From a virus: a stretch of DNA of 45,135 nucleotides. Location of the stretch: positions 1-45,135 of the IMG/VR virus record IMGVR_UViG_3300034069_000901; one strand, given 5' to 3'. Shown here piece after piece: positions 1-45,135 of this stretch. Position 1 is the first letter of the stretch. Each line of letters opens with the position of its first letter. The position numbers were made by a program, and so were the translations under genes. The notes below the pieces were generated by a model that saw nothing but the letters and a program-made list of their open reading frames with translations, was not told the origin of the DNA and made no database searches.

Positions 1-141
1 CAACGTCCTCGCCGCGCAGTAACCGCATGCGGGCGGCTCCGGCCGCCCCAATCTGGAGTTCGCTTCATGGTCGATCGTCCCAAGCTTTACGCCCAATTCG
101 AGGGCGACGAAATCGACGGCAAGGTTTACAGCCTTGGCGAC
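1..141. repeat. Direct terminal repeat (left copy); identical to 44995-45135, giving a unit genome of 44994 bp
   Basis: Compared base by base: caacgtcctcgccgcgcagtaaccgc...tacagccttggcgac occurs at both ends. The repeat covers the 3' end of the capsid gene and the 5' end of ORF 67..693. It is therefore a wrap-around of a circular or circularly permuted assembly, not a functional boundary. Confidence 0.95.
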
Positions 142-693
142 GAGATTTCCCCCAGCGTCGATTTCGGCACCCGCACCTATCTGATCGGCTTGGGCCGCAT
201 CGGCGCCCATCCGCCGACCGTCGCCGCCGTGATCCCGTCGCCGGGCAAGGCCCTCGCCGACATGGGCCGCGACGAATTGGAAGCGACGGCCCGCTCCATG
301 GTCGACCTGTCCGGTTACGACGACGATCAGCTCCGCGACGAGATCGACCGCCGCCGCCGCGCCGAGGCCGAACACGCCGAGGAACAGGGCAAGGCCCCCC
401 TCACGCCCCCGGCGCCCACGCCCGACAACAGCGCGCCGGGCCAGCCCGCGCCGGGTTCGCTGTCCTCCGCGATCAGCGAAGGCGACGAGGAGACGAAGCC
501 GGAAGGCTATGACGTCCTCAAGGACAAGCCGCTCGGCTCCATGACGACGGCGCAGCTCAATACGGTGGCGGACGCGGAGGGCATCGCGTTCGACGAGAAC
601 GTCAAGACGAATGCGGATCGTGCCGCCGTGATCCAGGCCAAGCGCGACGAGGCGGTCGCGGCCGAGAAGGCGGCCGACGCGCCCACGGCTTGA
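67..693 (+). CDS. Hypothetical head-module protein with two HeH/Rho-N-like motifs and an acidic, Pro-rich linker
   Basis: ATG at 67 with GGAG 8 nt upstream; 208 aa. Motifs KALADMGRDELEATARSM and LGSMTTAQLNTVADAEGIAF resemble helix-extended-helix (Rho N-terminal-like) modules. It sits directly after the capsid gene. Confidence 0.7.
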   Translation: MVDRPKLYAQFEGDEIDGKVYSLGDEISPSVDFGTRTYLIGLGRIGAHPPTVAAVIPSPGKALADMGRDELEATARSMVDLSGYDDDQLRDEIDRRRRAEAEHAEEQGKAPLTPPAPTPDNSAPGQPAPGSLSSAISEGDEETKPEGYDVLKDKPLGSMTTAQLNTVADAEGIAFDENVKTNADRAAVIQAKRDEAVAAEKAADAPTA

Positions 694-716
694 TACCGGA
701 TTGCAAATGAACCCGA

Positions 717-750
717 GGGGCCGCTCCGCATTGTCGGCGCGGCCCCTTTT
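717..750 (+). terminator. Rho-independent terminator
   Basis: GGGGCCGC (717-724) pairs with GCGGCCCC (739-746), with 3 further inner pairs (726-728 with 735-737). A TTTTCGTT run follows. It lies 24 nt after the stop of 67..693. Confidence 0.65.
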
Positions 751-763
751 CGTTGAAGGAATA

Positions 764-1570
764 ATGATGCGTCGCCAATTCTTTGCCGGTTTTGCCGCTC
801 TCGCCCTGTCCGGTTCCGTCTTGGCGCAGGGCACTGTAGTCATATCTTCACCCAACACGGTCGGGCCGTCCGGATCACCGAAACAGGTAACGGACGTCTT
901 TACCCGCAATCCGGATGGAACGATTGCCGATTTCACGTCGGCGGGCGTGTCCGTGACGAATAAGAGCTATACCCTTGCCACGGGGACGACCTCGGGCGGC
1001 AACTTCAACCCCGTGGCGGGCAGCTACCGCCTTGCCATGCCGGCCAGTTTCGGGGGCAACACGCTCGTCATCACGTCGACCGCCAACAATGGCGTGACGT
1101 CGACCGCCACCTTTACCTCCGCTCCCGCGACCGCTCCCGAAATCGAGCTGTATGCCGGAACCACGATCAGAGCCGATTGGACCGGCACAGGAACGCCAAG
1201 CGGCTCCGTCACACTCAACGGCGGCCCGACCGCCCCGCCACCTATCGCGGTGCCGCCCTATCAATCCGTCGCTCCCACCCCAGTCTCAACCACCGTATCG
1301 ACGACGACACAGACGGACAGCGCGGCTTTCACGCCGCAGCTCGGCCGACCCATCAATCAAACCTTGAGCGGGACATGGACCGGCACCGTGGCTTTGTATC
1401 GGTCTATCGACGGCGGCACGACGAGGGTTCTCGTGACCTATATCGACGGATCGGCCAAACAATGGTCCGGCAACATGCAAGCTCCGGTCGCGACCGAAAG
1501 CGATCCATCCGCTCTATGGTATCAGCGTTTTAATCTGCAATCCGGTTCCGCTACGGGAGTTCTGCGATAA
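764..1570 (+). CDS. Exported protein with a twin-arginine (Tat-type) signal peptide, Thr/Ser/Gly-rich
   Basis: The track ORF is 701..1570. The preferred start is ATGATG at 764 after GAAGGA. The N-terminus MMRRQFFAGFAALALSGSVLAQG has an RRxFF motif, a hydrophobic core and an AxA-like cleavage site. Confidence 0.7.
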   Translation: MMRRQFFAGFAALALSGSVLAQGTVVISSPNTVGPSGSPKQVTDVFTRNPDGTIADFTSAGVSVTNKSYTLATGTTSGGNFNPVAGSYRLAMPASFGGNTLVITSTANNGVTSTATFTSAPATAPEIELYAGTTIRADWTGTGTPSGSVTLNGGPTAPPPIAVPPYQSVAPTPVSTTVSTTTQTDSAAFTPQLGRPINQTLSGTWTGTVALYRSIDGGTTRVLVTYIDGSAKQWSGNMQAPVATESDPSALWYQRFNLQSGSATGVLR

Positions 1571-3081
1571 TGAAAAAGCTTCTCGTGTTTGCGCTTGCGT
1601 TCGTTATCGCGCTTCCAGTAATGGCGCAGGATTACGACGCTCAAGCTTTCGCTTTAAATGCGCAACAGCGAATTCGCGCTCTGGCCCCCACCGTGGTCAC
1701 GCCTGGGCTTCAGGTGATCCCGCCCGGGCTTGGGTTTGTGCAGCCGGCCGGTTGCACTTTGTCCATCTACCGCGAGCGCGCGGGCGTCTACTCGACCCCG
1801 TTCGACCCCAAATGCGTGATCCCGGCAGCGGTGTTCGCGACGACCCCGATCTACGTCCGGGTGGGCGGATCGGACGGCACGACCTGCGGTGCCAGCGAGG
1901 CCGGTGCGTGCGCGTCCTGCTGGCAGGCCCTGAAGAACGGCAACGCGACCTCCGCTCCCTTCATGGTGGCGATCCGGGCCGGCCTCTACGACCGCACCCA
2001 CGACTGCACCGACAGCGCCGCGGCGTCGGGCGGTACGGCGGGGGCGATGGTGGCGACCCAGCCGGCCGCGATCGTCGGCTATGGCGGCCCGGTCGCCATG
2101 GGGCCGATCCGGCTCGTCACCTGGGCCAAAGACGCGACCTATACCAACAGCTACAGCGGCGCGGGCGCCAACACGAGCGGCGTGCGCGATCCGCTCACGC
2201 TCGATGCCTACGGCAACTTCACCGGCTGCGCGAACTACGCCAGCGCGAGCGCGCTCGATGGCGCGGCGCTCAAGGCAGGCACCTGCGGGTGGGCGCAGGG
2301 CGGCAGCACGCTTTATGCGCGTTTCGCGGATGGCCGGGCGCCCCTGGCCGATGCCAGCAACGTGCGGGTCTATACCCTGGGCACCCGGTGCCTCACCTTC
2401 GGCACGGTGTCGCTCTACGTCAGCGGCATCGATTGCGAGGGCGGTGTCGGCACCGCGGACGCGACCGCGGTCGCCACCCGCAACATCGCGATCGAGGACA
2501 GCAGCTTCCGCTACGCCGGATCGGAAATCGCGGGAGCCACCGCCCGCAACGTGATCTCGGCCAATCACACGACCGGTTACATCATTCTGGCCCGCGTCGT
2601 TGCCGCGGTCGCCAGCGCCGACCTGTTCAACTTCCACGATGATCCCGCGACGACTGGCGGCACGGACTATGTGGGGCAGAGCTACGTCGTCACCATCGAC
2701 TGCGTCGGCAACACCGCAGGCATGGTTGGGTCGCCTAGCGACAACGATCATACCGGCCACGACAACGTGATCGGGATCGACATCAACGGCAAGTACAGCC
2801 TAGCCGGAGGCGGGGCGGTGCGATGGATCGGCAAGAGCCGGCTCGCGCTGTTCGGCACCCAGGCCATCGCCGATCGCGGGGACCGGGACTTCCAGGACAG
2901 CGGCGAGATCAGCACCGGGTTCCAGACCGACGACACGGCCGAGATGTGGGCGCAGGAGACCTCCTCGATCCGCAACAGCCGGACCTATGTAGCCAACACC
3001 ACCGGAGCCAAAATCCACCTCCGCAACCCGATCGGCTCGGGCCGCCTGCCGAGCGGGTCCGGCACTGTCGATAGCTACTAG
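1570..3081 (+). CDS. Exported protein with a Sec-type signal peptide; possible right-handed beta-helix (pectate-lyase-like) fold
   Basis: TAATG stop/start overlap with the previous gene. The N-terminus is MKKLLVFALAFVIALPVMAQD. Segments such as NIAIEDSSFRYAG and HDNVIGIDING are reminiscent of beta-helix coils. The fold assignment is inference only. Confidence 0.7.
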   Translation: MKKLLVFALAFVIALPVMAQDYDAQAFALNAQQRIRALAPTVVTPGLQVIPPGLGFVQPAGCTLSIYRERAGVYSTPFDPKCVIPAAVFATTPIYVRVGGSDGTTCGASEAGACASCWQALKNGNATSAPFMVAIRAGLYDRTHDCTDSAAASGGTAGAMVATQPAAIVGYGGPVAMGPIRLVTWAKDATYTNSYSGAGANTSGVRDPLTLDAYGNFTGCANYASASALDGAALKAGTCGWAQGGSTLYARFADGRAPLADASNVRVYTLGTRCLTFGTVSLYVSGIDCEGGVGTADATAVATRNIAIEDSSFRYAGSEIAGATARNVISANHTTGYIILARVVAAVASADLFNFHDDPATTGGTDYVGQSYVVTIDCVGNTAGMVGSPSDNDHTGHDNVIGIDINGKYSLAGGGAVRWIGKSRLALFGTQAIADRGDRDFQDSGEISTGFQTDDTAEMWAQETSSIRNSRTYVANTTGAKIHLRNPIGSGRLPSGSGTVDSY

Positions 3082-3138
3082 CAGACCCAACCCCCGAAAG
3101 GACCCGACCGATGCCGAACCTGCTTTGCGGAGATTGAC

Positions 3139-3783
3139 ATGAATCGCTTTGTTCTTGCCGCTGCCAGCTCAGGCGCGATCATTGCAGTCGCTTTGGGAAG
3201 CGCGCACGGCCAAACCGTAATTCAAAGCGTTGCCGACGACGGTGCAGTTCGGGTACTGCAAACGAGGCTATCGGCCGTAGAGGCAAAAGCCGATGCCGCA
3301 GCGACATCATCGGACCTTGCCGCCTACATGCCGCGGACCGAGGCGAACACGACGGTCACCGGGTTGCAACAGCAAATCACGGCGGTCCAAGCGCAAATCC
3401 CGACCGGGATCGTCAAGGCGGTGGCGGGTCAGGGGCCGGACAGCTCGGGCAATGTGGCCGGCATCGCAACCACGCCGATGGTTCAAGCCGCGATGGTGGA
3501 TCAGCCACAAGTCGTGGCCCCGTCGACCGGCAACACGGTGGCGATGGCGAACGGCGCATCGCTCCTGATCGTCAACTCGGCCACCCTGCTCGCGACCCTC
3601 AATATCGTCCTGCCCCCGGCTCCGGTGGACGGGCAGCGCGCCGTCATCACCACGACGAACACAATCACGGCGGTCCAGATCACGGGCGGCACGGTGCGCG
3701 GCGGGATCACGACCTTGTCCGCGAGCGGGTTCGTCCGCTATGTCTATTCGGCCGCCGTGGGGGCATGGGTCCGCACGGGGTAA
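3139..3783 (+). CDS. Protein with a signal-peptide-like N-terminus and a short coiled-coil; function unknown
   Basis: ATG at 3139. The N-terminus is MNRFVLAAASSGAIIAVALGSAHGQ. A heptad-like stretch TGLQQQITAVQAQI is present. 214 aa. Confidence 0.65.
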   Translation: MNRFVLAAASSGAIIAVALGSAHGQTVIQSVADDGAVRVLQTRLSAVEAKADAAATSSDLAAYMPRTEANTTVTGLQQQITAVQAQIPTGIVKAVAGQGPDSSGNVAGIATTPMVQAAMVDQPQVVAPSTGNTVAMANGASLLIVNSATLLATLNIVLPPAPVDGQRAVITTTNTITAVQITGGTVRGGITTLSASGFVRYVYSAAVGAWVRTG

Positions 3784-3793
3784 GGAGGACACA

Positions 3794-3898
3794 GTGGCAA
3801 CCCAGCCGATCGAACCGACGCCGACCCCCACGCCCACCCCGACGCCGCATCCCGAGCCGGACAGCGGTGGCAACGACAAGCCGCCGGTCAAGCCGTGA
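3794..3898 (+). CDS. Possible 34-aa proline-rich micro-ORF with a (Thr-Pro) repeat
   Basis: Not in the ORF track. GTG at 3794 lies 5 nt after AAGGAGG (3782-3788). It encodes VATQPIEPTPTPTPTPTPHPEPDSGGNDKPPVKP. Its TGA overlaps the next ATG as TGATG. Confidence 0.3.
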   Translation: MATQPIEPTPTPTPTPTPHPEPDSGGNDKPPVKP

Positions 3899-4509
3899 TG
3901 CCCTGGCCGCCGCTCGCGATCCTGCCCTATGCTTTAGGGCTCGCCTTTGTCCTGTCCGTGATTGGCCGGGACGCGCGCACGATCCGGGTGGCGGCCATTC
4001 TCTTGCTTGATTGGGTCGTGTTGGCCGCCCTGGCCACGTTTCTCGACGTGCATATCAGCCCGGCCGTCAATCTCGCGGTCGACTTTGTCGCGGCCCTGAT
4101 ATGCGGGGCCGAGTTTCTGATTGCGGCGGCGTGGCCGCGCTCGTGCCGGGGCATCATGTGCGATATCACCGCGCTTCAAGCCGTGATCGTCGCCTCTTTT
4201 GCCCTAGAGCTTGATTTCCATGTGATCCGATTGATTTCCGGCAGTAGTTTCGAGGTTCGGAGCGCGTATTGGTATAGGCTGTACGCCGTCGCGTGGGTAC
4301 AAGCGTTGCTTGTCCTCGCATGGAGTTCGCGGGATGCAGCTTCGAACCTGTCGACCTTGGTGGATCGTGTCGTTTCTCGTGTCCACCTTCGCCCCCACCG
4401 GGCAATGGCTCTTAGCCGTCGTGGGCTTTGGAGTATCGGTTTGGCTGTGGACCGAAAGCTTTGTCGCAATCGTAAAGCTGTGCATTCGCGCACGTCGCGG
4501 CAAGGCTAA
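3898..4509 (+). CDS. Polytopic inner-membrane protein (about 5 TM segments)
   Basis: The track ORF is 3895..4509 (GTG); an ATG at 3898 is equally possible. Hydrophobic runs include LAILPYALGLAFVLSVIG, VAAILLLDWVVLAALATFL and AVNLAVDFVAALICGAEFLIAAAW. Confidence 0.65.
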   Translation: MPWPPLAILPYALGLAFVLSVIGRDARTIRVAAILLLDWVVLAALATFLDVHISPAVNLAVDFVAALICGAEFLIAAAWPRSCRGIMCDITALQAVIVASFALELDFHVIRLISGSSFEVRSAYWYRLYAVAWVQALLVLAWSSRDAASNLSTLVDRVVSRVHLRPHRAMALSRRGLWSIGLAVDRKLCRNRKAVHSRTSRQG

Positions 4510-4518
4510 GGATTAGGC

Positions 4519-5025
4519 ATGCCGTACCTCTCCGTTCCCGACTATCTCGGTCGCTTCGGCGAGCGCGAAACGATCCTCCTCACGAACGACACGGCGGCCG
4601 ATCCGGACGTCGAACCGACCTATGACAGCACCAAGGTAAGCGACGCGATCAGCGACGCGAGCGAGGTCGTCGACGGCTACCTCGGGGCGCGCTACGTTAC
4701 CCCGATCGGTTCACCCCCGCGGATCGTACAGGGATGGGTCGCCGCGCTGGCGCGTGAAGCCTTGTACGTCAACACGGGTCGCGTCTCGGATGCGGCGACG
4801 CAAGCCGCCTCCCGTGCCCGCCAGCAGCTCGTGGACGTCCAGGCCGGGCGTATGAGCCTCCCGATCGAAACCGGCGCCACAGCCCCCGCCACAGCCAATA
4901 ATATCGGCTATGCCACGTCGTCTATGGACCGGGACGCTCCGACTTTCGCCGGCACGGGCGTCTTGGACAGCTTTTCCGCGCCGTTCGGCTACAATCCAAA
5001 CCCGTGCTGGCGGCAAGGCACCTGA
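4519..5025 (+). CDS. Head-tail connector protein, DUF1320 / Mu gp36-like
   Basis: The N-terminal pattern MPYLSVPDYLGRFGERETILLTND...VVDGYLGARYVTPIGSPPRIV matches my recollection of the DUF1320 family consensus. Confidence 0.8.
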   Translation: MPYLSVPDYLGRFGERETILLTNDTAADPDVEPTYDSTKVSDAISDASEVVDGYLGARYVTPIGSPPRIVQGWVAALAREALYVNTGRVSDAATQAASRARQQLVDVQAGRMSLPIETGATAPATANNIGYATSSMDRDAPTFAGTGVLDSFSAPFGYNPNPCWRQGT

Positions 5026-5028
5026 CCC

Positions 5029-5601
5029 ATGGCGCGAGGGTTCTCGACGTCGCTTGAGGTCAAGGGGCTCGATGATGCGGTGCGCGTCCTCCGGCGCGTC
5101 GAGAACCTAGGCGAGGACCCGACCCCGCTCCTCTATATCGCGGCGAGCGTCCTAGAGGCATCCGTCCTCAAGCGGTTCGACACGGGGCGGGGGCCGGGGG
5201 GCGTTCCGTGGGCGCAAACCAAGCGGCAGGTTCGATCAGCGGTCGGCGCGCATGGTCCGAACAAGGCGAAAATCTTGGTCGACACGGGCGACCTTCGGGA
5301 CAGCATTCGAAGCGAGGTCCGGCCCGGCGAGGTTGAGGTCGGATCGGACGGGCTCAAGAACCCTGTCAAGGCCCTAGCCAACCAATTCGGCTCGCACCGG
5401 CAAACCGTCGTGGTAAAGCACCTTCGCACCATCAACTCCGCCTTCGGCATTCCCCTTCCGCAACCCAAGACGTTCACGGTCCGGCCGCACGGGATGCGGA
5501 CCAACCTGCCCGCGCGGCCCTTCATCGGGTTCGACGAACAGGATAAGCAGGATTTAGGCGAGGCGTTCGTCGATCACTTGAAGGGCCTCTTACATGGCTG
5601 A
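5029..5601 (+). CDS. Virion morphogenesis protein, Mu gpG-like
   Basis: Contains KRFDTGRGPGGVPW, KILVDTGDLRDSI, EVGSD and LPARPFIGFDEQD. These are characteristic of the phage virion-morphogenesis (Mu G) family. Confidence 0.8.
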   Translation: MARGFSTSLEVKGLDDAVRVLRRVENLGEDPTPLLYIAASVLEASVLKRFDTGRGPGGVPWAQTKRQVRSAVGAHGPNKAKILVDTGDLRDSIRSEVRPGEVEVGSDGLKNPVKALANQFGSHRQTVVVKHLRTINSAFGIPLPQPKTFTVRPHGMRTNLPARPFIGFDEQDKQDLGEAFVDHLKGLLHG

Positions 5602-6055
5602 TCCCGACCCCGTTCCCGACCCCCTTGGCTTCGCGATCGACCTAGGCTCGGTCCGGCAACGCCTCCTCGCCCTCAAGTATTTCCTTTCCGTCACGGATAT
5701 CCAAGCCGCCTCGGCCGCCATGACGGGCGAGATTGTCCGGACCCCGTGCGCTTTCGTATCGGTCGCGAGCGAAACGGCCGAGCCAAATCGTTTCATCCGG
5801 GGCGCGGGCGGGCATGCCCAGCGCGTCACGGTGCAACTCTCCGTCCTGTTCGCGGAACAGCTCGCGCGCAAAGACGCCAAGGGGGTCGACCAAGTCGAGC
5901 GGACCCGCAAAGCCGTGATCCGCCAGCTTGTGGCATGGACTCCGGACGGCGCGGAACAGCCGCTCGATTATGATAGGTACGTTCTCCGCGCCACGTCCGA
6001 CGTCGACGTGTTCGGCGAATGCCTGTTCCGCACGACCTATCGCCTCAACTTCTAG
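5594..6055 (+). CDS. Head-tail joining / tail-completion protein, assigned by position
   Basis: The ATG at 5594 overlaps the previous gene by 8 nt. 153 aa. It occupies the position of Mu gp37-type neck proteins between gpG and the tail tube. There is no diagnostic motif. Confidence 0.55.
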   Translation: MADPDPVPDPLGFAIDLGSVRQRLLALKYFLSVTDIQAASAAMTGEIVRTPCAFVSVASETAEPNRFIRGAGGHAQRVTVQLSVLFAEQLARKDAKGVDQVERTRKAVIRQLVAWTPDGAEQPLDYDRYVLRATSDVDVFGECLFRTTYRLNF

Positions 6056-6125
6056 GGCGCGTTCAGCCTTAACGGGCCAGGGGGCGAGCCGTATTGTCCG
6101 CGCCTCATTCCATGGAGCGCAAGGC

Positions 6126-6392
6126 ATGGCGGACGACGCGAAACAGCCCGAACCGTGGGAGGTCGAAACGGCCCCCGCCGAGGTCGACGCCGAAACGGGC
6201 GTTTACATGAGCGGCAACTATCCCCTCAACGACCGACTCCGGGCCGAGGCGTTGGTCGGGGCCAAGCGCACGACCGATCCGGACGGCCTGATTTCGGACG
6301 CCATGATCGCGGACGTGGCCGATCAGATGAAAGCGGCCGCCGACGCCCGCCCCGTCGACGGGAACACCGCCACGGCGCAGCCCGCCAGCTAA
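6126..6392 (+). CDS. Hypothetical acidic protein (88 aa)
   Basis: This is an internal ATG of track ORF 5928..6392, chosen because the upstream part overlaps 5594..6055. GGAGCGCAAGG lies upstream. The product begins MADDAKQPEPWEVE. Confidence 0.5.
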   Translation: MADDAKQPEPWEVETAPAEVDAETGVYMSGNYPLNDRLRAEALVGAKRTTDPDGLISDAMIADVADQMKAAADARPVDGNTATAQPAS

Positions 6393-6404
6393 GGAGTTGC
6401 CGAC

Positions 6405-7343
6405 ATGGCGAAGGATTGGACGAAAAAGGTAATTCTCCTCAAGGCGGAGACGACCGAAGGTATCGATGCGGGGCCGACCGTGGGCGCGGACGCGCTACAG
6501 GTCCTTAACTATCAGCCGACCTTCATGGACGCGGACAAGAAGGTCCGCGCGATCGAGAAAGCCTATTTCGGCGCCGATCCTGTCGCGCTTACGTCGTTCA
6601 AGCGCGGCTGCACGTTTGATATGGAAATGGGTGGTTCCGGCACCAAGGCCGGTGTCCCGCCGTGGATGCTGGCGACCCGGTTCTGTGGGTTCGGTGTACC
6701 CGTCACCAATTCCAGCACGGGCGTTTCACAATCTCCCACGTCGAGCGTGCCCAGCGCGACCCATTGGGCCTTTCTCGACAATCTTCTCCTGCAATCGCTC
6801 GGCATGCGCGGCTCCGTCGGCTTCAAGGTGGCCGACGATGATTATCCGACGTTGTCGTTCAACCTTCTCGGTGTTCCTCCGCAAACCCTGGCCCAGGAAA
6901 CGGCGCCGGGAACGCCCACGATTACGGGCTACAACGCGCCCGTGCTGTCGTCCTCGCAAAACTCGGCGTTCATGCTCGCCGGATATGCCGCGCCGCTTCG
7001 CTCGTGGGAAATGAACAGCAACAGTGACGTCGCGCTTCGATCCCTGATCGGCCCGGCGGATCGGATCAACTATGCGAACCGAGCGTGGCGCGGCAACATC
7101 ATCATCGAGCTTCCCGACCTCGCGTCGCAGAATTACTTTTCGGCGGTGCGGCCCGGCACGACCATGCCGGCGCAGTTCACCAACGGCACGATGACGGGTC
7201 AGGTCATCGGCATCGCGGCCCCGGCGCTGCAAGTCTCGGACAACGTCACCTTGTCCGAGGAGCAAGGAAAGGTCATGTGCAATCTGCCCGTGACGGCGCT
7301 TGCGGTTCAAGGTAACGACGAAATCGCATTCACGTCCGGATAA
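6405..7343 (+). CDS. Putative major tail (tube) protein
   Basis: AAGGAG lies 8 nt upstream. 312 aa. It sits immediately upstream of the chaperone pair and the tape measure. The call rests on gene order and size. Confidence 0.65.
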   Translation: MAKDWTKKVILLKAETTEGIDAGPTVGADALQVLNYQPTFMDADKKVRAIEKAYFGADPVALTSFKRGCTFDMEMGGSGTKAGVPPWMLATRFCGFGVPVTNSSTGVSQSPTSSVPSATHWAFLDNLLLQSLGMRGSVGFKVADDDYPTLSFNLLGVPPQTLAQETAPGTPTITGYNAPVLSSSQNSAFMLAGYAAPLRSWEMNSNSDVALRSLIGPADRINYANRAWRGNIIIELPDLASQNYFSAVRPGTTMPAQFTNGTMTGQVIGIAAPALQVSDNVTLSEEQGKVMCNLPVTALAVQGNDEIAFTSG

Positions 7344-7353
7344 AGGCAACTTC

Positions 7354-7806
7354 ATGGCATACGAGCTTCTCGACCGCCCCTTGTTATGGATACCCGTGGC
7401 ATGGGCGGGGCTCGTGGCCGGCGAGAACGACGGCATCGCCCAGCCGGTGGAACACGAAATCGAGGTCCTCGTCGAATTGGTCGACAAGGAGCAGGTTCGG
7501 TCCGTGTTTGGCTTGGCCGAGGATGGGCGGACCGTCGCGGAGGAGCGTGACGAGTTCGTTGTCGTCAAAACGCTTTGTTCCGGATGGCGCCGGATTACCT
7601 ACCGCGGTTCAACGCTTCCGTTTACGGACGATAACCTCCGAAGGGTCGTGTATCTGCCCAATTTTATGGGCGCCTTCACGCTCGCATATATGTCCGCGGT
7701 GGGCGGCCGGGTGGCGACCCGCTTGGGAAACTCCGAAGGCTCGCAGTCCGGTGGGCGAGCGGACGAAGCGACCGCCGGGACCGAGAAGGCCGCGACGAAG
7801 CCGTAA
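7354..7806 (+). CDS. Tail assembly chaperone, lambda gpG analogue (zero-frame product)
   Basis: ATG at 7354 (in frame with track ORF 7300..7806). 150 aa, acidic. It lies directly upstream of the tape measure and contains the slippery heptamer. Confidence 0.75.
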   Translation: MAYELLDRPLLWIPVAWAGLVAGENDGIAQPVEHEIEVLVELVDKEQVRSVFGLAEDGRTVAEERDEFVVVKTLCSGWRRITYRGSTLPFTDDNLRRVVYLPNFMGAFTLAYMSAVGGRVATRLGNSEGSQSGGRADEATAGTEKAATKP

Positions 7807-8129
7807 AGACGGAGTTCGAACGGGATTGCGAGCGGTTTGGGATCGACCCGGCCGCTTTCGCCACCCCTGGCCACGAGGAACGCGCCGACGACGTTCCGGT
7901 GTGGCCGGATATGGTCGCGAGCTTCGCCTTGTTCTGTGATGCGCCCTGGCAATGGATACCGCTTGGAATGGCGGGCACCATGCGCGCCGGCATCCTCCGA
8001 TCCGAGCTTGAGGCGAGCGCGCGGTCGCTTGATCTAGCCACGGATCGCGGCACCGTGCCGCCTCACATTTTCCAGGATATCCGTGTAATGGAGGTCGCGG
8101 CGCTCGGCTATTGGGCGCGCAAACGATAG
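7354..8129 (+). CDS. Tail assembly chaperone -1 frameshift fusion (lambda gpGT analogue): 7354..7731 joined to 7731..8129, about 258 aa
   Basis: The -1 frame encodes ...AVKTEFERDCERFGIDPAAFATPGHEERADDVPVWPDMVASFALFCDAPWQW..., which is DUF1799-like tail chaperone sequence. This sequence starts well upstream of any start codon; the first is a GTG at 7899. Confidence 0.6.
7725..7731 (+). promoter_or_regulatory. Programmed -1 ribosomal frameshift slippery heptamer G GGA AAC
   Basis: The zero-frame codons are TTG GGA AAC (R-L-G-N-S confirmed against the track translation), which gives an X XXY YYZ heptamer. The -1 frame is open from 7725 to the stop at 8127-8129. Confidence 0.7.
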
Positions 8130-8141
8130 GCTTTTTCGCCC

Positions 8142-11100
8142 ATGGCTGATTTCGACCTTAGCGCCGTCATGCGGTTCGACGGATCGCAGGCCGCCGAAGG
8201 CGCGGGCGAGGTCGCAGAATCGCTCGAAGGAATTGGCAAAGCGCAAACGGACGTGGCCACGTCCAGCAAGGCCGTGGAAACCGCATCCGAGGGCGCGGCG
8301 GAAGGGCTGGAGAATGTCGGGAAAGCTGCAACGAGCGCGGCGGCGGGAAGCAAGAGCCTTTTCGATCGGCAGAACGACATATTCAACGCCATGGGCAAAA
8401 GCGCCAAGGCGGCGACGGAACAGGCGGCGGCCACGGCTGGCGTCGGTAATGCGGCGGAAACAACCGCCGCGGCTATCACAAAAGCGAGCCTCGCATCCGG
8501 CGCACTGGCGGTTGCAGAACAGCGGGCCGAGTTGGCCGCCTCCAATCTGGCCAAGGCTCAAGCCGCGATGGCCGCCGCAGCGAAAGGCAGCGCGGCGGAT
8601 CAGGCTCGCGCAGCGGATCAATTAGCGGCGGCCCAACTCCGTGTCGCATCGGCCGAATTGGGGGTTGAGCGGGCGCTTAAGGCCACGCAACCAACCCTAG
8701 ACGGACACAAAAACAGCCTCGGTGGGTCACGCATCGCGGCGGGCGAGGCCGAGCATTCCATCCGAGCTTTCACGGACAGCATTATCGCCGGACAAAATCC
8801 GATCCGAGCGTTCTCCTTAGAGCTTCCCCGGCTCGCCCAGGCCGCCACCTTTGCGGGGGACGGGTTGGGCAAGGTCGGCACGTTCTTATCTGGCCCGTGG
8901 GGCATCGCGTTTACGATCGGCATATCAGTCGTGGCGGGCCTCGTGTCCGCTTTGCTCGACGGCGAGGACGCGGCCGGCAAGGAGGGTAAGGCTTTCGGCT
9001 CGTTGGTCGACGCCACCAAGAAGCTCGACGATGCGACAGGGCGTCTCACCAAAACCAAGGGCGAGGAAATCGCCTATTCGGTCGCGGCCGAACGCCAAGC
9101 GCTTAAGGAGGCCATCGCCAAACGCGGCCTTCTGGCCACGACGCTAGCCGGCCTCAAGGCGACGGCCCAAACCCCCCAGGGGGGAACCGTACCCGGCGGC
9201 GTCCAGGCCGTCGCGGCGGCTGGCGTAGGCATCACGGAATCTGCCATCGCCGATAACGAAAAGGCGATCGGCGACGCTCGATCAGCGCTCCGGGATGCGG
9301 ATTTCACGACGGTTTTAAGCGGCATCAAAGCGGCCACAGACAAAGTTACGGCCGCCAATCAGGCTTATGAGGCTAGCGAACGCCGACTCCGCAAAGCGTA
9401 TGATGATGGCAAGATCAGTCGAGAGGCCCTCAATCAAGGCCTACTCGAAGCGACCAACAGGCAAAAGGCCGCAACGGCGGCAGCACGAGAAGGGCGGGCC
9501 TCAACGGCCGGGCAGATTGACGACGACGCGCGATTGGCCGCGGCTCATACCGCCGTTGATCGCGCCGAAGCGAAGTTGGCCGAAACCCGAAGGAGCGCCA
9601 AGGCTGACCTCGAGTCCGGAAAAATCACCCAGGCCGAGGCCACCGCCGAAATCACACGCGGCATAGAGGCCGTCAATCAAGCGAAAGCAGCGCAGAAGAA
9701 TGCAACCGCAGCAACACGCGCACAGGCCAAGGCGACACGCGAGGCCGCCGAGGAGGAGAAGCGTCGCGAGGCGACCCTAGAACGCCTTCGTGAACAATTT
9801 GAAAAGACGACAGGCAGCGCGGCCAAATACCAAAAAACGATTTCGGATATTCAAGCCCTGTTCGCCGCCGGCAAAATCGGCATCGGGGAGGAGGTCGAAC
9901 TCGGCTATGCCGCGAGCCAAGCAAATCGCAAGGAACAGGCTCAATCCGCATCCGAAACCGCGACGACCGTATTCGATCAAGGCGTGTCGGGCAGCTTCAA
10001 GGAGGAGGTTGCCGACGTCCTGAAACAGGCCGACGCGTCGTTTCATTCCGGGATCGTCAACGGCTCCAAAGACGGTGCGGATCAGCTCCGCCAAGGCATA
10101 ACCGACGCGTTCAAGACGGTCGGAAGCGATATCGGCTCTTTATTCAGTGGAAAAACAGGATCAGCGGTAAGTGCCGGGATCGGCTCGCTTTCTGGCCTGT
10201 TCGGTCAGGACCCGGCACAGCAAAAGCGCGATGCCGATTTCGGCGACGCCGTTTCGAAAATCTCGAAAGGCATCGGGATCAGCGACGACGCGGCGACGAG
10301 CATCGGCAAGAATGCGGGCAAGGCGTTCGGCGGCGCGGCGGCGGGCGAGGCGGCTAATCAGATATTCGAGCCGATCGCCAAGTCGATCGGGCTTAAGACG
10401 AGCAAGACGGGCGCCGAGATAGGTGGCGCGGCCGGCGCGCTGTCCGGCATTCCGGGCGGCCAGGAAATCGGCGCCATCGTAGGAAGCATCATCGGCGGCT
10501 TGTTCAAGACGACCAAGAAGGGAAGCGTCACGCTCGGCAACGTGGACGGCTCGGCCGCCATCACGTCGACGTCGGGCAACTCGGCGTCCCGCATCGCCGC
10601 TGCCACCACGACGGGCGGCGCGGTAAACGACGCGCTTGACACGATCCTTCAACAGGTCGGCGGGACGCTCGGCAATTTCGCCGTTTCGATCGGCATGCGC
10701 GACAAGAAATATGTCGTGGACAGCTCGGGCACGGGGCGGACCAAGGGCGGCACCACGACCAAGTATGGAAGCGCGGAGGAGGCGGAGGCCGCCGCGCTGG
10801 CCGATGCGATCCGGGACGGCGCGGTGCAAGGCGTGTCGGCCGCTGTGCAAGCCGCGCTCCAGCAGAACGCCAGCGATCCGAATAAGGCGGTTTCCGAGGC
10901 GCTCAAGGTCAAGGCCGTCGAGGTTGCGATTGGCGGGATAGGCGCTCAACTCAAGGCCACGTTCGACACGTTCGACACACAGGCCGCGGATAGCGTGGCC
11001 ATTGCGAAAAAGTATGGGCTCGACGTCCTGGCCGTGGAGAAGGCCAACGCGGATGCGCGAACCAAGCTCGTGTCGGACACGCTCAAGGCATCGGTCGGGA

Positions 11101-11570
11101 GCCTACAGGATTTCCTTACCAGCTTGTCGAGTGGGGACCTGTTCGAAGGAAGCGCGGCCGACAAGCGGTCCGCCATTCTCGGGCAAATCGCCACGGCCAA
11201 GGGCCAAGCCGACCAAGGCGTTGATGGTGCGGCCGATACCCTGGCCACGCTGTACCAGAACCTCCTATCCACGAGCAAAGATGCTTACGGCACGGCTGGC
11301 GACGCCTATTCCTCGGATCGCGACTTGGCCCAATCCGGCGCGCAATCGGTCATTCAATCCGAAACCGATCGCATCAACACCGCCGCCGGCCTGCAACAGG
11401 CCACCACCGCAGCGGTCAATACGGTGGCCGACAACACAAGCGAGACAAACGACCTATTGGCGCAGATCATGGCACAGCTTAAGCAGAACGGCGCCACTTC
11501 GGCGGTTATCCCAGCCGGTGGGGGAGGCGGTGGTGCATCCCTCACGAGCCGCAACACACAGCTAGTCTAG
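8142..11570 (+). CDS. Tail tape measure protein
   Basis: 1142 aa and Ala/Gly/Lys-rich, with long predicted helices. Hydrophobic Gly-rich segments (GPWGIAFTIGISVVAGLVSALL; GAAGALSGIPGGQEIGAIVGSIIGGL) are present. It lies directly after the frameshifted chaperones. Confidence 0.9.
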   Translation: MADFDLSAVMRFDGSQAAEGAGEVAESLEGIGKAQTDVATSSKAVETASEGAAEGLENVGKAATSAAAGSKSLFDRQNDIFNAMGKSAKAATEQAAATAGVGNAAETTAAAITKASLASGALAVAEQRAELAASNLAKAQAAMAAAAKGSAADQARAADQLAAAQLRVASAELGVERALKATQPTLDGHKNSLGGSRIAAGEAEHSIRAFTDSIIAGQNPIRAFSLELPRLAQAATFAGDGLGKVGTFLSGPWGIAFTIGISVVAGLVSALLDGEDAAGKEGKAFGSLVDATKKLDDATGRLTKTKGEEIAYSVAAERQALKEAIAKRGLLATTLAGLKATAQTPQGGTVPGGVQAVAAAGVGITESAIADNEKAIGDARSALRDADFTTVLSGIKAATDKVTAANQAYEASERRLRKAYDDGKISREALNQGLLEATNRQKAATAAAREGRASTAGQIDDDARLAAAHTAVDRAEAKLAETRRSAKADLESGKITQAEATAEITRGIEAVNQAKAAQKNATAATRAQAKATREAAEEEKRREATLERLREQFEKTTGSAAKYQKTISDIQALFAAGKIGIGEEVELGYAASQANRKEQAQSASETATTVFDQGVSGSFKEEVADVLKQADASFHSGIVNGSKDGADQLRQGITDAFKTVGSDIGSLFSGKTGSAVSAGIGSLSGLFGQDPAQQKRDADFGDAVSKISKGIGISDDAATSIGKNAGKAFGGAAAGEAANQIFEPIAKSIGLKTSKTGAEIGGAAGALSGIPGGQEIGAIVGSIIGGLFKTTKKGSVTLGNVDGSAAITSTSGNSASRIAAATTTGGAVNDALDTILQQVGGTLGNFAVSIGMRDKKYVVDSSGTGRTKGGTTTKYGSAEEAEAAALADAIRDGAVQGVSAAVQAALQQNASDPNKAVSEALKVKAVEVAIGGIGAQLKATFDTFDTQAADSVAIAKKYGLDVLAVEKANADARTKLVSDTLKASVGSLQDFLTSLSSGDLFEGSAADKRSAILGQIATAKGQADQGVDGAADTLATLYQNLLSTSKDAYGTAGDAYSSDRDLAQSGAQSVIQSETDRINTAAGLQQATTAAVNTVADNTSETNDLLAQIMAQLKQNGATSAVIPAGGGGGGASLTSRNTQLV

Positions 11571-11582
11571 GAAGAAGAAGGC

Positions 11583-13307
11583 ATGGCCAGCACAACGCTT
11601 GTTGAGGCCGGGCCGCAGACGAGCCAAGGCCAAGCCGTCGCGGTGCGGCTCGCCGGGGGCGGGGCCAAGGCCTACACCCATAAGGGCTTCAACGATTGGC
11701 GAGCCGGGATCAGCGTTCGCGCCCGGTTCTCCGCCGGAGCCGGATGGAACGATAGCGGTCCGAACGGCGCCGCCGTCCCGCAAACCGCCGATATCGTTTG
11801 GTATCCGAGCGACCGATCCAACCTGTCGCAGCTCGCGAACCTGTATTGGAAGGGCGCCCTGATCGTCGTGTCGGCTGGCGACGACGAGTTGCCCAACCCG
11901 GTTTGGTCCATTCGCATGGTCGGCACTGTGGCCGACGTCAAGACGGATGGGGGCCGGCTTACCCTCACGATCGGCGATCTCACGACCGCGCTCAACAAGA
12001 CGCTTCTCCCCAACACCTTCGCCGGTACGGGCGACTTGGAAGGCGGGAGCGATGCGGTCGGCAGGGTCAAGCGACGGACATGGGGAACCGTGTTCAATGT
12101 CGAAGGCTTCCTCCTCGACGCGGCGAACAATGTCTATGAATTCGGCGACCCGGCGCAACCCATCAACGCGTTCGTCCTCGTCAAGGACAAGGGGTATCCG
12201 GCCGGCTCGACGAACACGATCGGGTGGCAGGGTGACGCGCTATCGACCCTCAACGCGCTCCGGGCCGCCTCCGTCCCGTCCGGCGGCGCCGTCGTCGCGC
12301 CGTCAATCTGTTGCGTGAAATGGTGGACCCAACCATCCGGCCCGTTGACCGCCGACCTTCAAGGCGAGGTCGGGACAGGGTTCGTGACGACGATGGCCGA
12401 GATTACGGCCCGGCTTCTCACGATCTATGCGCCGACCGCGCAAATGGGGAACATGGGCGACGCGCTGTCCTGGCGTTCGGCCACGGTCGGGGTCCATGTC
12501 GACGACACGAATGAGACGATCGCAAACGTCTTGGATCGTCTGATTATCCCCATGACTTGCATGTGGGCCTTTACCCCGACCGGGCTCTTGTTCATCCGGC
12601 AAATGGCGTGGACCGGCTCGGTTGAGGCGCTCCAAGCCGACACGGTCGCGCGCGACGCGACGTTTCAGCCGCTCCTCACGCGCAAACTCGGGTTTCAACG
12701 CAATTACCGGATACACTCGGCCGGCGAAGTCTCGGCCGCAATCGTGTCAACCGATGTAACCTATGCCGATGGTACGGCGATCGATGTGTTAAAGCCCGCG
12801 CAGGCCGGAGCGGATCGCACAAGCTTGAACAACGCGGCGAGTTTTCAAGGACAAGGCCGCTTCGCCACCGTCAATAGCGCGTCATATGGATCAAGCTTAT
12901 TGACCGGATTTGGCGCGCTCGCGCCCCTTGACTCTGCGTCATACGGATCGGAGTTTCTCAAAGGTTTCGGAGCGTTGGCCCCCCTGGGAAGCATCGCTTT
13001 TGGCCAACAGTACATTTTGTCTCAAACGGGTTTTACGGCAACCGATGCCGCGTACCAGACCGCGCAAGGAAACGCGGCCAGTTTCCAGGGGCAGGGAGGG
13101 CTCGCCACTCGCAACAGCGTAAGCACGGGGCAAATTGACCCCGCTTCGGCGAGCGATATGATTATCATGTCGAATACCAATACGTTTACCGGATCGGGCG
13201 ACGGCAATACCGGATCGGCGACCGGGGGCTCGGGCGGTTCCGTGTCTTCCGGGGGCTCGGGCGGTTCCGGCGGCGGGGGCCACTCCTCCGGTAGCGCCCA
13301 ACCCTGA
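11583..13307 (+). CDS. Tail tip / fibre protein with C-terminal repeats and a Gly-rich tail
   Basis: 574 aa and first gene after the tape measure. The C-terminal third has tandem 19-aa units (SASYGSSLLTGFGALAPLD / SASYGSEFLKGFGALAPLG). It has duplicated NAASFQGQG units and ends in GGSGGSVSSGGSGGSGGGG. Confidence 0.75.
   Translation: MASTTLVEAGPQTSQGQAVAVRLAGGGAKAYTHKGFNDWRAGISVRARFSAGAGWNDSGPNGAAVPQTADIVWYPSDRSNLSQLANLYWKGALIVVSAGDDELPNPVWSIRMVGTVADVKTDGGRLTLTIGDLTTALNKTLLPNTFAGTGDLEGGSDAVGRVKRRTWGTVFNVEGFLLDAANNVYEFGDPAQPINAFVLVKDKGYPAGSTNTIGWQGDALSTLNALRAASVPSGGAVVAPSICCVKWWTQPSGPLTADLQGEVGTGFVTTMAEITARLLTIYAPTAQMGNMGDALSWRSATVGVHVDDTNETIANVLDRLIIPMTCMWAFTPTGLLFIRQMAWTGSVEALQADTVARDATFQPLLTRKLGFQRNYRIHSAGEVSAAIVSTDVTYADGTAIDVLKPAQAGADRTSLNNAASFQGQGRFATVNSASYGSSLLTGFGALAPLDSASYGSEFLKGFGALAPLGSIAFGQQYILSQTGFTATDAAYQTAQGNAASFQGQGGLATRNSVSTGQIDPASASDMIIMSNTNTFTGSGDGNTGSATGGSGGSVSSGGSGGSGGGGHSSGSAQP
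12831..13125 (+). repeat. Intragenic repeats in the tail fibre gene
   Basis: About 50-nt units start at 12831 and 13071 (aacgcggcgagttttcaaggacaaggc / aacgcggccagtttccaggggcaggga). 57-nt units start at 12879 and 12936. An exact 18-mer, gggggctcgggcggttcc, occurs at 13224 and 13251. Confidence 0.8.
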
Positions 13308-13318
13308 CGAGGCATCCC

Positions 13319-13627
13319 ATGGCCATAGAAACTGTGTTCGATTTCAATATCAACCTCACGCAAAACGCCGACATTTCGATCGAATACCAAGGCATTCACG
13401 GCTATTACGGATTTAGCGGAAGCGAGCCATGGGGAATGTCCTGCTACCTTGATGGCCAGCAGATCAAACAAATTGGCGGTTCGGCGGGATACACGGAAAC
13501 GCCGATCATCATCGGCGGCAGAAAGAATATCGGCGCTGGATCGCGAAACATTAAAGTAACTTGGTTCGGATCAAGCAAGATGACGCTGTCGCAATCGGAT
13601 ATCGTGGTGGGTATTCGCTACCGCTAG
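13319..13627 (+). CDS. Hypothetical small beta-rich tail-module protein
   Basis: ATG at 13319; 102 aa. By eye the GC content is lower than in the flanks. It sits after the fibre gene. No recognisable motif. Confidence 0.6.
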   Translation: MAIETVFDFNINLTQNADISIEYQGIHGYYGFSGSEPWGMSCYLDGQQIKQIGGSAGYTETPIIIGGRKNIGAGSRNIKVTWFGSSKMTLSQSDIVVGIRYR

Positions 13628-13648
13628 GCGAAAGGCGCGCGTCGCGAT

Positions 13649-14080
13649 ATGGGGACGTTCCTATTTGGAGCGCATGGCATGCAGACGTTCGCCAATCACA
13701 CAGACGCCCGCAACGCCATTTTCGATTTTCCCGTGCCTAGCCTTCCGGTGGACATGGTCGATACGTTCCGCGCATTGCGAGGTTCACCGTCGACCGTGGA
13801 CCAAATCGTCGGCCTAGGCGAATTCCTATATGCCCGTCGCGCCGAAGTATCCGACGCGGCCAAGGAACTGGCCGGCGGCCTGATCGCTTATGCGACCATA
13901 CACGCGTGGCACGGTTTGGCGGATAACGACCGAGGCGACGGCATCGTCAAAGCTATGCGTCGCGATATTGGGGATGCGGCTCCGGCCGGGACGTCCTGGC
14001 CCGACAAGGATGCCGACCCCGCGCCATTGCGCGAGTACCTTCCGACCGAGCCGGACTCCACCAAGCCCGTGCCCGCCTAA
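13649..14080 (+). CDS. Hypothetical tail-module protein
   Basis: 143-aa ORF. An alternative ATG lies 30 nt downstream. No motif recognised. Confidence 0.5.
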   Translation: MGTFLFGAHGMQTFANHTDARNAIFDFPVPSLPVDMVDTFRALRGSPSTVDQIVGLGEFLYARRAEVSDAAKELAGGLIAYATIHAWHGLADNDRGDGIVKAMRRDIGDAAPAGTSWPDKDADPAPLREYLPTEPDSTKPVPA

Positions 14081-14083
14081 GCC

Positions 14084-14446
14084 GTGACCTCCGTACCCGC
14101 CGGATATGGGGCTTATCTCCAAGCCGATGGCCGTTACACGACGGCGGCCATATCTGGCGCCTCGGCCGCATGGGGCGACAAGGCGCTCGCCAGCTCCATC
14201 ATGTCGCCGATTGCGTACAAGGCCGATGCCGACACGGAGGTCGCTCGGCAGGCGCAATTCCTGGCTGGCCCGTTGGTCCGAGATATTACGCTTGTACCGG
14301 GCCAGCGAAGCGACCTCCTGTTTCAGGTCGTGACGATCTATGCGGATCGGCTCGGCTATGAAGGTGGCGCAGTCGTGTTCGTGATCGGCGTGGCCGAACA
14401 AACGAACGGCACCCTGCTAACCGTCTTGAAGCGGGCCTACACATGA
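14084..14446 (+). CDS. Hypothetical tail-module protein
   Basis: GTG at 14084; 120 aa. It is coupled by an ATGA overlap to the next gene. Confidence 0.5.
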   Translation: MTSVPAGYGAYLQADGRYTTAAISGASAAWGDKALASSIMSPIAYKADADTEVARQAQFLAGPLVRDITLVPGQRSDLLFQVVTIYADRLGYEGGAVVFVIGVAEQTNGTLLTVLKRAYT

Positions 14447-15201
14447 GCGTCATTTCGATCATGCCTCCGAAGGGAATAGTCGACGCTTTCGGAAAGGGTT
14501 TCTCAAATCCAACTCGCGTGATGACTCCCAACCCCAAAGAGGCAACTGTCGTCACCACTACGGACTCAACTAATTATCTCAACGTAGATCTTGGTTCTAT
14601 GCAGTCAATTGACACAGTTTTTGTTGGATATACAAATGATACGTCCAGCGGTGGACTAATCATTGCCGGTATTGCCGATGATGCCAAGACGCAAGTATTC
14701 AGCCAATATGTTCCGGCCGCACAAAGCGACATGTCCGGTATTGTTCCGCAGCATTTCCTGCTTGTCCTGCCAGCACCGCAAACCGTGCGCTTCATTTCGA
14801 TTTCGTCACCCGGTACGCTGCCGATCAATTACGCTATTGGTGTCGTGCGCGCCGGTCTGTCGTTCCGGCCGACGTGGGGGCCGCAATGGGGCGCGGGCCG
14901 GCCTTTCGAGGATACCTCGTCGGTTGACCGCCTCATGGGCGGGGGCTTCGGAATCGACGACGGTGTCGTTGTGCCAGGATATTCGTGGACCTTTGGCGAC
15001 CTTCAAGACGAGGAGCGTCGGCAGCTCTACACCATGGCGCGTTTGTTGGGTCAGTCCAAAAGCGTTTTGGTCGTCGAGGACCCCGACCCGACACCAGCTC
15101 TAAACGAAAGAATTCATTGGGGCTTGTTCAAGCTCGACACCTATGAGCGGACCGACCCCAAGAACACCAAATGGGCGTTCATTGTGCGCGATTGGCTATA
15201 G
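14443..15201 (+). CDS. Tail-associated protein with a discoidin/galactose-binding-like N-terminal segment; candidate receptor-binding protein
   Basis: 252 aa. YLNVDLGSMQSIDTVFVGYTN resembles the F5/8 type C (discoidin) signature. The DNA is visibly AT-richer than the neighbouring genes. Confidence 0.6.
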   Translation: MSVISIMPPKGIVDAFGKGFSNPTRVMTPNPKEATVVTTTDSTNYLNVDLGSMQSIDTVFVGYTNDTSSGGLIIAGIADDAKTQVFSQYVPAAQSDMSGIVPQHFLLVLPAPQTVRFISISSPGTLPINYAIGVVRAGLSFRPTWGPQWGAGRPFEDTSSVDRLMGGGFGIDDGVVVPGYSWTFGDLQDEERRQLYTMARLLGQSKSVLVVEDPDPTPALNERIHWGLFKLDTYERTDPKNTKWAFIVRDWL

Positions 15202-15209
15202 GAGGCCTC

Positions 15210-15776
15210 ATGTCACAGAACCCGGCCACCACCGTTACCGCCATCGCGTCCAGCATGTCGCCGTTTCCCCCAAGCTTCGGCAACAATCCGTGGGCCTTCG
15301 GGTCGGCCTTCATGGCCGTCCTGTCGATCAGCGTATTCGCCGCGGTCGTTCTAGGATGGATGGTGCGCGATATCTGGCATTTCCGGTTCATCGACCATCC
15401 CAGGAGTCTGGCTTTTCTGTTCCGGGTCATGGCCGCGCTGTGCGCCACCGCGGCGTTCATTCGGTGCAGCCCCGAAGTTGTCTATATGAGTTGTTTCGGG
15501 GACCCGAATGTCAGCAATGAGTTTGTGGGCCGCGTCCTCATGGTCAAGCGTCTGTTCGATACGATTACGCTTCCCGTCGTCGCGGGATGGATGCTTATTC
15601 TTGTGGCCATCTATCCTTTCGTCATCCCGGCGCTTCGCAATCGACGCGAGCATACAATCGAGATTGATTTTGTCTCGGTATGGCCTCGCATCGCCCGCCC
15701 AGCCCTGATATTTGTCCTCGTCGTGTTGATTGCGTCCCTCATGGCGGTCGCGAAAGGGGCAGGAATAGGGCAATGA
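15210..15776 (+). CDS. Membrane protein (about 4 TM), first gene of the lysis cassette; possible holin or antiholin
   Basis: ATG at 15210 lies 4 nt after AGGAGG (15200-15205), in frame with track ORF 15171..15776. Hydrophobic runs include AFGSAFMAVLSISVFAAVVLGWMV and LPVVAGWMLILVAIYPFVIPAL. Confidence 0.6.
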   Translation: MSQNPATTVTAIASSMSPFPPSFGNNPWAFGSAFMAVLSISVFAAVVLGWMVRDIWHFRFIDHPRSLAFLFRVMAALCATAAFIRCSPEVVYMSCFGDPNVSNEFVGRVLMVKRLFDTITLPVVAGWMLILVAIYPFVIPALRNRREHTIEIDFVSVWPRIARPALIFVLVVLIASLMAVAKGAGIGQ

Positions 15777-16138
15777 ATCCGAATAGCGCGGCGGCTCGAA
15801 TTGCAGGCGTTGCCGCGCCAGGCGTTGCCAGCGTTGCGGGAATGTCCATCCCGATCGCCCCCGCTGTGATCGCCGTTGCCACCGTCGTTCTTGTCCGCGC
15901 CCCACTCCTTAAGTTTCGGACCGCGGAAATAAGCCTCACCCTTCTCGCCGCACTCGGCGCGTTCGTAACGGTCGTGGATCACGACATGGCCGCGGGCTCG
16001 GCCTTTTGGATCGGCGTTGGTTTCGGGGGCATGGGATCAGGCCTGATCGAAGCGGGCAAGTCGTCCATGGCCGCCACGATCAAGGACCGCGCCGCGAAGG
16101 CACTCGGCATTTTTCTCAACACGCCCGGACCCAAATAA
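15773..16138 (+). CDS. Small membrane protein (about 3 TM), holin-like
   Basis: ATGA overlap with the previous stop. 121 aa. The product begins MNPNSAAARIAGVAAPGVASVAG... and carries Gly/Ala-rich TM segments. It lies directly upstream of the endolysin. Confidence 0.6.
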   Translation: MNPNSAAARIAGVAAPGVASVAGMSIPIAPAVIAVATVVLVRAPLLKFRTAEISLTLLAALGAFVTVVDHDMAAGSAFWIGVGFGGMGSGLIEAGKSSMAATIKDRAAKALGIFLNTPGPK

Positions 16139-16147
16139 GGAGCTGCT

Positions 16148-16777
16148 ATGCCGACCCCCGCCGCCCTGATCGCCTACAGCCGGACCCCGATAGTCACGGT
16201 CGACGCCTTCGAGCGCCATTTCCTTGAGACGTTTGAAACGGGCGTCTGTTCGATGGACACGGCCGATACCGGCAATTGGTATCGCGGCATCCTGTGCGGA
16301 TCGAAATGGGGCGTCACGGCCGGCGCGCTGGCGACGTATCGACCGAACGCTGTCATCACGCCGCAAAGCATCGCCGCGCTATCGGAGGCCGAGGCGCTAC
16401 AGGTCGCCCGGTCCCTGTATTACGATCAGCCCGACCTTGACCTGTGCGTCTGGAATCCGGTCACGGCGTCATGGCACGATATGCTGTGGGGCGCGGGCGT
16501 CGTGATGGGCACCAAGCTCATGCAGCGGCAAATCGGTGTGGCGGACGATGGCGACGTCGGATCGCTCACCGCGTCGGCCTATCTCGATTGGCTCGCCAAC
16601 ATCGGCCTTGAGGAAGCGGCGCGGCGCTTCGCCGCGGCCCGCAACGCCTATTACGATCAGATCATCGCGATCCGGCCGAGCAACGCCAAGTACCGCAACG
16701 GCTGGCGTCGACGCACCGCCGGTTATATGCCGGGAACCGCTTGGTGGGCCTCGTGGCGCTTGCCGAAAGAGCTATAG
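16148..16777 (+). CDS. Endolysin, GH108-like muramidase with a peptidoglycan-binding (PG_binding_3-like) C-terminal domain
   Basis: AAGGAG lies upstream. ETFETGVCSMDTADTGNWYRGILCGSKWGVT fits the E-x-G...D-x-x-D-x-G...G pattern of GH108. The C-terminal part (VADDGDVGSLTASAYLDW...ARNAYYDQII) resembles the associated PG-binding domain. Confidence 0.7.
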   Translation: MPTPAALIAYSRTPIVTVDAFERHFLETFETGVCSMDTADTGNWYRGILCGSKWGVTAGALATYRPNAVITPQSIAALSEAEALQVARSLYYDQPDLDLCVWNPVTASWHDMLWGAGVVMGTKLMQRQIGVADDGDVGSLTASAYLDWLANIGLEEAARRFAAARNAYYDQIIAIRPSNAKYRNGWRRRTAGYMPGTAWWASWRLPKEL

Positions 16778-16788
16778 GAGAAGCTGGT

Positions 16789-17238
16789 ATGGCCGATACA
16801 CCCGATCCCGAACCCAATTCCATCGGAGTTCGCGAAGGCAAGTTTAGCGTCGACGGTTCTGTTGCCGGCATCAACGCCGCTGTCGGTAAGGTTCTCGCGC
16901 CTGCCGATGCGACGTTGCCGGCAAACGTCGTCGTTCCCCTGTCCCCCCTGTCGCTCCAGCTCCAGGCGCAAGTTCGTATCGTGGTGGCGGCCCTGGCCGG
17001 CGGGATCGTGACGGCGGCGGCCAGCCGCTTGAAGCTGCCCGTTCTCACCACGCTATGGGGCGTCCAGGGCGAACAGGTCGTGGGCGCGGTCACGGGCGTC
17101 GTCATGCTCGCCGGCATGTCCGCATGGTCGTGGGCCAAGAACAAATGGATGCACCGCGACTTGGCGTCGATCGCGGCCGACCCCCGTGTTCCCAACGAGG
17201 TCGCCCGCCTCGCTAGATCGGTCACGTCGACGCTTTAG
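16789..17238 (+). CDS. Membrane protein, last gene of the lysis cassette; role unknown
   Basis: ATG at 16789 after AGGAG, in frame with track ORF 16741..17238. TM-like runs include RIVVAALAGGIVTAAA and VVGAVTGVVMLAGMSAW. Confidence 0.55.
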   Translation: MADTPDPEPNSIGVREGKFSVDGSVAGINAAVGKVLAPADATLPANVVVPLSPLSLQLQAQVRIVVAALAGGIVTAAASRLKLPVLTTLWGVQGEQVVGAVTGVVMLAGMSAWSWAKNKWMHRDLASIAADPRVPNEVARLARSVTSTL

Positions 17239-17599
17239 ACCGCTTCTTGTTGCGGCCCTTGCGGTCGATATACAGATACCCCGTCGCGAACAGCTTCTCG
17301 GCATAATCGGTCGCGACGGGGCGATTGTCGGCAATATCCTCGTCGAGAAAGCCGCGAACGATTTGGGTCAACTCGCGCATAGACGGACCGGCCACAGGAT
17401 GGGCCGGCGTGTTGCCGCCGCCCCGACCCGCGATCCACGCCAAGAGGTAAGGCATGACGACCTTGCCCCGCGCCGCCATCCGATTCCCAAAAGCGAGCTT
17501 ATGCTCCGGCCCGCAGAACCGGCCCGAGCGCCGCGTTTCGAAGCTCGCCCCGCATTCCGCGCAAACGGCCCGCACAGCGTCTTTCTTAGCACGAGGCAT
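17222..17599 (-). CDS. Hypothetical protein with an N-terminal zinc-ribbon-like motif; last gene of the leftward operon
   Basis: Internal ATG at 17599 of track ORF 17222..17776. The product begins MPRAKKDAVRAVCAECGASFETRRSGRFCGPEHK. 125 aa. Confidence 0.6.
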   Translation of the reverse strand: MPRAKKDAVRAVCAECGASFETRRSGRFCGPEHKLAFGNRMAARGKVVMPYLLAWIAGRGGGNTPAHPVAGPSMRELTQIVRGFLDEDIADNRPVATDYAEKLFATGYLYIDRKGRNKKRSKAST

Positions 17600-17663
17600 A
17601 CCGACTAGCTCCCACCCGCGTCTTGCGCTTCCGAGTAACTCGGTTTGCGTACCGACGCAATGG

Positions 17664-17885
17664 CTATGCAATGCGAGTGCGGTCCGGCTCGTCGGGCCAC
17701 ATGAGGCGGATAGCGGGATCAAGGCTGGCCTCGGCCCGGCTGTGCAAGCCGCGATACACGGCCATGGCGACCTCAACCGCGAGCATGCGATTGGACAGGT
17801 TGTCGCCTTTGGTGACGAGCTGGCCGGAGCGGTCCAATATCATCCAGGCCCAATCGCCCAAGGCGTCTTGCCCGAGGACGATCAC
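17664..17885 (-). CDS. DUF1508 (YegP)-like single-domain protein, copy 2
   Basis: GTG at 17885 overlaps the upstream stop as GTGA. It encodes VIVLGQDALGDWAWMILDRSGQLVTKGDNLSNRMLAVEVAMAVYRG. Only the 3' end of the 288-aa track ORF 17664..18530 looks protein-like. Confidence 0.5.
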   Translation of the reverse strand: MIVLGQDALGDWAWMILDRSGQLVTKGDNLSNRMLAVEVAMAVYRGLHSRAEASLDPAIRLMWPDEPDRTRIA

Positions 17886-18070
17886 ACACAAGCGCCCTGG
17901 CGATGGTCGCACCTGTTCGCATAAGCGAGGAAGGCGACCCGGTAGCAGCGGGCCGAGGCGACCGCGTCGTTCGCGGTGGCGTAGCCGGTCCGGTACACGA
18001 GAAGGCGGCCGGCGCCGGAAACCATGCTCCACCGCCAGCCGCCCGCCTCGTCTTGCTCGACTTCGATCAC
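17882..18070 (-). CDS. DUF1508 (YegP)-like single-domain protein, copy 1
   Basis: GTG at 18070 overlaps the methyltransferase stop as GTGA. IEVEQDEAGGWRWSMVSGAGRLLVYRTGYATANDAVASAR matches the DUF1508 core (G-x-W-R-W...G...GY). Confidence 0.6.
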   Translation of the reverse strand: MIEVEQDEAGGWRWSMVSGAGRLLVYRTGYATANDAVASARCYRVAFLAYANRCDHRQGACV

Positions 18071-18915
18071 GGCCGATAGTGCGCGGCGATCCACCGCGAA
18101 AGCGTGAGGGGTATTTTCGCGATGCGGGCGCTCGCGGCCTTGCGCGCCGATGTTGCGGTTGACGACGTGCGAGGCGACTTCCAACCAAAAGCGGCGGGGT
18201 GCGTACGATCATACCCGTCCGCCTCGTCGCGTCGCTTTCGACCGTCGTCACGGACGCCCTCGCCGATCGCCACGCCCCTGGCCGGGTTGCGAGCTGCTGA
18301 AGCGTTGCCCCGTGGATCGACCCCGAACCAACTCCCGCCGCTGTTCTTGAGCCCCTCAACGGCGGCCTGTTGAAAGCACGTCGACCGGCCGTCAAACCGG
18401 AAGCCAGGCACTTTGATCGCTTTGGCAATCGGCGGCATGAGAGCCGGTACGTCGCCCCACAGGTGGAACGAGCCATAATTCCAACGGCTACGACCGACCC
18501 ATGGGATCGCGCCCCGGACATTCTCGACAACCATGGGAATGTGGTGCCCGGCCGCCGCCGACGCCTCGCGCTGAATGCGAAAGCAGGCGTCGAACAACTT
18601 ATTTAGCTCGGCCAGCAAAGCGCCCGTCTCGTCAGCTCGAATGTCGGCAGCAATCGCCTTCGCCCGCGTCCACGGCATAGCCATATATGAATAACGCTGG
18701 CACGGGGGCGAGGCGACGATCAAAGCGGCGTCGACGAATTGCGCGCCGTTCACGGTAAGGACGTCCTGCAAGACAAGCTCGGCGGGATATCGCTCGTCGT
18801 CATAGACGTGCGCGTCGACGTCATAGCCGACGACGCGATATCCTTCGGCGAGGAGCCCCTCCGTCCAGCCACCGAGCCCGCAAAACAGGTCGATCGCCAA
18901 AGGCGCCGACGTCAC
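18067..18915 (-). CDS. DNA (cytosine-5) methyltransferase
   Basis: Motif I is AIDLFCGLGG, motif IV is SPPCQRYS and motif VI is VVENV. The track ORF starts at 18966, where the ATG has no SD. I prefer the GTG at 18915, which overlaps the stop of an upstream small ORF as GTGA. Confidence 0.88.
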   Translation of the reverse strand: MTSAPLAIDLFCGLGGWTEGLLAEGYRVVGYDVDAHVYDDERYPAELVLQDVLTVNGAQFVDAALIVASPPCQRYSYMAMPWTRAKAIAADIRADETGALLAELNKLFDACFRIQREASAAAGHHIPMVVENVRGAIPWVGRSRWNYGSFHLWGDVPALMPPIAKAIKVPGFRFDGRSTCFQQAAVEGLKNSGGSWFGVDPRGNASAARNPARGVAIGEGVRDDGRKRRDEADGYDRTHPAAFGWKSPRTSSTATSARKAASARIAKIPLTLSRWIAAHYRP

Positions 18916-19085
18916 GCGGCCGGTCGCCAAGCAACGATATCGTTGCGTTGGCCGCGTTGCGCCCAATCAGGATAAGCCGCATCGAAATGCGAAACCTCGA
19001 ACCCGTCACGGGTGCGAATATCAATCCGACCGATGGCCGAAGCTGGCCTGCGGTTGCAACGGTGGGGGCGAAAACGGCGGCTCAT
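18912..19085 (-). CDS. Small ORF (57 aa) translationally coupled to the C5 methyltransferase
   Basis: Not in the track. ATG at 19085 lies 7 nt after AGGAGG (19098-19093 on the minus strand). It encodes MSRRFRPHRCNRRPASAIGRIDIRTRDGFEVSHFDAAYPDWAQRGQRNDIVAWRPAA. Confidence 0.4.
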   Translation of the reverse strand: MSRRFRPHRCNRRPASAIGRIDIRTRDGFEVSHFDAAYPDWAQRGQRNDIVAWRPAA

Positions 19086-19149
19086 AAATCATCCTCCTAG
19101 TCGTTAAAGCCGCCATAAAGCATTGCGCGAACATTGCAATGAGATTGCG

Positions 19150-19710
19150 TCAATCCTCGCCCCGGTGCGCATAACTCGTGCGCTTGGGCCGGACGACCCC
19201 CGCGGCAAACTGTAGGAGCTGCATCGCTGCATCTACGTTGACACGGTCGAACCCGTAGCCGGCCAGGGCCTCCGCGGCTTCATTGATTTCGGCAACGGCG
19301 TTGTCGAACCGGCGAGCCGCGTTTTGATGGGCGTCGAACCGCGCTTTGGCTTCCAGCTCGGCCGGATCGGTTGCGTTGCCGGCATAGGACGGGCGGGCAA
19401 CAGGGGTTGGCTTCTCGTCGACGTGGCCCTTGCGATAGTCGTCCATCTGCCACGCCACGCCTTCGGCCTCACGGGCGCGGAGCAATAGCGCGGCCTGCCG
19501 ATCCTCCCGCGGCTCCCGCGTCACGGCTTGAACAGTCGCCCCAACCGCTTCGATCGGGCTCGCGCCGGTCGCGCGGCACCGCGCCAAGGCGGCCCACAAC
19601 ATCACGAGCGGGGCGCCGAGGGGGTCGCCGCCTTGTAGCGTGAACACGGGCTCGCCCGGCTTGGCCCGTTCCATCCCGTCGAACGGGCCGGGCTCCTCCT
19701 TGGTACTCAT
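19150..19710 (-). CDS. Hypothetical early protein (186 aa)
   Basis: Internal ATG at 19710, preceded by GGGAGG. The product begins MSTKEEPGPFDGMERAKPGEPVFTLQGGDPLG. No motif recognised. Confidence 0.65.
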   Translation of the reverse strand: MSTKEEPGPFDGMERAKPGEPVFTLQGGDPLGAPLVMLWAALARCRATGASPIEAVGATVQAVTREPREDRQAALLLRAREAEGVAWQMDDYRKGHVDEKPTPVARPSYAGNATDPAELEAKARFDAHQNAARRFDNAVAEINEAAEALAGYGFDRVNVDAAMQLLQFAAGVVRPKRTSYAHRGED

Positions 19711-19883
19711 TGAACAACCTCCCTTCGAAAAGCCTCGGGCCGCACCGCGACCCGGTATCCCTTGGCGTCGGACCAAGCGACGCGATCCACGTTGATCGCG
19801 GCGTCGATCCTGGCCAGCTCACGGGCTAGGGCGTCACGCCGCGCGAATAGCTCGCGGGCATGCTCGACAAGCCCCGGCGTCAC
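19707..19883 (-). CDS. Small ORF (58 aa)
   Basis: Not in the track. GTG at 19883 overlaps the Sak4-like gene stop (GTGA), and its own TGA overlaps the next ATG (ATGA). It encodes VTPGLVEHARELFARRDALARELARIDAAINVDRVAWSDAKGYRVAVRPEAFRREVVQ. Confidence 0.45.
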   Translation of the reverse strand: MTPGLVEHARELFARRDALARELARIDAAINVDRVAWSDAKGYRVAVRPEAFRREVVQ

Positions 19884-20986
19884 TTGCCACCACCCGGAAA
19901 CTCGTCATCATCGTCCGTGAAACCATCGCCGCGTTGGCTGTCGGCTGGCCCGTTATCCTCGTCATCGTCACGAGGCGCGAGAGCGGCGGCCCGGCGGCTA
20001 TTCGCCGTGACGACCCGGTCGTGAAGGTCCGGCCGCTTCTCCTTGAGCCCAGCGACCCAATCGAGCCGACGTTGATCCATCTGATAGGATCGAAGGTCGT
20101 CGAGCGTCTTTCTTTCGTCGAGTGCCGCAACATAGGCGTCGACCTGTTCCTCCGGGGTAAGCTTTCGGCGTGACTGCGATTGAGCGGACGCGTCCCCCGC
20201 CATGGATCGCGCCTCGCCGGCCTGCCAGCGCGCCAGCTCCTCGCCGAACAACTCGTCGAGCGGAGCGCCTTTGCGGATCAGGTGAGCCAAGAACCCGGCG
20301 AATTTGAGCGTGAGACGCTCGGCCTCCTCGTCTGACTGCCATACGGCCACGCCGTTCGACCGTGGCGGCAACAGGCACGTCAAGTCGAGGGTATGGACCA
20401 CCTCCATGGGCGCCACAGGAACGAACCCAATCGGAACGACCTTTTTGTCCTTTGTCTGTTTCGTCTTTTCTCGCGCCCGGAACGTCATGATTACGGGCGT
20501 TTTAATATGCTGGAGCCCGGCAATCAGCTTCCGGCGGCTTGCGCTCGGCTTCGCCCAAGCGGCCCATTTGTTGCCGCCCGCCGTTTCGTCGACCTCGATA
20601 TCGTGCCATGCCAGATAGCCGCCCTCGCCCTCATGTTCGTCGGACATGGAATCGATGACGATGCACGAGGGCTTGAGCTTCTCGGCTTCCCGGATCGCCT
20701 CAAGGAAATACTCCGGGACGAACGGAGGCGAGAACGGGATATAGTCGAAATCCTGCCCGTGCGGATTGCGCGGCCCCACGCGATGCTTGAGGGACCGGCC
20801 GGCCTCCGTGTCAATCAAGGCCGGCTTGCCGCCGCGAACACGGGAGATACCCGTGCCCATGCGAAGCGCAGAAAGCGTCTTGCCGCCGCCGGGTGGGCCA
20901 AGGAGGCCGATCAGCAGGGACGGCACGTCGTCCTCGGGCGGGTTGACGGCGAAGGATCGCCGTCCCGGATTAAAGCCCTTGGCCAC
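19880..20986 (-). CDS. Sak4-like / AAA_24-type RecA-fold ATPase (recombination mediator) with a C-terminal extension
   Basis: Walker A in LLIGLLGPPGGGKTLSAL, then ALIDTEAGRS and a Walker B-like CIVIDSMSDEHEG. 368 aa. Confidence 0.75.
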   Translation of the reverse strand: MAKGFNPGRRSFAVNPPEDDVPSLLIGLLGPPGGGKTLSALRMGTGISRVRGGKPALIDTEAGRSLKHRVGPRNPHGQDFDYIPFSPPFVPEYFLEAIREAEKLKPSCIVIDSMSDEHEGEGGYLAWHDIEVDETAGGNKWAAWAKPSASRRKLIAGLQHIKTPVIMTFRAREKTKQTKDKKVVPIGFVPVAPMEVVHTLDLTCLLPPRSNGVAVWQSDEEAERLTLKFAGFLAHLIRKGAPLDELFGEELARWQAGEARSMAGDASAQSQSRRKLTPEEQVDAYVAALDERKTLDDLRSYQMDQRRLDWVAGLKEKRPDLHDRVVTANSRRAAALAPRDDDEDNGPADSQRGDGFTDDDDEFPGGGK

Positions 20987-20988
20987 GA

Positions 20989-21930
20989 TCAGGCCTCCCC
21001 GGCTTCACGCTTCTCGCGAGCGCGGCGGACCCATTCGGGCAGGGGCACCCGCTCCAGCGTGTCGGAAAAGCCCGGCCACTCGCCCGAATAGTAGCAGCGG
21101 CCGAACGTCTCCATGGCCTCCTGGCATTCCTTGATGGCTTGGTATTCGTCCGACTTCTCCAGCCCGACGAGCCGGCTCGTGAACGGAGCCTCCGGCTTCA
21201 CCATGAGGTCGGCGAACCGGATGCGGCCGGCCTGCCCCGTGATTTCGCCCACCCCGCGCTGGTACAAGGCGGCTTGCCGGTCCCAACCCATGTTATACAT
21301 ATGGCGACCGACCGTGGCGTCATACAGCATCGCCGAGCATTTGAGGTCGACGATCAGGTTGAGGTCGGGGCACCACACGTCCATGAGGCCACGGACCCAA
21401 ATCGGTCCGAACGACGTCATTTCCTGATACAGGAACGCGACCTCGGTTTGATAGTCGGCGCCGCCGAGGATTTCGCCCAACCGTTCGCGCATGACGGCGG
21501 CGACCTCCTCCGCCTTGTCATACTCCTTGCGCTTGATCGGCACTTGTCCGGCCCGTTCCACGTCCGCTTTCCAGGCCTTCGCGTCGCCGGTTCGATAATC
21601 GTCATACGGGCTGATCGCGAAGCCCTTGCCCCGGCCCAACGCGAGCTGGCCGACGACGTCGCCGCGCACCTGTGCCACGCTCGACGCGACGGCTTCCGCG
21701 TCGGGGTTGAGCTGCCGGTTGTTGAACGCGAAATCGAGCGGCGTCTCGGCCAAGAGCTTGCCGATACCGGAGTTGGACAGGGTCGTTTCGGGGATCAGGC
21801 CGCCGAAATAGACGGCGAGGTCGACGTCGGGGAAAATGCCCCAACGGGAACGGTCGATCGCGGGATGCTCGGCCGGGGCCGGTTTGCCGCCGGGCTCGCG
21901 GCCGAAATCGGCGAGGAGGTTGTCGGTCAT
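20989..21930 (-). CDS. PD-(D/E)XK exonuclease (RecE / DUF3799 / Cas4-like)
   Basis: Core motifs are MDVWCPD...IVDLKCS (D...D/E-x-K) followed by QAALYQ. 313 aa. It sits between ATPase genes, as in phage recombination modules. Confidence 0.78.
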   Translation of the reverse strand: MTDNLLADFGREPGGKPAPAEHPAIDRSRWGIFPDVDLAVYFGGLIPETTLSNSGIGKLLAETPLDFAFNNRQLNPDAEAVASSVAQVRGDVVGQLALGRGKGFAISPYDDYRTGDAKAWKADVERAGQVPIKRKEYDKAEEVAAVMRERLGEILGGADYQTEVAFLYQEMTSFGPIWVRGLMDVWCPDLNLIVDLKCSAMLYDATVGRHMYNMGWDRQAALYQRGVGEITGQAGRIRFADLMVKPEAPFTSRLVGLEKSDEYQAIKECQEAMETFGRCYYSGEWPGFSDTLERVPLPEWVRRAREKREAGEA

Positions 21931-22094
21931 TTCTTGCGCTCCTTCTCAAATCGGGCGTCGAGGCGCCCAGCAACGAACCCGCCCCACGCGGCGGACGTGA
22001 CGATAGACAGGCCGAGCACCCAATGGGCGAACAGGATCATCGCGCCGCCGATCGCGCCAGCGAAAATCGTGTCGCCCAGTTCGCCCCAGGTCAC
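21927..22094 (-). CDS. Small membrane ORF (55 aa)
   Basis: Not in the track. It has a GTGA overlap with the upstream stop and an ATGA overlap with the exonuclease start. It encodes VTWGELGDTIFAGAIGGAMILFAHWVLGLSIVTSAAWGGFVAGRLDARFEKERKK. Confidence 0.45.
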   Translation of the reverse strand: MTWGELGDTIFAGAIGGAMILFAHWVLGLSIVTSAAWGGFVAGRLDARFEKERKK

Positions 22095-23608
22095 AGGCCA
22101 TCGCCGAACAGGCCGCCAGCCGGCTTGGTGGCGAACGAGCGCATCGCGCGCGGCTTGGCAGGCGCCGCTTCCTTGGCGGTTTCCTCGGCGATGAAATCGG
22201 CAACCTTGTTCGCCTCGGCCAGGGGCAAGGCATGATGCACCCCCGCCTCGGTCAACTTGTCGGCCGGCGCAGCATCCGCTTTCGTCCGGCGCCGCTTGGG
22301 CGGCTCGACACGCTCCGGCTCGGCCGCGCCGCGCACCTTGCCGCCTTCCATGATGATACCGACCCCGTCACCCTGGCCAACCGCTTCAAGCCAAACCTGA
22401 TAGTCGCGCTCGCCCGCCAGCTCGCGCACGAGCCGGAGCCCGTTCTCGTCAAGGAGGGAACCGTCCTTTATCAGCATGACACGGAGCTTCGGATTGGCCG
22501 CCATGGCGAGGGCCATGGAGACGCGGAGTTGCTGTGCCCCGCTGGCCTGTGCGAAGGGCTCGCCTTCGAACGTCACGACGGTTGCGTCGTCCACCGTGGC
22601 CAGGGACAGGCCGGGCACGGGCATTTCCGCCTCTGCCAACGCGGTCGCCCGGAGCGTGGCGCGATCCGCCATCGCCGTCGTGTAGGACTCGCTCCGGACC
22701 CGTAGTTGCTCGAATTCAGCGGCGAGGGCGTCACGTCCCTCCTTGGCCGCATAGAGCCGGAGGACGCGATCCGCGGCGTCGAGGTCGGCCGAAAGCTTGG
22801 CCGTGTCGATCAGCTCGTCGAGGGCCGGCAGGGCGTCAATCGCGGCGATGCCGTCGACCATTTCCCTTTCGGCCGTGTCGGCTTCCTGTTCCCACCGCTC
22901 GGCTTGCTTGCGCGCCTCGAAAGCGCGCTCGCGCTTGGCGTCGATATGCGGCTTGTACCCGTCAAGCGCCCGACGATCCGAGGTTCGTTTCGCCTTCTCG
23001 CGTTCGATCGCTCCGTTCTTCTCGCCGGCCGAGCCGAGGGCCGCGACGATCGCCGAACGATCCGGCTTTTCGGGCAGCTCGGCCGGCGCGATGATGGCGT
23101 CGAGCCGCACCTTGATCGCCTTGGCGTCCCGGTTCACGTCGCGCCGAGACGCCGTGTCGTCCTTGTCCGCCTTGGCCAGGGCGTCGAGGTCGACCCGCAG
23201 GGGCACGAGGCGGCGCAACTCGGCCGCCTGTGCCTCTGGCTTCATGCGCGCAAATTCTAGCGGATCGAATGCGATCCGGCCCACGAGCTTGTTGAGCATG
23301 GTTTGCGGCTCGGCGTAGCTAGCGCCCTCGCCGTTCTCTACCTTGAGCCGGTCCGCGCCCTCCGCGTCGAAATAACGCGTCACCTTGAGGTCGCCGAGGT
23401 CGGCGCGGATGATGGCATATTCCTCGCCGGTCCGAACCGGCTTGATCGGCGCCGCCGCCGCACCGCCGAACGCGGCGAATATGGCGTCGAGGACGCTCGA
23501 CTTGCCTTCGGCGTTGTTGCCGCGGACCTCGACGAGGCCGCCCTCCGGGCTGATATCGACGGCGACGAGGCGCTTGAAGCCCTCCGCTTGTAGGCGAACG
23601 ATTTTCAT
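22091..23608 (-). CDS. SbcC/Rad50-like (AAA_23) ATPase
   Basis: Preferred ATG at 23608. MKIVRLQAEGFKRLVAVDISPEGGLVEVRGNNAEGKSSVLDAI is an SMC-type N-terminal P-loop. A long coiled-coil centre follows. The C-terminus carries a signature / Walker B region (QQLRVSMALAMA...RVMLIKDGSLLD). Confidence 0.8.
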   Translation of the reverse strand: MKIVRLQAEGFKRLVAVDISPEGGLVEVRGNNAEGKSSVLDAIFAAFGGAAAAPIKPVRTGEEYAIIRADLGDLKVTRYFDAEGADRLKVENGEGASYAEPQTMLNKLVGRIAFDPLEFARMKPEAQAAELRRLVPLRVDLDALAKADKDDTASRRDVNRDAKAIKVRLDAIIAPAELPEKPDRSAIVAALGSAGEKNGAIEREKAKRTSDRRALDGYKPHIDAKRERAFEARKQAERWEQEADTAEREMVDGIAAIDALPALDELIDTAKLSADLDAADRVLRLYAAKEGRDALAAEFEQLRVRSESYTTAMADRATLRATALAEAEMPVPGLSLATVDDATVVTFEGEPFAQASGAQQLRVSMALAMAANPKLRVMLIKDGSLLDENGLRLVRELAGERDYQVWLEAVGQGDGVGIIMEGGKVRGAAEPERVEPPKRRRTKADAAPADKLTEAGVHHALPLAEANKVADFIAEETAKEAAPAKPRAMRSFATKPAGGLFGDGL

Positions 23609-23624
23609 AACTGTCCCCTGAATA

Positions 23625-23649
23625 GGGGCCGGACCTGTGGCCCGGCCCC
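23625..23649 (-). other. Intercistronic GC hairpin (possible attenuator or processing site)
   Basis: GGGGCCGG (23625-23632) and CCGGCCCC (23642-23649) form an 8-bp stem with a 9-nt loop. It lies between the stop at 23653 and the ATG at 23608. There is no U-tract. Confidence 0.3.
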
Positions 23650-23652
23650 GGA

Positions 23653-23856
23653 TCAAACCTCGTGCGGATCGCGCGTGTCGAGCGTCATGATCGGAAGCGA
23701 CAAGCGTTCCATGGCATCCGCCATGCGATGAACGTCCAAGAAAAATGACACGGCCAGTTCGATCGCCTCAATCATGGCCTCGTCTTGCAAGGCGGACGTA
23801 GGCATGCCGCCTTGCTTGGCGATCATCGCGACTTGTCGAAGCGCGTCGACCTTCAC
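23653..23856 (-). CDS. Hypothetical early protein (67 aa)
   Basis: GTG at 23856 overlaps the upstream stop (GTGA). It encodes VKVDALRQVAMIAKQGGMPTSALQDEAMIEAIELAVSFFLDVHRMADAMERLSLPIMTLDTRDPHEV. Confidence 0.5.
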   Translation of the reverse strand: MKVDALRQVAMIAKQGGMPTSALQDEAMIEAIELAVSFFLDVHRMADAMERLSLPIMTLDTRDPHEV

Positions 23857-24062
23857 GACTTGGCGGCTTCGGCCTCGGCCTCGCCGGATTCTTCGGCCGG
23901 CGTTGCCTTCTCCAGCTTGACGCCCTCGGCCATGAGGTCCGCCATGCGCTCGGCCGACACGCCCCTGCACGTCACGACATGGTTGCGCGCCGCGGCGGGC
24001 GTGTCGGCCCGAATCAGGCGGGGCTTGTCCACCCCCGCTATCGTGGTTTCATACACCGGCAT
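23853..24062 (-). CDS. Hypothetical protein (69 aa), first gene of the leftward operon
   Basis: ATG at 24062 lies 7 nt after AAGGAG. The product begins MPVYETTIAGVDKPRLIRADTPAAARNHVVTCRGVSAERMADLMAEGVKLEK... and has an acidic tail. Confidence 0.6.
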   Translation of the reverse strand: MPVYETTIAGVDKPRLIRADTPAAARNHVVTCRGVSAERMADLMAEGVKLEKATPAEESGEAEAEAAKS

Positions 24063-24170
24063 TGCCTGTTCTCCTTGCGTCGAGCATTGCGCCGACGTTG
24101 CACACATTGGCGGTTGCTTCCGGGCAAGTCAACGCATATCAATGACAGGACATTGCAGAAAGGTTGCGGA
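24063..24170. promoter_or_regulatory. Divergent early control region (candidate back-to-back promoters and operator)
   Basis: Rightward candidate promoter: TTGCTT (24114-24119), 17-nt spacer, TATCAA (24137-24142). Leftward candidate promoter: TTGACT (24132-24127), 17-nt spacer, CAATGT. An imperfect palindrome GTTGCTTCCGGGCAAGTCAAC (24113-24133) spans both -35 boxes. GTTGC occurs 3 times. Confidence 0.4.
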
Positions 24171-24374
24171 ATGGACAAGGAGGCCGAGGTCGCTCGAATT
24201 GAAAGGGAGGCGACGGAGGTTCGCCTCTCGCCCGCTCGATTGTGCGAACGTGCCGGGATCAATCCGTCAACGTGGTGGCGGGTCCGTAAGCAGCCCGAGC
24301 GCCTCACGCTCGACACGCTCGGAAAGCTCGAAATCGCGATCAAGTCGCGTCGCACGGAAATGGCGTCGGCGTGA
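24171..24374 (+). CDS. Small Xre-family HTH regulator (Cro-like or C-protein-like), 67 aa
   Basis: Internal ATG at 24171 of the track ORF. VRLSPARLCERAGINPSTWWRVRKQPERLTLDTLGKLEIAI fits an Xre-type helix-turn-helix. It is the first gene of the rightward operon. Confidence 0.7.
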   Translation: MDKEAEVARIEREATEVRLSPARLCERAGINPSTWWRVRKQPERLTLDTLGKLEIAIKSRRTEMASA

Positions 24375-24850
24375 GATTAACGCCTTTACAGATTGGAAGC
24401 GCTGCCGAGCATTTGGTCGCCGCTGATCTATGGCTTCGCGGCCGTCATGTCGCAATGGCCCCGCAAGCATGTCCATATGATCTTATTGTTGAAATGGATA
24501 AGGGCTTAGTGCGCGTTCAAGTCAAGGCGACTGCCGAACCCCGGCGTTTACCAAATCGTGCAGGAGTTTATCCCGGTTATATCTGGCAAGTTCGTCGAGC
24601 CGGACGCAATCATGGGCTCGTCGGAGCACGTCGCATATACGCCCCTGGCGACTTTGATATTCTCGCCTTGGTCGCGCTCGACACCCGGCAAATCGCATAC
24701 CTTGAGCCAGAATTCGCATCTGTAACGATCCACATTCGATCAGGCGAAGGTGTTAAGCAGGGCAGAAGGGGCGGCGGTAAAAAGACAAGAACCTTTGCCG
24801 ACCACAGTTTTGATCGCGCTTTCGCGGAGTGGATCGCGAATGGCCAATAA
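24371..24850 (+). CDS. PD-(D/E)XK nuclease-fold protein (PDDEXK_5-like)
   Basis: GTGA overlap with the HTH gene. GSAAEHLVAADLWLRGRHV...PYDLIVEMDKGLVRVQVK gives the E...D...(Q)xK arrangement typical of small restriction-endonuclease-like proteins. Confidence 0.7.
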   Translation: MRLTPLQIGSAAEHLVAADLWLRGRHVAMAPQACPYDLIVEMDKGLVRVQVKATAEPRRLPNRAGVYPGYIWQVRRAGRNHGLVGARRIYAPGDFDILALVALDTRQIAYLEPEFASVTIHIRSGEGVKQGRRGGGKKTRTFADHSFDRAFAEWIANGQ

Positions 24851-25511
24851 GTATCAATCCGAGCAGTATGCACAGGATGAACACGGCTGGTATCGTGAGC
24901 CGCGCGACTGCGTCGACGCTATGTTCCGAGCAATCAGCTTTGATGAATGCCTAATTTGGGACCCGTGCTGTGGCATGGGCAACACGTTGGACGCCGCTAA
25001 AGCCATCGGGCTTGAAACAATTGGCTCCGATATCGTTGATCGCCACGCCCGACACAGCTTCTTTCGATCAAACTTTCTCACGGCGACCCGCTATCCTGTC
25101 GCGCCACGGATTGGCCTTGTTCTTAACCCCCCATACAACGCACCATCCGGCACGACCGAGAATTTTATAGCGAAAGCGTTCGACCTTGTTCCGTTCGAGC
25201 GCATGGCCGTTTTAGTGCCGTCTAATTTCCTGTTCGGCCAGACGCGCCGTGACGAATTGTTCGTCAAGCATACTCCGTCGCACATCCTGTTTCTATCGAA
25301 ACGTCCATCAATGCCGCCCGGAACCGAGGTCGACCGACTAGCGGCGACCGGCGATGCATTTCGCGGTGGAAAGCAGGATTTCGCGTGGCTGATTTTCACG
25401 GCTGGTGGTCCTTATCGGACCGAAGCCCGATGGCTTGATTGGCGTGAGCCTACACCCCCATCCGAGCGCCGTATCCGGCGCGGATCGCAACGGCCGAGCG
25501 CATCGGCATGA
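24840..25511 (+). CDS. DNA N6-adenine methyltransferase
   Basis: ATG at 24840 overlaps the upstream gene by 11 nt. The AdoMet motif is IWDPCCGMGNTLD and the catalytic motif is LVLNPPYN. Confidence 0.85.
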   Translation: MANKYQSEQYAQDEHGWYREPRDCVDAMFRAISFDECLIWDPCCGMGNTLDAAKAIGLETIGSDIVDRHARHSFFRSNFLTATRYPVAPRIGLVLNPPYNAPSGTTENFIAKAFDLVPFERMAVLVPSNFLFGQTRRDELFVKHTPSHILFLSKRPSMPPGTEVDRLAATGDAFRGGKQDFAWLIFTAGGPYRTEARWLDWREPTPPSERRIRRGSQRPSASA

Positions 25512-26590
25512 CGGAGAACCACGACATGGCAAAACGACCGAGCGGCACCGCCGCCCTGGCGAAAGCGCGGGAGACATTGGGCGGCGAAAACGCGGCACAG
25601 GCCGGGGAACGCGTCGGCGAGGCCGCGGCGGCCGAAGGCGCCAAGCCCGACGAAGCCGCTTCTTTGGCCAAGGTCGTCGAGGAGGAGGTCGGGAAAGCGA
25701 CGGGGGAAGTCGAGGCCGGCCCTGTGGCCGATGGTGCGACAACCCCCGATGCTGCCCCGTCCGATGCTTCGGCTACCTCAATCCCCCCGGCGCCGGGTGA
25801 CGATTCGGAAAGCGTGTTCGAACGCCGCTTGGGCCGCCTCACGACGATCGTGGAGGAGGCCGAATTCGAAAGCGGAACCGCGCTCGGCGATATCGTCGAG
25901 CTGATCCTCGACCTGTTCAAGCATCGGCCCAAGCTATGGTCGACCATGTCCAACGACGAGCAGAAAACCGTCGTCCGCACCATCGAGACGACTGCCAAGG
26001 ACGTCCTCAAGAAGGTCGTTCTTGTGATCGCGCAAGAGGACAGTATCACGCTTCAAGGCACGTTCCTCGGCCAATTCAACGTCAAGGGCGAAACGATCGA
26101 GGCCAAGGTCAAGATCGAGGGCGTCGACGACGAGGTTCTGTCCCACGCGTTCCGGCTCGCGGGCCACAAGGTCGTCCTCGTGTCGGCCGACGACAAGCGG
26201 TTCTCGTCGAAGCGGCGCGAGCCGGAGACGATCCCGGATCAGGTCGCGATGCGGTTCGCGGACGACGTGAAGGCGGATCGTCCCAAGGAGGTCGAAGCGC
26301 CGCCCAAGGACGACTCCGACCTCGCCGACGGTGCGGACGACGATAATGGCGGCCAGGACGACGACGGCGACGGCGAGCCGGGCGCGGATGACGACCCGGC
26401 CAGCTTCGCCGTGCATGACGCCGATGGCGAGGTATGGCTCGTCGCGGATCATCACCGTTCCGGCGAGGACGCGTGGACCGACAACCCGGCCCATGCGAAG
26501 CGATTCAGCCGATCCGCCGCGGAGGCCGAGGTCGCCGATTATGGCGAAGGCGTCGCGATCGTCGACCATCCCGCGCCCGCCGAGGGCTGA
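25508..26590 (+). CDS. Hypothetical highly acidic protein (360 aa)
   Basis: ATGA overlap with the methyltransferase gene. It has an Ala/Glu-rich N-terminus and a strongly acidic tract, DDSDLADGADDDNGGQDDDGDGEPGADDD. No enzymatic motif recognised. Confidence 0.7.
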   Translation: MTENHDMAKRPSGTAALAKARETLGGENAAQAGERVGEAAAAEGAKPDEAASLAKVVEEEVGKATGEVEAGPVADGATTPDAAPSDASATSIPPAPGDDSESVFERRLGRLTTIVEEAEFESGTALGDIVELILDLFKHRPKLWSTMSNDEQKTVVRTIETTAKDVLKKVVLVIAQEDSITLQGTFLGQFNVKGETIEAKVKIEGVDDEVLSHAFRLAGHKVVLVSADDKRFSSKRREPETIPDQVAMRFADDVKADRPKEVEAPPKDDSDLADGADDDNGGQDDDGDGEPGADDDPASFAVHDADGEVWLVADHHRSGEDAWTDNPAHAKRFSRSAAEAEVADYGEGVAIVDHPAPAEG

Positions 26591-26598
26591 CGTTCTCC

Positions 26599-26623
26599 CC
26601 TGCCCGGTCATGAGCCGGGCAGG
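26599..26623 (+). other. GC hairpin after the acidic-protein gene (possible terminator or processing site, no U-tract)
   Basis: CCTGCCCGG (26599-26607) pairs with CCGGGCAGG (26615-26623): a 9-bp stem with a 7-nt loop, 9 nt after the stop. Confidence 0.35.
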
Positions 26624-26650
26624 CATTAACGCCAGCTCGAAAGGATCATC

Positions 26651-26905
26651 ATGGCAAAGTTCTTGCAATTCCCGTCCCAGCCGTTCGGCCGTCCCGCGTG
26701 GATCGACCCGGATCGGGTAAGCGCCATCGTGGATTGCGTCGAAATGCGCCAAGGCCAGATCGCAGGCGGGCGGCCCTCGGTCGCGATCACGGGGACGAAC
26801 GTGATCGTCGACGGCCAGGCCGTCACCCTCGTCGGCGAGCCCGCGCCCATCGCCGCCGCGATCGAAAAGGGCAGGACCGCGGCAACCGCGATGCTCGTGG
26901 GTTGA
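26651..26905 (+). CDS. Hypothetical protein (84 aa)
   Basis: ATG at 26651 after AAAGGA. The product begins MAKFLQFPSQPFGRPAWIDPDRVSAIVD. Confidence 0.6.
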   Translation: MAKFLQFPSQPFGRPAWIDPDRVSAIVDCVEMRQGQIAGGRPSVAITGTNVIVDGQAVTLVGEPAPIAAAIEKGRTAATAMLVG

Positions 26906-26909
26906 GCCT

Positions 26910-27503
26910 GTGCGCGTCGCTTTCGAGATACTCGGCGCTCCGGTCGGCAAGGGCAGGCCCCGCGTCGACCATCGCTCCGGGCGGGTCCATGAGGACGCCA
27001 AGACAGCGGCGCACGAACGCGCCGTGGCCAAGACGGTCCGCGCCGTGTTCGGCCAGGGCGACCCGTGGACCGGCCCGGTTCGTGTCACCATCACCGCGGT
27101 TTCGGCCGTTCCCGCGAGCTGGCCCAAGCGGTACGCCGCCGCCCTGGCCAACGGCGCGATCGTGTATGATGACGGCAAGCCGGACGGCGACAATATCGAG
27201 AAGCTGATATGGGACGCCTGTAACGGGATCGTCTGGCGCGACGATTCCCAGGTCGCGGAATGGGCGGGGCGGAAACGCTACGGCTCGCCCGAGCGCGTCG
27301 AGGTCCTCGTCGAGCTGATCCATGACGCGATGGGCGCTCCGCCCCTTCCCACCCCGGCGCAGCTCGCGCGCGAGAAGGTGGGTTGGGCCGAGGTCCTTAG
27401 GCGCCGGGCCGAGACGAAGGCGGCACGGAAAGAGGCGAACAAGGCCCGCCGCGCCGCCGGCACGACGTCCGGCGCATCCCTGTTCGGACGCGGGCGCAAA
27501 TGA
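26910..27503 (+). CDS. rusA: RusA-family Holliday junction resolvase
   Basis: GKGRPR near the N-terminus and KPDGDNIEKLIWDACNGIVWRDDSQV are the RusA signature. The start is a GTG. Confidence 0.85.
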   Translation: MRVAFEILGAPVGKGRPRVDHRSGRVHEDAKTAAHERAVAKTVRAVFGQGDPWTGPVRVTITAVSAVPASWPKRYAAALANGAIVYDDGKPDGDNIEKLIWDACNGIVWRDDSQVAEWAGRKRYGSPERVEVLVELIHDAMGAPPLPTPAQLAREKVGWAEVLRRRAETKAARKEANKARRAAGTTSGASLFGRGRK

Positions 27504-28579
27504 GGCCAGCCCCGCCCGTGCCGGCCGACGCGGACCTCCGGCCGCTGCCCTTCATGCCGCTTCACGTCGCCAAGCTCCGCGATTCCGACCTCGCCGCGGA
27601 ATGCGAGCCCGAGGCGTGTTGGTATGCTGTGCTGCTATGGTGCGGGGCTTGGCATCAACTCCCGGCCGGATCGCTCCCGAACAACGACACCGTCCTGTGC
27701 CGCCTGATCGGCTTGGGCCGCGACCTTAAGACGTGGCGACAACACCGCGAACAGGCCTTGCGCGGCTGGTACGAATGCAGCGACGGCCGGCTGTACCATC
27801 CCGTCGTGACGCAAGAGGTCATCAAGGCGTGGCGCGGTCGCTTGGAACAAAAGCACCGCACCGAATGCGCGCGCATCAAGAAGCTTAATCAGCGGAACGG
27901 AACCGACCTTCCAACTCCCACCCTTGAGGAATTCTTGGCCGGCCGTAACCCTGCCAGTAAGGAAGCGTTGTCCCAAGGGACATTGGACCTTGTCCCCGAG
28001 GACACGGTAGAATGTCCCGAGGGACACGGCGATATGTCCCCAGGGACAAAGGCCAATGTCCCTAGGGAAAACCCATCCAAGGGAGAGAGAGAGAGAGAGG
28101 GAGAGAGAGATTCTAGAAATAACCATCAACCGTCGAGTCCAGAACCCGCGGCACCGCAGTCGGACGGATCGGAACGGGAGGAGATACCGCTTTCCCGAGA
28201 CGACTTGCTCGGGATCACGCGGCGGCTGGCCAAGCTCGGATCGTCGCCACTCGACCCGTCACGGCCAGGGCCGTTCACCAGGGAGCTGGACCTCGTGAAA
28301 GGATGGATCGGGGACGGTATCGACGTCGAGGCGACGATCGTTCCCGCCATCGCGCATCGGCTCGCCAACACGGCGGAGGACTCGATCGGATCGCTCAAAT
28401 TCTACGATCGCGACGTCCGCAAGGCCCACGCCAAGGCGATCGGCGCCGGACCGAGCCGCACCGTCACGCCAGCGGACCGCCGGAACAGCTTGCGTCGCAA
28501 CGCCGAGCTTTACCGCCGCATGGGCCGCGATGCCGACGCGGACGAAGCGGAACGCCAGCTCGGGGCCATGGGCGCGTGA
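27500..28579 (+). CDS. DUF1376 (YdaU-like) replication-associated protein
   Basis: ATGA overlap with the previous gene. LPFMPLHVAKLRDSDLAAECEPEACWYAVLLWCGAWHQLPAGSLPNND...DGRLYHPVV matches the DUF1376 N-terminal domain. Confidence 0.78.
   Translation: MRPAPPVPADADLRPLPFMPLHVAKLRDSDLAAECEPEACWYAVLLWCGAWHQLPAGSLPNNDTVLCRLIGLGRDLKTWRQHREQALRGWYECSDGRLYHPVVTQEVIKAWRGRLEQKHRTECARIKKLNQRNGTDLPTPTLEEFLAGRNPASKEALSQGTLDLVPEDTVECPEGHGDMSPGTKANVPRENPSKGEREREGERDSRNNHQPSSPEPAAPQSDGSEREEIPLSRDDLLGITRRLAKLGSSPLDPSRPGPFTRELDLVKGWIGDGIDVEATIVPAIAHRLANTAEDSIGSLKFYDRDVRKAHAKAIGAGPSRTVTPADRRNSLRRNAELYRRMGRDADADEAERQLGAMGA
28079..28110. repeat. 32-nt homopurine tract with (GA)n microsatellite and a perfect 21-nt mirror repeat
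   Basis: The tract is aagggagagagagagagagagggagagagaga. Positions 28081-28101 (ggg-(ag)7a-ggg) are mirror-symmetric. In frame it encodes KGEREREGERD within the DUF1376 gene. Confidence 0.9.
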
Positions 28580-28950
28580 CGCGACGGTCCCACCTGATCG
28601 CGGAACGGCTCGGTCGCGACAACGCGAAACGGCTGTCCCAGCTCGTCGGCGGGACCCGCTTGCACGTCCCGTCCCGGATCGTTCCGCCTGCCACCGGGGG
28701 CCGCGACGGGTTCAAGCGGCTCGCCCGTCTCTTGGGCCACGACCTCGCCGTCCTCGTCGTTCTGCATTTCGGCGATTCCCGCCTGTACGTCCCCCGCGGC
28801 TCGCAGTCGGCGCCGGTCGACCCCCGCACCGTGGCTCGCTTGACCCGCAAGGGCTGGAGCGCGTCTCGCATCGCCCGCCGGCTCGGTTGTTCCGACCGCA
28901 CCGTCCACAAGCATCGCGTCCCAAGCGACGCCCAACCCGAGGAGCTTTGA
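28576..28950 (+). CDS. Mor-like transcription activator (middle/late gene regulator)
   Basis: GTGA overlap with the previous gene. GGTRLHVP and GDSRLYVPRG resemble the Mor GGxxxYIPRG motif. The C-terminal HTH is WSASRIARRLGCSDRTVHKH. Confidence 0.65.
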   Translation: MTRRSHLIAERLGRDNAKRLSQLVGGTRLHVPSRIVPPATGGRDGFKRLARLLGHDLAVLVVLHFGDSRLYVPRGSQSAPVDPRTVARLTRKGWSASRIARRLGCSDRTVHKHRVPSDAQPEEL

Positions 28951-28953
28951 CCC

Positions 28954-29988
28954 ATGACACAGCACGGAAACGGGGGAGTTGACGATTTTGCCCCGCAAAT
29001 GCCCGTACAGCGTAGGAAGGCGCCGGACCCTACCTCGGGTAGCGCAAAACCCGTAATCGAGGCTGGCAAGCGTATTTTCCCGAGTCGTTGGGACGATTTG
29101 TCGCACGAGGTCCGCGCAACCGCTCGGGACACGGCGGAGAGGATCGTCGACGCGGCCCTCCCGATCAGCGTCTATGCTGCGCCGGAATGGGACAGTTTCG
29201 ACGAGGACGGCCACGAATGGTTGGCCGCGATCGTGCTGGAGACGCAACGCTCGGCCGCGGTGGGCGTGTTCGACATAACCAAGCCGATCAACGCACGGCA
29301 GGACGGCCTTCTCGCGATCGACGTGTTGCAGCGGTTCAACACGGGCAAAGGTCCGTTCGTCCTGGCCGATGCGAACCGCATAATCGAAGCGATTCGCGGC
29401 ATGGTTCTCCGGCTCCAGGCCGACCAAGAGACGATCGCGTTTCTCGAAGGCGACCGCATGGCGATCGTGGCGGAGCGCAACGAAGCGCAAGAGACGATCC
29501 GCGACCTCCGCGCCAAACTGATCCACCTTGAGGGCGCCGACGCGGCCGGTTCTCAACTCGCGTTCGACGCGACGTGCGATCAGGTCCGCGCCTTACTTCG
29601 GCCTTCGCATATCGACGCGCTGTCCAAGCGCGACACGGCCAGCCTCAACCCGGCCGAGTTGGCCGAATTGGCGCTGTGGCAAACCGACGTGGAAGGCCGC
29701 GCGATCCGGTTCGTCGCCGAGCTGGCGACCATGACGGACACGGAATGCGATTTCGTCGAGGGCCGCGATCTCCGGTTGCTCGCTCGGCTGCTACAGGTCC
29801 CCGGCGACGAAACGCCGACCGTGCCTCGCTACTACAGCGAGCAGGACCGCAAGCGGGCACAAGATGCGCTAATCGGGTCGCCGTGCCTCACGGTTGAGCG
29901 TCGCGGTAGCTATTATCGAGCCGTGTTGACCGCCACGGGGATTGACCTTGTCGCTGAGGCGCTCGGGATGCGGAGGGCGGGGGCATGA
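28954..29988 (+). CDS. Hypothetical protein (344 aa)
   Basis: Long ORF with normal amino-acid composition and a central coiled-coil (ERNEAQETIRDLRAKLIHLE). No catalytic motif recognised. It does not resemble an integrase or transposase. Confidence 0.7.
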   Translation: MTQHGNGGVDDFAPQMPVQRRKAPDPTSGSAKPVIEAGKRIFPSRWDDLSHEVRATARDTAERIVDAALPISVYAAPEWDSFDEDGHEWLAAIVLETQRSAAVGVFDITKPINARQDGLLAIDVLQRFNTGKGPFVLADANRIIEAIRGMVLRLQADQETIAFLEGDRMAIVAERNEAQETIRDLRAKLIHLEGADAAGSQLAFDATCDQVRALLRPSHIDALSKRDTASLNPAELAELALWQTDVEGRAIRFVAELATMTDTECDFVEGRDLRLLARLLQVPGDETPTVPRYYSEQDRKRAQDALIGSPCLTVERRGSYYRAVLTATGIDLVAEALGMRRAGA

Positions 29989-30236
29989 GCGTCGAGGTCA
30001 AGCCTTGGCCCAAGTTATTGCGTGACGTTCGCCGCACCCGAGGTCGCACGAAGCGAGATATCAGCACGGGCCTTGTCGTAATTGCAAAAGGAACGACGGG
30101 AACAATCGAAACGGCTGGCAACGGCTGGAATTTGCTTCAATTCACGGCTGACAAATGTGGCGCTTGTGGTTGTCAGCCACGAGCAACCCGATTGTCCAAA
30201 TCGGACCTCGAAATGATCGGAGAAGCCTTAATATGA
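29985..30236 (+). CDS. Hypothetical protein (83 aa)
   Basis: ATGA overlaps at both ends. A Cys pair occurs in DKCGACGCQP. Confidence 0.55.
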   Translation: MSVEVKPWPKLLRDVRRTRGRTKRDISTGLVVIAKGTTGTIETAGNGWNLLQFTADKCGACGCQPRATRLSKSDLEMIGEALI

Positions 30237-30490
30237 GCCCGGTCGACAAAGCCAAGCGCACCCTTACGGTTGTCGAAATACCGCGCGACGAGCTGGCGCT
30301 CCGGATCGCGCAAGGCTGCATCGGCATGGTTCCACCCATAGGCATTTCGGCGACGAAGGTTCTCGACGACATGGACAAGATACCGACCATGCACGGCGGT
30401 CCGATGATGGGCGAGGGCTTCCGTCGTGCCGCGGATCACGCCGTCCGCTACTTTCACCAATGCGTCGCGAAGGGAACACAGCCGTCATGA
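30233..30490 (+). CDS. Hypothetical protein (85 aa)
   Basis: ATG at 30233 (ATGA overlap), in frame with track ORF 30155..30490. Confidence 0.55.
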   Translation: MSPVDKAKRTLTVVEIPRDELALRIAQGCIGMVPPIGISATKVLDDMDKIPTMHGGPMMGEGFRRAADHAVRYFHQCVAKGTQPS

Positions 30491-30732
30491 CGGCGCCGAC
30501 CGATATCGTCCTGCTACACGGCCGGTCCGCTCCACCTTGCGGGTTCGGCGCCGATCCACGTCCTGGCCGGCGGATCGCCTTGGCGTGGAGCGCCGTCGAA
30601 AGCATCGTCGACGACGGCGATGGATGCACGATCGTCACCAAGAGCGACACTTATCGGGTGACAGCCAGCTATGACGAGGCGGTCGCCAAGGTGTGGCCCG
30701 AGCGAAAGGCGTTACCCGCCGACGAGGATTGA
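30487..30732 (+). CDS. Hypothetical protein (81 aa)
   Basis: ATG at 30487 (ATGA overlap), in frame with track ORF 30460..30732. Confidence 0.55.
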   Translation: MTAPTDIVLLHGRSAPPCGFGADPRPGRRIALAWSAVESIVDDGDGCTIVTKSDTYRVTASYDEAVAKVWPERKALPADED

Positions 30733-30763
30733 CCGCATTGCGCGGGCGTTGCATACGGTTTGC

Positions 30764-31027
30764 ATGGATCAGGACCGCAACGCCCGTTTGACCTCCGCAC
30801 CCGCGAGCGCGGCGGAGGAGGTGGTGTTAGACCCTGGCCATCCCGCTTGGGAGAAGGCGCGTGATCTAATCGTCTCGCGCATGTTGGCGATCAACGCGAT
30901 GCACCCCGGCAACGGCTGCCTGAAGCGTGATGCTGAACGGCTGCGCGAAGGTCAGCTTGCTCACATGGATGTGTGGATCGCACTCGACGTGCTGTCTCGC
31001 GCCCTTCTCAAGGATCAGGAACAATGA
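30764..31027 (+). CDS. Hypothetical protein (87 aa)
   Basis: ATG at 30764, in frame with track ORF 30671..31027. Confidence 0.5.
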   Translation: MDQDRNARLTSAPASAAEEVVLDPGHPAWEKARDLIVSRMLAINAMHPGNGCLKRDAERLREGQLAHMDVWIALDVLSRALLKDQEQ

Positions 31028-31932
31028 GCGACTTATGCGAGGACTGTCCGCCGGTTGGCTACCCGACTGACGAAACACGCTGCACCTCCTGCCCACGAAG
31101 GACAATCCCCATGCCTGACCCCACCCCCGATGCGGCGCCTGTGACGCGGGAGGGCGACTATCTCGCTGATCGGTTTGAGTGGGCGGCCCCTGGCGATCAG
31201 CAGGAGGACGCTTGGTTGGTTCGGTTTTGCGATAAGGATTGCGGCGAAGCGATCTTTACCGGGCTAAATGCTGAAGCTGAAGCGCGAGCTTACTGGAACC
31301 GTTACGCTCCGTCTTACAACATCTATGTATTTCGTCTCGCCCGCCTCGCCGCCGAAGCGCAACATCGGGAGCGGGCGGAGATGCTCGATCGTGAGGCAGA
31401 CGTAGCCGATCATGAGATTGCCCTACTTAGGGAGCGGGCGGAGAAGGCGGAACGGGAGCCAGATGAGGCGCGGGAACGGTCACGCGAGTTCGCCGAAGTG
31501 GCGATGGGCAATGCTGGTGTTATTGGTCAGCATGAAATTACCATCGCGCTTGCTGGCAATGAACTCGACAAGGCCGGTGTGCCACACGACGATCATGGTG
31601 ACGAGGAAGATCGCGACCTGACGTTGGCACAACGATGCGAGTTGCTGGCGCACTACTACCACGAGGAGCTTAATCGGGCTGATGAAGCCGAAGCCGCCCT
31701 CCTCGCATCCGAGCAGCACAACCGGGCGCTGGTGGAGAGAGACGCAAAGGTTGCCGAGTGCGCCTTTGATGATCGTCCGCGTTCTCGCGTTGGTCATCCC
31801 AGCCAGATGGATTGGGACGACGGTTATCGCGACGGTACGCAGGCCGCCGCTCAAGCTATTCGCGCCCTCCTCCCTGCGGCGGAAGGCGAGAGGGGTGAAG
31901 ACTCCTCAACCCGCGATGCCCCTGCTATCTAG
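31024..31932 (+). CDS. Hypothetical protein (302 aa) with an N-terminal Cys cluster and an acidic coiled-coil
   Basis: ATGA overlap with the previous gene. The product begins MSDLCEDCPPVGYPTDETRCTSCP. The DNA is visibly AT-richer than the genome average. Confidence 0.65.
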   Translation: MSDLCEDCPPVGYPTDETRCTSCPRRTIPMPDPTPDAAPVTREGDYLADRFEWAAPGDQQEDAWLVRFCDKDCGEAIFTGLNAEAEARAYWNRYAPSYNIYVFRLARLAAEAQHRERAEMLDREADVADHEIALLRERAEKAEREPDEARERSREFAEVAMGNAGVIGQHEITIALAGNELDKAGVPHDDHGDEEDRDLTLAQRCELLAHYYHEELNRADEAEAALLASEQHNRALVERDAKVAECAFDDRPRSRVGHPSQMDWDDGYRDGTQAAAQAIRALLPAAEGERGEDSSTRDAPAI

Positions 31933-31937
31933 GCGCA

Positions 31938-32459
31938 ATGGGCATCAACGATTACGAAATCCCGGAGGTTGAGGAGCTGGAACCGTGGGCACAGGGCTTG
32001 AAGCACCCTGATATCCAATTCGTCCGCGAGTTCTTGGTCGATTTCAAGGCCATGTCGGCCGCGATCCGATGCGGGTGGAACCCGGAGACGGCCAAGTCGA
32101 GCGCGACCCGCAAGTTGCGTCGCCCTGTCATCGCCCGAGCCGTGGCCCGCGCGATGCAGGACCGGGCCGAGGCGCTCAACATCACGGCGCGCACCGTTCT
32201 TTCCGAGGCATGGCATTGCTACATGGCATGCGTGGGCGAGGCGAAATGGGAGTCGGCCCACAAGTTCTTGGAGCTGATCGGCAAGCACGTCGACGTTCGC
32301 GCGTTCCGGGATCGCGTCGGCCTGCCCCATGATGACGACGTCCCCGCGTTGAATTATGACGCCCTCTCGACCGATGAAAAACGCCAGCTCCTCGCCCTCC
32401 ACGAACGAATTGGCGCTGCACCCGCTTCGCCTAATGGAGGGGCTTCGCGCCTCAATTGA
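31938..32459 (+). CDS. terS: Terminase small subunit (Terminase_2-like)
   Basis: FVREFLVDFKAMSAAIRCGWNPETAKSSATRKLRRPVIARAV matches the Terminase_2 HTH region. It lies directly upstream of TerL. Confidence 0.8.
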   Translation: MGINDYEIPEVEELEPWAQGLKHPDIQFVREFLVDFKAMSAAIRCGWNPETAKSSATRKLRRPVIARAVARAMQDRAEALNITARTVLSEAWHCYMACVGEAKWESAHKFLELIGKHVDVRAFRDRVGLPHDDDVPALNYDALSTDEKRQLLALHERIGAAPASPNGGASRLN

Positions 32460-34080
32460 GGCCGACGAACGGGCCGCACAGCAACGCAAGGTGATGAACC
32501 GGGCGTTGCAGGCGCGGGCATCGTTCGCCGAGTTCTGCCGGACCATCGAAATCCCCGGCGCTCCGGTCGACGAGCAAGACGAGAACCTCGACGCGGCCGG
32601 CCCGGCATCCGAGAAGCCGCTCGCGGCGCACCATCAATTGTTGTGCGACAAGCTCCAGCTCGTGGAGTCCGGCGCGATTCGCCGCATGATGGTATTCATG
32701 CCGCCCGGCTCGGCCAAATCCACCTATGCCAGCGTCCTGTTCCCGGCGTGGTTCATGGGCCGGGAGCGGCGCCGCAACGTGATCGTGGCGACCTATGCAA
32801 GCCCGCTCGGCAAGAAGATCGGGCGGCGCATGCGATCCGTGATCCGGCAAGGCGCATATCGCCAGATATTCGGGATCGGATTGAGCGCGGAGTCGAGCGC
32901 GGCGGACCAATTCGCCCTCACGAACGAAAACGAAATGATGGCGGGTGGCATCCTGTCCGGCATCACGGGCAACCGTGCCGACCTGATCGTGATTGACGAC
33001 CCGATCAAGGGACGGCGTGACGCCGAAAGCGCCACGGTCCGCGAAAGCACGAGGTCCGAGTTTCGGGACAGCATCATGACGCGCGGCAAGCCCGGATTCC
33101 GCGTTCTCCTCATTCAAACCCGGTGGCACGAGGCCGACCTTGCCGGCGGCATCCTGCCCGAGGACTATGACGGCGAATCCGGTCCAATCCTGTGTCGGGA
33201 CGGGGAGACGTGGGAGGTCGTGAACCTGCCCGCCGAGGCGGAGCGCGCCGACGATCCGCTCGGCCGGCGGAAAGGCGAAATGCTGTGGCCCGAGTGGTTC
33301 CCGGCCAGCCATTGGGCGCCGTTCCGCAAGACGGCCAGGACGTGGGCCTCCCTGTTTCAGCAGCGCCCCACCCCGGCCGAGGGCGGCTTGTTCAAGCGGG
33401 CGTGGTTCACGGGCAAGATTATCGCGCCGGACAAGCTGCCCACGCGCTTCATGTCGCGGTGCCGGGCGTGGGACCTCGCCGCGACCGAGGCGACGTCGGG
33501 CGACGATCCGGATTGGACCGCCGGCATTCGCATGGCTCGGGACGGACCCGATTACTATATCGAGCATGTCGAGCGCATGCGTCGATCCGCGGCCGACGTC
33601 CGGACCGCGTTGAAGGAGAACGCCGAAACCGATCCGGTCGGTACAACGATCCGCTTGCCACAGGACCCCGGCCAAGCCGGCGTGGATCAGGCGGACAGTC
33701 TGATTAAATTCCTGGCCGGCTACGCGGTTCGGGTCGTGCGGCCCACGGGCAGCAAGGCCATTCGCGCCGAGCCCTTCGCGACGCAATGCGAGAACGGCAA
33801 CGTCTATCTCGTGCGCGGTCCATGGAACGACGCCTTTCTCGACGAGCTGTGTTCCTTCCCGAGCGCGGCCCACGACGATCAGGTCGACGCGGCGGCCGAC
33901 GCGTTCAATGAGCTGGCGCTCCGCGAGCATGTCCCGTTCTCGTCGCAAAGCGAGGGCCGCCGCGAAACCCTTACCCCCGATCGTGACAGGCGCGGCGAGT
34001 TGGACGATAAGCCGGCGGACAGCGGTCGGGGCTTCGGCTCGGTCCGCTCCCTATCGGCTGGCCAAGGGATCGCGTTCTAA
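32434..34080 (+). CDS. terL: Terminase large subunit (ATPase plus RNaseH-like nuclease)
   Basis: Walker A is MPPGSAKST, Walker B is LIVIDDP, and QTRWHEADL follows. The C-terminal nuclease motif is AAHDDQVDAAADAF. The start is uncertain: the track gives 32356, and I chose the ATG at 32434, which overlaps terS by 26 nt. Confidence 0.85.
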   Translation: MEGLRASIEADERAAQQRKVMNRALQARASFAEFCRTIEIPGAPVDEQDENLDAAGPASEKPLAAHHQLLCDKLQLVESGAIRRMMVFMPPGSAKSTYASVLFPAWFMGRERRRNVIVATYASPLGKKIGRRMRSVIRQGAYRQIFGIGLSAESSAADQFALTNENEMMAGGILSGITGNRADLIVIDDPIKGRRDAESATVRESTRSEFRDSIMTRGKPGFRVLLIQTRWHEADLAGGILPEDYDGESGPILCRDGETWEVVNLPAEAERADDPLGRRKGEMLWPEWFPASHWAPFRKTARTWASLFQQRPTPAEGGLFKRAWFTGKIIAPDKLPTRFMSRCRAWDLAATEATSGDDPDWTAGIRMARDGPDYYIEHVERMRRSAADVRTALKENAETDPVGTTIRLPQDPGQAGVDQADSLIKFLAGYAVRVVRPTGSKAIRAEPFATQCENGNVYLVRGPWNDAFLDELCSFPSAAHDDQVDAAADAFNELALREHVPFSSQSEGRRETLTPDRDRRGELDDKPADSGRGFGSVRSLSAGQGIAF

Positions 34081-36311
34081 TGCCCACCCCCACGGACTAT
34101 ATCAGGGCGGCGCAAGGCCGTATCTCAACGGCCCAAGGTCCGGCCACGCTCAACGCCTATTCGCCCAATCTGCCCGGTCCCGCGGCGCCGGACGAACAGG
34201 CGGTCGGCCCGATGCGCGAGGCCAGCCCGGAGGACGCCGCCGCCCTGCCACGCCCCGGCATGGTGACGCGCTCCGGTGACGTGACGTGGATACCTGGCCA
34301 ATGGCTCAAGACGCTGGCCGGCAACCCCGACACGATCCTCGCCAAGGACGGATCAGGGCTCAAGCTATTCGAGGCGCTTCTCGACGACGACGTCGCGTTC
34401 TCGACGCTTCAACAGCGCCGCTTGGCCATCACGTCGCGGGATTGGGAGGTCGCACCGGGTGACGATACCGACCCGCGCTCGGTCAAGGCCGCGGATCAGC
34501 TCCGCGCCATGATAAAGGCGGTGGGATGGGACCGCGTAACCGGACTCATGCACTATGGCGTATGGTTCGGCTACGCCGTCGGCGAGTGCATATGGACGAC
34601 GAAACAGCACAACGGCGAGCTGATCGTATGGCTCGACGACGTCGTTGTCCCGGATCGGCGATGGTTCGGCTTCACCCTTGAGGGTGAATTGCGGATGCTC
34701 GGGACGCTCAACGCATCGGTCAACGGCGAGGAGCTTCCGCCCAACAAGTTTTGGACGATCCGGACCGGCGGGACGCATGATTTTGCGTTCTACGGCATGG
34801 GGCTCGCGCATTGGGTCTATTGGCTCGTTTTCTTCAAGCGCGCCGCGATCAAGTTTTGGGCGCTGTACCTCGAAAAGCTCGGCATGCCGACCGTGGCAAT
34901 CGAGTTCCCCTCGGCCGAGAAGAACGACAAGCAAGCGCAGGCCGACCGTCTCCAAGCCGCGGCGGCGGTGGGCCAGGACCGGGCCGTTCTCGTGCCGGAG
35001 GGCACCCTCACGAACGACCAAATGAAGCTCCTTGAGGCGACGCGATCCGCGGCCGGGACGTCGGGCTATGCCGAGTTCATCGACGAACAGAACGAGTCGA
35101 TCATGCGCGTCGTGTTGGGCCAGCCCGGCACGTCGAAAGGCGTGTCGTCCGGCCTCAACTCGGATCAGGCCTCGGAACACGCGGGGGTCAAGGCCGAAAT
35201 CGTCAAGGCCGACTCCGACCTCATGACGGAGGCGTTCGCGCGCGGTCCGGCCAAGTGGTTGACCCGGTGGAACCATGGCCCCGACGTCGCCCCGCCGACC
35301 CTGTACCGCGTCCTCGACAATGCGGAGGACCTCAACACGATCGCGGATCGCGACGTCAAGCTCGCCGGCATTGGGATCAAGCGCACCAAGGATAGCGTGG
35401 GCGACGTCTATGGCGACGGATACGAAATCGCCCCGACCCCGCCCAAGGCCGGCAACAAGCAAATCGCGGCGGCGCTCGGCGGCGCGATCGACCCGGAAAC
35501 CGGCACGATCATCCCGGAGGCCGTACCCGCGGCGAACGACAACGCGAAGCGGGTCGCGGCCTTCGCGGCCGAGTATGGCGTCGACGACACGGCGCCGCTC
35601 TATGTGTCGCGCCAGCTCCTCAACGCGGCCGACCTGATCGCGTGGGCCAAGGGCCAGGGCTTCAAGGTGACGGTCCCGGCGGCCGATATGCACGTCACCA
35701 TCCTGTATTCGAAACAGCCGGTGGATTGGTTCGGCATGGGCCAGCCGTGGAGCGACGACGATCAGGGTCGGACCATCGTGCCGCCCGGTGGGCCGCGCGC
35801 GGTGGAGCAATTCGGCGAGGGTGCCGTCGTTCTCCGCTTCGCCTCCGCCGACCTGCAATGGCGCCATGACAGCATGGTCGAACGGGGCGCGTCCCACGAT
35901 TTCGATAGCTACTCGCCCCATGTGACGATCAGCTATGACGCGGAGGGCGTCGACCTGTCCAAGGTGGAGCCCTACCAGGGCGAGCTGCGGTTCGGACCCG
36001 AGATATTCGAGCCGATTCGGACCGGCGAGGCGTTCGACCCGGCCACGCTCAATTTCACGGCCGATCAGGAACAAGCGATCGAACGGTTGGTCAAGGCGCT
36101 CGTCGAGGACGCCAACCCCGTGTTCGCCGCCATGGCCGACGAGTTGCGGACCGGGTTGCAGGGCGTAAACAGCTTGGAAGGCGCCCGCGTCGCGATTCTT
36201 GAGGCGTGGGAGCGCATGCCGATCGACAAGCTCGCGCGCTTGACCGGCCTGCCCATGCTGGCCGAGCGCGTCGGCGCCCTGGCCGGCGCGGAGGAGGACG
36301 TCACGGCATGA
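34080..36311 (+). CDS. Portal protein, Mu gp29 / DUF935-like, with an inserted 2H-phosphoesterase-like domain
   Basis: TAATG overlap with terL. 743 aa. The DUF935-like core includes LKLFEALLDDDVAFSTLQQRRLAI and FWALYLEKLGMPTV. The typical C-terminal tail is ADQEQAIERLV...LARLTGLPMLAERVGA. An extra segment of about 145 aa carries two HVTI motifs. Confidence 0.9.
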   Translation: MPTPTDYIRAAQGRISTAQGPATLNAYSPNLPGPAAPDEQAVGPMREASPEDAAALPRPGMVTRSGDVTWIPGQWLKTLAGNPDTILAKDGSGLKLFEALLDDDVAFSTLQQRRLAITSRDWEVAPGDDTDPRSVKAADQLRAMIKAVGWDRVTGLMHYGVWFGYAVGECIWTTKQHNGELIVWLDDVVVPDRRWFGFTLEGELRMLGTLNASVNGEELPPNKFWTIRTGGTHDFAFYGMGLAHWVYWLVFFKRAAIKFWALYLEKLGMPTVAIEFPSAEKNDKQAQADRLQAAAAVGQDRAVLVPEGTLTNDQMKLLEATRSAAGTSGYAEFIDEQNESIMRVVLGQPGTSKGVSSGLNSDQASEHAGVKAEIVKADSDLMTEAFARGPAKWLTRWNHGPDVAPPTLYRVLDNAEDLNTIADRDVKLAGIGIKRTKDSVGDVYGDGYEIAPTPPKAGNKQIAAALGGAIDPETGTIIPEAVPAANDNAKRVAAFAAEYGVDDTAPLYVSRQLLNAADLIAWAKGQGFKVTVPAADMHVTILYSKQPVDWFGMGQPWSDDDQGRTIVPPGGPRAVEQFGEGAVVLRFASADLQWRHDSMVERGASHDFDSYSPHVTISYDAEGVDLSKVEPYQGELRFGPEIFEPIRTGEAFDPATLNFTADQEQAIERLVKALVEDANPVFAAMADELRTGLQGVNSLEGARVAILEAWERMPIDKLARLTGLPMLAERVGALAGAEEDVTA
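35590..36020 (+). other. 2H-phosphoesterase-like domain embedded in the portal ORF
   Basis: MHVTILYS (His codon 35691-35693) and PHVTISYD (His codon 35919-35921) lie 76 residues apart. Each follows a hydrophobic strand (PLYVSRQL; AVVLRFAS). Confidence 0.6.
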
Positions 36312-36450
36312 ACGCCCGGCGCGCATGGGCCGAGCATTTCGGCGCTTTGCTCGCCGCATTGTTCGACCGGATCGGACCGCGTTAATCCTGTTGCACAGGC
36401 TCGCGGTTCGTGGTTCAAACCGCAACCGCATCACGCGGAGGGAGCGAGCC

Positions 36451-36621
36451 ATGTCGGATTTCAAGAAGGGCGAGAAGGTCGTCGGCACCACGACCAAGGG
36501 CAAGAAGGTTTCGGGCTCGGTCGAACACGTCCGGAGCGTCCAGCGCGGCAAGTTCGTCGACGTCAAGGACGCGGACGGCAACCTCCATTCGTTCCGCCCT
36601 TCCCAGGTCGTCAAGGCCTGA
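36451..36621 (+). CDS. Small basic SH3/Tudor-like protein (56 aa; DUF2945-like by recollection)
   Basis: ATG at 36451 after GGAGGGAG. It encodes MSDFKKGEKVVGTTTKGKKVSGSVEHVRSVQRGKFVDVKDADGNLHSFRPSQVVKA. Confidence 0.55.
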   Translation: MSDFKKGEKVVGTTTKGKKVSGSVEHVRSVQRGKFVDVKDADGNLHSFRPSQVVKA

Positions 36622-36658
36622 AAGCTCCCGGCCCGCCCAGGCGGGACCGATGCGAGGG

Positions 36659-36690
36659 ACGCCCGCCGATGGAAGTTGGCGGGCGTTTTC
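36659..36690 (+). terminator. Rho-independent terminator
   Basis: ACGCCCGCC (36659-36667) pairs with GGCGGGCGT (36678-36686): a 9-bp stem with a 10-nt loop, then TTTTC. A second hairpin lies at 36628-36650. Confidence 0.6.
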
Positions 36691-37102
36691 ATGCCTGCTA
36701 TAGATTGCGAATGGCAGGACGAAACAGCAAGCCCGAACCCTGGTACGAACAAGGCCCTTGCGTGGTTTGCCAAGAAAGACTGCAAACCCGCCGCGGCATT
36801 CGCGATGGTCGCCCGGTTTATCAATCCATATGTGGACGATGTAATCGGCTTCGGCACCCCGCACCGGAAAGCCAAGTGCGATCTTGGAAAGAGCGGCCAC
36901 ATCGGAGAGCATTGAAAGAGGCTTGCGAACGGTGCGCCTTTGTACCCGAGGATAAGTGCCAACTTGATATAGACCACCGGGACGGTAATCGGCACAATAA
37001 CGAACCGGCGAATTTGCAGACGCTATGCGCTAACTGCCATCGCCTGAAAACCAAACTCGCTGGTGACAACAAGACTCGTTATTGAGCGCGGCGGGCGTTT
37101 TC
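36678..37102 (+). mobile_element. Candidate HNH homing-endonuclease cassette bounded by 13-bp direct repeats
   Basis: GGCGGGCGTTTTC occurs at 36678-36690 (the 3' arm and U-tract of the terminator) and again at 37090-37102 without a 5' arm. The AT-richer HNH ORF lies exactly between the two copies. Confidence 0.35.
36711..37085 (+). CDS. HNH endonuclease
   Basis: ATG at 36711. Cys pairs (CVVCQ, CGRCN) are followed by DIDHRDGNRHNNEPANLQTLCANCHRLKT, the HNH motif. Confidence 0.8.
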   Translation: MAGRNSKPEPWYEQGPCVVCQERLQTRRGIRDGRPVYQSICGRCNRLRHPAPESQVRSWKERPHRRALKEACERCAFVPEDKCQLDIDHRDGNRHNNEPANLQTLCANCHRLKTKLAGDNKTRY

Positions 37103-37370
37103 GTTTCGGGCATTGCATACGCGTTGCAGCGATGGCATGAGGGCGGCGGGGCGAACCTCTTGCGGTCCTATTCACGCAAGCCCTTGAAGGTTCCGGGTGA
37201 TGCCGGCCGACGCTTGAAACGGACCCGGAGCCATCCAGCCGGCAATGGGATGGGGGAACGCCTACCTAGGCGTGACAGCCGGAGAGGACGGAAGCCGAGC
37301 GGGATGGTGGGCGGTAGGCGGCCCGACGCGGACTCTCTCCGTAGCCATCCCGACCAACAGGGAGTCAGTC

Positions 37371-37787
37371 ATGATCCATTGTCGCACCGTCCTTGCCCTC
37401 GCCGCCGCCGTCGCGCTCGTGGGTTGCGCCACCAGCTCGGCCCCGCCCGCCAGCGCCGGCAGCATGGCCGCCACCGCGCCCACCACCACCACGCCCGCGC
37501 TGGCCAAGGCCGGACAGGTCGTCGTCAAGGCGAGCGAAGCCTTGAAGCTGGCCGACGCCGCGTATCAGGCCGCGGTGCCGATCGCCGAGGGGCTGATTTC
37601 GGCCGGCATCATTTCGCCCGGCGAAGCGATCATGGTTCGCGATATCGAGTCGCGCGCGTCACAGGCGCTCGCCACGGCCCACGCCGCGCTATCCGTCGCC
37701 GAGCAGGCGCAGGCGGTGGCGCAGGCCGTCACGGCCATCAACACCTTGACGACGATCGCGCCCGCGGCCACAACCATCAATCATTGA
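37371..37787 (+). CDS. Lipoprotein (138 aa)
   Basis: ATG at 37371 after GGGAG. The signal peptide with lipobox is MIHCRTVLALAAAVALVGC. The mature part is Ala-rich and helical. Confidence 0.7.
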   Translation: MIHCRTVLALAAAVALVGCATSSAPPASAGSMAATAPTTTTPALAKAGQVVVKASEALKLADAAYQAAVPIAEGLISAGIISPGEAIMVRDIESRASQALATAHAALSVAEQAQAVAQAVTAINTLTTIAPAATTINH

Positions 37788-38220
37788 ATCCCGTAGCGAA
37801 AGCCAAGGGTTGATCCGCCGAGCCATAGAGGTGCGAAGCGGGGACCGAAGCGAGTAGGGAGCGGGGAGGTTGGCGGTTCCTCCCATGCTCCGGCTGTCCG
37901 CTAGACTACCGGGAGGGCGCGCGGACGCGGCGAGCCCCGTAGAACGGAATGGCCGCAAGGCCCGACCTCCCGACCAAGTTTAGGGCCGCCCGCCTCACTT
38001 GAAGGGGTCTATCCCCCGGAGAGAGATAGGGGCAACGGTTGGGATGGCCCAAGGGCGGGTGGCGAGGCGGTGGACCGACCGCGCACCACCCGCCCAACCC
38101 TGGAGTACCCGCCAAATCCGACGCGATCGTCGGGACAGGATATGCGGGGAACGTCGCTCGGCTAGGGCAACAGGCGCGGCTCCGCTGGAAACGGCGGGGC
38201 CGTTCGCGTATCTGGCCCCT
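37788..38220 (+). ncRNA. ORF-free, helix-rich region: candidate structured RNA, class unknown
   Basis: No credible ORF in six frames. Hairpins: 37864-37884; GGCC-GCAA-GGCC at 37951-37962; a 10-bp plus 5-bp nested stem at 38053-38095; 38118-38133; and a 10-bp stem with a GAAA loop at 38178-38201. Long-range pairs are 37910-37916 with 37966-37972 and 37817-37823 with 38156-38162. Confidence 0.35.
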
Positions 38221-39087
38221 ATGTGCCGACGCCCGATCCTGTTCGACGCCGCTGATCGTCCGCCGCGCCAGCTCCTCCCGCTACAGGTCGGCGCGAAGGA
38301 TATCGAGGAATGGCTCCTCGCTAAGAGTCCGACCGCAATCGGCGCGTACAACACGATCGGCGCGGAGGAATATGCCCGGTCGTTCACCGCGGCCCAAACC
38401 GCCGGCACAGATATTGCCGACGACCTATATTTCGGGATCGTGGACGTCGTCGGCCGAGGTGGCACGGAACAAGACTTCTCGCGCCTTGTCACGCCGATCC
38501 TCAAGTCCAAGGGATGGCTCGGGGGCGACGATCGCGCCATCGCGACACGGGTGGCCCTGATCTATGACACAAACCTCCGCTTGGCCCGCGCCGCGGGACG
38601 GTGGAACAGGTATCAGGCCAGCAAGAGCGGATTGCCCTACGTTCGCGGCGTCACGGCCGAGGACGAACGGGTCCGCCACCCGCCCAAGAGCCCGTTGAGC
38701 GACCATCGCGCGTTCGACGGGATCATTCTGCCCCTCGACCATCCGTTCGTGGCCAAATACTGGACCCCGCTCGGCTTCCGGTGCCGGTGCCAATGGATAC
38801 AGATGACGCGGTCGCAGCTCGCGCGCTATCCCGGCGGGATCACGTCCGAAGCGGACCTCGCCGAGCGCGAGAAGCGACTAGGGCCACCCGTGTTCGCCTC
38901 GCCCGCCGCCCCGATCAAGTCGCAGCTCGCCAGCATGGTCGACGCGACCAACGCGGAGCGCATGCCCGGCATGCCGGCGGTGGACCCCGTCGCGGCGGAA
39001 CAGGCCGGCACGTCGGCATGGCTCAACGTGATCGGCGCCGAAATCGGATCAAGCGTCGGCGAGGCGCTCGCGCGCTTGTTTGGCTGA
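38221..39087 (+). CDS. Head morphogenesis protein, Mu gp30 (MuF) / SPP1 gp7-like
   Basis: ATG at 38221, in frame with track ORF 37999..39087. ARSFTAAQTAGTDIADDL, IYDTNLRLARAAGRW and VRHPPKSPLSDHRAFDGIILPLDHPFVAKYWTPLGFRCRCQ are the MuF signature. Confidence 0.85.
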   Translation: MCRRPILFDAADRPPRQLLPLQVGAKDIEEWLLAKSPTAIGAYNTIGAEEYARSFTAAQTAGTDIADDLYFGIVDVVGRGGTEQDFSRLVTPILKSKGWLGGDDRAIATRVALIYDTNLRLARAAGRWNRYQASKSGLPYVRGVTAEDERVRHPPKSPLSDHRAFDGIILPLDHPFVAKYWTPLGFRCRCQWIQMTRSQLARYPGGITSEADLAEREKRLGPPVFASPAAPIKSQLASMVDATNAERMPGMPAVDPVAAEQAGTSAWLNVIGAEIGSSVGEALARLFG

Positions 39088-39411
39088 TCGGACCTCGTCG
39101 AGCCGCATACCCTCAAGCTCGTGCGCGGTAAGCTTCCGGCCCGCGGTCAACGGCGGCGGATGAAGGGGAAGCCATCGCGCCATGGTTTCGGGCCGGTGGC
39201 ACGACCAACAATCGAGCCGCCGTGGTGCGGGCTCCTTGACCTCGTCGCGAGCGCCACAGGGGCAGGCGTAGGACGCGACGGGATACGTCGGACCTTGAGG
39301 CTCGCCGATCGGCGTCGCGCGCGCTGGCGGTGGCCGCCGCGCGGGTTTCGGCGCTACGGGCGGCGCGGGGCGGACCGCGAACAGGTCGTCGTCCTTGAAC
39401 AGGTCCGTCAT
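39049..39411 (-). CDS. Hypothetical protein with a zinc-ribbon-like motif (120 aa); last gene of the reverse island
   Basis: ATG at 39411 (ATGA overlap with the upstream stop). Contains YACPCGARDEVKEPAPRRLDCWSCH. Its 3' end overlaps the MuF 3' end by 39 nt (convergent). Confidence 0.5.
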   Translation of the reverse strand: MTDLFKDDDLFAVRPAPPVAPKPARRPPPARATPIGEPQGPTYPVASYACPCGARDEVKEPAPRRLDCWSCHRPETMARWLPLHPPPLTAGRKLTAHELEGMRLDEVRSAKQARERLADA

Positions 39412-39677
39412 CCCGCCCGGTCCGCCAGCCATTGCCGATACGCCTCCGCGTGTTTCGGGCATAAATCCTTGTCGGGCGCCGGGGACGTGGTGCAACGGTC
39501 GCACAGCGGCTTGTCGCACTTGATCGACTTGCGCGCGCTGCCCCGCTGATCCTCCGGCAATTTCCAATCGCACAAGAGGGTGGCAATCCGCCCGCACCGG
39601 CACCGATCATGCGGGCGCCGCGGGCCGCACACGATCGCCGAGAAGCCGCCGGGCAGGGTGACGCGCTCGCACGTCAT
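39408..39677 (-). CDS. Cys-rich small protein (89 aa)
   Basis: ATG at 39677 (ATGA overlap). It encodes MTCERVTLPGGFSAIVCGPRRPHDRCRCGRIATLLCDWKLPEDQRGSARKSIKCDKPLCDRCTT..., with about 10 Cys residues. Confidence 0.55.
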   Translation of the reverse strand: MTCERVTLPGGFSAIVCGPRRPHDRCRCGRIATLLCDWKLPEDQRGSARKSIKCDKPLCDRCTTSPAPDKDLCPKHAEAYRQWLADRAG

Positions 39678-39835
39678 TTCCGCTCCAGCTCCCGTGCCGC
39701 ACGGCGTAGCAGGCCGATCAGGTAAGCCGCATCTTTCACCATGACGCCCGTTCCCTCGCCGGCAAAACCGGCGTTGCGTGTCGCGCGGGCGAGCTGTGCT
39801 GCCACCTTGCGGCATCCCTTGGCCGTCACGCTCAC
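39674..39835 (-). CDS. Small ORF (53 aa)
   Basis: GTG at 39835 overlaps the upstream stop (GTGA). It encodes VSVTAKGCRKVAAQLARATRNAGFAGEGTGVMVKDAAYLIGLLRRAARELERK. Confidence 0.45.
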   Translation of the reverse strand: MSVTAKGCRKVAAQLARATRNAGFAGEGTGVMVKDAAYLIGLLRRAARELERK

Positions 39836-40113
39836 GCCACCAGCTCCCACCCATTGAAACGGCACGGGTGGCCGTCCTGACAATGCACGTCGCCCGGCGA
39901 GGATGGGTCAGGAACCGCGTCGATCGGATACCCGCGGTATCGGTCCGGCCGCCACTCGCGCGCATTGTAATCGGGCCGCTGCGGGTGAAGCGCCGCCAAA
40001 GCGGCCAGCGCGGACGGACCCATGCGGATGCGGACCGGGCCAAGCTTTCGGCCGAGCTGTGCCATGGCCTCGATATCGCCGATCGCTTCGTCGAGGTCGG
40101 ATATGATCGTCAT
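39832..40113 (-). CDS. Hypothetical protein (93 aa)
   Basis: ATG at 40113, in frame with track ORF 39832..40260. The product begins MTIISDLDEAIGDIEAMAQLGRKLGPVRIRMGPSALAALAALHP. Confidence 0.55.
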   Translation of the reverse strand: MTIISDLDEAIGDIEAMAQLGRKLGPVRIRMGPSALAALAALHPQRPDYNAREWRPDRYRGYPIDAVPDPSSPGDVHCQDGHPCRFNGWELVA

Positions 40114-40117
40114 GCTG

Positions 40118-40438
40118 TCACCCCAATCCCGCGTTCGCGACGTGAAGCCATATGATTTCGCATCCGGTCGGCTGGCGGTCCGCCTTCCGCCGGTTACAGC
40201 GTAGATGCGCCGCGACGACATGCCCGGCCCACGCCTGCCGTTTCGAGAAAGGGAACACATGCTCTAGGGTGGGAGCCTCTCGCCGTGCGTTGCGACTGTC
40301 GACCGGATGCGAGCGGAATGGCTTGCCGCATATCGCACAGCGACGGCCTTGGGCGACGATCAGGTCGCTTCGGAGGGCTTGCCGTTCCCGCGTCTCCCTG
40401 GCCGTACATTTCCGCAACGCCTTGACCCGCTTACTCAC
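40118..40438 (-). CDS. HNH endonuclease (106 aa)
   Basis: GTG start with a GTGA overlap. RRCAICGKPF...PTLEHVFPFSKRQAWAGHVVAAHLRCNRRK is an HNH-type motif. Confidence 0.7.
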   Translation of the reverse strand: MSKRVKALRKCTARETRERQALRSDLIVAQGRRCAICGKPFRSHPVDSRNARREAPTLEHVFPFSKRQAWAGHVVAAHLRCNRRKADRQPTGCEIIWLHVANAGLG

Positions 40439-41178
40439 GCCCGCTCCTTTGCAAGGTCCGCCACCCGCTTCCGTGCAATCCTGGCCAGCTCGACAAGTTC
40501 GCCCGGCGTGTTTTCGGTCAACGCGCCTTCAAGTTCGATCAGCCATACCGACCGATCCACGTCCGCCGGATAGACGCGAACGCCAATGGCCCACAGCTCC
40601 GCCGCGGCTGTGTCGGGCGTAAGGCGAGCATTGTCACGCGTCCGCGCCGCCGCCGTAGCCGCCTCAAAATTGCGCCGGGCCGCGTCGGCCGGCGCCTCAT
40701 TCGGGTTCGCCCCGGTGCGTTCGCGCGCGCGGCGGAGGGCGTCGTTGAGATTGGCGAATGCCGCGGCGAAGGCTTTGGTTTCCTGTGCCGCGCGTTCCGC
40801 CGCGCGCTGGAAATCCCGTGCCGCTTGAGCCGCAGCGGCTTGGGCATCGCGTTGGCGTTCCTGTTCGGTCGCGGCCCGCCTCATTCCCTCGTGATACCGA
40901 CGCATCGTGTCGTTGATATCGTCACGGGAATAGCTGCCCGGAGCCTTGGGGCGACGGAACAGGTCGTCCGTGTAGCGGGAGTCGGGCGGACGTTGCGACG
41001 CTGGCCGAGCCCGGCCCGGTACGTCGAACGATGCAGGGTCAAGGCCTTCCCGCTCGCATATCGCATCACCACGCCCGATCGCCGCGGCGCGCTCGCCCTC
41101 GTGCGTCGTCGAGCGCGCCACGGCATAGCAGGCCTCGGCCCGCTCGCGCGGCGTCTTACTCGTCGCCATCGTCTCCAC
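40435..41178 (-). CDS. Hypothetical protein with a DUF2786-like N-terminus and a central coiled-coil (247 aa)
   Basis: RAEACYAVARSTTHEGERAAAIGRGDAICEREGLD resembles the DUF2786 helical hairpin. The start is either the GTG at 41178 or the ATG at 41169. Confidence 0.65.
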   Translation of the reverse strand: METMATSKTPRERAEACYAVARSTTHEGERAAAIGRGDAICEREGLDPASFDVPGRARPASQRPPDSRYTDDLFRRPKAPGSYSRDDINDTMRRYHEGMRRAATEQERQRDAQAAAAQAARDFQRAAERAAQETKAFAAAFANLNDALRRARERTGANPNEAPADAARRNFEAATAAARTRDNARLTPDTAAAELWAIGVRVYPADVDRSVWLIELEGALTENTPGELVELARIARKRVADLAKERA

Positions 41179-41290
41179 CCCGCATAGCTCGCCGGAACGC
41201 GGCTTGATCGACGATCAGCTCGCGCGCCACAACGCCGAAAGCGCCGAACGCCAAGAGGCTGAAAAACACGGTCGCTAACTCGCGCATCAT
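41156..41290 (-). CDS. Small membrane ORF (44 aa)
   Basis: Not in the track. ATG at 41290 (ATGA overlap with the upstream stop). It encodes MMRELATVFFSLLAFGAFGVVARELIVDQAAFRRAMRGGDDGDE. Confidence 0.4.
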   Translation of the reverse strand: MMRELATVFFSLLAFGAFGVVARELIVDQAAFRRAMRGGDDGDE

Positions 41291-41475
41291 AGCCCGTCCT
41301 CCACCACGATTTCAGCGGTGCCGAACCCATAGAATACAGATTGGCGGCGAACCTGTGACGTGATCCACGCTTTCGCCGCGTCGACGTCGTCGAACCGCAT
41401 CCCGCCCCAATGAGCGGGACGAGACAGGCCCACGTCGCCGCGCGAGCGGGACCGCGTGATGACGTAGCGCGTCAC
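41287..41475 (-). CDS. Small ORF (62 aa)
   Basis: GTG at 41475 (GTGA overlap). It corresponds to the C-terminal part of track ORF 41287..41700. It encodes VTRYVITRSRSRGDVGLSRPAHWGGMRFDDVDAAKAWITSQVRRQSVFYGFGTAEIVVEDGL. Confidence 0.45.
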   Translation of the reverse strand: MTRYVITRSRSRGDVGLSRPAHWGGMRFDDVDAAKAWITSQVRRQSVFYGFGTAEIVVEDGL

Positions 41476-41660
41476 GAGGTTGGCCGATCCCGAGCCACGA
41501 TCATGGCATCGGCATGCTTGTAACAGGTGTCGGCCATTGCCTGAATCCAGCCGTCCCCAAAATCCCGCACGAACGCGGCGAACAAATCCGGAGTCGACAA
41601 CATCGCTACAGCAAAGGCTTTCGCCAATTCGTCGCGCAAGGTACGCGCCTCCGGCGTCAC
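41472..41660 (-). CDS. Small ORF (62 aa)
   Basis: GTG at 41660 (GTGA overlap). The product begins TPEARTLRDELAKAFAVAMLSTPDLFAAFVRDFGDGWIQAMADTCYKHADAMIVA. Confidence 0.5.
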   Translation of the reverse strand: MTPEARTLRDELAKAFAVAMLSTPDLFAAFVRDFGDGWIQAMADTCYKHADAMIVARDRPTS

Positions 41661-41839
41661 GCCAGACGCTCCAGGGAAGCCCGCCCGGCGTCAAACGCAA
41701 TAGCCGCCAGCGCGATCAGCTCCGCGCGGCTCAACACACGCCGCGCGATCGGGCCGCCACCATGTCCCTTGCGCTTGTCCATCAATGCCGTTGCGGCGCG
41801 CTCGCCATAAGTGCGGGCGGCTTGGCTGATATCGGACAT
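41657..41839 (-). CDS. Small ORF (60 aa)
   Basis: ATG at 41839 after GGGAGG. It encodes MSDISQAARTYGERAATALMDKRKGHGGGPIARRVLSRAELIALAAIAFDAGRASLERLA. Confidence 0.5.
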   Translation of the reverse strand: MSDISQAARTYGERAATALMDKRKGHGGGPIARRVLSRAELIALAAIAFDAGRASLERLA

Positions 41840-41840
41840 G

Positions 41841-42005
41841 TCAGCCTCCCACCGTGCCGTTCGGCAGGACGCGGGCGCCGGACAGGCCGAGCGTACCGGC
41901 ATACAGCTCGGCCAGCCCGGCGGGCTCGTGCGCGTTGCCGCTGGCGAGGCAAGCGGCCAGGATCGCGACCTCCTCGTCGGTCGTGTCGTCGTGATCGTGT
42001 TGCAT
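41841..42005 (-). CDS. Small acidic ORF (54 aa), first gene of the reverse island
   Basis: ATG at 42005 with GGAG 7 nt upstream. The product begins MQHDHDDTTDEEVAILAACLASGNAHEPAGLAELYAG. Confidence 0.5.
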   Translation of the reverse strand: MQHDHDDTTDEEVAILAACLASGNAHEPAGLAELYAGTLGLSGARVLPNGTVGG

Positions 42006-42083
42006 AGATGCTCCGTTGCTTCGCATATCTGCTAAGCGCCTTCGCGGTATTGTGCAAGCGCCATTTCGCGAGTATGCGAAATC
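42006..42083. promoter_or_regulatory. Divergent intergenic region with a repeated TATGCGAA motif
   Basis: TTCGCATA (42020-42027, inverted copy) and TATGCGAA (42073-42080) lie here, with a third copy at 42185-42192. A candidate promoter is TTGTGC (42050-42055), 17-nt spacer, TATGCG (42073-42078). Confidence 0.3.
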
Positions 42084-42200
42084 ATGACCGACGAGGAACG
42101 CCAGCGGCTCGCCGAGCTTGACCGGATTATAGAGGCTTCGCGAGAGGCGAGGAAAGAGCGTCGTGCGCTTCTAGCCCGCGTCCGTATGCGAAAAACGTGA
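42084..42200 (+). CDS. Small basic ORF (38 aa)
   Basis: Not in the track. ATG at 42084; its TGA overlaps the next GTG (GTGA). It encodes MTDEERQRLAELDRIIEASREARKERRALLARVRMRKT. Confidence 0.35.
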   Translation: MTDEERQRLAELDRIIEASREARKERRALLARVRMRKT

Positions 42201-42565
42201 CACGCCGTTCAAGGCGTCCCGACGCGTTAAAGCCCGGCCCCAAGCCAATGGGTTTCGATCGTGAACGCGCAATGCTCTATCGCGCTCGTGCGGCGGCAAA
42301 AGCCTCTGGCATCATGTGCGACTTGACCGTCGCCGACATTGTCATTCCTGCCATTTGTCCCGTACTAGGCATTCCTCTTGCGTGGACAGTGCGAGGGGAT
42401 CCAGGATACCCTACCCTTGATCGCATAGACAACGACCGCAGTTACATTCGTGGCAATGTCGCTGTCATATCCTGGCGCGCGAACCAATTGAAGCGCGACG
42501 GTTCACTTGCAGACTTCCGCGCTATCGTCGCGTACATGGAGAATGGCTTGGGCGTTCAGCCTTAA
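42197..42565 (+). CDS. HNH-family (HNH_3 / endonuclease VII-like) nuclease
   Basis: PTLDRIDNDRSYIRGNVAVISWRANQLK resembles the D-H/R-I-D-x-D...GN...N motif of phage HNH_3 proteins. The DNA is AT-richer than the flanks. Confidence 0.6.
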   Translation: MTRRSRRPDALKPGPKPMGFDRERAMLYRARAAAKASGIMCDLTVADIVIPAICPVLGIPLAWTVRGDPGYPTLDRIDNDRSYIRGNVAVISWRANQLKRDGSLADFRAIVAYMENGLGVQP

Positions 42566-42595
42566 CGCCGCTTCGGCGCAACGGTAAGAAGCACC

Positions 42596-43603
42596 ATGGC
42601 GAAGGAAATCGAGCTAGAGGTTTTCCGGGTGGGCGGACCGGCTTCGCGGTTCGTCACGGCGGAGCATATCGCGGAGGTCGCCCGGCACGATTGCGAGGCG
42701 CATCCCGTGCCCGTCTGTTTCGGCCATCCCAAGAGCGACACTCCGGCGGCCGGCACGATCAGCAAGCTTCGCGCCGATGGCAACTCCCTTTTCGCCACGG
42801 TCAAGAGCTTTACCGACAAGGCAATCGACGGGATCAAGAACGGCGAATGGATCAATCGTTCCTTCGCGTTCTTCGATCCGACGCACGAGGCCAACCCGAC
42901 GCGCGGCAAATGGGCGCCGCGTCATCTTGGCTTGCTCGGCGGCGCCGCGCCCGGCATTCCCGGCATGGGATCGCTGCAAAAGGCGCTGGCGTTCGACGCG
43001 GCCGAGGATGCCGTCACGGTCGACGGCGACCCGGCGGACGCCGTCATCTATGCCGGCAAGCCGACCCCCGTTCATTTCATCGCGGAACCCGAGGAGAAAC
43101 CCGCCGTGGCCGACAAAACCCCCGAGCAGATCGCCGACGAGAACCGTCTCGCCGAGGAGCGCCGCCAGTTCCAGGCCGAGCGTGACGCCTTCGCCGCGGC
43201 ACAGACGCGCCAGTTCGAAGGCGCCAACGCGACGTCCGTGGACGCGCTCGTCGCGGCGGGCCGCGTCCTCCCGGCCGAGGCCGCCAGCCTCAAGCTCGTG
43301 TTCAACGCGCTCGGCCGCGACGAGCTGGAGTTCGGCGCCGCGGACAAGTCGGACAAGGCCACCCCGGCGGCCAAGCTCGTCGCGTTCATCACGGGCGCGA
43401 TCGGCAACAAGCGTGTCCCGGTCGACGAGCCGCGCCGCTCCCCCTCGGGCGAGTTCACGGCCACGGGCCAGGACAAGGACGGCAAGGTGACGGTGGGAAG
43501 CCTCACCGCGGCGGCCCGCAAGCTTATGAAGGAGGATTCGAGCCTCACGTTCGAAGCCGCCATGGATCAGGTATCGAACGGCGGCGAGGCCGGCGTCGAG
43601 TAA
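42596..43603 (+). CDS. Prohead protease / scaffolding protein (Mu gpI or P2 gpO-like)
   Basis: The N-terminal half (EVFRVGG...PVCFGHPKSDTPAAGTISKLRADGNSLFATVKSFTDKAIDGIKNGEWINRSFAFF) has the pattern of the gpI/gpO families. The C-terminal half is an Ala/Glu-rich coiled-coil, as in scaffolds. Confidence 0.8.
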   Translation: MAKEIELEVFRVGGPASRFVTAEHIAEVARHDCEAHPVPVCFGHPKSDTPAAGTISKLRADGNSLFATVKSFTDKAIDGIKNGEWINRSFAFFDPTHEANPTRGKWAPRHLGLLGGAAPGIPGMGSLQKALAFDAAEDAVTVDGDPADAVIYAGKPTPVHFIAEPEEKPAVADKTPEQIADENRLAEERRQFQAERDAFAAAQTRQFEGANATSVDALVAAGRVLPAEAASLKLVFNALGRDELEFGAADKSDKATPAAKLVAFITGAIGNKRVPVDEPRRSPSGEFTATGQDKDGKVTVGSLTAAARKLMKEDSSLTFEAAMDQVSNGGEAGVE

Positions 43604-43627
43604 GCAAGCGCGCAAGGAGCGACGTTC

Positions 43628-43996
43628 ATGTCCAAAACGACCGGCTTTCTCACCAAGAGCCTTACCGCCACGACCCGCATTCCGGCTCATACGCTCGTGA
43701 CGTTCGGTCCGGCCGATGGCACGGGCGTTCCCTCCTCCGGAACGGGCGCCATGCTCGTCGGCGCGTCGTCGGAAATCGACACGGAAATCGGCGAGCGTTG
43801 CTCGGTCCATTCGACCGGCAATATCGCGCCGGTTCTGTGCGGCGGCAACGTGTCGCGCGGCGATCCTCTCACGTCCGACGCCAATGGCCGGGCCATCACG
43901 GCCAACGCCGCGGGGCAGCGGATCGTCGGGTTCGCGGAGGTATCGGGCGTCGCGGGCGATATCATTTTCGCTTACATCGTGCCCGGCATTTTCTAA
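43628..43996 (+). CDS. DUF2190-like head protein (decoration or accessory)
   Basis: AAGGAG lies upstream. 122 aa, Gly/Thr-rich and beta-type (GDPLTSDANGRAITANAAGQRIVGFA). It lies between the scaffold and capsid genes, as DUF2190 genes do. Confidence 0.7.
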   Translation: MSKTTGFLTKSLTATTRIPAHTLVTFGPADGTGVPSSGTGAMLVGASSEIDTEIGERCSVHSTGNIAPVLCGGNVSRGDPLTSDANGRAITANAAGQRIVGFAEVSGVAGDIIFAYIVPGIF

Positions 43997-44035
43997 CCCC
44001 GGCCCTTCAACCCCCTCGCAAGGAACGCGATCGCA

Positions 44036-45016
44036 ATGGCCCAGGCCCCATTCGTCATTACCCCCGCCCTCGTCGCCATCGCGATCGACTATCAGGGGGT
44101 CAACGCCCGTGTCCGCGGCTATGTGCAGGACCAAGTCGCGCCGCGTATCCGCGTCGACGGCCCCCTGTTCAAGTATCCGGTTTACAACATCAACGAAGCG
44201 TTCACGGTCGTCGACAATCAGATCGACCGGCTCGGCCGAGCAAATGAGCTTGGCTATACCGCGGGCGAGCAGACCGGCGCGACGATCGACTATGCGCTCC
44301 GGGAGCCGGTGCCGTACCGCGACGAGGCGGCGGCGCGTAATGGCACCATCCCGTTCCCGCTCCGCGCCCGTGCGGTCCGCAACGTGATCGACAAGAATCA
44401 GCTCAACCGCGAGATTCGCGTCGCCGCGATGGCCATGTCCGCCAGCTCCTATTCGGCCGGCTACATCACGGACCTTGCCGGCGGCACGAAATGGTCGGAC
44501 TACAATAATTCCGATCCCGTGGCGCAGATCGTCGACGCGCAAGCCGGCATGCTGATCCCCGGCAACGTGGGTGTGACGTCCAAGCGCGTCGCCAATATCC
44601 TCCGGCGCCATCCCAAGGTGGCCGTGGCGCTCGGCGGTTCGCTCAACTCGGGTCGCTACTATCCGCTCGACGAGGTCGCGACGGTCCTCGGCCTCGACCG
44701 TATCGTCGTCGGCAACACGCTCAAGCAGACGAGCAAGCGGGGCCAGGCCCTCACGACGGGCAATATCTGGCCCGACTCGTTCGCGATCCACTACCAGGGT
44801 CCGACCGGGCCGGACGGGCTCGGTGTGGACGTGGCCTCGCCCAACTTCCTCACGACGTTCCAATGGGGCGACGTCGTTTCGAGCGAGACGACGTTCGATC
44901 CGGGCGACCTCGGCCTGTGGGGCGGCGTCAAGGTCCTCACGGGCGAGAGCATCGTGGAGAAGGCGGTCGCACCGTTCGCGGGCTACCTGTTCGCCAACGT
45001 CCTCGCCGCGCAGTAA
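44036..45016 (+). CDS. Major capsid protein (HK97 fold; lambda gpE-like family by recollection)
   Basis: 326 aa, following the protease/scaffold and DUF2190 genes. Its last 22 nt lie inside the terminal repeat. Confidence 0.88.
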   Translation: MAQAPFVITPALVAIAIDYQGVNARVRGYVQDQVAPRIRVDGPLFKYPVYNINEAFTVVDNQIDRLGRANELGYTAGEQTGATIDYALREPVPYRDEAAARNGTIPFPLRARAVRNVIDKNQLNREIRVAAMAMSASSYSAGYITDLAGGTKWSDYNNSDPVAQIVDAQAGMLIPGNVGVTSKRVANILRRHPKVAVALGGSLNSGRYYPLDEVATVLGLDRIVVGNTLKQTSKRGQALTTGNIWPDSFAIHYQGPTGPDGLGVDVASPNFLTTFQWGDVVSSETTFDPGDLGLWGGVKVLTGESIVEKAVAPFAGYLFANVLAAQ

Positions 45017-45135
45017 CCGCATGCGGGCGGCTCCGGCCGCCCCAATCTGGAGTTCGCTTCATGGTCGATCGTCCCAAGCTTTACGCCCAATTCGAGGGCG
45101 ACGAAATCGACGGCAAGGTTTACAGCCTTGGCGAC
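44995..45135. repeat. Direct terminal repeat (right copy), identical to 1-141
   Basis: Same base-by-base comparison as for the left copy. Confidence 0.95.
45025..45042 (+). other. GC hairpin just after the capsid stop (also at 31-48)
   Basis: GGGCGGC-TCCG-GCCGCCC forms a 7-bp stem with a 4-nt loop, 9 nt after the TAA. There is no U-tract. It may stabilise or attenuate the transcript. Confidence 0.3.

Follow-up and report, generated by a model that had tools for sequence, protein, structure and literature searches.

The sequence analysed here (45,135 nt, hereafter the window) is a complete 45-kb phage genome. Its head module follows the order TerL, portal and MuF, with the protease and the major head protein encoded further downstream. 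The stop codon of the terminase gene overlaps the start of the portal gene, and the MuF-like gene forms the downstream boundary of a portal-to-MuF gap of variable content. The following features were assigned:

32356..34080, plus strand: terminase large subunit, directly upstream of the portal gene (phrog_38, E 2.9e-98)
34080..36311, plus strand: portal gene, 743 aa, composed of a Mu-type core, a linker, an Acb1 domain and a C-terminal tail
34362..35414, plus strand: Portal_Mu (PF06074/DUF935) core, aa 95-445 (Pfam, E 4.7e-72)
35415..35588, plus strand: low-complexity linker, predicted to be disordered, aa 446-503 (pLDDT, alignment)
35589..36029, plus strand: Acb1-family 2H phosphoesterase domain, aa 504-650 (Pfam, AF2, Foldseek, BFVD)
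35691..35699, plus strand: first putative catalytic motif, H538-V-T540, corresponding to H44/T46 of T4 Acb1 (alignment mapping)
35919..35927, plus strand: second putative catalytic motif, H614-V-T616, corresponding to H113/T115 of T4 Acb1 (alignment mapping)
36054..36311, plus strand: conserved C-terminal helical tail, aa 659-743 (alignment with insert-less relatives)
37999..39087, plus strand: MuF-like minor head protein (phrog_220, E 3.7e-36; Pfam Phage_Mu_F, E 1.1e-7)
42596..43603, plus strand: head maturation protease (phrog_976, E 2.5e-36)

The reading frame at 34080..36311 runs through 743 aa without internal stops, and its assignment to a Mu-type portal in the initial annotation is borne out: Portal_Mu scored 243.6 bits over aa 95-445 against a cut-off of 23.9, and the top Foldseek matches of the full-length model were the portals of JBD30 (8rka, E 4e-17) and Mu (9khx, E 2.8e-14). 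The core was modelled with pLDDT values of mostly 80-97. In the linker, which is gapped and variable in the homologue alignment, pLDDT fell below 50 at aa 453-460, 466-470 and 475-489, with a short helix at aa 488-499. The Acb1 domain is flanked by disordered linkers on both sides; beyond it, the helices of the tail span aa 661-734 and F659 is invariant.

The domain between core and tail matched Pfam Acb1 (PF23474) at aa 506-647 with E 3.3e-40 (137.6 bits vs a cut-off of 27), covering positions 2-138 of the 144 in the profile, and PF23474 is also listed in the precomputed Pfam annotation of the portal protein. This match nearly coincides with the segment at 35590-36020 (aa 504-647) that had been singled out from the letters of the sequence. 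A profile search against the PDB recovered Acb1 (7t26) with E 4.7e-19 over chain residues 3-143 of 144. In the AF2 model the domain folds as a confident 2H unit (pLDDT 91.2, pTM 0.82), and its best structural matches are crystallised Acb1 proteins, 7t26 (E 2e-8, TM 0.71 on the target) being followed by 7t27, 9q2y and 9q2g and then by LigT, AKAP18 and CPDase. The top BFVD matches also bear the name Acb1. A literature search on the phosphodiesterase of Burkholderia phage BCSR5 (9q2g/9q2y) returned nothing.

Two HVTI motifs lie at aa 538-541 and 614-617, with their His codons at 35691-35693 and 35919-35921, exactly where they had been reported and 76 residues apart. As evidence, the motif pair by itself was set aside: H-x-[TS] occurs three times in the portal vs about 1.0 time expected for such a composition, a count that is uninformative, so that significance was drawn instead from the profile match, the conservation of the motifs and the fold. 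By sequence, fold and conserved residues, the embedded segment is confirmed as an Acb1-family 2H phosphoesterase domain, as the earlier proposal of a 2H enzyme related to Acb1 had it. None of the outcomes named in advance as contradicting this proposal was observed.

Among 114 homologues with 43-66% identity, H538 and T540 were each found in 112, H614 in all 114 and T616 (as T or S) in 113; both HxT motifs are kept in about 111, and three (P0024, P0050 and P0119) have lost one or both motifs while keeping the domain. The invariant residues near the active site include Y508, R511, D549, G570, G571, R573 and E641. According to the sequence alignment, the equivalents of Y12, F107 and E141 of T4 Acb1 are kept as Y508, F608 and E644, whereas A574 stands in the place of W74, next to the clade-specific insertion GGPR, and nothing in the window domain corresponds to the lid residue W147 (11 of the 114 homologues have a Trp there). 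Thus, two of the nine residues highlighted for the T4 and FBB1 enzymes (W74 and W147) are not conserved, and the substrate range may therefore differ from theirs. Judged from the aligned residues, a pocket altered in this way (W74 and the lid Trp absent, GGPR inserted) might accommodate a signal other than the ones T4 Acb1 cleaves.

The alignment also showed how the domain is placed. Six relatives (P0083, P0085, P0088, P0093, P0096 and P0118), about 563 aa long and with about 60% identity over the core, run from the core straight into the same 85-aa C-terminal tail. The retention of this tail in close relatives that have no such segment identifies the Acb1 domain as a true insertion between core and tail, as initially suggested, and, on sequence comparison, as a separable module. 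All 118 domain-bearing Mu-type homologues have 87-106 residues after the domain, and in a rough neighbour-joining tree (midpoint-rooted, without support values) 112 of the 118 Mu-type domains fall into one nearly pure clade. A recent horizontal gain was rejected because GC and GC3 of the insert match the remainder of the portal gene and the domain tree follows the portal clade. As part of the explanation favoured below, we regard the insertion as old and essentially a single event, located in the flexible C-terminal arm of the Mu-type portal. The same architecture was found at only one locus in a bacterial genome, a prophage in a Sphingomonas MAG, which at 42% identity is too distant for a host call.

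To our knowledge, all work on Acb1 has concerned the small free protein of T4-like phages. About 1,200 clusters (50% identity) match the window domain at E 1e-30 or better. In a Pfam scan of every second of the 146 closest cluster representatives, 61 of the 73 sampled carried the domain fused to a portal, distributed over three portal families; a portal fusion is thus the usual form in the subfamily closest to the window domain. Some of the portal-Acb1 proteins among these 73 representatives continue after Acb1 with ADP-ribosyltransferase, Zeta-toxin or PBECR3 nuclease domains. Cultured phages with Acb1 at the portal C-terminus are Pam3, phiPSA1 and RHEph04, and standalone homologues with 55-71% identity lie beside portal genes, Synechococcus phage Yong-M3-232 being an example.

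The fusion is therefore common in phages and has already been described computationally. Iyer et al. reported portal and MuF proteins with fused 2H domains and proposed that such fusions destroy immune nucleotide signals (2017, PMC5512222; 2022, PMC9503650), and portal family 146 of PHROG already includes the Acb1 domain. Given these descriptions and the abundance of the fusions, the initial belief that no enzymatic insertion in a portal was known has to be withdrawn. A literature search on Acb1 fused to a portal turned up no paper that describes the fusion under the name Acb1, and it goes unmentioned in Hobbs et al. 2022 (PMC9117128). The novelty of the present case is low; it overturns nothing and is a well-identified member of a known architecture. 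What it adds is context, namely an insert within the region that the Mu portal loses to the head protease, and Acb2/Tad1-like genes in insert-less relatives. For annotation, portals of this type merit a flag for an anti-defence domain.

Like the Acb1 proteins of T4 (gene 57B) and Erwinia phage FBB1 (PDB 7T26/7T27; Hobbs et al. 2022, PMC9117128), the window domain belongs to PF23474, has the 2H fold and carries the HxT/HxT tetrad; it is about 25% identical to them. However, these are free proteins of 152 aa, whereas the window domain is embedded in a structural protein of 743 aa and its lid region runs on into linker and tail. Closer in sequence (37-56% identity) are the portal-fused domains of the same Acb1 subfamily in Pam3 gp3 (Pseudanabaena, PDB 8HDS), phiPSA1 gp44 (Pseudomonas), RHEph04 gp10 (Rhizobium) and Aminobacter phage Erebus. 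Their portals belong to the Phage_portal_3/DUF1073 family and not to the Mu type. In that group the domain sits at the very C-terminus, with at most 25 residues after it in 88 of 118 cases, and standalone and fused forms are interleaved in the tree, in contrast to the internal position followed by an 85-aa tail in the window portal and the nearly monophyletic Mu-type insertion. The Pam3 structure paper does not mention an Acb1 domain. Despite 37% sequence identity of the Pam3 Acb1 part, 8hds was absent from the PDB Foldseek matches of our domain model; from this list we take the Pam3 domain to lie outside the deposited coordinates.

The window portal combines a conflict-type enzyme domain and a portal in one polypeptide in a late-gene context, the architecture of the "polyvalent proteins" of Iyer et al. 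(PMC5512222, PMC9503650), for which signal degradation after packaging into the head was likewise proposed. Those computational surveys predate or skip the Acb1 assignment, also considered an RNase role and did not analyse the clade with an internal insertion in Mu-type portals. The closest solved portal folds are those of Mu gp29 (gpH) and JBD30 (9KHX, 8RKA). Mu gp29 is alignable over residues 65-428 and lies in the same terminase-portal-MuF gene order, but has no enzyme domain. BLAST and a tail HMM gave no significant similarity between the window tail and the Mu gp29 C-terminus. A homology of the tail to the C-terminus shed by Mu gp29 was considered and left aside as unproven, the sole resemblance being "EDDIDRM" vs "EEDAIDRL" at a comparable position (E about 0.1-1).

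We favour, with a probability of roughly 0.7, the explanation that a catalytically competent Acb1-family 2H phosphodiesterase, inserted in the arm of a Mu-type portal, counters immune cyclic nucleotides. Because portal and domain are translated as one protein, the domain would be produced alongside the late head proteins, at the time when CBASS-type systems fire. With the tetrad H538/T540 and H614/T616, the domain most likely attacks immune signals of the 3'-5' cyclic di- or trinucleotide type, the presumed substrates, by hydrolysis, and would do so independently of metal, as T4 and FBB1 Acb1 do. Removal of the signal would spare the cell from the effector until progeny are completed. Against this explanation speak the two unconserved residues of the pocket, the three homologues that have lost catalytic residues, and the position of the portal C-terminus, which faces the capsid interior, so that the domain on an assembled portal would be shielded from the cytoplasm. 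We give slightly less than even odds to the main benefit falling in the producing cell, be it through the portal before or after assembly or once the arm has been severed. It is in keeping with the favoured explanation that CBASS fires late and that a prohead protease can trigger it (PMC12991175), and that T4 Acb1 becomes active about 15 min after the start of infection (PMC9117128). A further benefit could come from copies that are trapped in the head and travel to the next host; this appears doubtful to us, but the two benefits do not exclude each other.

Two other readings depart from this explanation in the activity of the domain. It could be an RNA-directed 2H enzyme, either, in the manner of LigT/CPDase, healing the 2',3'-cyclic phosphate ends produced by anticodon nucleases or acting as an injected Usb1-like RNase; Iyer et al. 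2017 (PMC5512222) also suggested an RNase effector role. The 2H superfamily includes such RNA-acting enzymes, LigT structures rank after Acb1 in Foldseek, the domain matches PHROG 755, which is annotated as "RNA ligase", in other fusions to portal or MuF proteins this place is taken by PBECR nucleases, and an enzyme lacking W74 and the lid Trp could have another substrate. However, the profiles LigT_PEase (PF02834; E 0.038, 14.6 bits vs a cut-off of 23.3) and 2_5_RNA_ligase2 (PF13563; E 0.0027-0.038, 18.2 bits vs a cut-off of 27) both stayed below their cut-offs where Acb1 reached 3e-40. The LigT_PEase result disfavours the RNA-end-healing role that the initial annotation had offered as one of two. 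Furthermore, the Glu that contacts adenine in Acb1 (E644) and its residues for stacking (Y508 and F608) are kept, no RNA ligase or polynucleotide kinase turned up among those window ORFs that were scanned, and an association of these 2H versions with RNA ligases was never observed by Iyer et al. 2017 (PMC5512222). An RNA substrate is therefore improbable. Even less can be said for a domain that is now mainly structural or a decaying passenger, such as a spacer in the portal crown that affects assembly or packaging. The three homologues that keep the domain without intact motifs would fit such a role, as would the age and vertical inheritance of the insertion, but the catalytic His and Thr residues are present in 112-114 of 114 homologues at 43-66% identity, other residues of the active-site region are invariant, and close relatives thrive without the domain, which is thus dispensable for portal function. 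We consider this reading very improbable.

Within the favoured explanation of a portal-borne anti-signalling enzyme, a third reading is a sub-mechanism and contradicts nothing in it: the portal would serve as a cargo loader. The initial annotation had pictured 12 copies already in position at DNA ejection. A domain covalently bound to the portal would, however, stay in the capsid; to be delivered it would have to be released by proteolysis, for which Mu provides a plausible analogy. A protease would cut the linker, and up to 12 free fragments of Acb1, or of Acb1 with the tail, would be trapped and leave with the DNA, so that the enzyme would reach the next host ahead of all phage gene expression. 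In the virion structure of Mu, the last 124 residues of gp29 are missing, which its authors attributed to protease I (PMC11915804). The window portal is alignable to Mu gp29 only up to residue 464; thus, the linker, the Acb1 domain and the tail would lie within the region shed by Mu. The predicted disorder of the linker is consistent with cleavage there, and the head maturation protease encoded in the window is, by the Mu precedent, a candidate cutter of the C-terminal arm. The ADP-ribosyltransferase, Zeta-toxin and PBECR3 domains that follow Acb1 elsewhere are typical injected effectors, a CBASS-inhibiting ejection protein of virions has been reported in the literature, and the mechanism itself was proposed by Iyer et al. 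(PMC5512222, PMC9503650). The absence of the Pam3 Acb1 part from the Foldseek matches to PDB coordinates points the same way, although missing density could also mean flexibility rather than release. On the other hand, delivery would be limited to 12 copies per virion, and CBASS signals late, when freshly made protein would far outnumber them. Standalone homologues and an Acb2-like sponge occupy the same locus without an obvious packaging route, and in the virion proteome of phage G its standalone Acb1 was not detected. On balance, we see delivery by cleavage and ejection as possible but unlikely.

Taken one step further, Mu-type and other portals could act as a metering device in which the shed arm loads exactly 12 anti-CBASS enzymes that are co-ejected with the DNA, and the altered pocket might also mean another signal; this is speculative and, in our estimate, has about one chance in a few of being right. 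If it were true, the phage would arrive pre-armed against cyclic-oligonucleotide signalling. The question raised is whether anti-CBASS enzymes are pre-packaged with the genome or co-expressed with the head proteins that trigger CBASS. The cultured phages phiPSA1, RHEph04, Erebus and Pam3 could answer it, and for Pam3 a cryo-EM map of the virion exists.

A further gene at this locus concerns the same class of defences. In two of the six insert-less relatives, the portal gene is immediately followed by one for an Acb2/Tad1-like hairpin protein (E 1.8e-18), by its sequence another tool against cyclic nucleotides at the portal locus. Like the standalone homologues beside portal genes, it counts in favour of the explanation preferred above. 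Acb2/Tad1 sponges (PF24729) counter the same class of signalling defences as Acb1, but they are separate small genes with an unrelated fold, whose products sequester the signal instead of hydrolysing it.

The portal gene is a single open reading frame whose product joins a Mu-type core to a domain matching the Acb1 (anti-CBASS protein 1) family and a C-terminal tail. It contains the following features:

34080..36311, + strand: portal ORF, 743 aa, no interruption
aa 95-445: Portal_Mu (PF06074) core, Pfam E 4.7e-72
aa 506-647: Acb1 (PF23474) insert, Pfam 137.6 bits (cut-off 27 bits), E 3.3e-40, profile positions 2-138 of 144
aa 538-541: first HVTI motif, His codon at 35691
aa 614-617: second HVTI motif, His codon at 35919

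Within Pfam, LigT_PEase and 2_5_RNA_ligase2 remained below their cut-offs on this portal. PHROGs assigned the core to a portal family and the insert to phrog_755; the insert is matched also by the C-terminal part of phrog_146, a different portal family. Searched against PDB sequences, the insert matched the Pam3 portal at its C terminus (8hds, E 1.9e-30) as well as 7t26, a crystal structure of Acb1; a profile search matched 7t26 over residues 3-143 of 144 (E 4.7e-19). An AlphaFold2 model of aa 494-662 (mean pLDDT 91.2) found FBB1 Acb1 (7t26) as its best Foldseek match in the PDB (E 2e-8, target-normalised TM 0.71), followed by 7t27 and Burkholderia phage BCSR5 Acb1 (9q2y/9q2g); LigT, AKAP18, plant CPDase and the coronavirus and rotavirus 2',5'-phosphodiesterases ranked below Acb1. 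Among predicted viral structures, the top matches bear the name Acb1. The initial annotation had proposed a 2H phosphoesterase domain embedded in a Mu-type portal, and the Pfam, PDB profile and AlphaFold2/Foldseek results all agree with it. The two HVTI histidines lie 76 residues apart, and the ORF translation reproduces the codon positions and spacing exactly. Both the observation and its structural interpretation were right, a noteworthy result given that only the sequence had been read. By count alone the motif pair is unremarkable (three H-x-[TS] present vs about one expected from the protein's composition), so that the case for the domain rests on the other evidence.

The Acb1 domain is missing from six close relatives (562-570 aa; core identity about 60%), whose core runs straight into the same 85-aa helical tail. 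All 118 domain-carrying Mu-type homologues have 87-106 residues C-terminal to the domain. In the full-length model, the core (closest structural matches: the JBD30 and Mu portals) and the Acb1 domain are confident, aa 445-489 are disordered (pLDDT <50), and the tail is helical, at moderate confidence. Together, these findings bear out the earlier description of an internal insertion between core and tail. Three further ORFs, P0121 (249 aa), P0161 and P0181, consist of the Acb1 domain and the Mu-type C-terminal tail with no portal core. Split portal genes, truncated gene calls or assembly frameshifts could each account for them.

The defining features of Acb1 are the tetrad H44/T46/H113/T115, the aromatic stacking residues Y12, W74, F107 and W147, a glutamate contacting adenine (E141) and a lid at the C terminus (Hobbs et al. 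2022, PMC9117128). We aligned the window domain with T4 Acb1 (sequence from the T4 record) and FBB1 Acb1.

Acb1-defining residues in T4 Acb1 and their window counterparts
T4 Y12: window Y508
T4 H44: window H538
T4 T46: window T540
T4 W74: window A574, adjoining a six-residue GGPR-containing insertion
T4 F107: window F608
T4 H113: window H614
T4 T115: window T616
T4 E141: window E644
T4 W147 (lid): no window counterpart

Among the 114 homologues compared (43-66% overall identity), 112 have H538 and 112 have T540, all have H614, and 113 have T or S at residue 616; G570, G571 and R573 were invariant. The domain therefore belongs to the Acb1 family and is very probably active, with a binding pocket possibly distinct from the one in T4 Acb1. 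Three homologues (P0024, P0050 and P0119) have lost one or both motifs, reading QVTE for HVTx, HVII for HVTI, and RLVL plus HIVI for both. They keep the remainder of the domain and could be inactive variants or sequencing errors.

[quoted passage not shown] 2017 (PMC5512222), who proposed a role as RNase or in the degradation of defence nucleotides; such fusions were later suggested to be probably packaged and injected, countering oligonucleotide signalling (Iyer et al. 2022, PMC9503650). The portal fusion goes unmentioned in the Acb1 discovery paper (PMC9117128) and in the Pam3 structure paper. The window portal is a new, uncultured member of this already described and very common architecture. 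A whole-protein search returned 212 homologues; among the top 120 clusters, 114 had the PF06074 + PF23474 pair in the precomputed Pfam annotation, and most of these lay on contigs of 40-55 kb. A profile built from standalone homologues and searched against 1.84 billion cluster representatives matched 3,710 clusters at E <=0.001, 2,160 at E <=1e-10 and 1,192 at E <=1e-30. Domain scanning of 73 sampled members of the best 150 representatives identified Phage_portal_3 in 53, Portal_Mu in 6 and Phage_portal in 2, some with an additional ADP-ribosyltransferase, Zeta-toxin, PBECR3 nuclease or XkdF protease domain. Long representatives of 800-1,469 aa (P0207, P0231, P0233, P0239 and others) carry Acb1 mid-chain, then ADP-ribosyltransferase, Zeta-toxin, PBECR3 or others, and are multi-effector portal proteins. 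In the annotated portals of the cultured phages phiPSA1, RHEph04, Erebus and Pam3, Acb1 occupies the extreme C terminus, whereas in the window portal it is internal and followed by the tail. No cultured phage in the collection searched covered at least 80% of the window portal; hence, the internal form in Mu-type portals is to date known from metagenomes. Of 80 Mu-like portal loci from bacterial genomes, one contained the domain, again internally, in a prophage of a Sphingomonas MAG.

The insert has the same GC and GC3 as the remaining gene. In a rough, midpoint-rooted neighbour-joining tree of 315 domain sequences, calculated without support values, one nearly pure clade holds 112 of the 118 Mu-type domains, and Phage_portal_3-fused forms are thoroughly intermixed with standalone ones. 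Among standalone homologues, identity to the window domain reaches 55-71%. One of them lies in Synechococcus phage Yong-M3-232 (OM868076.1), directly 3' of the portal gene, which it overlaps by 26 nt in a different frame, and upstream of a minor capsid gene:

L001:1593-2144 (Yong-M3-232): standalone Acb1, 183 aa, 63% identical to the window domain

Taken together, these sequence comparisons suggest that Acb1 entered the window's clade by a single old insertion, and that it was frequently fused to and split from the portal end in the Phage_portal_3 family.

An exact 141-bp terminal overlap (1-141 = 44995-45135) indicates a circularly assembled, complete phage genome (44,994 bp; G+C about 64%). 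The gene order is small terminase, large terminase, portal, a variable gap, MuF, head maturation protease and major head protein. The gap, variable also in the six insert-less relatives, contains in the window:

36325-36621: 98-aa ORF, no match
36669-37085, + strand: HNH endonuclease inside the head module (Pfam HNH E 1.8e-5; several PHROG HNH families)
37245-37787, + strand: ORF with lipoprotein-like signal (…LALAAAVALVGCATSS…, lipobox LVGC)

The last ORF, for which no family match was found, probably starts at an internal Met near 37371 and may encode a phage lipoprotein. Two of the six insert-less relatives have, directly downstream of the portal gene, a gene for an 81-aa protein with the hairpin domain of the Acb2/Tad1 cyclic-nucleotide sponges (PF24729, 66.9 bits vs cut-off 27, E 1.8e-18):

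L008:7055-7300 (contig of portal P0083): Acb2/Tad1 hairpin gene
L009:5516-5761 (contig of portal P0088): Acb2/Tad1 hairpin gene

The remaining four have small unannotated ORFs at this position. This placement makes the portal-to-MuF gap an apparent hotspot of counter-defence directed at cyclic-nucleotide signals. Two unrelated anti-cyclic-nucleotide tools in the same place in sister phages provide independent contextual support for an anti-signalling role. We put the probability that the domain is both an Acb1-type enzyme and directed against such signals at about 0.7. An RNA-repair or RNase role appears unlikely in comparison, and a purely structural one very improbable.

As to where the enzyme would act, the domain is translated within a late structural protein. 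The C-terminal side of portals faces the capsid interior, and this topology places the Acb1 domain there. Within the anti-signalling reading, two non-exclusive scenarios can be considered. Acb1 might act in the producing cell while signals form, either still tethered or after being cut loose. The standalone homologues, the sponge gene at the same locus and the timing favour this possibility, to which we give somewhat less than an even chance: T4 Acb1 is active from about 15 min of infection, at late CBASS onset (PMC9117128), and prohead proteases are able to activate CBASS (preprint PMC12991175). Alternatively, by analogy with Mu, a fragment could be freed within the head and reach the next host along with the DNA, which we regard as the more doubtful of the two. 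The virion structure of Mu lacks the last 124 residues of gp29, an absence for which the authors invoke cleavage by protease I (PMC11915804). Window portal residues 97-464 align with residues 65-428 of Mu gp29; as the alignment ends at residue 464, linker, Acb1 domain and tail correspond to the part shed in Mu. Besides this precedent, delivery is favoured by the disordered linker, by the toxin-like domains following Acb1 in other portal fusions and by the Pam3 portal (gp3, PDB 8HDS, 621 aa). The deposited chain sequence of the latter contains an Acb1-like region at aa 470-613 (E 1.9e-30), and this part was not among the PDB coordinate matches in the Foldseek search with the insert model; it seems to be unmodelled in 8HDS, through flexibility or removal.

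Elsewhere in the genome, we identified two DNA methyltransferase genes, possibly serving anti-restriction, and a recombination module:

18067-18966, - strand, and 24750-25511, + strand: DNA methyltransferases (PHROG 363 and 799)
about 19.9-23.7 kb, - strand: recombination module (AAA_24, PDDEXK/DUF3799, AAA_23)

On the contig carrying the insert-less portal P0083, the terminase large subunit (L008:2649-5327) bears an intein (Pfam Intein_splicing + Terminase_6C).

What the first reader, a model, noticed from the sequence alone, without database searches (positions are those of the whole stretch)
37788..38220. 433-nt ORF-free, helix-rich element with GNRA-capped hairpins directly upstream of the MuF gene
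Genes elsewhere in this genome abut or overlap, yet this stretch has no credible ORF in any frame. All six translations are Arg/Gly/Pro-rich and do not look like protein.

It is dense in stable helices:
- GGGAGG/CCTCCC at 37864-37884.
- GGCC-GCAA-GGCC (GNRA loop) at 37951-37962.
- A 10-bp stem GGGCGGGTGG/CCACCCGCCC enclosing a 5-bp stem, at 38053-38095.
- A stem at 38118-38133.
- A 10-bp stem capped by GAAA at 38178-38201.

CGGGAGG (37910-37916) can pair with CCTCCCG (37966-37972), enclosing the GCAA hairpin. GCCGAGC (37817-37823) can pair with GCUCGGC (38156-38162), closing the whole domain. The segment 38054-38063 can alternatively pair with GCCGCCCGCC (37985-37994), a mutually exclusive structure reminiscent of a switch. 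No Shine-Dalgarno sequence precedes the MuF ATG at 38221.

Short strings (GCCGAGCCA, UAGACUACCGG) loosely recall group I intron cores, but I could not build a P1-P9 model. The class is unknown. It could be a regulatory leader, a ribozyme, an sRNA, or a decayed gene.
Basis: partly seen in the sequence, partly recalled or inferred. Interest (0 to 1): 0.62.

Follow-up and report, generated by a model that had tools for sequence, protein, structure and literature searches.

The report
Mosaic non-coding spacer before MuF
The 433-base gap before the phage's MuF head gene really is non-coding, but it is a patchwork of short modules shared with related phages, not one large RNA; two modules are conserved RNA hairpin structures, a new ~115-nt two-hairpin motif and a terminator-like hairpin with a start signal for MuF.

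Summary
The window is a complete 45-kb phage genome with Mu-type head genes; its nearest MuF relatives are in sphingomonad genomes. It is not one helix-rich domain. The whole stretch folds only marginally better than shuffles (z -1.7), and its 5' 195 nt do not (z -0.6).

Comparison with about 25 related phages splits it into modules that occur in different orders and combinations:
- **D (37788-37872):** conserved in sequence in three relatives, with no consensus structure.
- **37873-37982:** unique to this phage, with no support for function.
- **B (37983-38100):** a two-hairpin RNA found in only four contigs. It folds well (z -3.5), 12 of 30 pairs carry compensatory changes, G·U pairs favour the + strand, and it has no Rfam match.
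- **A (38173-38223):** a 10-13-bp hairpin abutting an invariant TTCGCGTATCT box, exactly 7 nt before the first ATG of the MuF module. There are 17 copies in 14 relatives plus the window.

The proposed closing helix, the switch and the group I intron reading are not supported. My best reading is a cargo-slot spacer that ends in a terminator and an SD-less, possibly leaderless, start signal, and that carries a new small structured RNA of unknown function. No transcript data could be obtained.

The parts
37368..37787 (+). Upstream cargo gene: a predicted lipoprotein (signal peptide MIHCRTVLALAAAVALVG|C). It is absent from all relatives.
   Evidence: Translation, strong GC3 periodicity, no tblastn match in relatives.
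37788..37872 (+). Module D: a sequence-conserved non-coding block (ATCCCG.AGCGAAA .. TTGATCCGCCGA .. GAGAGG .. CGGGGA .. GAGTAGG) with no consensus structure.
   Evidence: nhmmer finds it only in L002 3212-3290, L026 3421-3503 (directly after B there) and L004 3626-3708 (just before A there), with E 1e-13 to 5e-15. RNAalifold finds only 5 pairs.
37873..37982 (+). Unique segment holding the tail of the GGGAGG/CCTCCC hairpin (37864-37884, which starts in module D) and the CGGGAGG..GGCC-GCAA-GGCC..CCTCCCG structure. No homologue was found and its folding is not better than shuffles.
   Evidence: blastn against about 25 related loci, the phage collection and the plasmid collection found nothing. 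MFE z is -0.59 for 37788-37982.
37983..38100 (+). Module B: a two-hairpin structured RNA motif. Hairpin 1 is a long irregular helix (37983-37996 pairs with 38029-38051) with an invariant 7-nt bulge A(A/G)CGGUU and a variable apical hairpin. Hairpin 2 is 38053-38095, with an inner 5-bp stem and an invariant GGACCG loop.
   Evidence: Homologues are L026 3292-3435, L022 3608-3742 and metagenome contig L050 2311-2460(-). MFE z is -3.48. Of 30 consensus pairs, 95% of cells pair, 12 pairs carry two-sided changes, 0 of 500 shuffles reach this, and slid controls give 1-2.
38101..38172 (+). Linker containing the palindromic hairpin CCGACGCGATCGTCGG (38118-38133). It is not conserved: L022 has 3 nt here and L026 has about 540 nt.
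38173..38202 (+). Module A hairpin: GGCUCCGCUG-GAAA-CGGCGGGGCC, a GC-rich stem with two U·G pairs and a GNRA loop. It looks like an intrinsic terminator.
   Evidence: 16 of 17 copies in relatives have a 10-13-bp hairpin ending 0-1 nt before the box, with at least 9 different stem sequences and z from -2.6 to -4.9.
38203..38223 (+). Module A box TTCGCGTATCT, a 7-nt C-rich spacer, then ATG (the MuF start, 38221).
   Evidence: The core TTCGCGTAT is identical in 14 of the 17 aligned copies (G->A in L003; L002's first copy reads TTCGCTAT; the full box TTCGCGTATC is in 13). ATG lies exactly 7 nt after the box in 14 of 17. The ATG opens MuF or a small gene placed before MuF. The box is single-copy in 4 of 5 complete relatives.
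38221..39087 (+). MuF-like head morphogenesis gene.
   Evidence: Pfam Phage_Mu_F, E 7.5e-08. Orthologues are 54-69% identical in relatives.

Best explanation
The stretch is the 3' part of a hypervariable cargo slot between the portal gene and MuF. It is a patchwork of short non-coding modules exchanged among related phages, not one RNA.

**Module A (inferred mechanism).** The hairpin forms in RNA and acts as an intrinsic terminator that closes the cargo slot. This would insulate the late head genes from transcription of the cargo genes (here the HNH endonuclease and the lipoprotein). The invariant box directly after it is the start signal of the MuF module. Most likely it is a -10-like element: TATCTG sits at -12 to -7 if transcription starts at the A of the ATG. 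That would give a leaderless MuF mRNA, which would explain both the fixed 7-nt spacing and the missing Shine-Dalgarno sequence.

**Module B.** It is an independent, compact two-hairpin RNA transcribed in the gene direction, either as a small RNA or as a UTR element of the cargo transcript. Its invariant bulge (CGGUU) and invariant loop (GACCG) could pair with each other. Its function is unknown.

**Module D and 37873-37982.** These have no demonstrable structure. They are probably recombination debris or DNA-level sequence.

**Shown:** the stretch is non-coding; the modules are distributed separately; B and the A hairpin covary; the box and its spacing are invariant. **Inferred:** termination, promoter and leaderless start, and any function of B.
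For: **Non-coding:**

**Cargo slot**
- The portal-to-MuF distance varies from about 410 to about 2700 nt among relatives.
- The contents differ: tRNA-Met in L003 and L004, a sub-threshold suhB/mmgR-like sRNA in L004, other lipoproteins or exported proteins in L022 and L018, and HNH only in the window.

**Modules occur separately and in different orders:**

**Module A**
- Hairpin with many different stems, then an invariant box, then a fixed 7 nt to ATG.
- U·G pairs in the stem and GNRA loops indicate an RNA hairpin on the + strand (sequences).
- It resembles the genome's clearest terminator at 717-750, a GC stem followed by UUUUCG.
- The box is not coding. Three copies have no in-frame start codon upstream, and the rare codon TAT and the codon GCG are kept in nearly every copy, which argues for constraint on the bases rather than on the peptide.
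- Leaderless and non-SD mRNAs are common in alphaproteobacteria: 375 leaderless mRNAs and only 24.6% SD-led starts in Caulobacter (PMC4117421).

**Module B:**. It is always co-oriented with the flanking genes.
Against: - Termination, the transcription start site and the expression of B are therefore untested.
- The U-tract of A in the window is weak (G-UUCGCGUAUCU), and the simple terminator scan did not call it.
- No consistent -35 element accompanies the box.
- B rests on only four sequences, so the covariation statistics have low power.
- No partner protein co-occurs with B.
- In three samples of 151 genomes (sphingomonad order and family, and alphaproteobacterial class; about 450 in all) only one weak match was found, E 0.003, inside an ORF and taken as chance; no positive control was available.
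Confidence: 0.55

Rival explanations
1. The 433 nt form one large structured RNA, such as a ribozyme, a group I-like intron, a riboswitch or a long regulatory leader, closed by long-range helices and able to switch.
For: - There are many local helices.
- The whole-region MFE is slightly below shuffles, z -1.72.
- An HNH endonuclease gene lies 700 nt upstream.
Against: - No Rfam match, even at E<=10.
- The parts occur independently in relatives. In L022, B lies 45 nt after a gene and 3 nt before A. In L026, D follows B.
- The closing helix is not in the MFE or centroid structure.
- The switch pairing is explained by base composition.
- MuF and the upstream gene are both intact, so no gene is interrupted.
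- The 5' 195 nt fold no better than shuffles.
Confidence: 0.04
2. The stretch, or at least D and 37873-37982, is the decayed remnant of one or more former cargo genes.
For: - The slot holds different genes in different relatives, so gene loss is expected.
- D is conserved in sequence but not in structure.
Against: - No frame has any Pfam or PHROG similarity.
- No relative carries an intact ORF over D, B or A.
- D lies in non-coding DNA in all four phages.
- B and A show RNA-type covariation.
Confidence: 0.12
3. The conserved inverted repeats of A and B act as DNA sites: an operator or activator site for a phage regulator such as the Mor-like protein, or a recombination or boundary site for cargo exchange.
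For: - The box is invariant at the DNA level and mostly single-copy.
- TTCGCR-N0-2-TAT occurs 7 times in the window against 1.75 expected, with three copies clustered in the divergent intergenic region at 42020-42075.
- L002 and L015 carry duplicated A copies flanking inserts.
- In L050, B sits 15 nt after a P4-type integrase gene.
Against: - The stems differ in sequence between relatives while pairing is kept, and they use G·U pairs that would be A·C on the other strand. That is the signature of RNA, not of a protein-binding site.
- The wider box motif is not enriched in five related genomes.
Confidence: 0.15
4. Module A is coding: MuF, or the first gene of the module, starts upstream and has a conserved N-terminal peptide ..GPFAYL..M.
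For: The MuF frame is open through A in all 14 copies examined, and it reads a similar peptide.
Against: - Three copies (L004, L015, L032) have no ATG, GTG or TTG in the open stretch, and the window has none within 54 codons.
- GC3 is flat upstream of 38221.
- In a 68% GC genome open frames of 15-30 codons are expected by chance.
- The third codon positions of TTC-GCG-TAT are almost invariant, although the neighbouring coding DNA is only about 70-75% identical.
Confidence: 0.04

Closest known systems
Phage 'moron' or cargo cassette with its own terminator (Hendrix/Juhala concept; from my own knowledge), and the Tn916 T1 insulator terminator (PMC11658703)
   Same: Accessory genes (lipoprotein, HNH) are inserted between two conserved late genes. 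A GC-rich hairpin sits at the downstream border, where it could stop transcription from running into essential genes.
   Different: Here the hairpin belongs to the conserved MuF side of the junction, not to the individual cargo. It is fused to an invariant 11-nt box at a fixed distance from the start codon. Termination has not been measured.
Leaderless mRNAs of alphaproteobacteria (Caulobacter crescentus, Sinorhizobium meliloti; PMC4117421, PMC3616915)
   Same: There is no Shine-Dalgarno sequence. A TAT-containing hexamer ends 6 nt before the A of the ATG, which is the geometry of a -10 element for a transcript that starts at the start codon.
   Different: No transcription start site has been mapped for this phage. 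No -35 element is conserved. The box is longer and more invariant than a usual -10 element.
HK022 put RNA and other processive antiterminator RNAs (EAR, canT; King et al. 1996 as cited in PMC11658703)
   Same: B is a compact two-stem-loop RNA, its two hairpins separated by 2 nt, and it lies upstream of a terminator-like hairpin in a mobile element.
   Different: No sequence or structural homology was tested. B is absent from most relatives that keep the terminator-like hairpin. Its distance to A varies from 3 to about 540 nt. No activity data exist. This is an analogy only.
Alphaproteobacterial sRNA suhB/mmgR (Rfam RF00519) and phage-borne tRNA genes
   Same: Relatives carry a sub-threshold suhB/mmgR-like match (33.4 bits against a threshold of 41; L004 2784-2860) and tRNA-Met genes in the same portal-MuF slot. 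The slot therefore commonly holds small RNA genes.
   Different: The window has no tRNA and no Rfam match of any kind. B does not resemble these RNAs.

Membership tests
Group I intron | Match to the conserved P3-P9 core (Rfam RF00028 Intron_gpI) | tested here: not met
   No match at the gathering threshold on the window, and none at E<=10 on 37600-38400.
Group I intron | Interrupts a host gene whose exons rejoin into an intact reading frame | tested here: not met
   The lipoprotein gene ends with a stop at 37787. MuF starts at 38221 with a complete N-terminus that aligns to relatives.
Known riboswitch, ribozyme or other Rfam family | Covariance-model match | tested here: not met
   (L026 homologue) returned only noise hits, and none recurs between homologues.
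Intrinsic (Rho-independent) terminator (module A hairpin) | Stable GC-rich RNA hairpin | tested here: met
   Stems of 10-13 bp at -20 to -27 kcal/mol in 16 of 17 copies, with compensatory variation.
Intrinsic (Rho-independent) terminator (module A hairpin) | U-rich tract directly after the stem | tested here: inconclusive
   The tail is (G/U)UUCGCGUAUCU, with 5 U in 11 nt. The consensus scan did not call it. The genome's clearest terminator has UUUUCGUUG.
Intrinsic (Rho-independent) terminator (module A hairpin) | Transcripts end at the site | not testable with these tools
Leaderless mRNA start | [quoted passage not shown] | not testable with these tools
   Only the geometry is available: TATCTN, then 6 nt, then ATG in 14 of 17 copies.
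Leaderless mRNA start | No Shine-Dalgarno sequence upstream | tested here: met
   The 7-nt spacers are C-rich (GGCCCCT, AGGCCCC, CCTCCCC and others) and none contains GGAG.
HK022 put-type antiterminator RNA | Two adjacent stem-loops in the nascent transcript upstream of terminators | tested here: met
   Consensus structure of B, with the A hairpin downstream in the three phage copies.
HK022 put-type antiterminator RNA | Promotes read-through of downstream terminators by acting on RNA polymerase | not testable with these tools
B is absent from most relatives that carry A.
Pseudogene remnant | Homologues carry an intact ORF at the same place, or a frame keeps protein similarity | tested here: not met
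   D, B and A are non-coding in every relative examined.

The most novel reading that the evidence does not exclude
Module B is a new class of phage- and mobile-element-borne structured RNA. It has a bulge-loop tertiary contact and acts either in cis on RNA polymerase, like put RNA, letting cargo-slot transcripts pass the hairpin of module A, or in trans as a decoy or regulator of a host factor. Together, A and B would then form an RNA-only terminator/antiterminator switch at the entry to the head-gene operon.
Probability: 0.12. Interest if true: 0.7.

Novelty: new member of a known kind. Interest (0 to 1): 0.4.

Why it matters
- It shows that a long 'empty' gap in a tightly packed phage genome is a recombination patchwork rather than a single ribozyme-like RNA. 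This corrects an attractive but wrong reading.
- It yields two concrete, testable elements. The first is an invariant hairpin-plus-box signal that marks the start of the MuF head-gene module across a clade of sphingomonad-type phages; it is a candidate terminator/leaderless-promoter junction and a fixed border for cargo exchange. The second is a small covariation-supported RNA motif with no Rfam family.
- If the box proves to be a leaderless promoter, it would give a handle on late-gene control in phages with Mu-type heads that lack Mu's known late promoters.
- If B has an activity, it would add a new phage RNA family.

Tried and rejected
- **Rfam:** gathering threshold on the window and on 24 related loci; E<=10 on the region and on the L026 and L004 spacers. 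Only tRNAs and one sub-threshold suhB match, all in relatives.
- **tRNA/tmRNA scan of the window:** none.
- **blastn against public collections:** no match for the region in the phage collection or the plasmid collection.
- **Exact and degenerate pattern scans for B:** IMG/VR and JGI metagenomes gave only L022, L026 and L050 as true members. Other hits were chance, apart from L039, which has a possible partial hairpin 1 only (16 bits) and folds no better than shuffles (z +0.57). The scan did not return L022's contig although its sequence fits the pattern, so scans with variable gaps can miss sites.
- **Covariance model R1 against three samples of 151 genomes (about 450 in all: sphingomonad order and family, alphaproteobacterial class):** one weak hit (L054, 28.6 bits) lies inside a 462-aa ORF and was rejected. 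Only about 19 candidates per genome were scored and there was no positive control.
- **Partner protein for B:** none is shared by B-bearing contigs and missing from B-lacking relatives.
- **Box as a general late-promoter motif:** it is not enriched in five related genomes. The extra copy in L015's genome lies in coding DNA.
- **Sigma-54 and EcfG-type promoter spacings around A:** considered by eye and rejected because the spacing is wrong.
- **Genome-contig search with MuF:** only distant (36-38%) prophage relatives in Sphingomonas, Allosphingosinicella and Sandaracinobacter MAGs, all without B.

Full report
**Setting.** The window is a complete IMG/VR virus record of 45,135 bp with direct terminal repeats. 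It has Mu-type head genes:
- Large terminase, 32356-34080.
- Portal fused to an Acb1 domain, 34080-36311.
- MuF, 38221-39087.

The nearest MuF relatives in cellular genomes are prophages in Sphingomonas, Allosphingosinicella and Sandaracinobacter MAGs. The 1.9 kb between portal and MuF holds these features:
- A 98-aa ORF.
- An HNH endonuclease gene in a lower-GC segment, 36669-37085.
- A 282-nt non-coding stretch.
- A lipoprotein gene, about 37368-37787.
- The 433-nt stretch under study.

The stretch is non-coding:
- GC content at the three codon positions is flat (0.6-0.8) across 37788-38220. The lipoprotein gene and MuF show third-position GC of 0.8-0.95.
- None of the stop-to-stop frames of at least 30 codons has Pfam or PHROG similarity.
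- ATG 38221 is the true MuF start. MuF N-termini align from there, and in L002 and L004 an unrelated small gene ends exactly where MuF begins.

'Helix-rich' is only partly more than chance:

| Segment | MFE z-score | Shuffles folding as well |
|---|---|---|
| Whole stretch, + strand | -1.72 | 4 of 100 |
| Whole stretch, - strand | -2.39 | 1 of 100 |
| 37788-37982 | -0.59 | 56 of 200 |
| 37983-38100 | -3.48 | 0 of 200 |

For 37983-38100 one structure makes up 36% of the ensemble.

**Comparison with relatives.**
- MuF-anchored searches of IMG/VR gave about 25 related loci with MuF 54-69% identical.
- The portal-MuF distance ranges from about 410 to about 2700 nt, and the contents differ. L003 and L004 carry tRNA-Met. 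L004 has a sub-threshold suhB/mmgR-like sRNA. L022 has a different lipoprotein and L018 an exported protein. L002, L004 and L005 have an extra small gene just before MuF. None has the window's HNH, 98-aa ORF or lipoprotein.
- This is therefore a cargo slot.
- blastn and nhmmer of the window's spacer against these loci found three short conserved non-coding blocks inside the 433 nt, each with its own distribution.

**Module A (38173-38223).**
- Seventeen copies in 14 relatives plus the window share one design: a 10-13-bp GC-rich hairpin ending 0-1 nt before the box TTCGCGTATCT.
- In 14 of 17 copies an ATG follows exactly 7 nt after the box.
- At least nine different stem sequences keep the pairing. 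Loops are often GNRA (GAAA, GCAA). The stems contain U·G pairs that would be A·C on the other strand. The hairpin is therefore selected as RNA on the + strand.
- The core TTCGCGTAT is identical in 14 of 17 copies (G->A in L003; L002's first copy reads TTCGCTAT), although the neighbouring coding DNA is only about 70-75% identical. It is single-copy in four of five complete related genomes.
- The ATG after it opens MuF or, where present, the small gene inserted before MuF. The signal therefore belongs to the start of the module, not to the MuF protein.
- I checked whether A could be coding. The frame is open and reads ..GPFAYL..M.. in all copies. However, three copies have no in-frame start codon, the window has none within 54 codons, and the third positions of TTC-GCG-TAT are almost invariant. 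The constraint is on the nucleotides.
- The hairpin and tail resemble the clearest terminator of this genome (717-750: GC stem then UUUUCGUUG), which is followed by a gene with a normal GAAGGA Shine-Dalgarno sequence.
- If the A of the ATG is +1, TATCTG occupies -12 to -7. That is the geometry of a -10 element for a leaderless mRNA.
- Leaderless and non-SD starts are frequent in alphaproteobacteria: 375 leaderless mRNAs and 24.6% SD-led starts in Caulobacter (PMC4117421). The missing SD is therefore not odd in itself.
- Termination and the start site are inferred, not shown.

**Module B (37983-38100).**
- Homologues exist in L026, L022 and one metagenome contig, L050. A covariance model scores them at 115-137 bits and finds nothing else in about 450 kb of related loci.
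- RNAalifold gives two hairpins separated by 2 nt.
  - Hairpin 1 is a long irregular helix in which 37983-37996 pairs with 38029-38051. It has an invariant 7-nt bulge A(A/G)CGGUU and a variable apical hairpin.
  - Hairpin 2 has a variable outer stem, a 5-bp inner stem and an invariant GGACCG loop.
- Pair counts:

| Measure | Result |
|---|---|
| Cells paired | 95% |
| Pairs with changes on both sides | 12 of 30 (shuffles 4.6 ± 1.6) |
| Shuffles reaching the observed value | 0 of 500 |
| Slid controls | 1-2 |

- Fourteen G·U cells, including one G·U pair invariant in all four sequences, favour the + strand.
- The invariant bulge (CGGUU) and loop (GACCG) are complementary and could form a tertiary contact. 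Because both are invariant, this cannot be tested by covariation.
- B always points the same way as its neighbours:
  - 195 nt after a lipoprotein gene in the window.
  - 45 nt after another lipoprotein gene in L022.
  - About 90 nt after a small conserved gene in L026.
  - 15 nt after a P4-type integrase gene in L050.
- Its distance to A is 73 nt in the window, 3 nt in L022 and about 540 nt in L026.
- No Rfam family matches it.
- No protein co-occurs with it.
- It was not found in three samples of 151 genomes (sphingomonad order and family, alphaproteobacterial class; about 450 in all). That search had limited sensitivity and no positive control.
- With four members the family is real but thin.

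**Module D (37788-37872).** It is conserved in sequence with L002, L004 and L026 (E 1e-13 to 5e-15). It lies after B in L026 and just before A in L004. It has no consensus structure.

**Segment 37873-37982.** It has no homologue anywhere I could search, and its folding is not distinguishable from shuffles.

- The closing helix 37817-23/38156-62 is not in the MFE or centroid structure. One arm lies in D and the other in the non-conserved linker.
- The 'switch' pairing of 38054-63 with 37985-94 is possible in all four B sequences. It is no stronger than shuffles of the same composition in three of them. Covariation instead supports pairing of 37983-37996 within hairpin 1.
- Group I likeness has no support.

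**Conclusion.**
- The stretch is a real non-coding region containing two conserved RNA structures.
- It is a mosaic at a cargo-exchange hot spot, not a single RNA machine.
- My best reading (confidence about 0.55): A is a terminator that closes the cargo slot, fused to an SD-less and probably leaderless start signal for the MuF module. B is a small structured RNA or UTR element of unknown function carried as cargo. D and the unique segment are sequence debris or DNA-level sites.
- The most novel reading still open is that B is a put-like antiterminator or a trans-acting RNA, which would make A and B an RNA-only control point. I give that about 0.12.

Noticed in passing
window 37121-37301 (also L018 2887-3062): A second non-coding block, between the HNH gene and the lipoprotein gene, is 75% identical over 182 nt to a block in relative L018. 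In both phages it lies directly upstream of an exported or lipoprotein gene. It may be a shared promoter or 5' leader of a secreted-protein cargo cassette. It has no Rfam match.
   Followed up: partly
window 42020-42075: Three tandem copies of TTCGC(G/A)-N0-2-TAT, spaced 21 and 24 nt apart, lie in the divergent intergenic region before the small ORF at 42085. The last copy ends 5 nt before that ATG, which also has no SD. The motif occurs 7 times in the genome against 1.75 ± 1.3 expected. It is not enriched in five relatives.
   Followed up: partly
window 36669-37085: A free-standing HNH endonuclease gene (Pfam HNH, E 1.8e-05) sits in a lower-GC segment (0.56-0.58 against about 0.68) inside the cargo slot. 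It is absent from all relatives.
   Followed up: partly
L003 3729-3803; L004 3251-3327 and 2784-2860: Relatives carry a tRNA-Met gene in the portal-MuF slot. L004 also has a sub-threshold suhB/mmgR-like sRNA match there (33.4 bits against a threshold of 41, E 9e-5). L003 3860-3905 contains a T-arm-like GGTTCGATTCC fragment that ARAGORN does not call.
   Followed up: partly
L002 3586-3803; L004 3795-4031; L005 about 2160-2398: Three relatives have a small gene of about 70-80 aa inserted between module A and MuF, overlapping the MuF start (ATGA/GTGA). The L004 and L005 products share a ..DxxGxxxxGWSxPP.. motif. Its function is unknown.
   Followed up: no
L018 3887-5551; L006 3929-5458: In two relatives the MuF reading frame continues into a C-terminal extension of about 220-270 aa, giving 554 and 509 aa in total. 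This recalls MuF proteins that carry C-terminal cargo or toxin domains. I did not examine it.
   Followed up: no
L050 (metagenome contig Ga0325400_1001891) 14-844, 2488-3726, 4141-6015: The only B copy outside the MuF phages lies between two integrase-like genes, next to C5 and N6 DNA methyltransferase genes. It is followed by about 330 nt of further non-coding DNA.
   Followed up: partly
L022 3575-3607: Just upstream of B in L022 there is a TTGACG hexamer, then 17 nt containing GTTCGCGCA, then TAACGA. This could be a sigma-70-type promoter that would place B at the 5' end of its own transcript. No equivalent was seen upstream of B in the window, L026 or L050.
   Followed up: no
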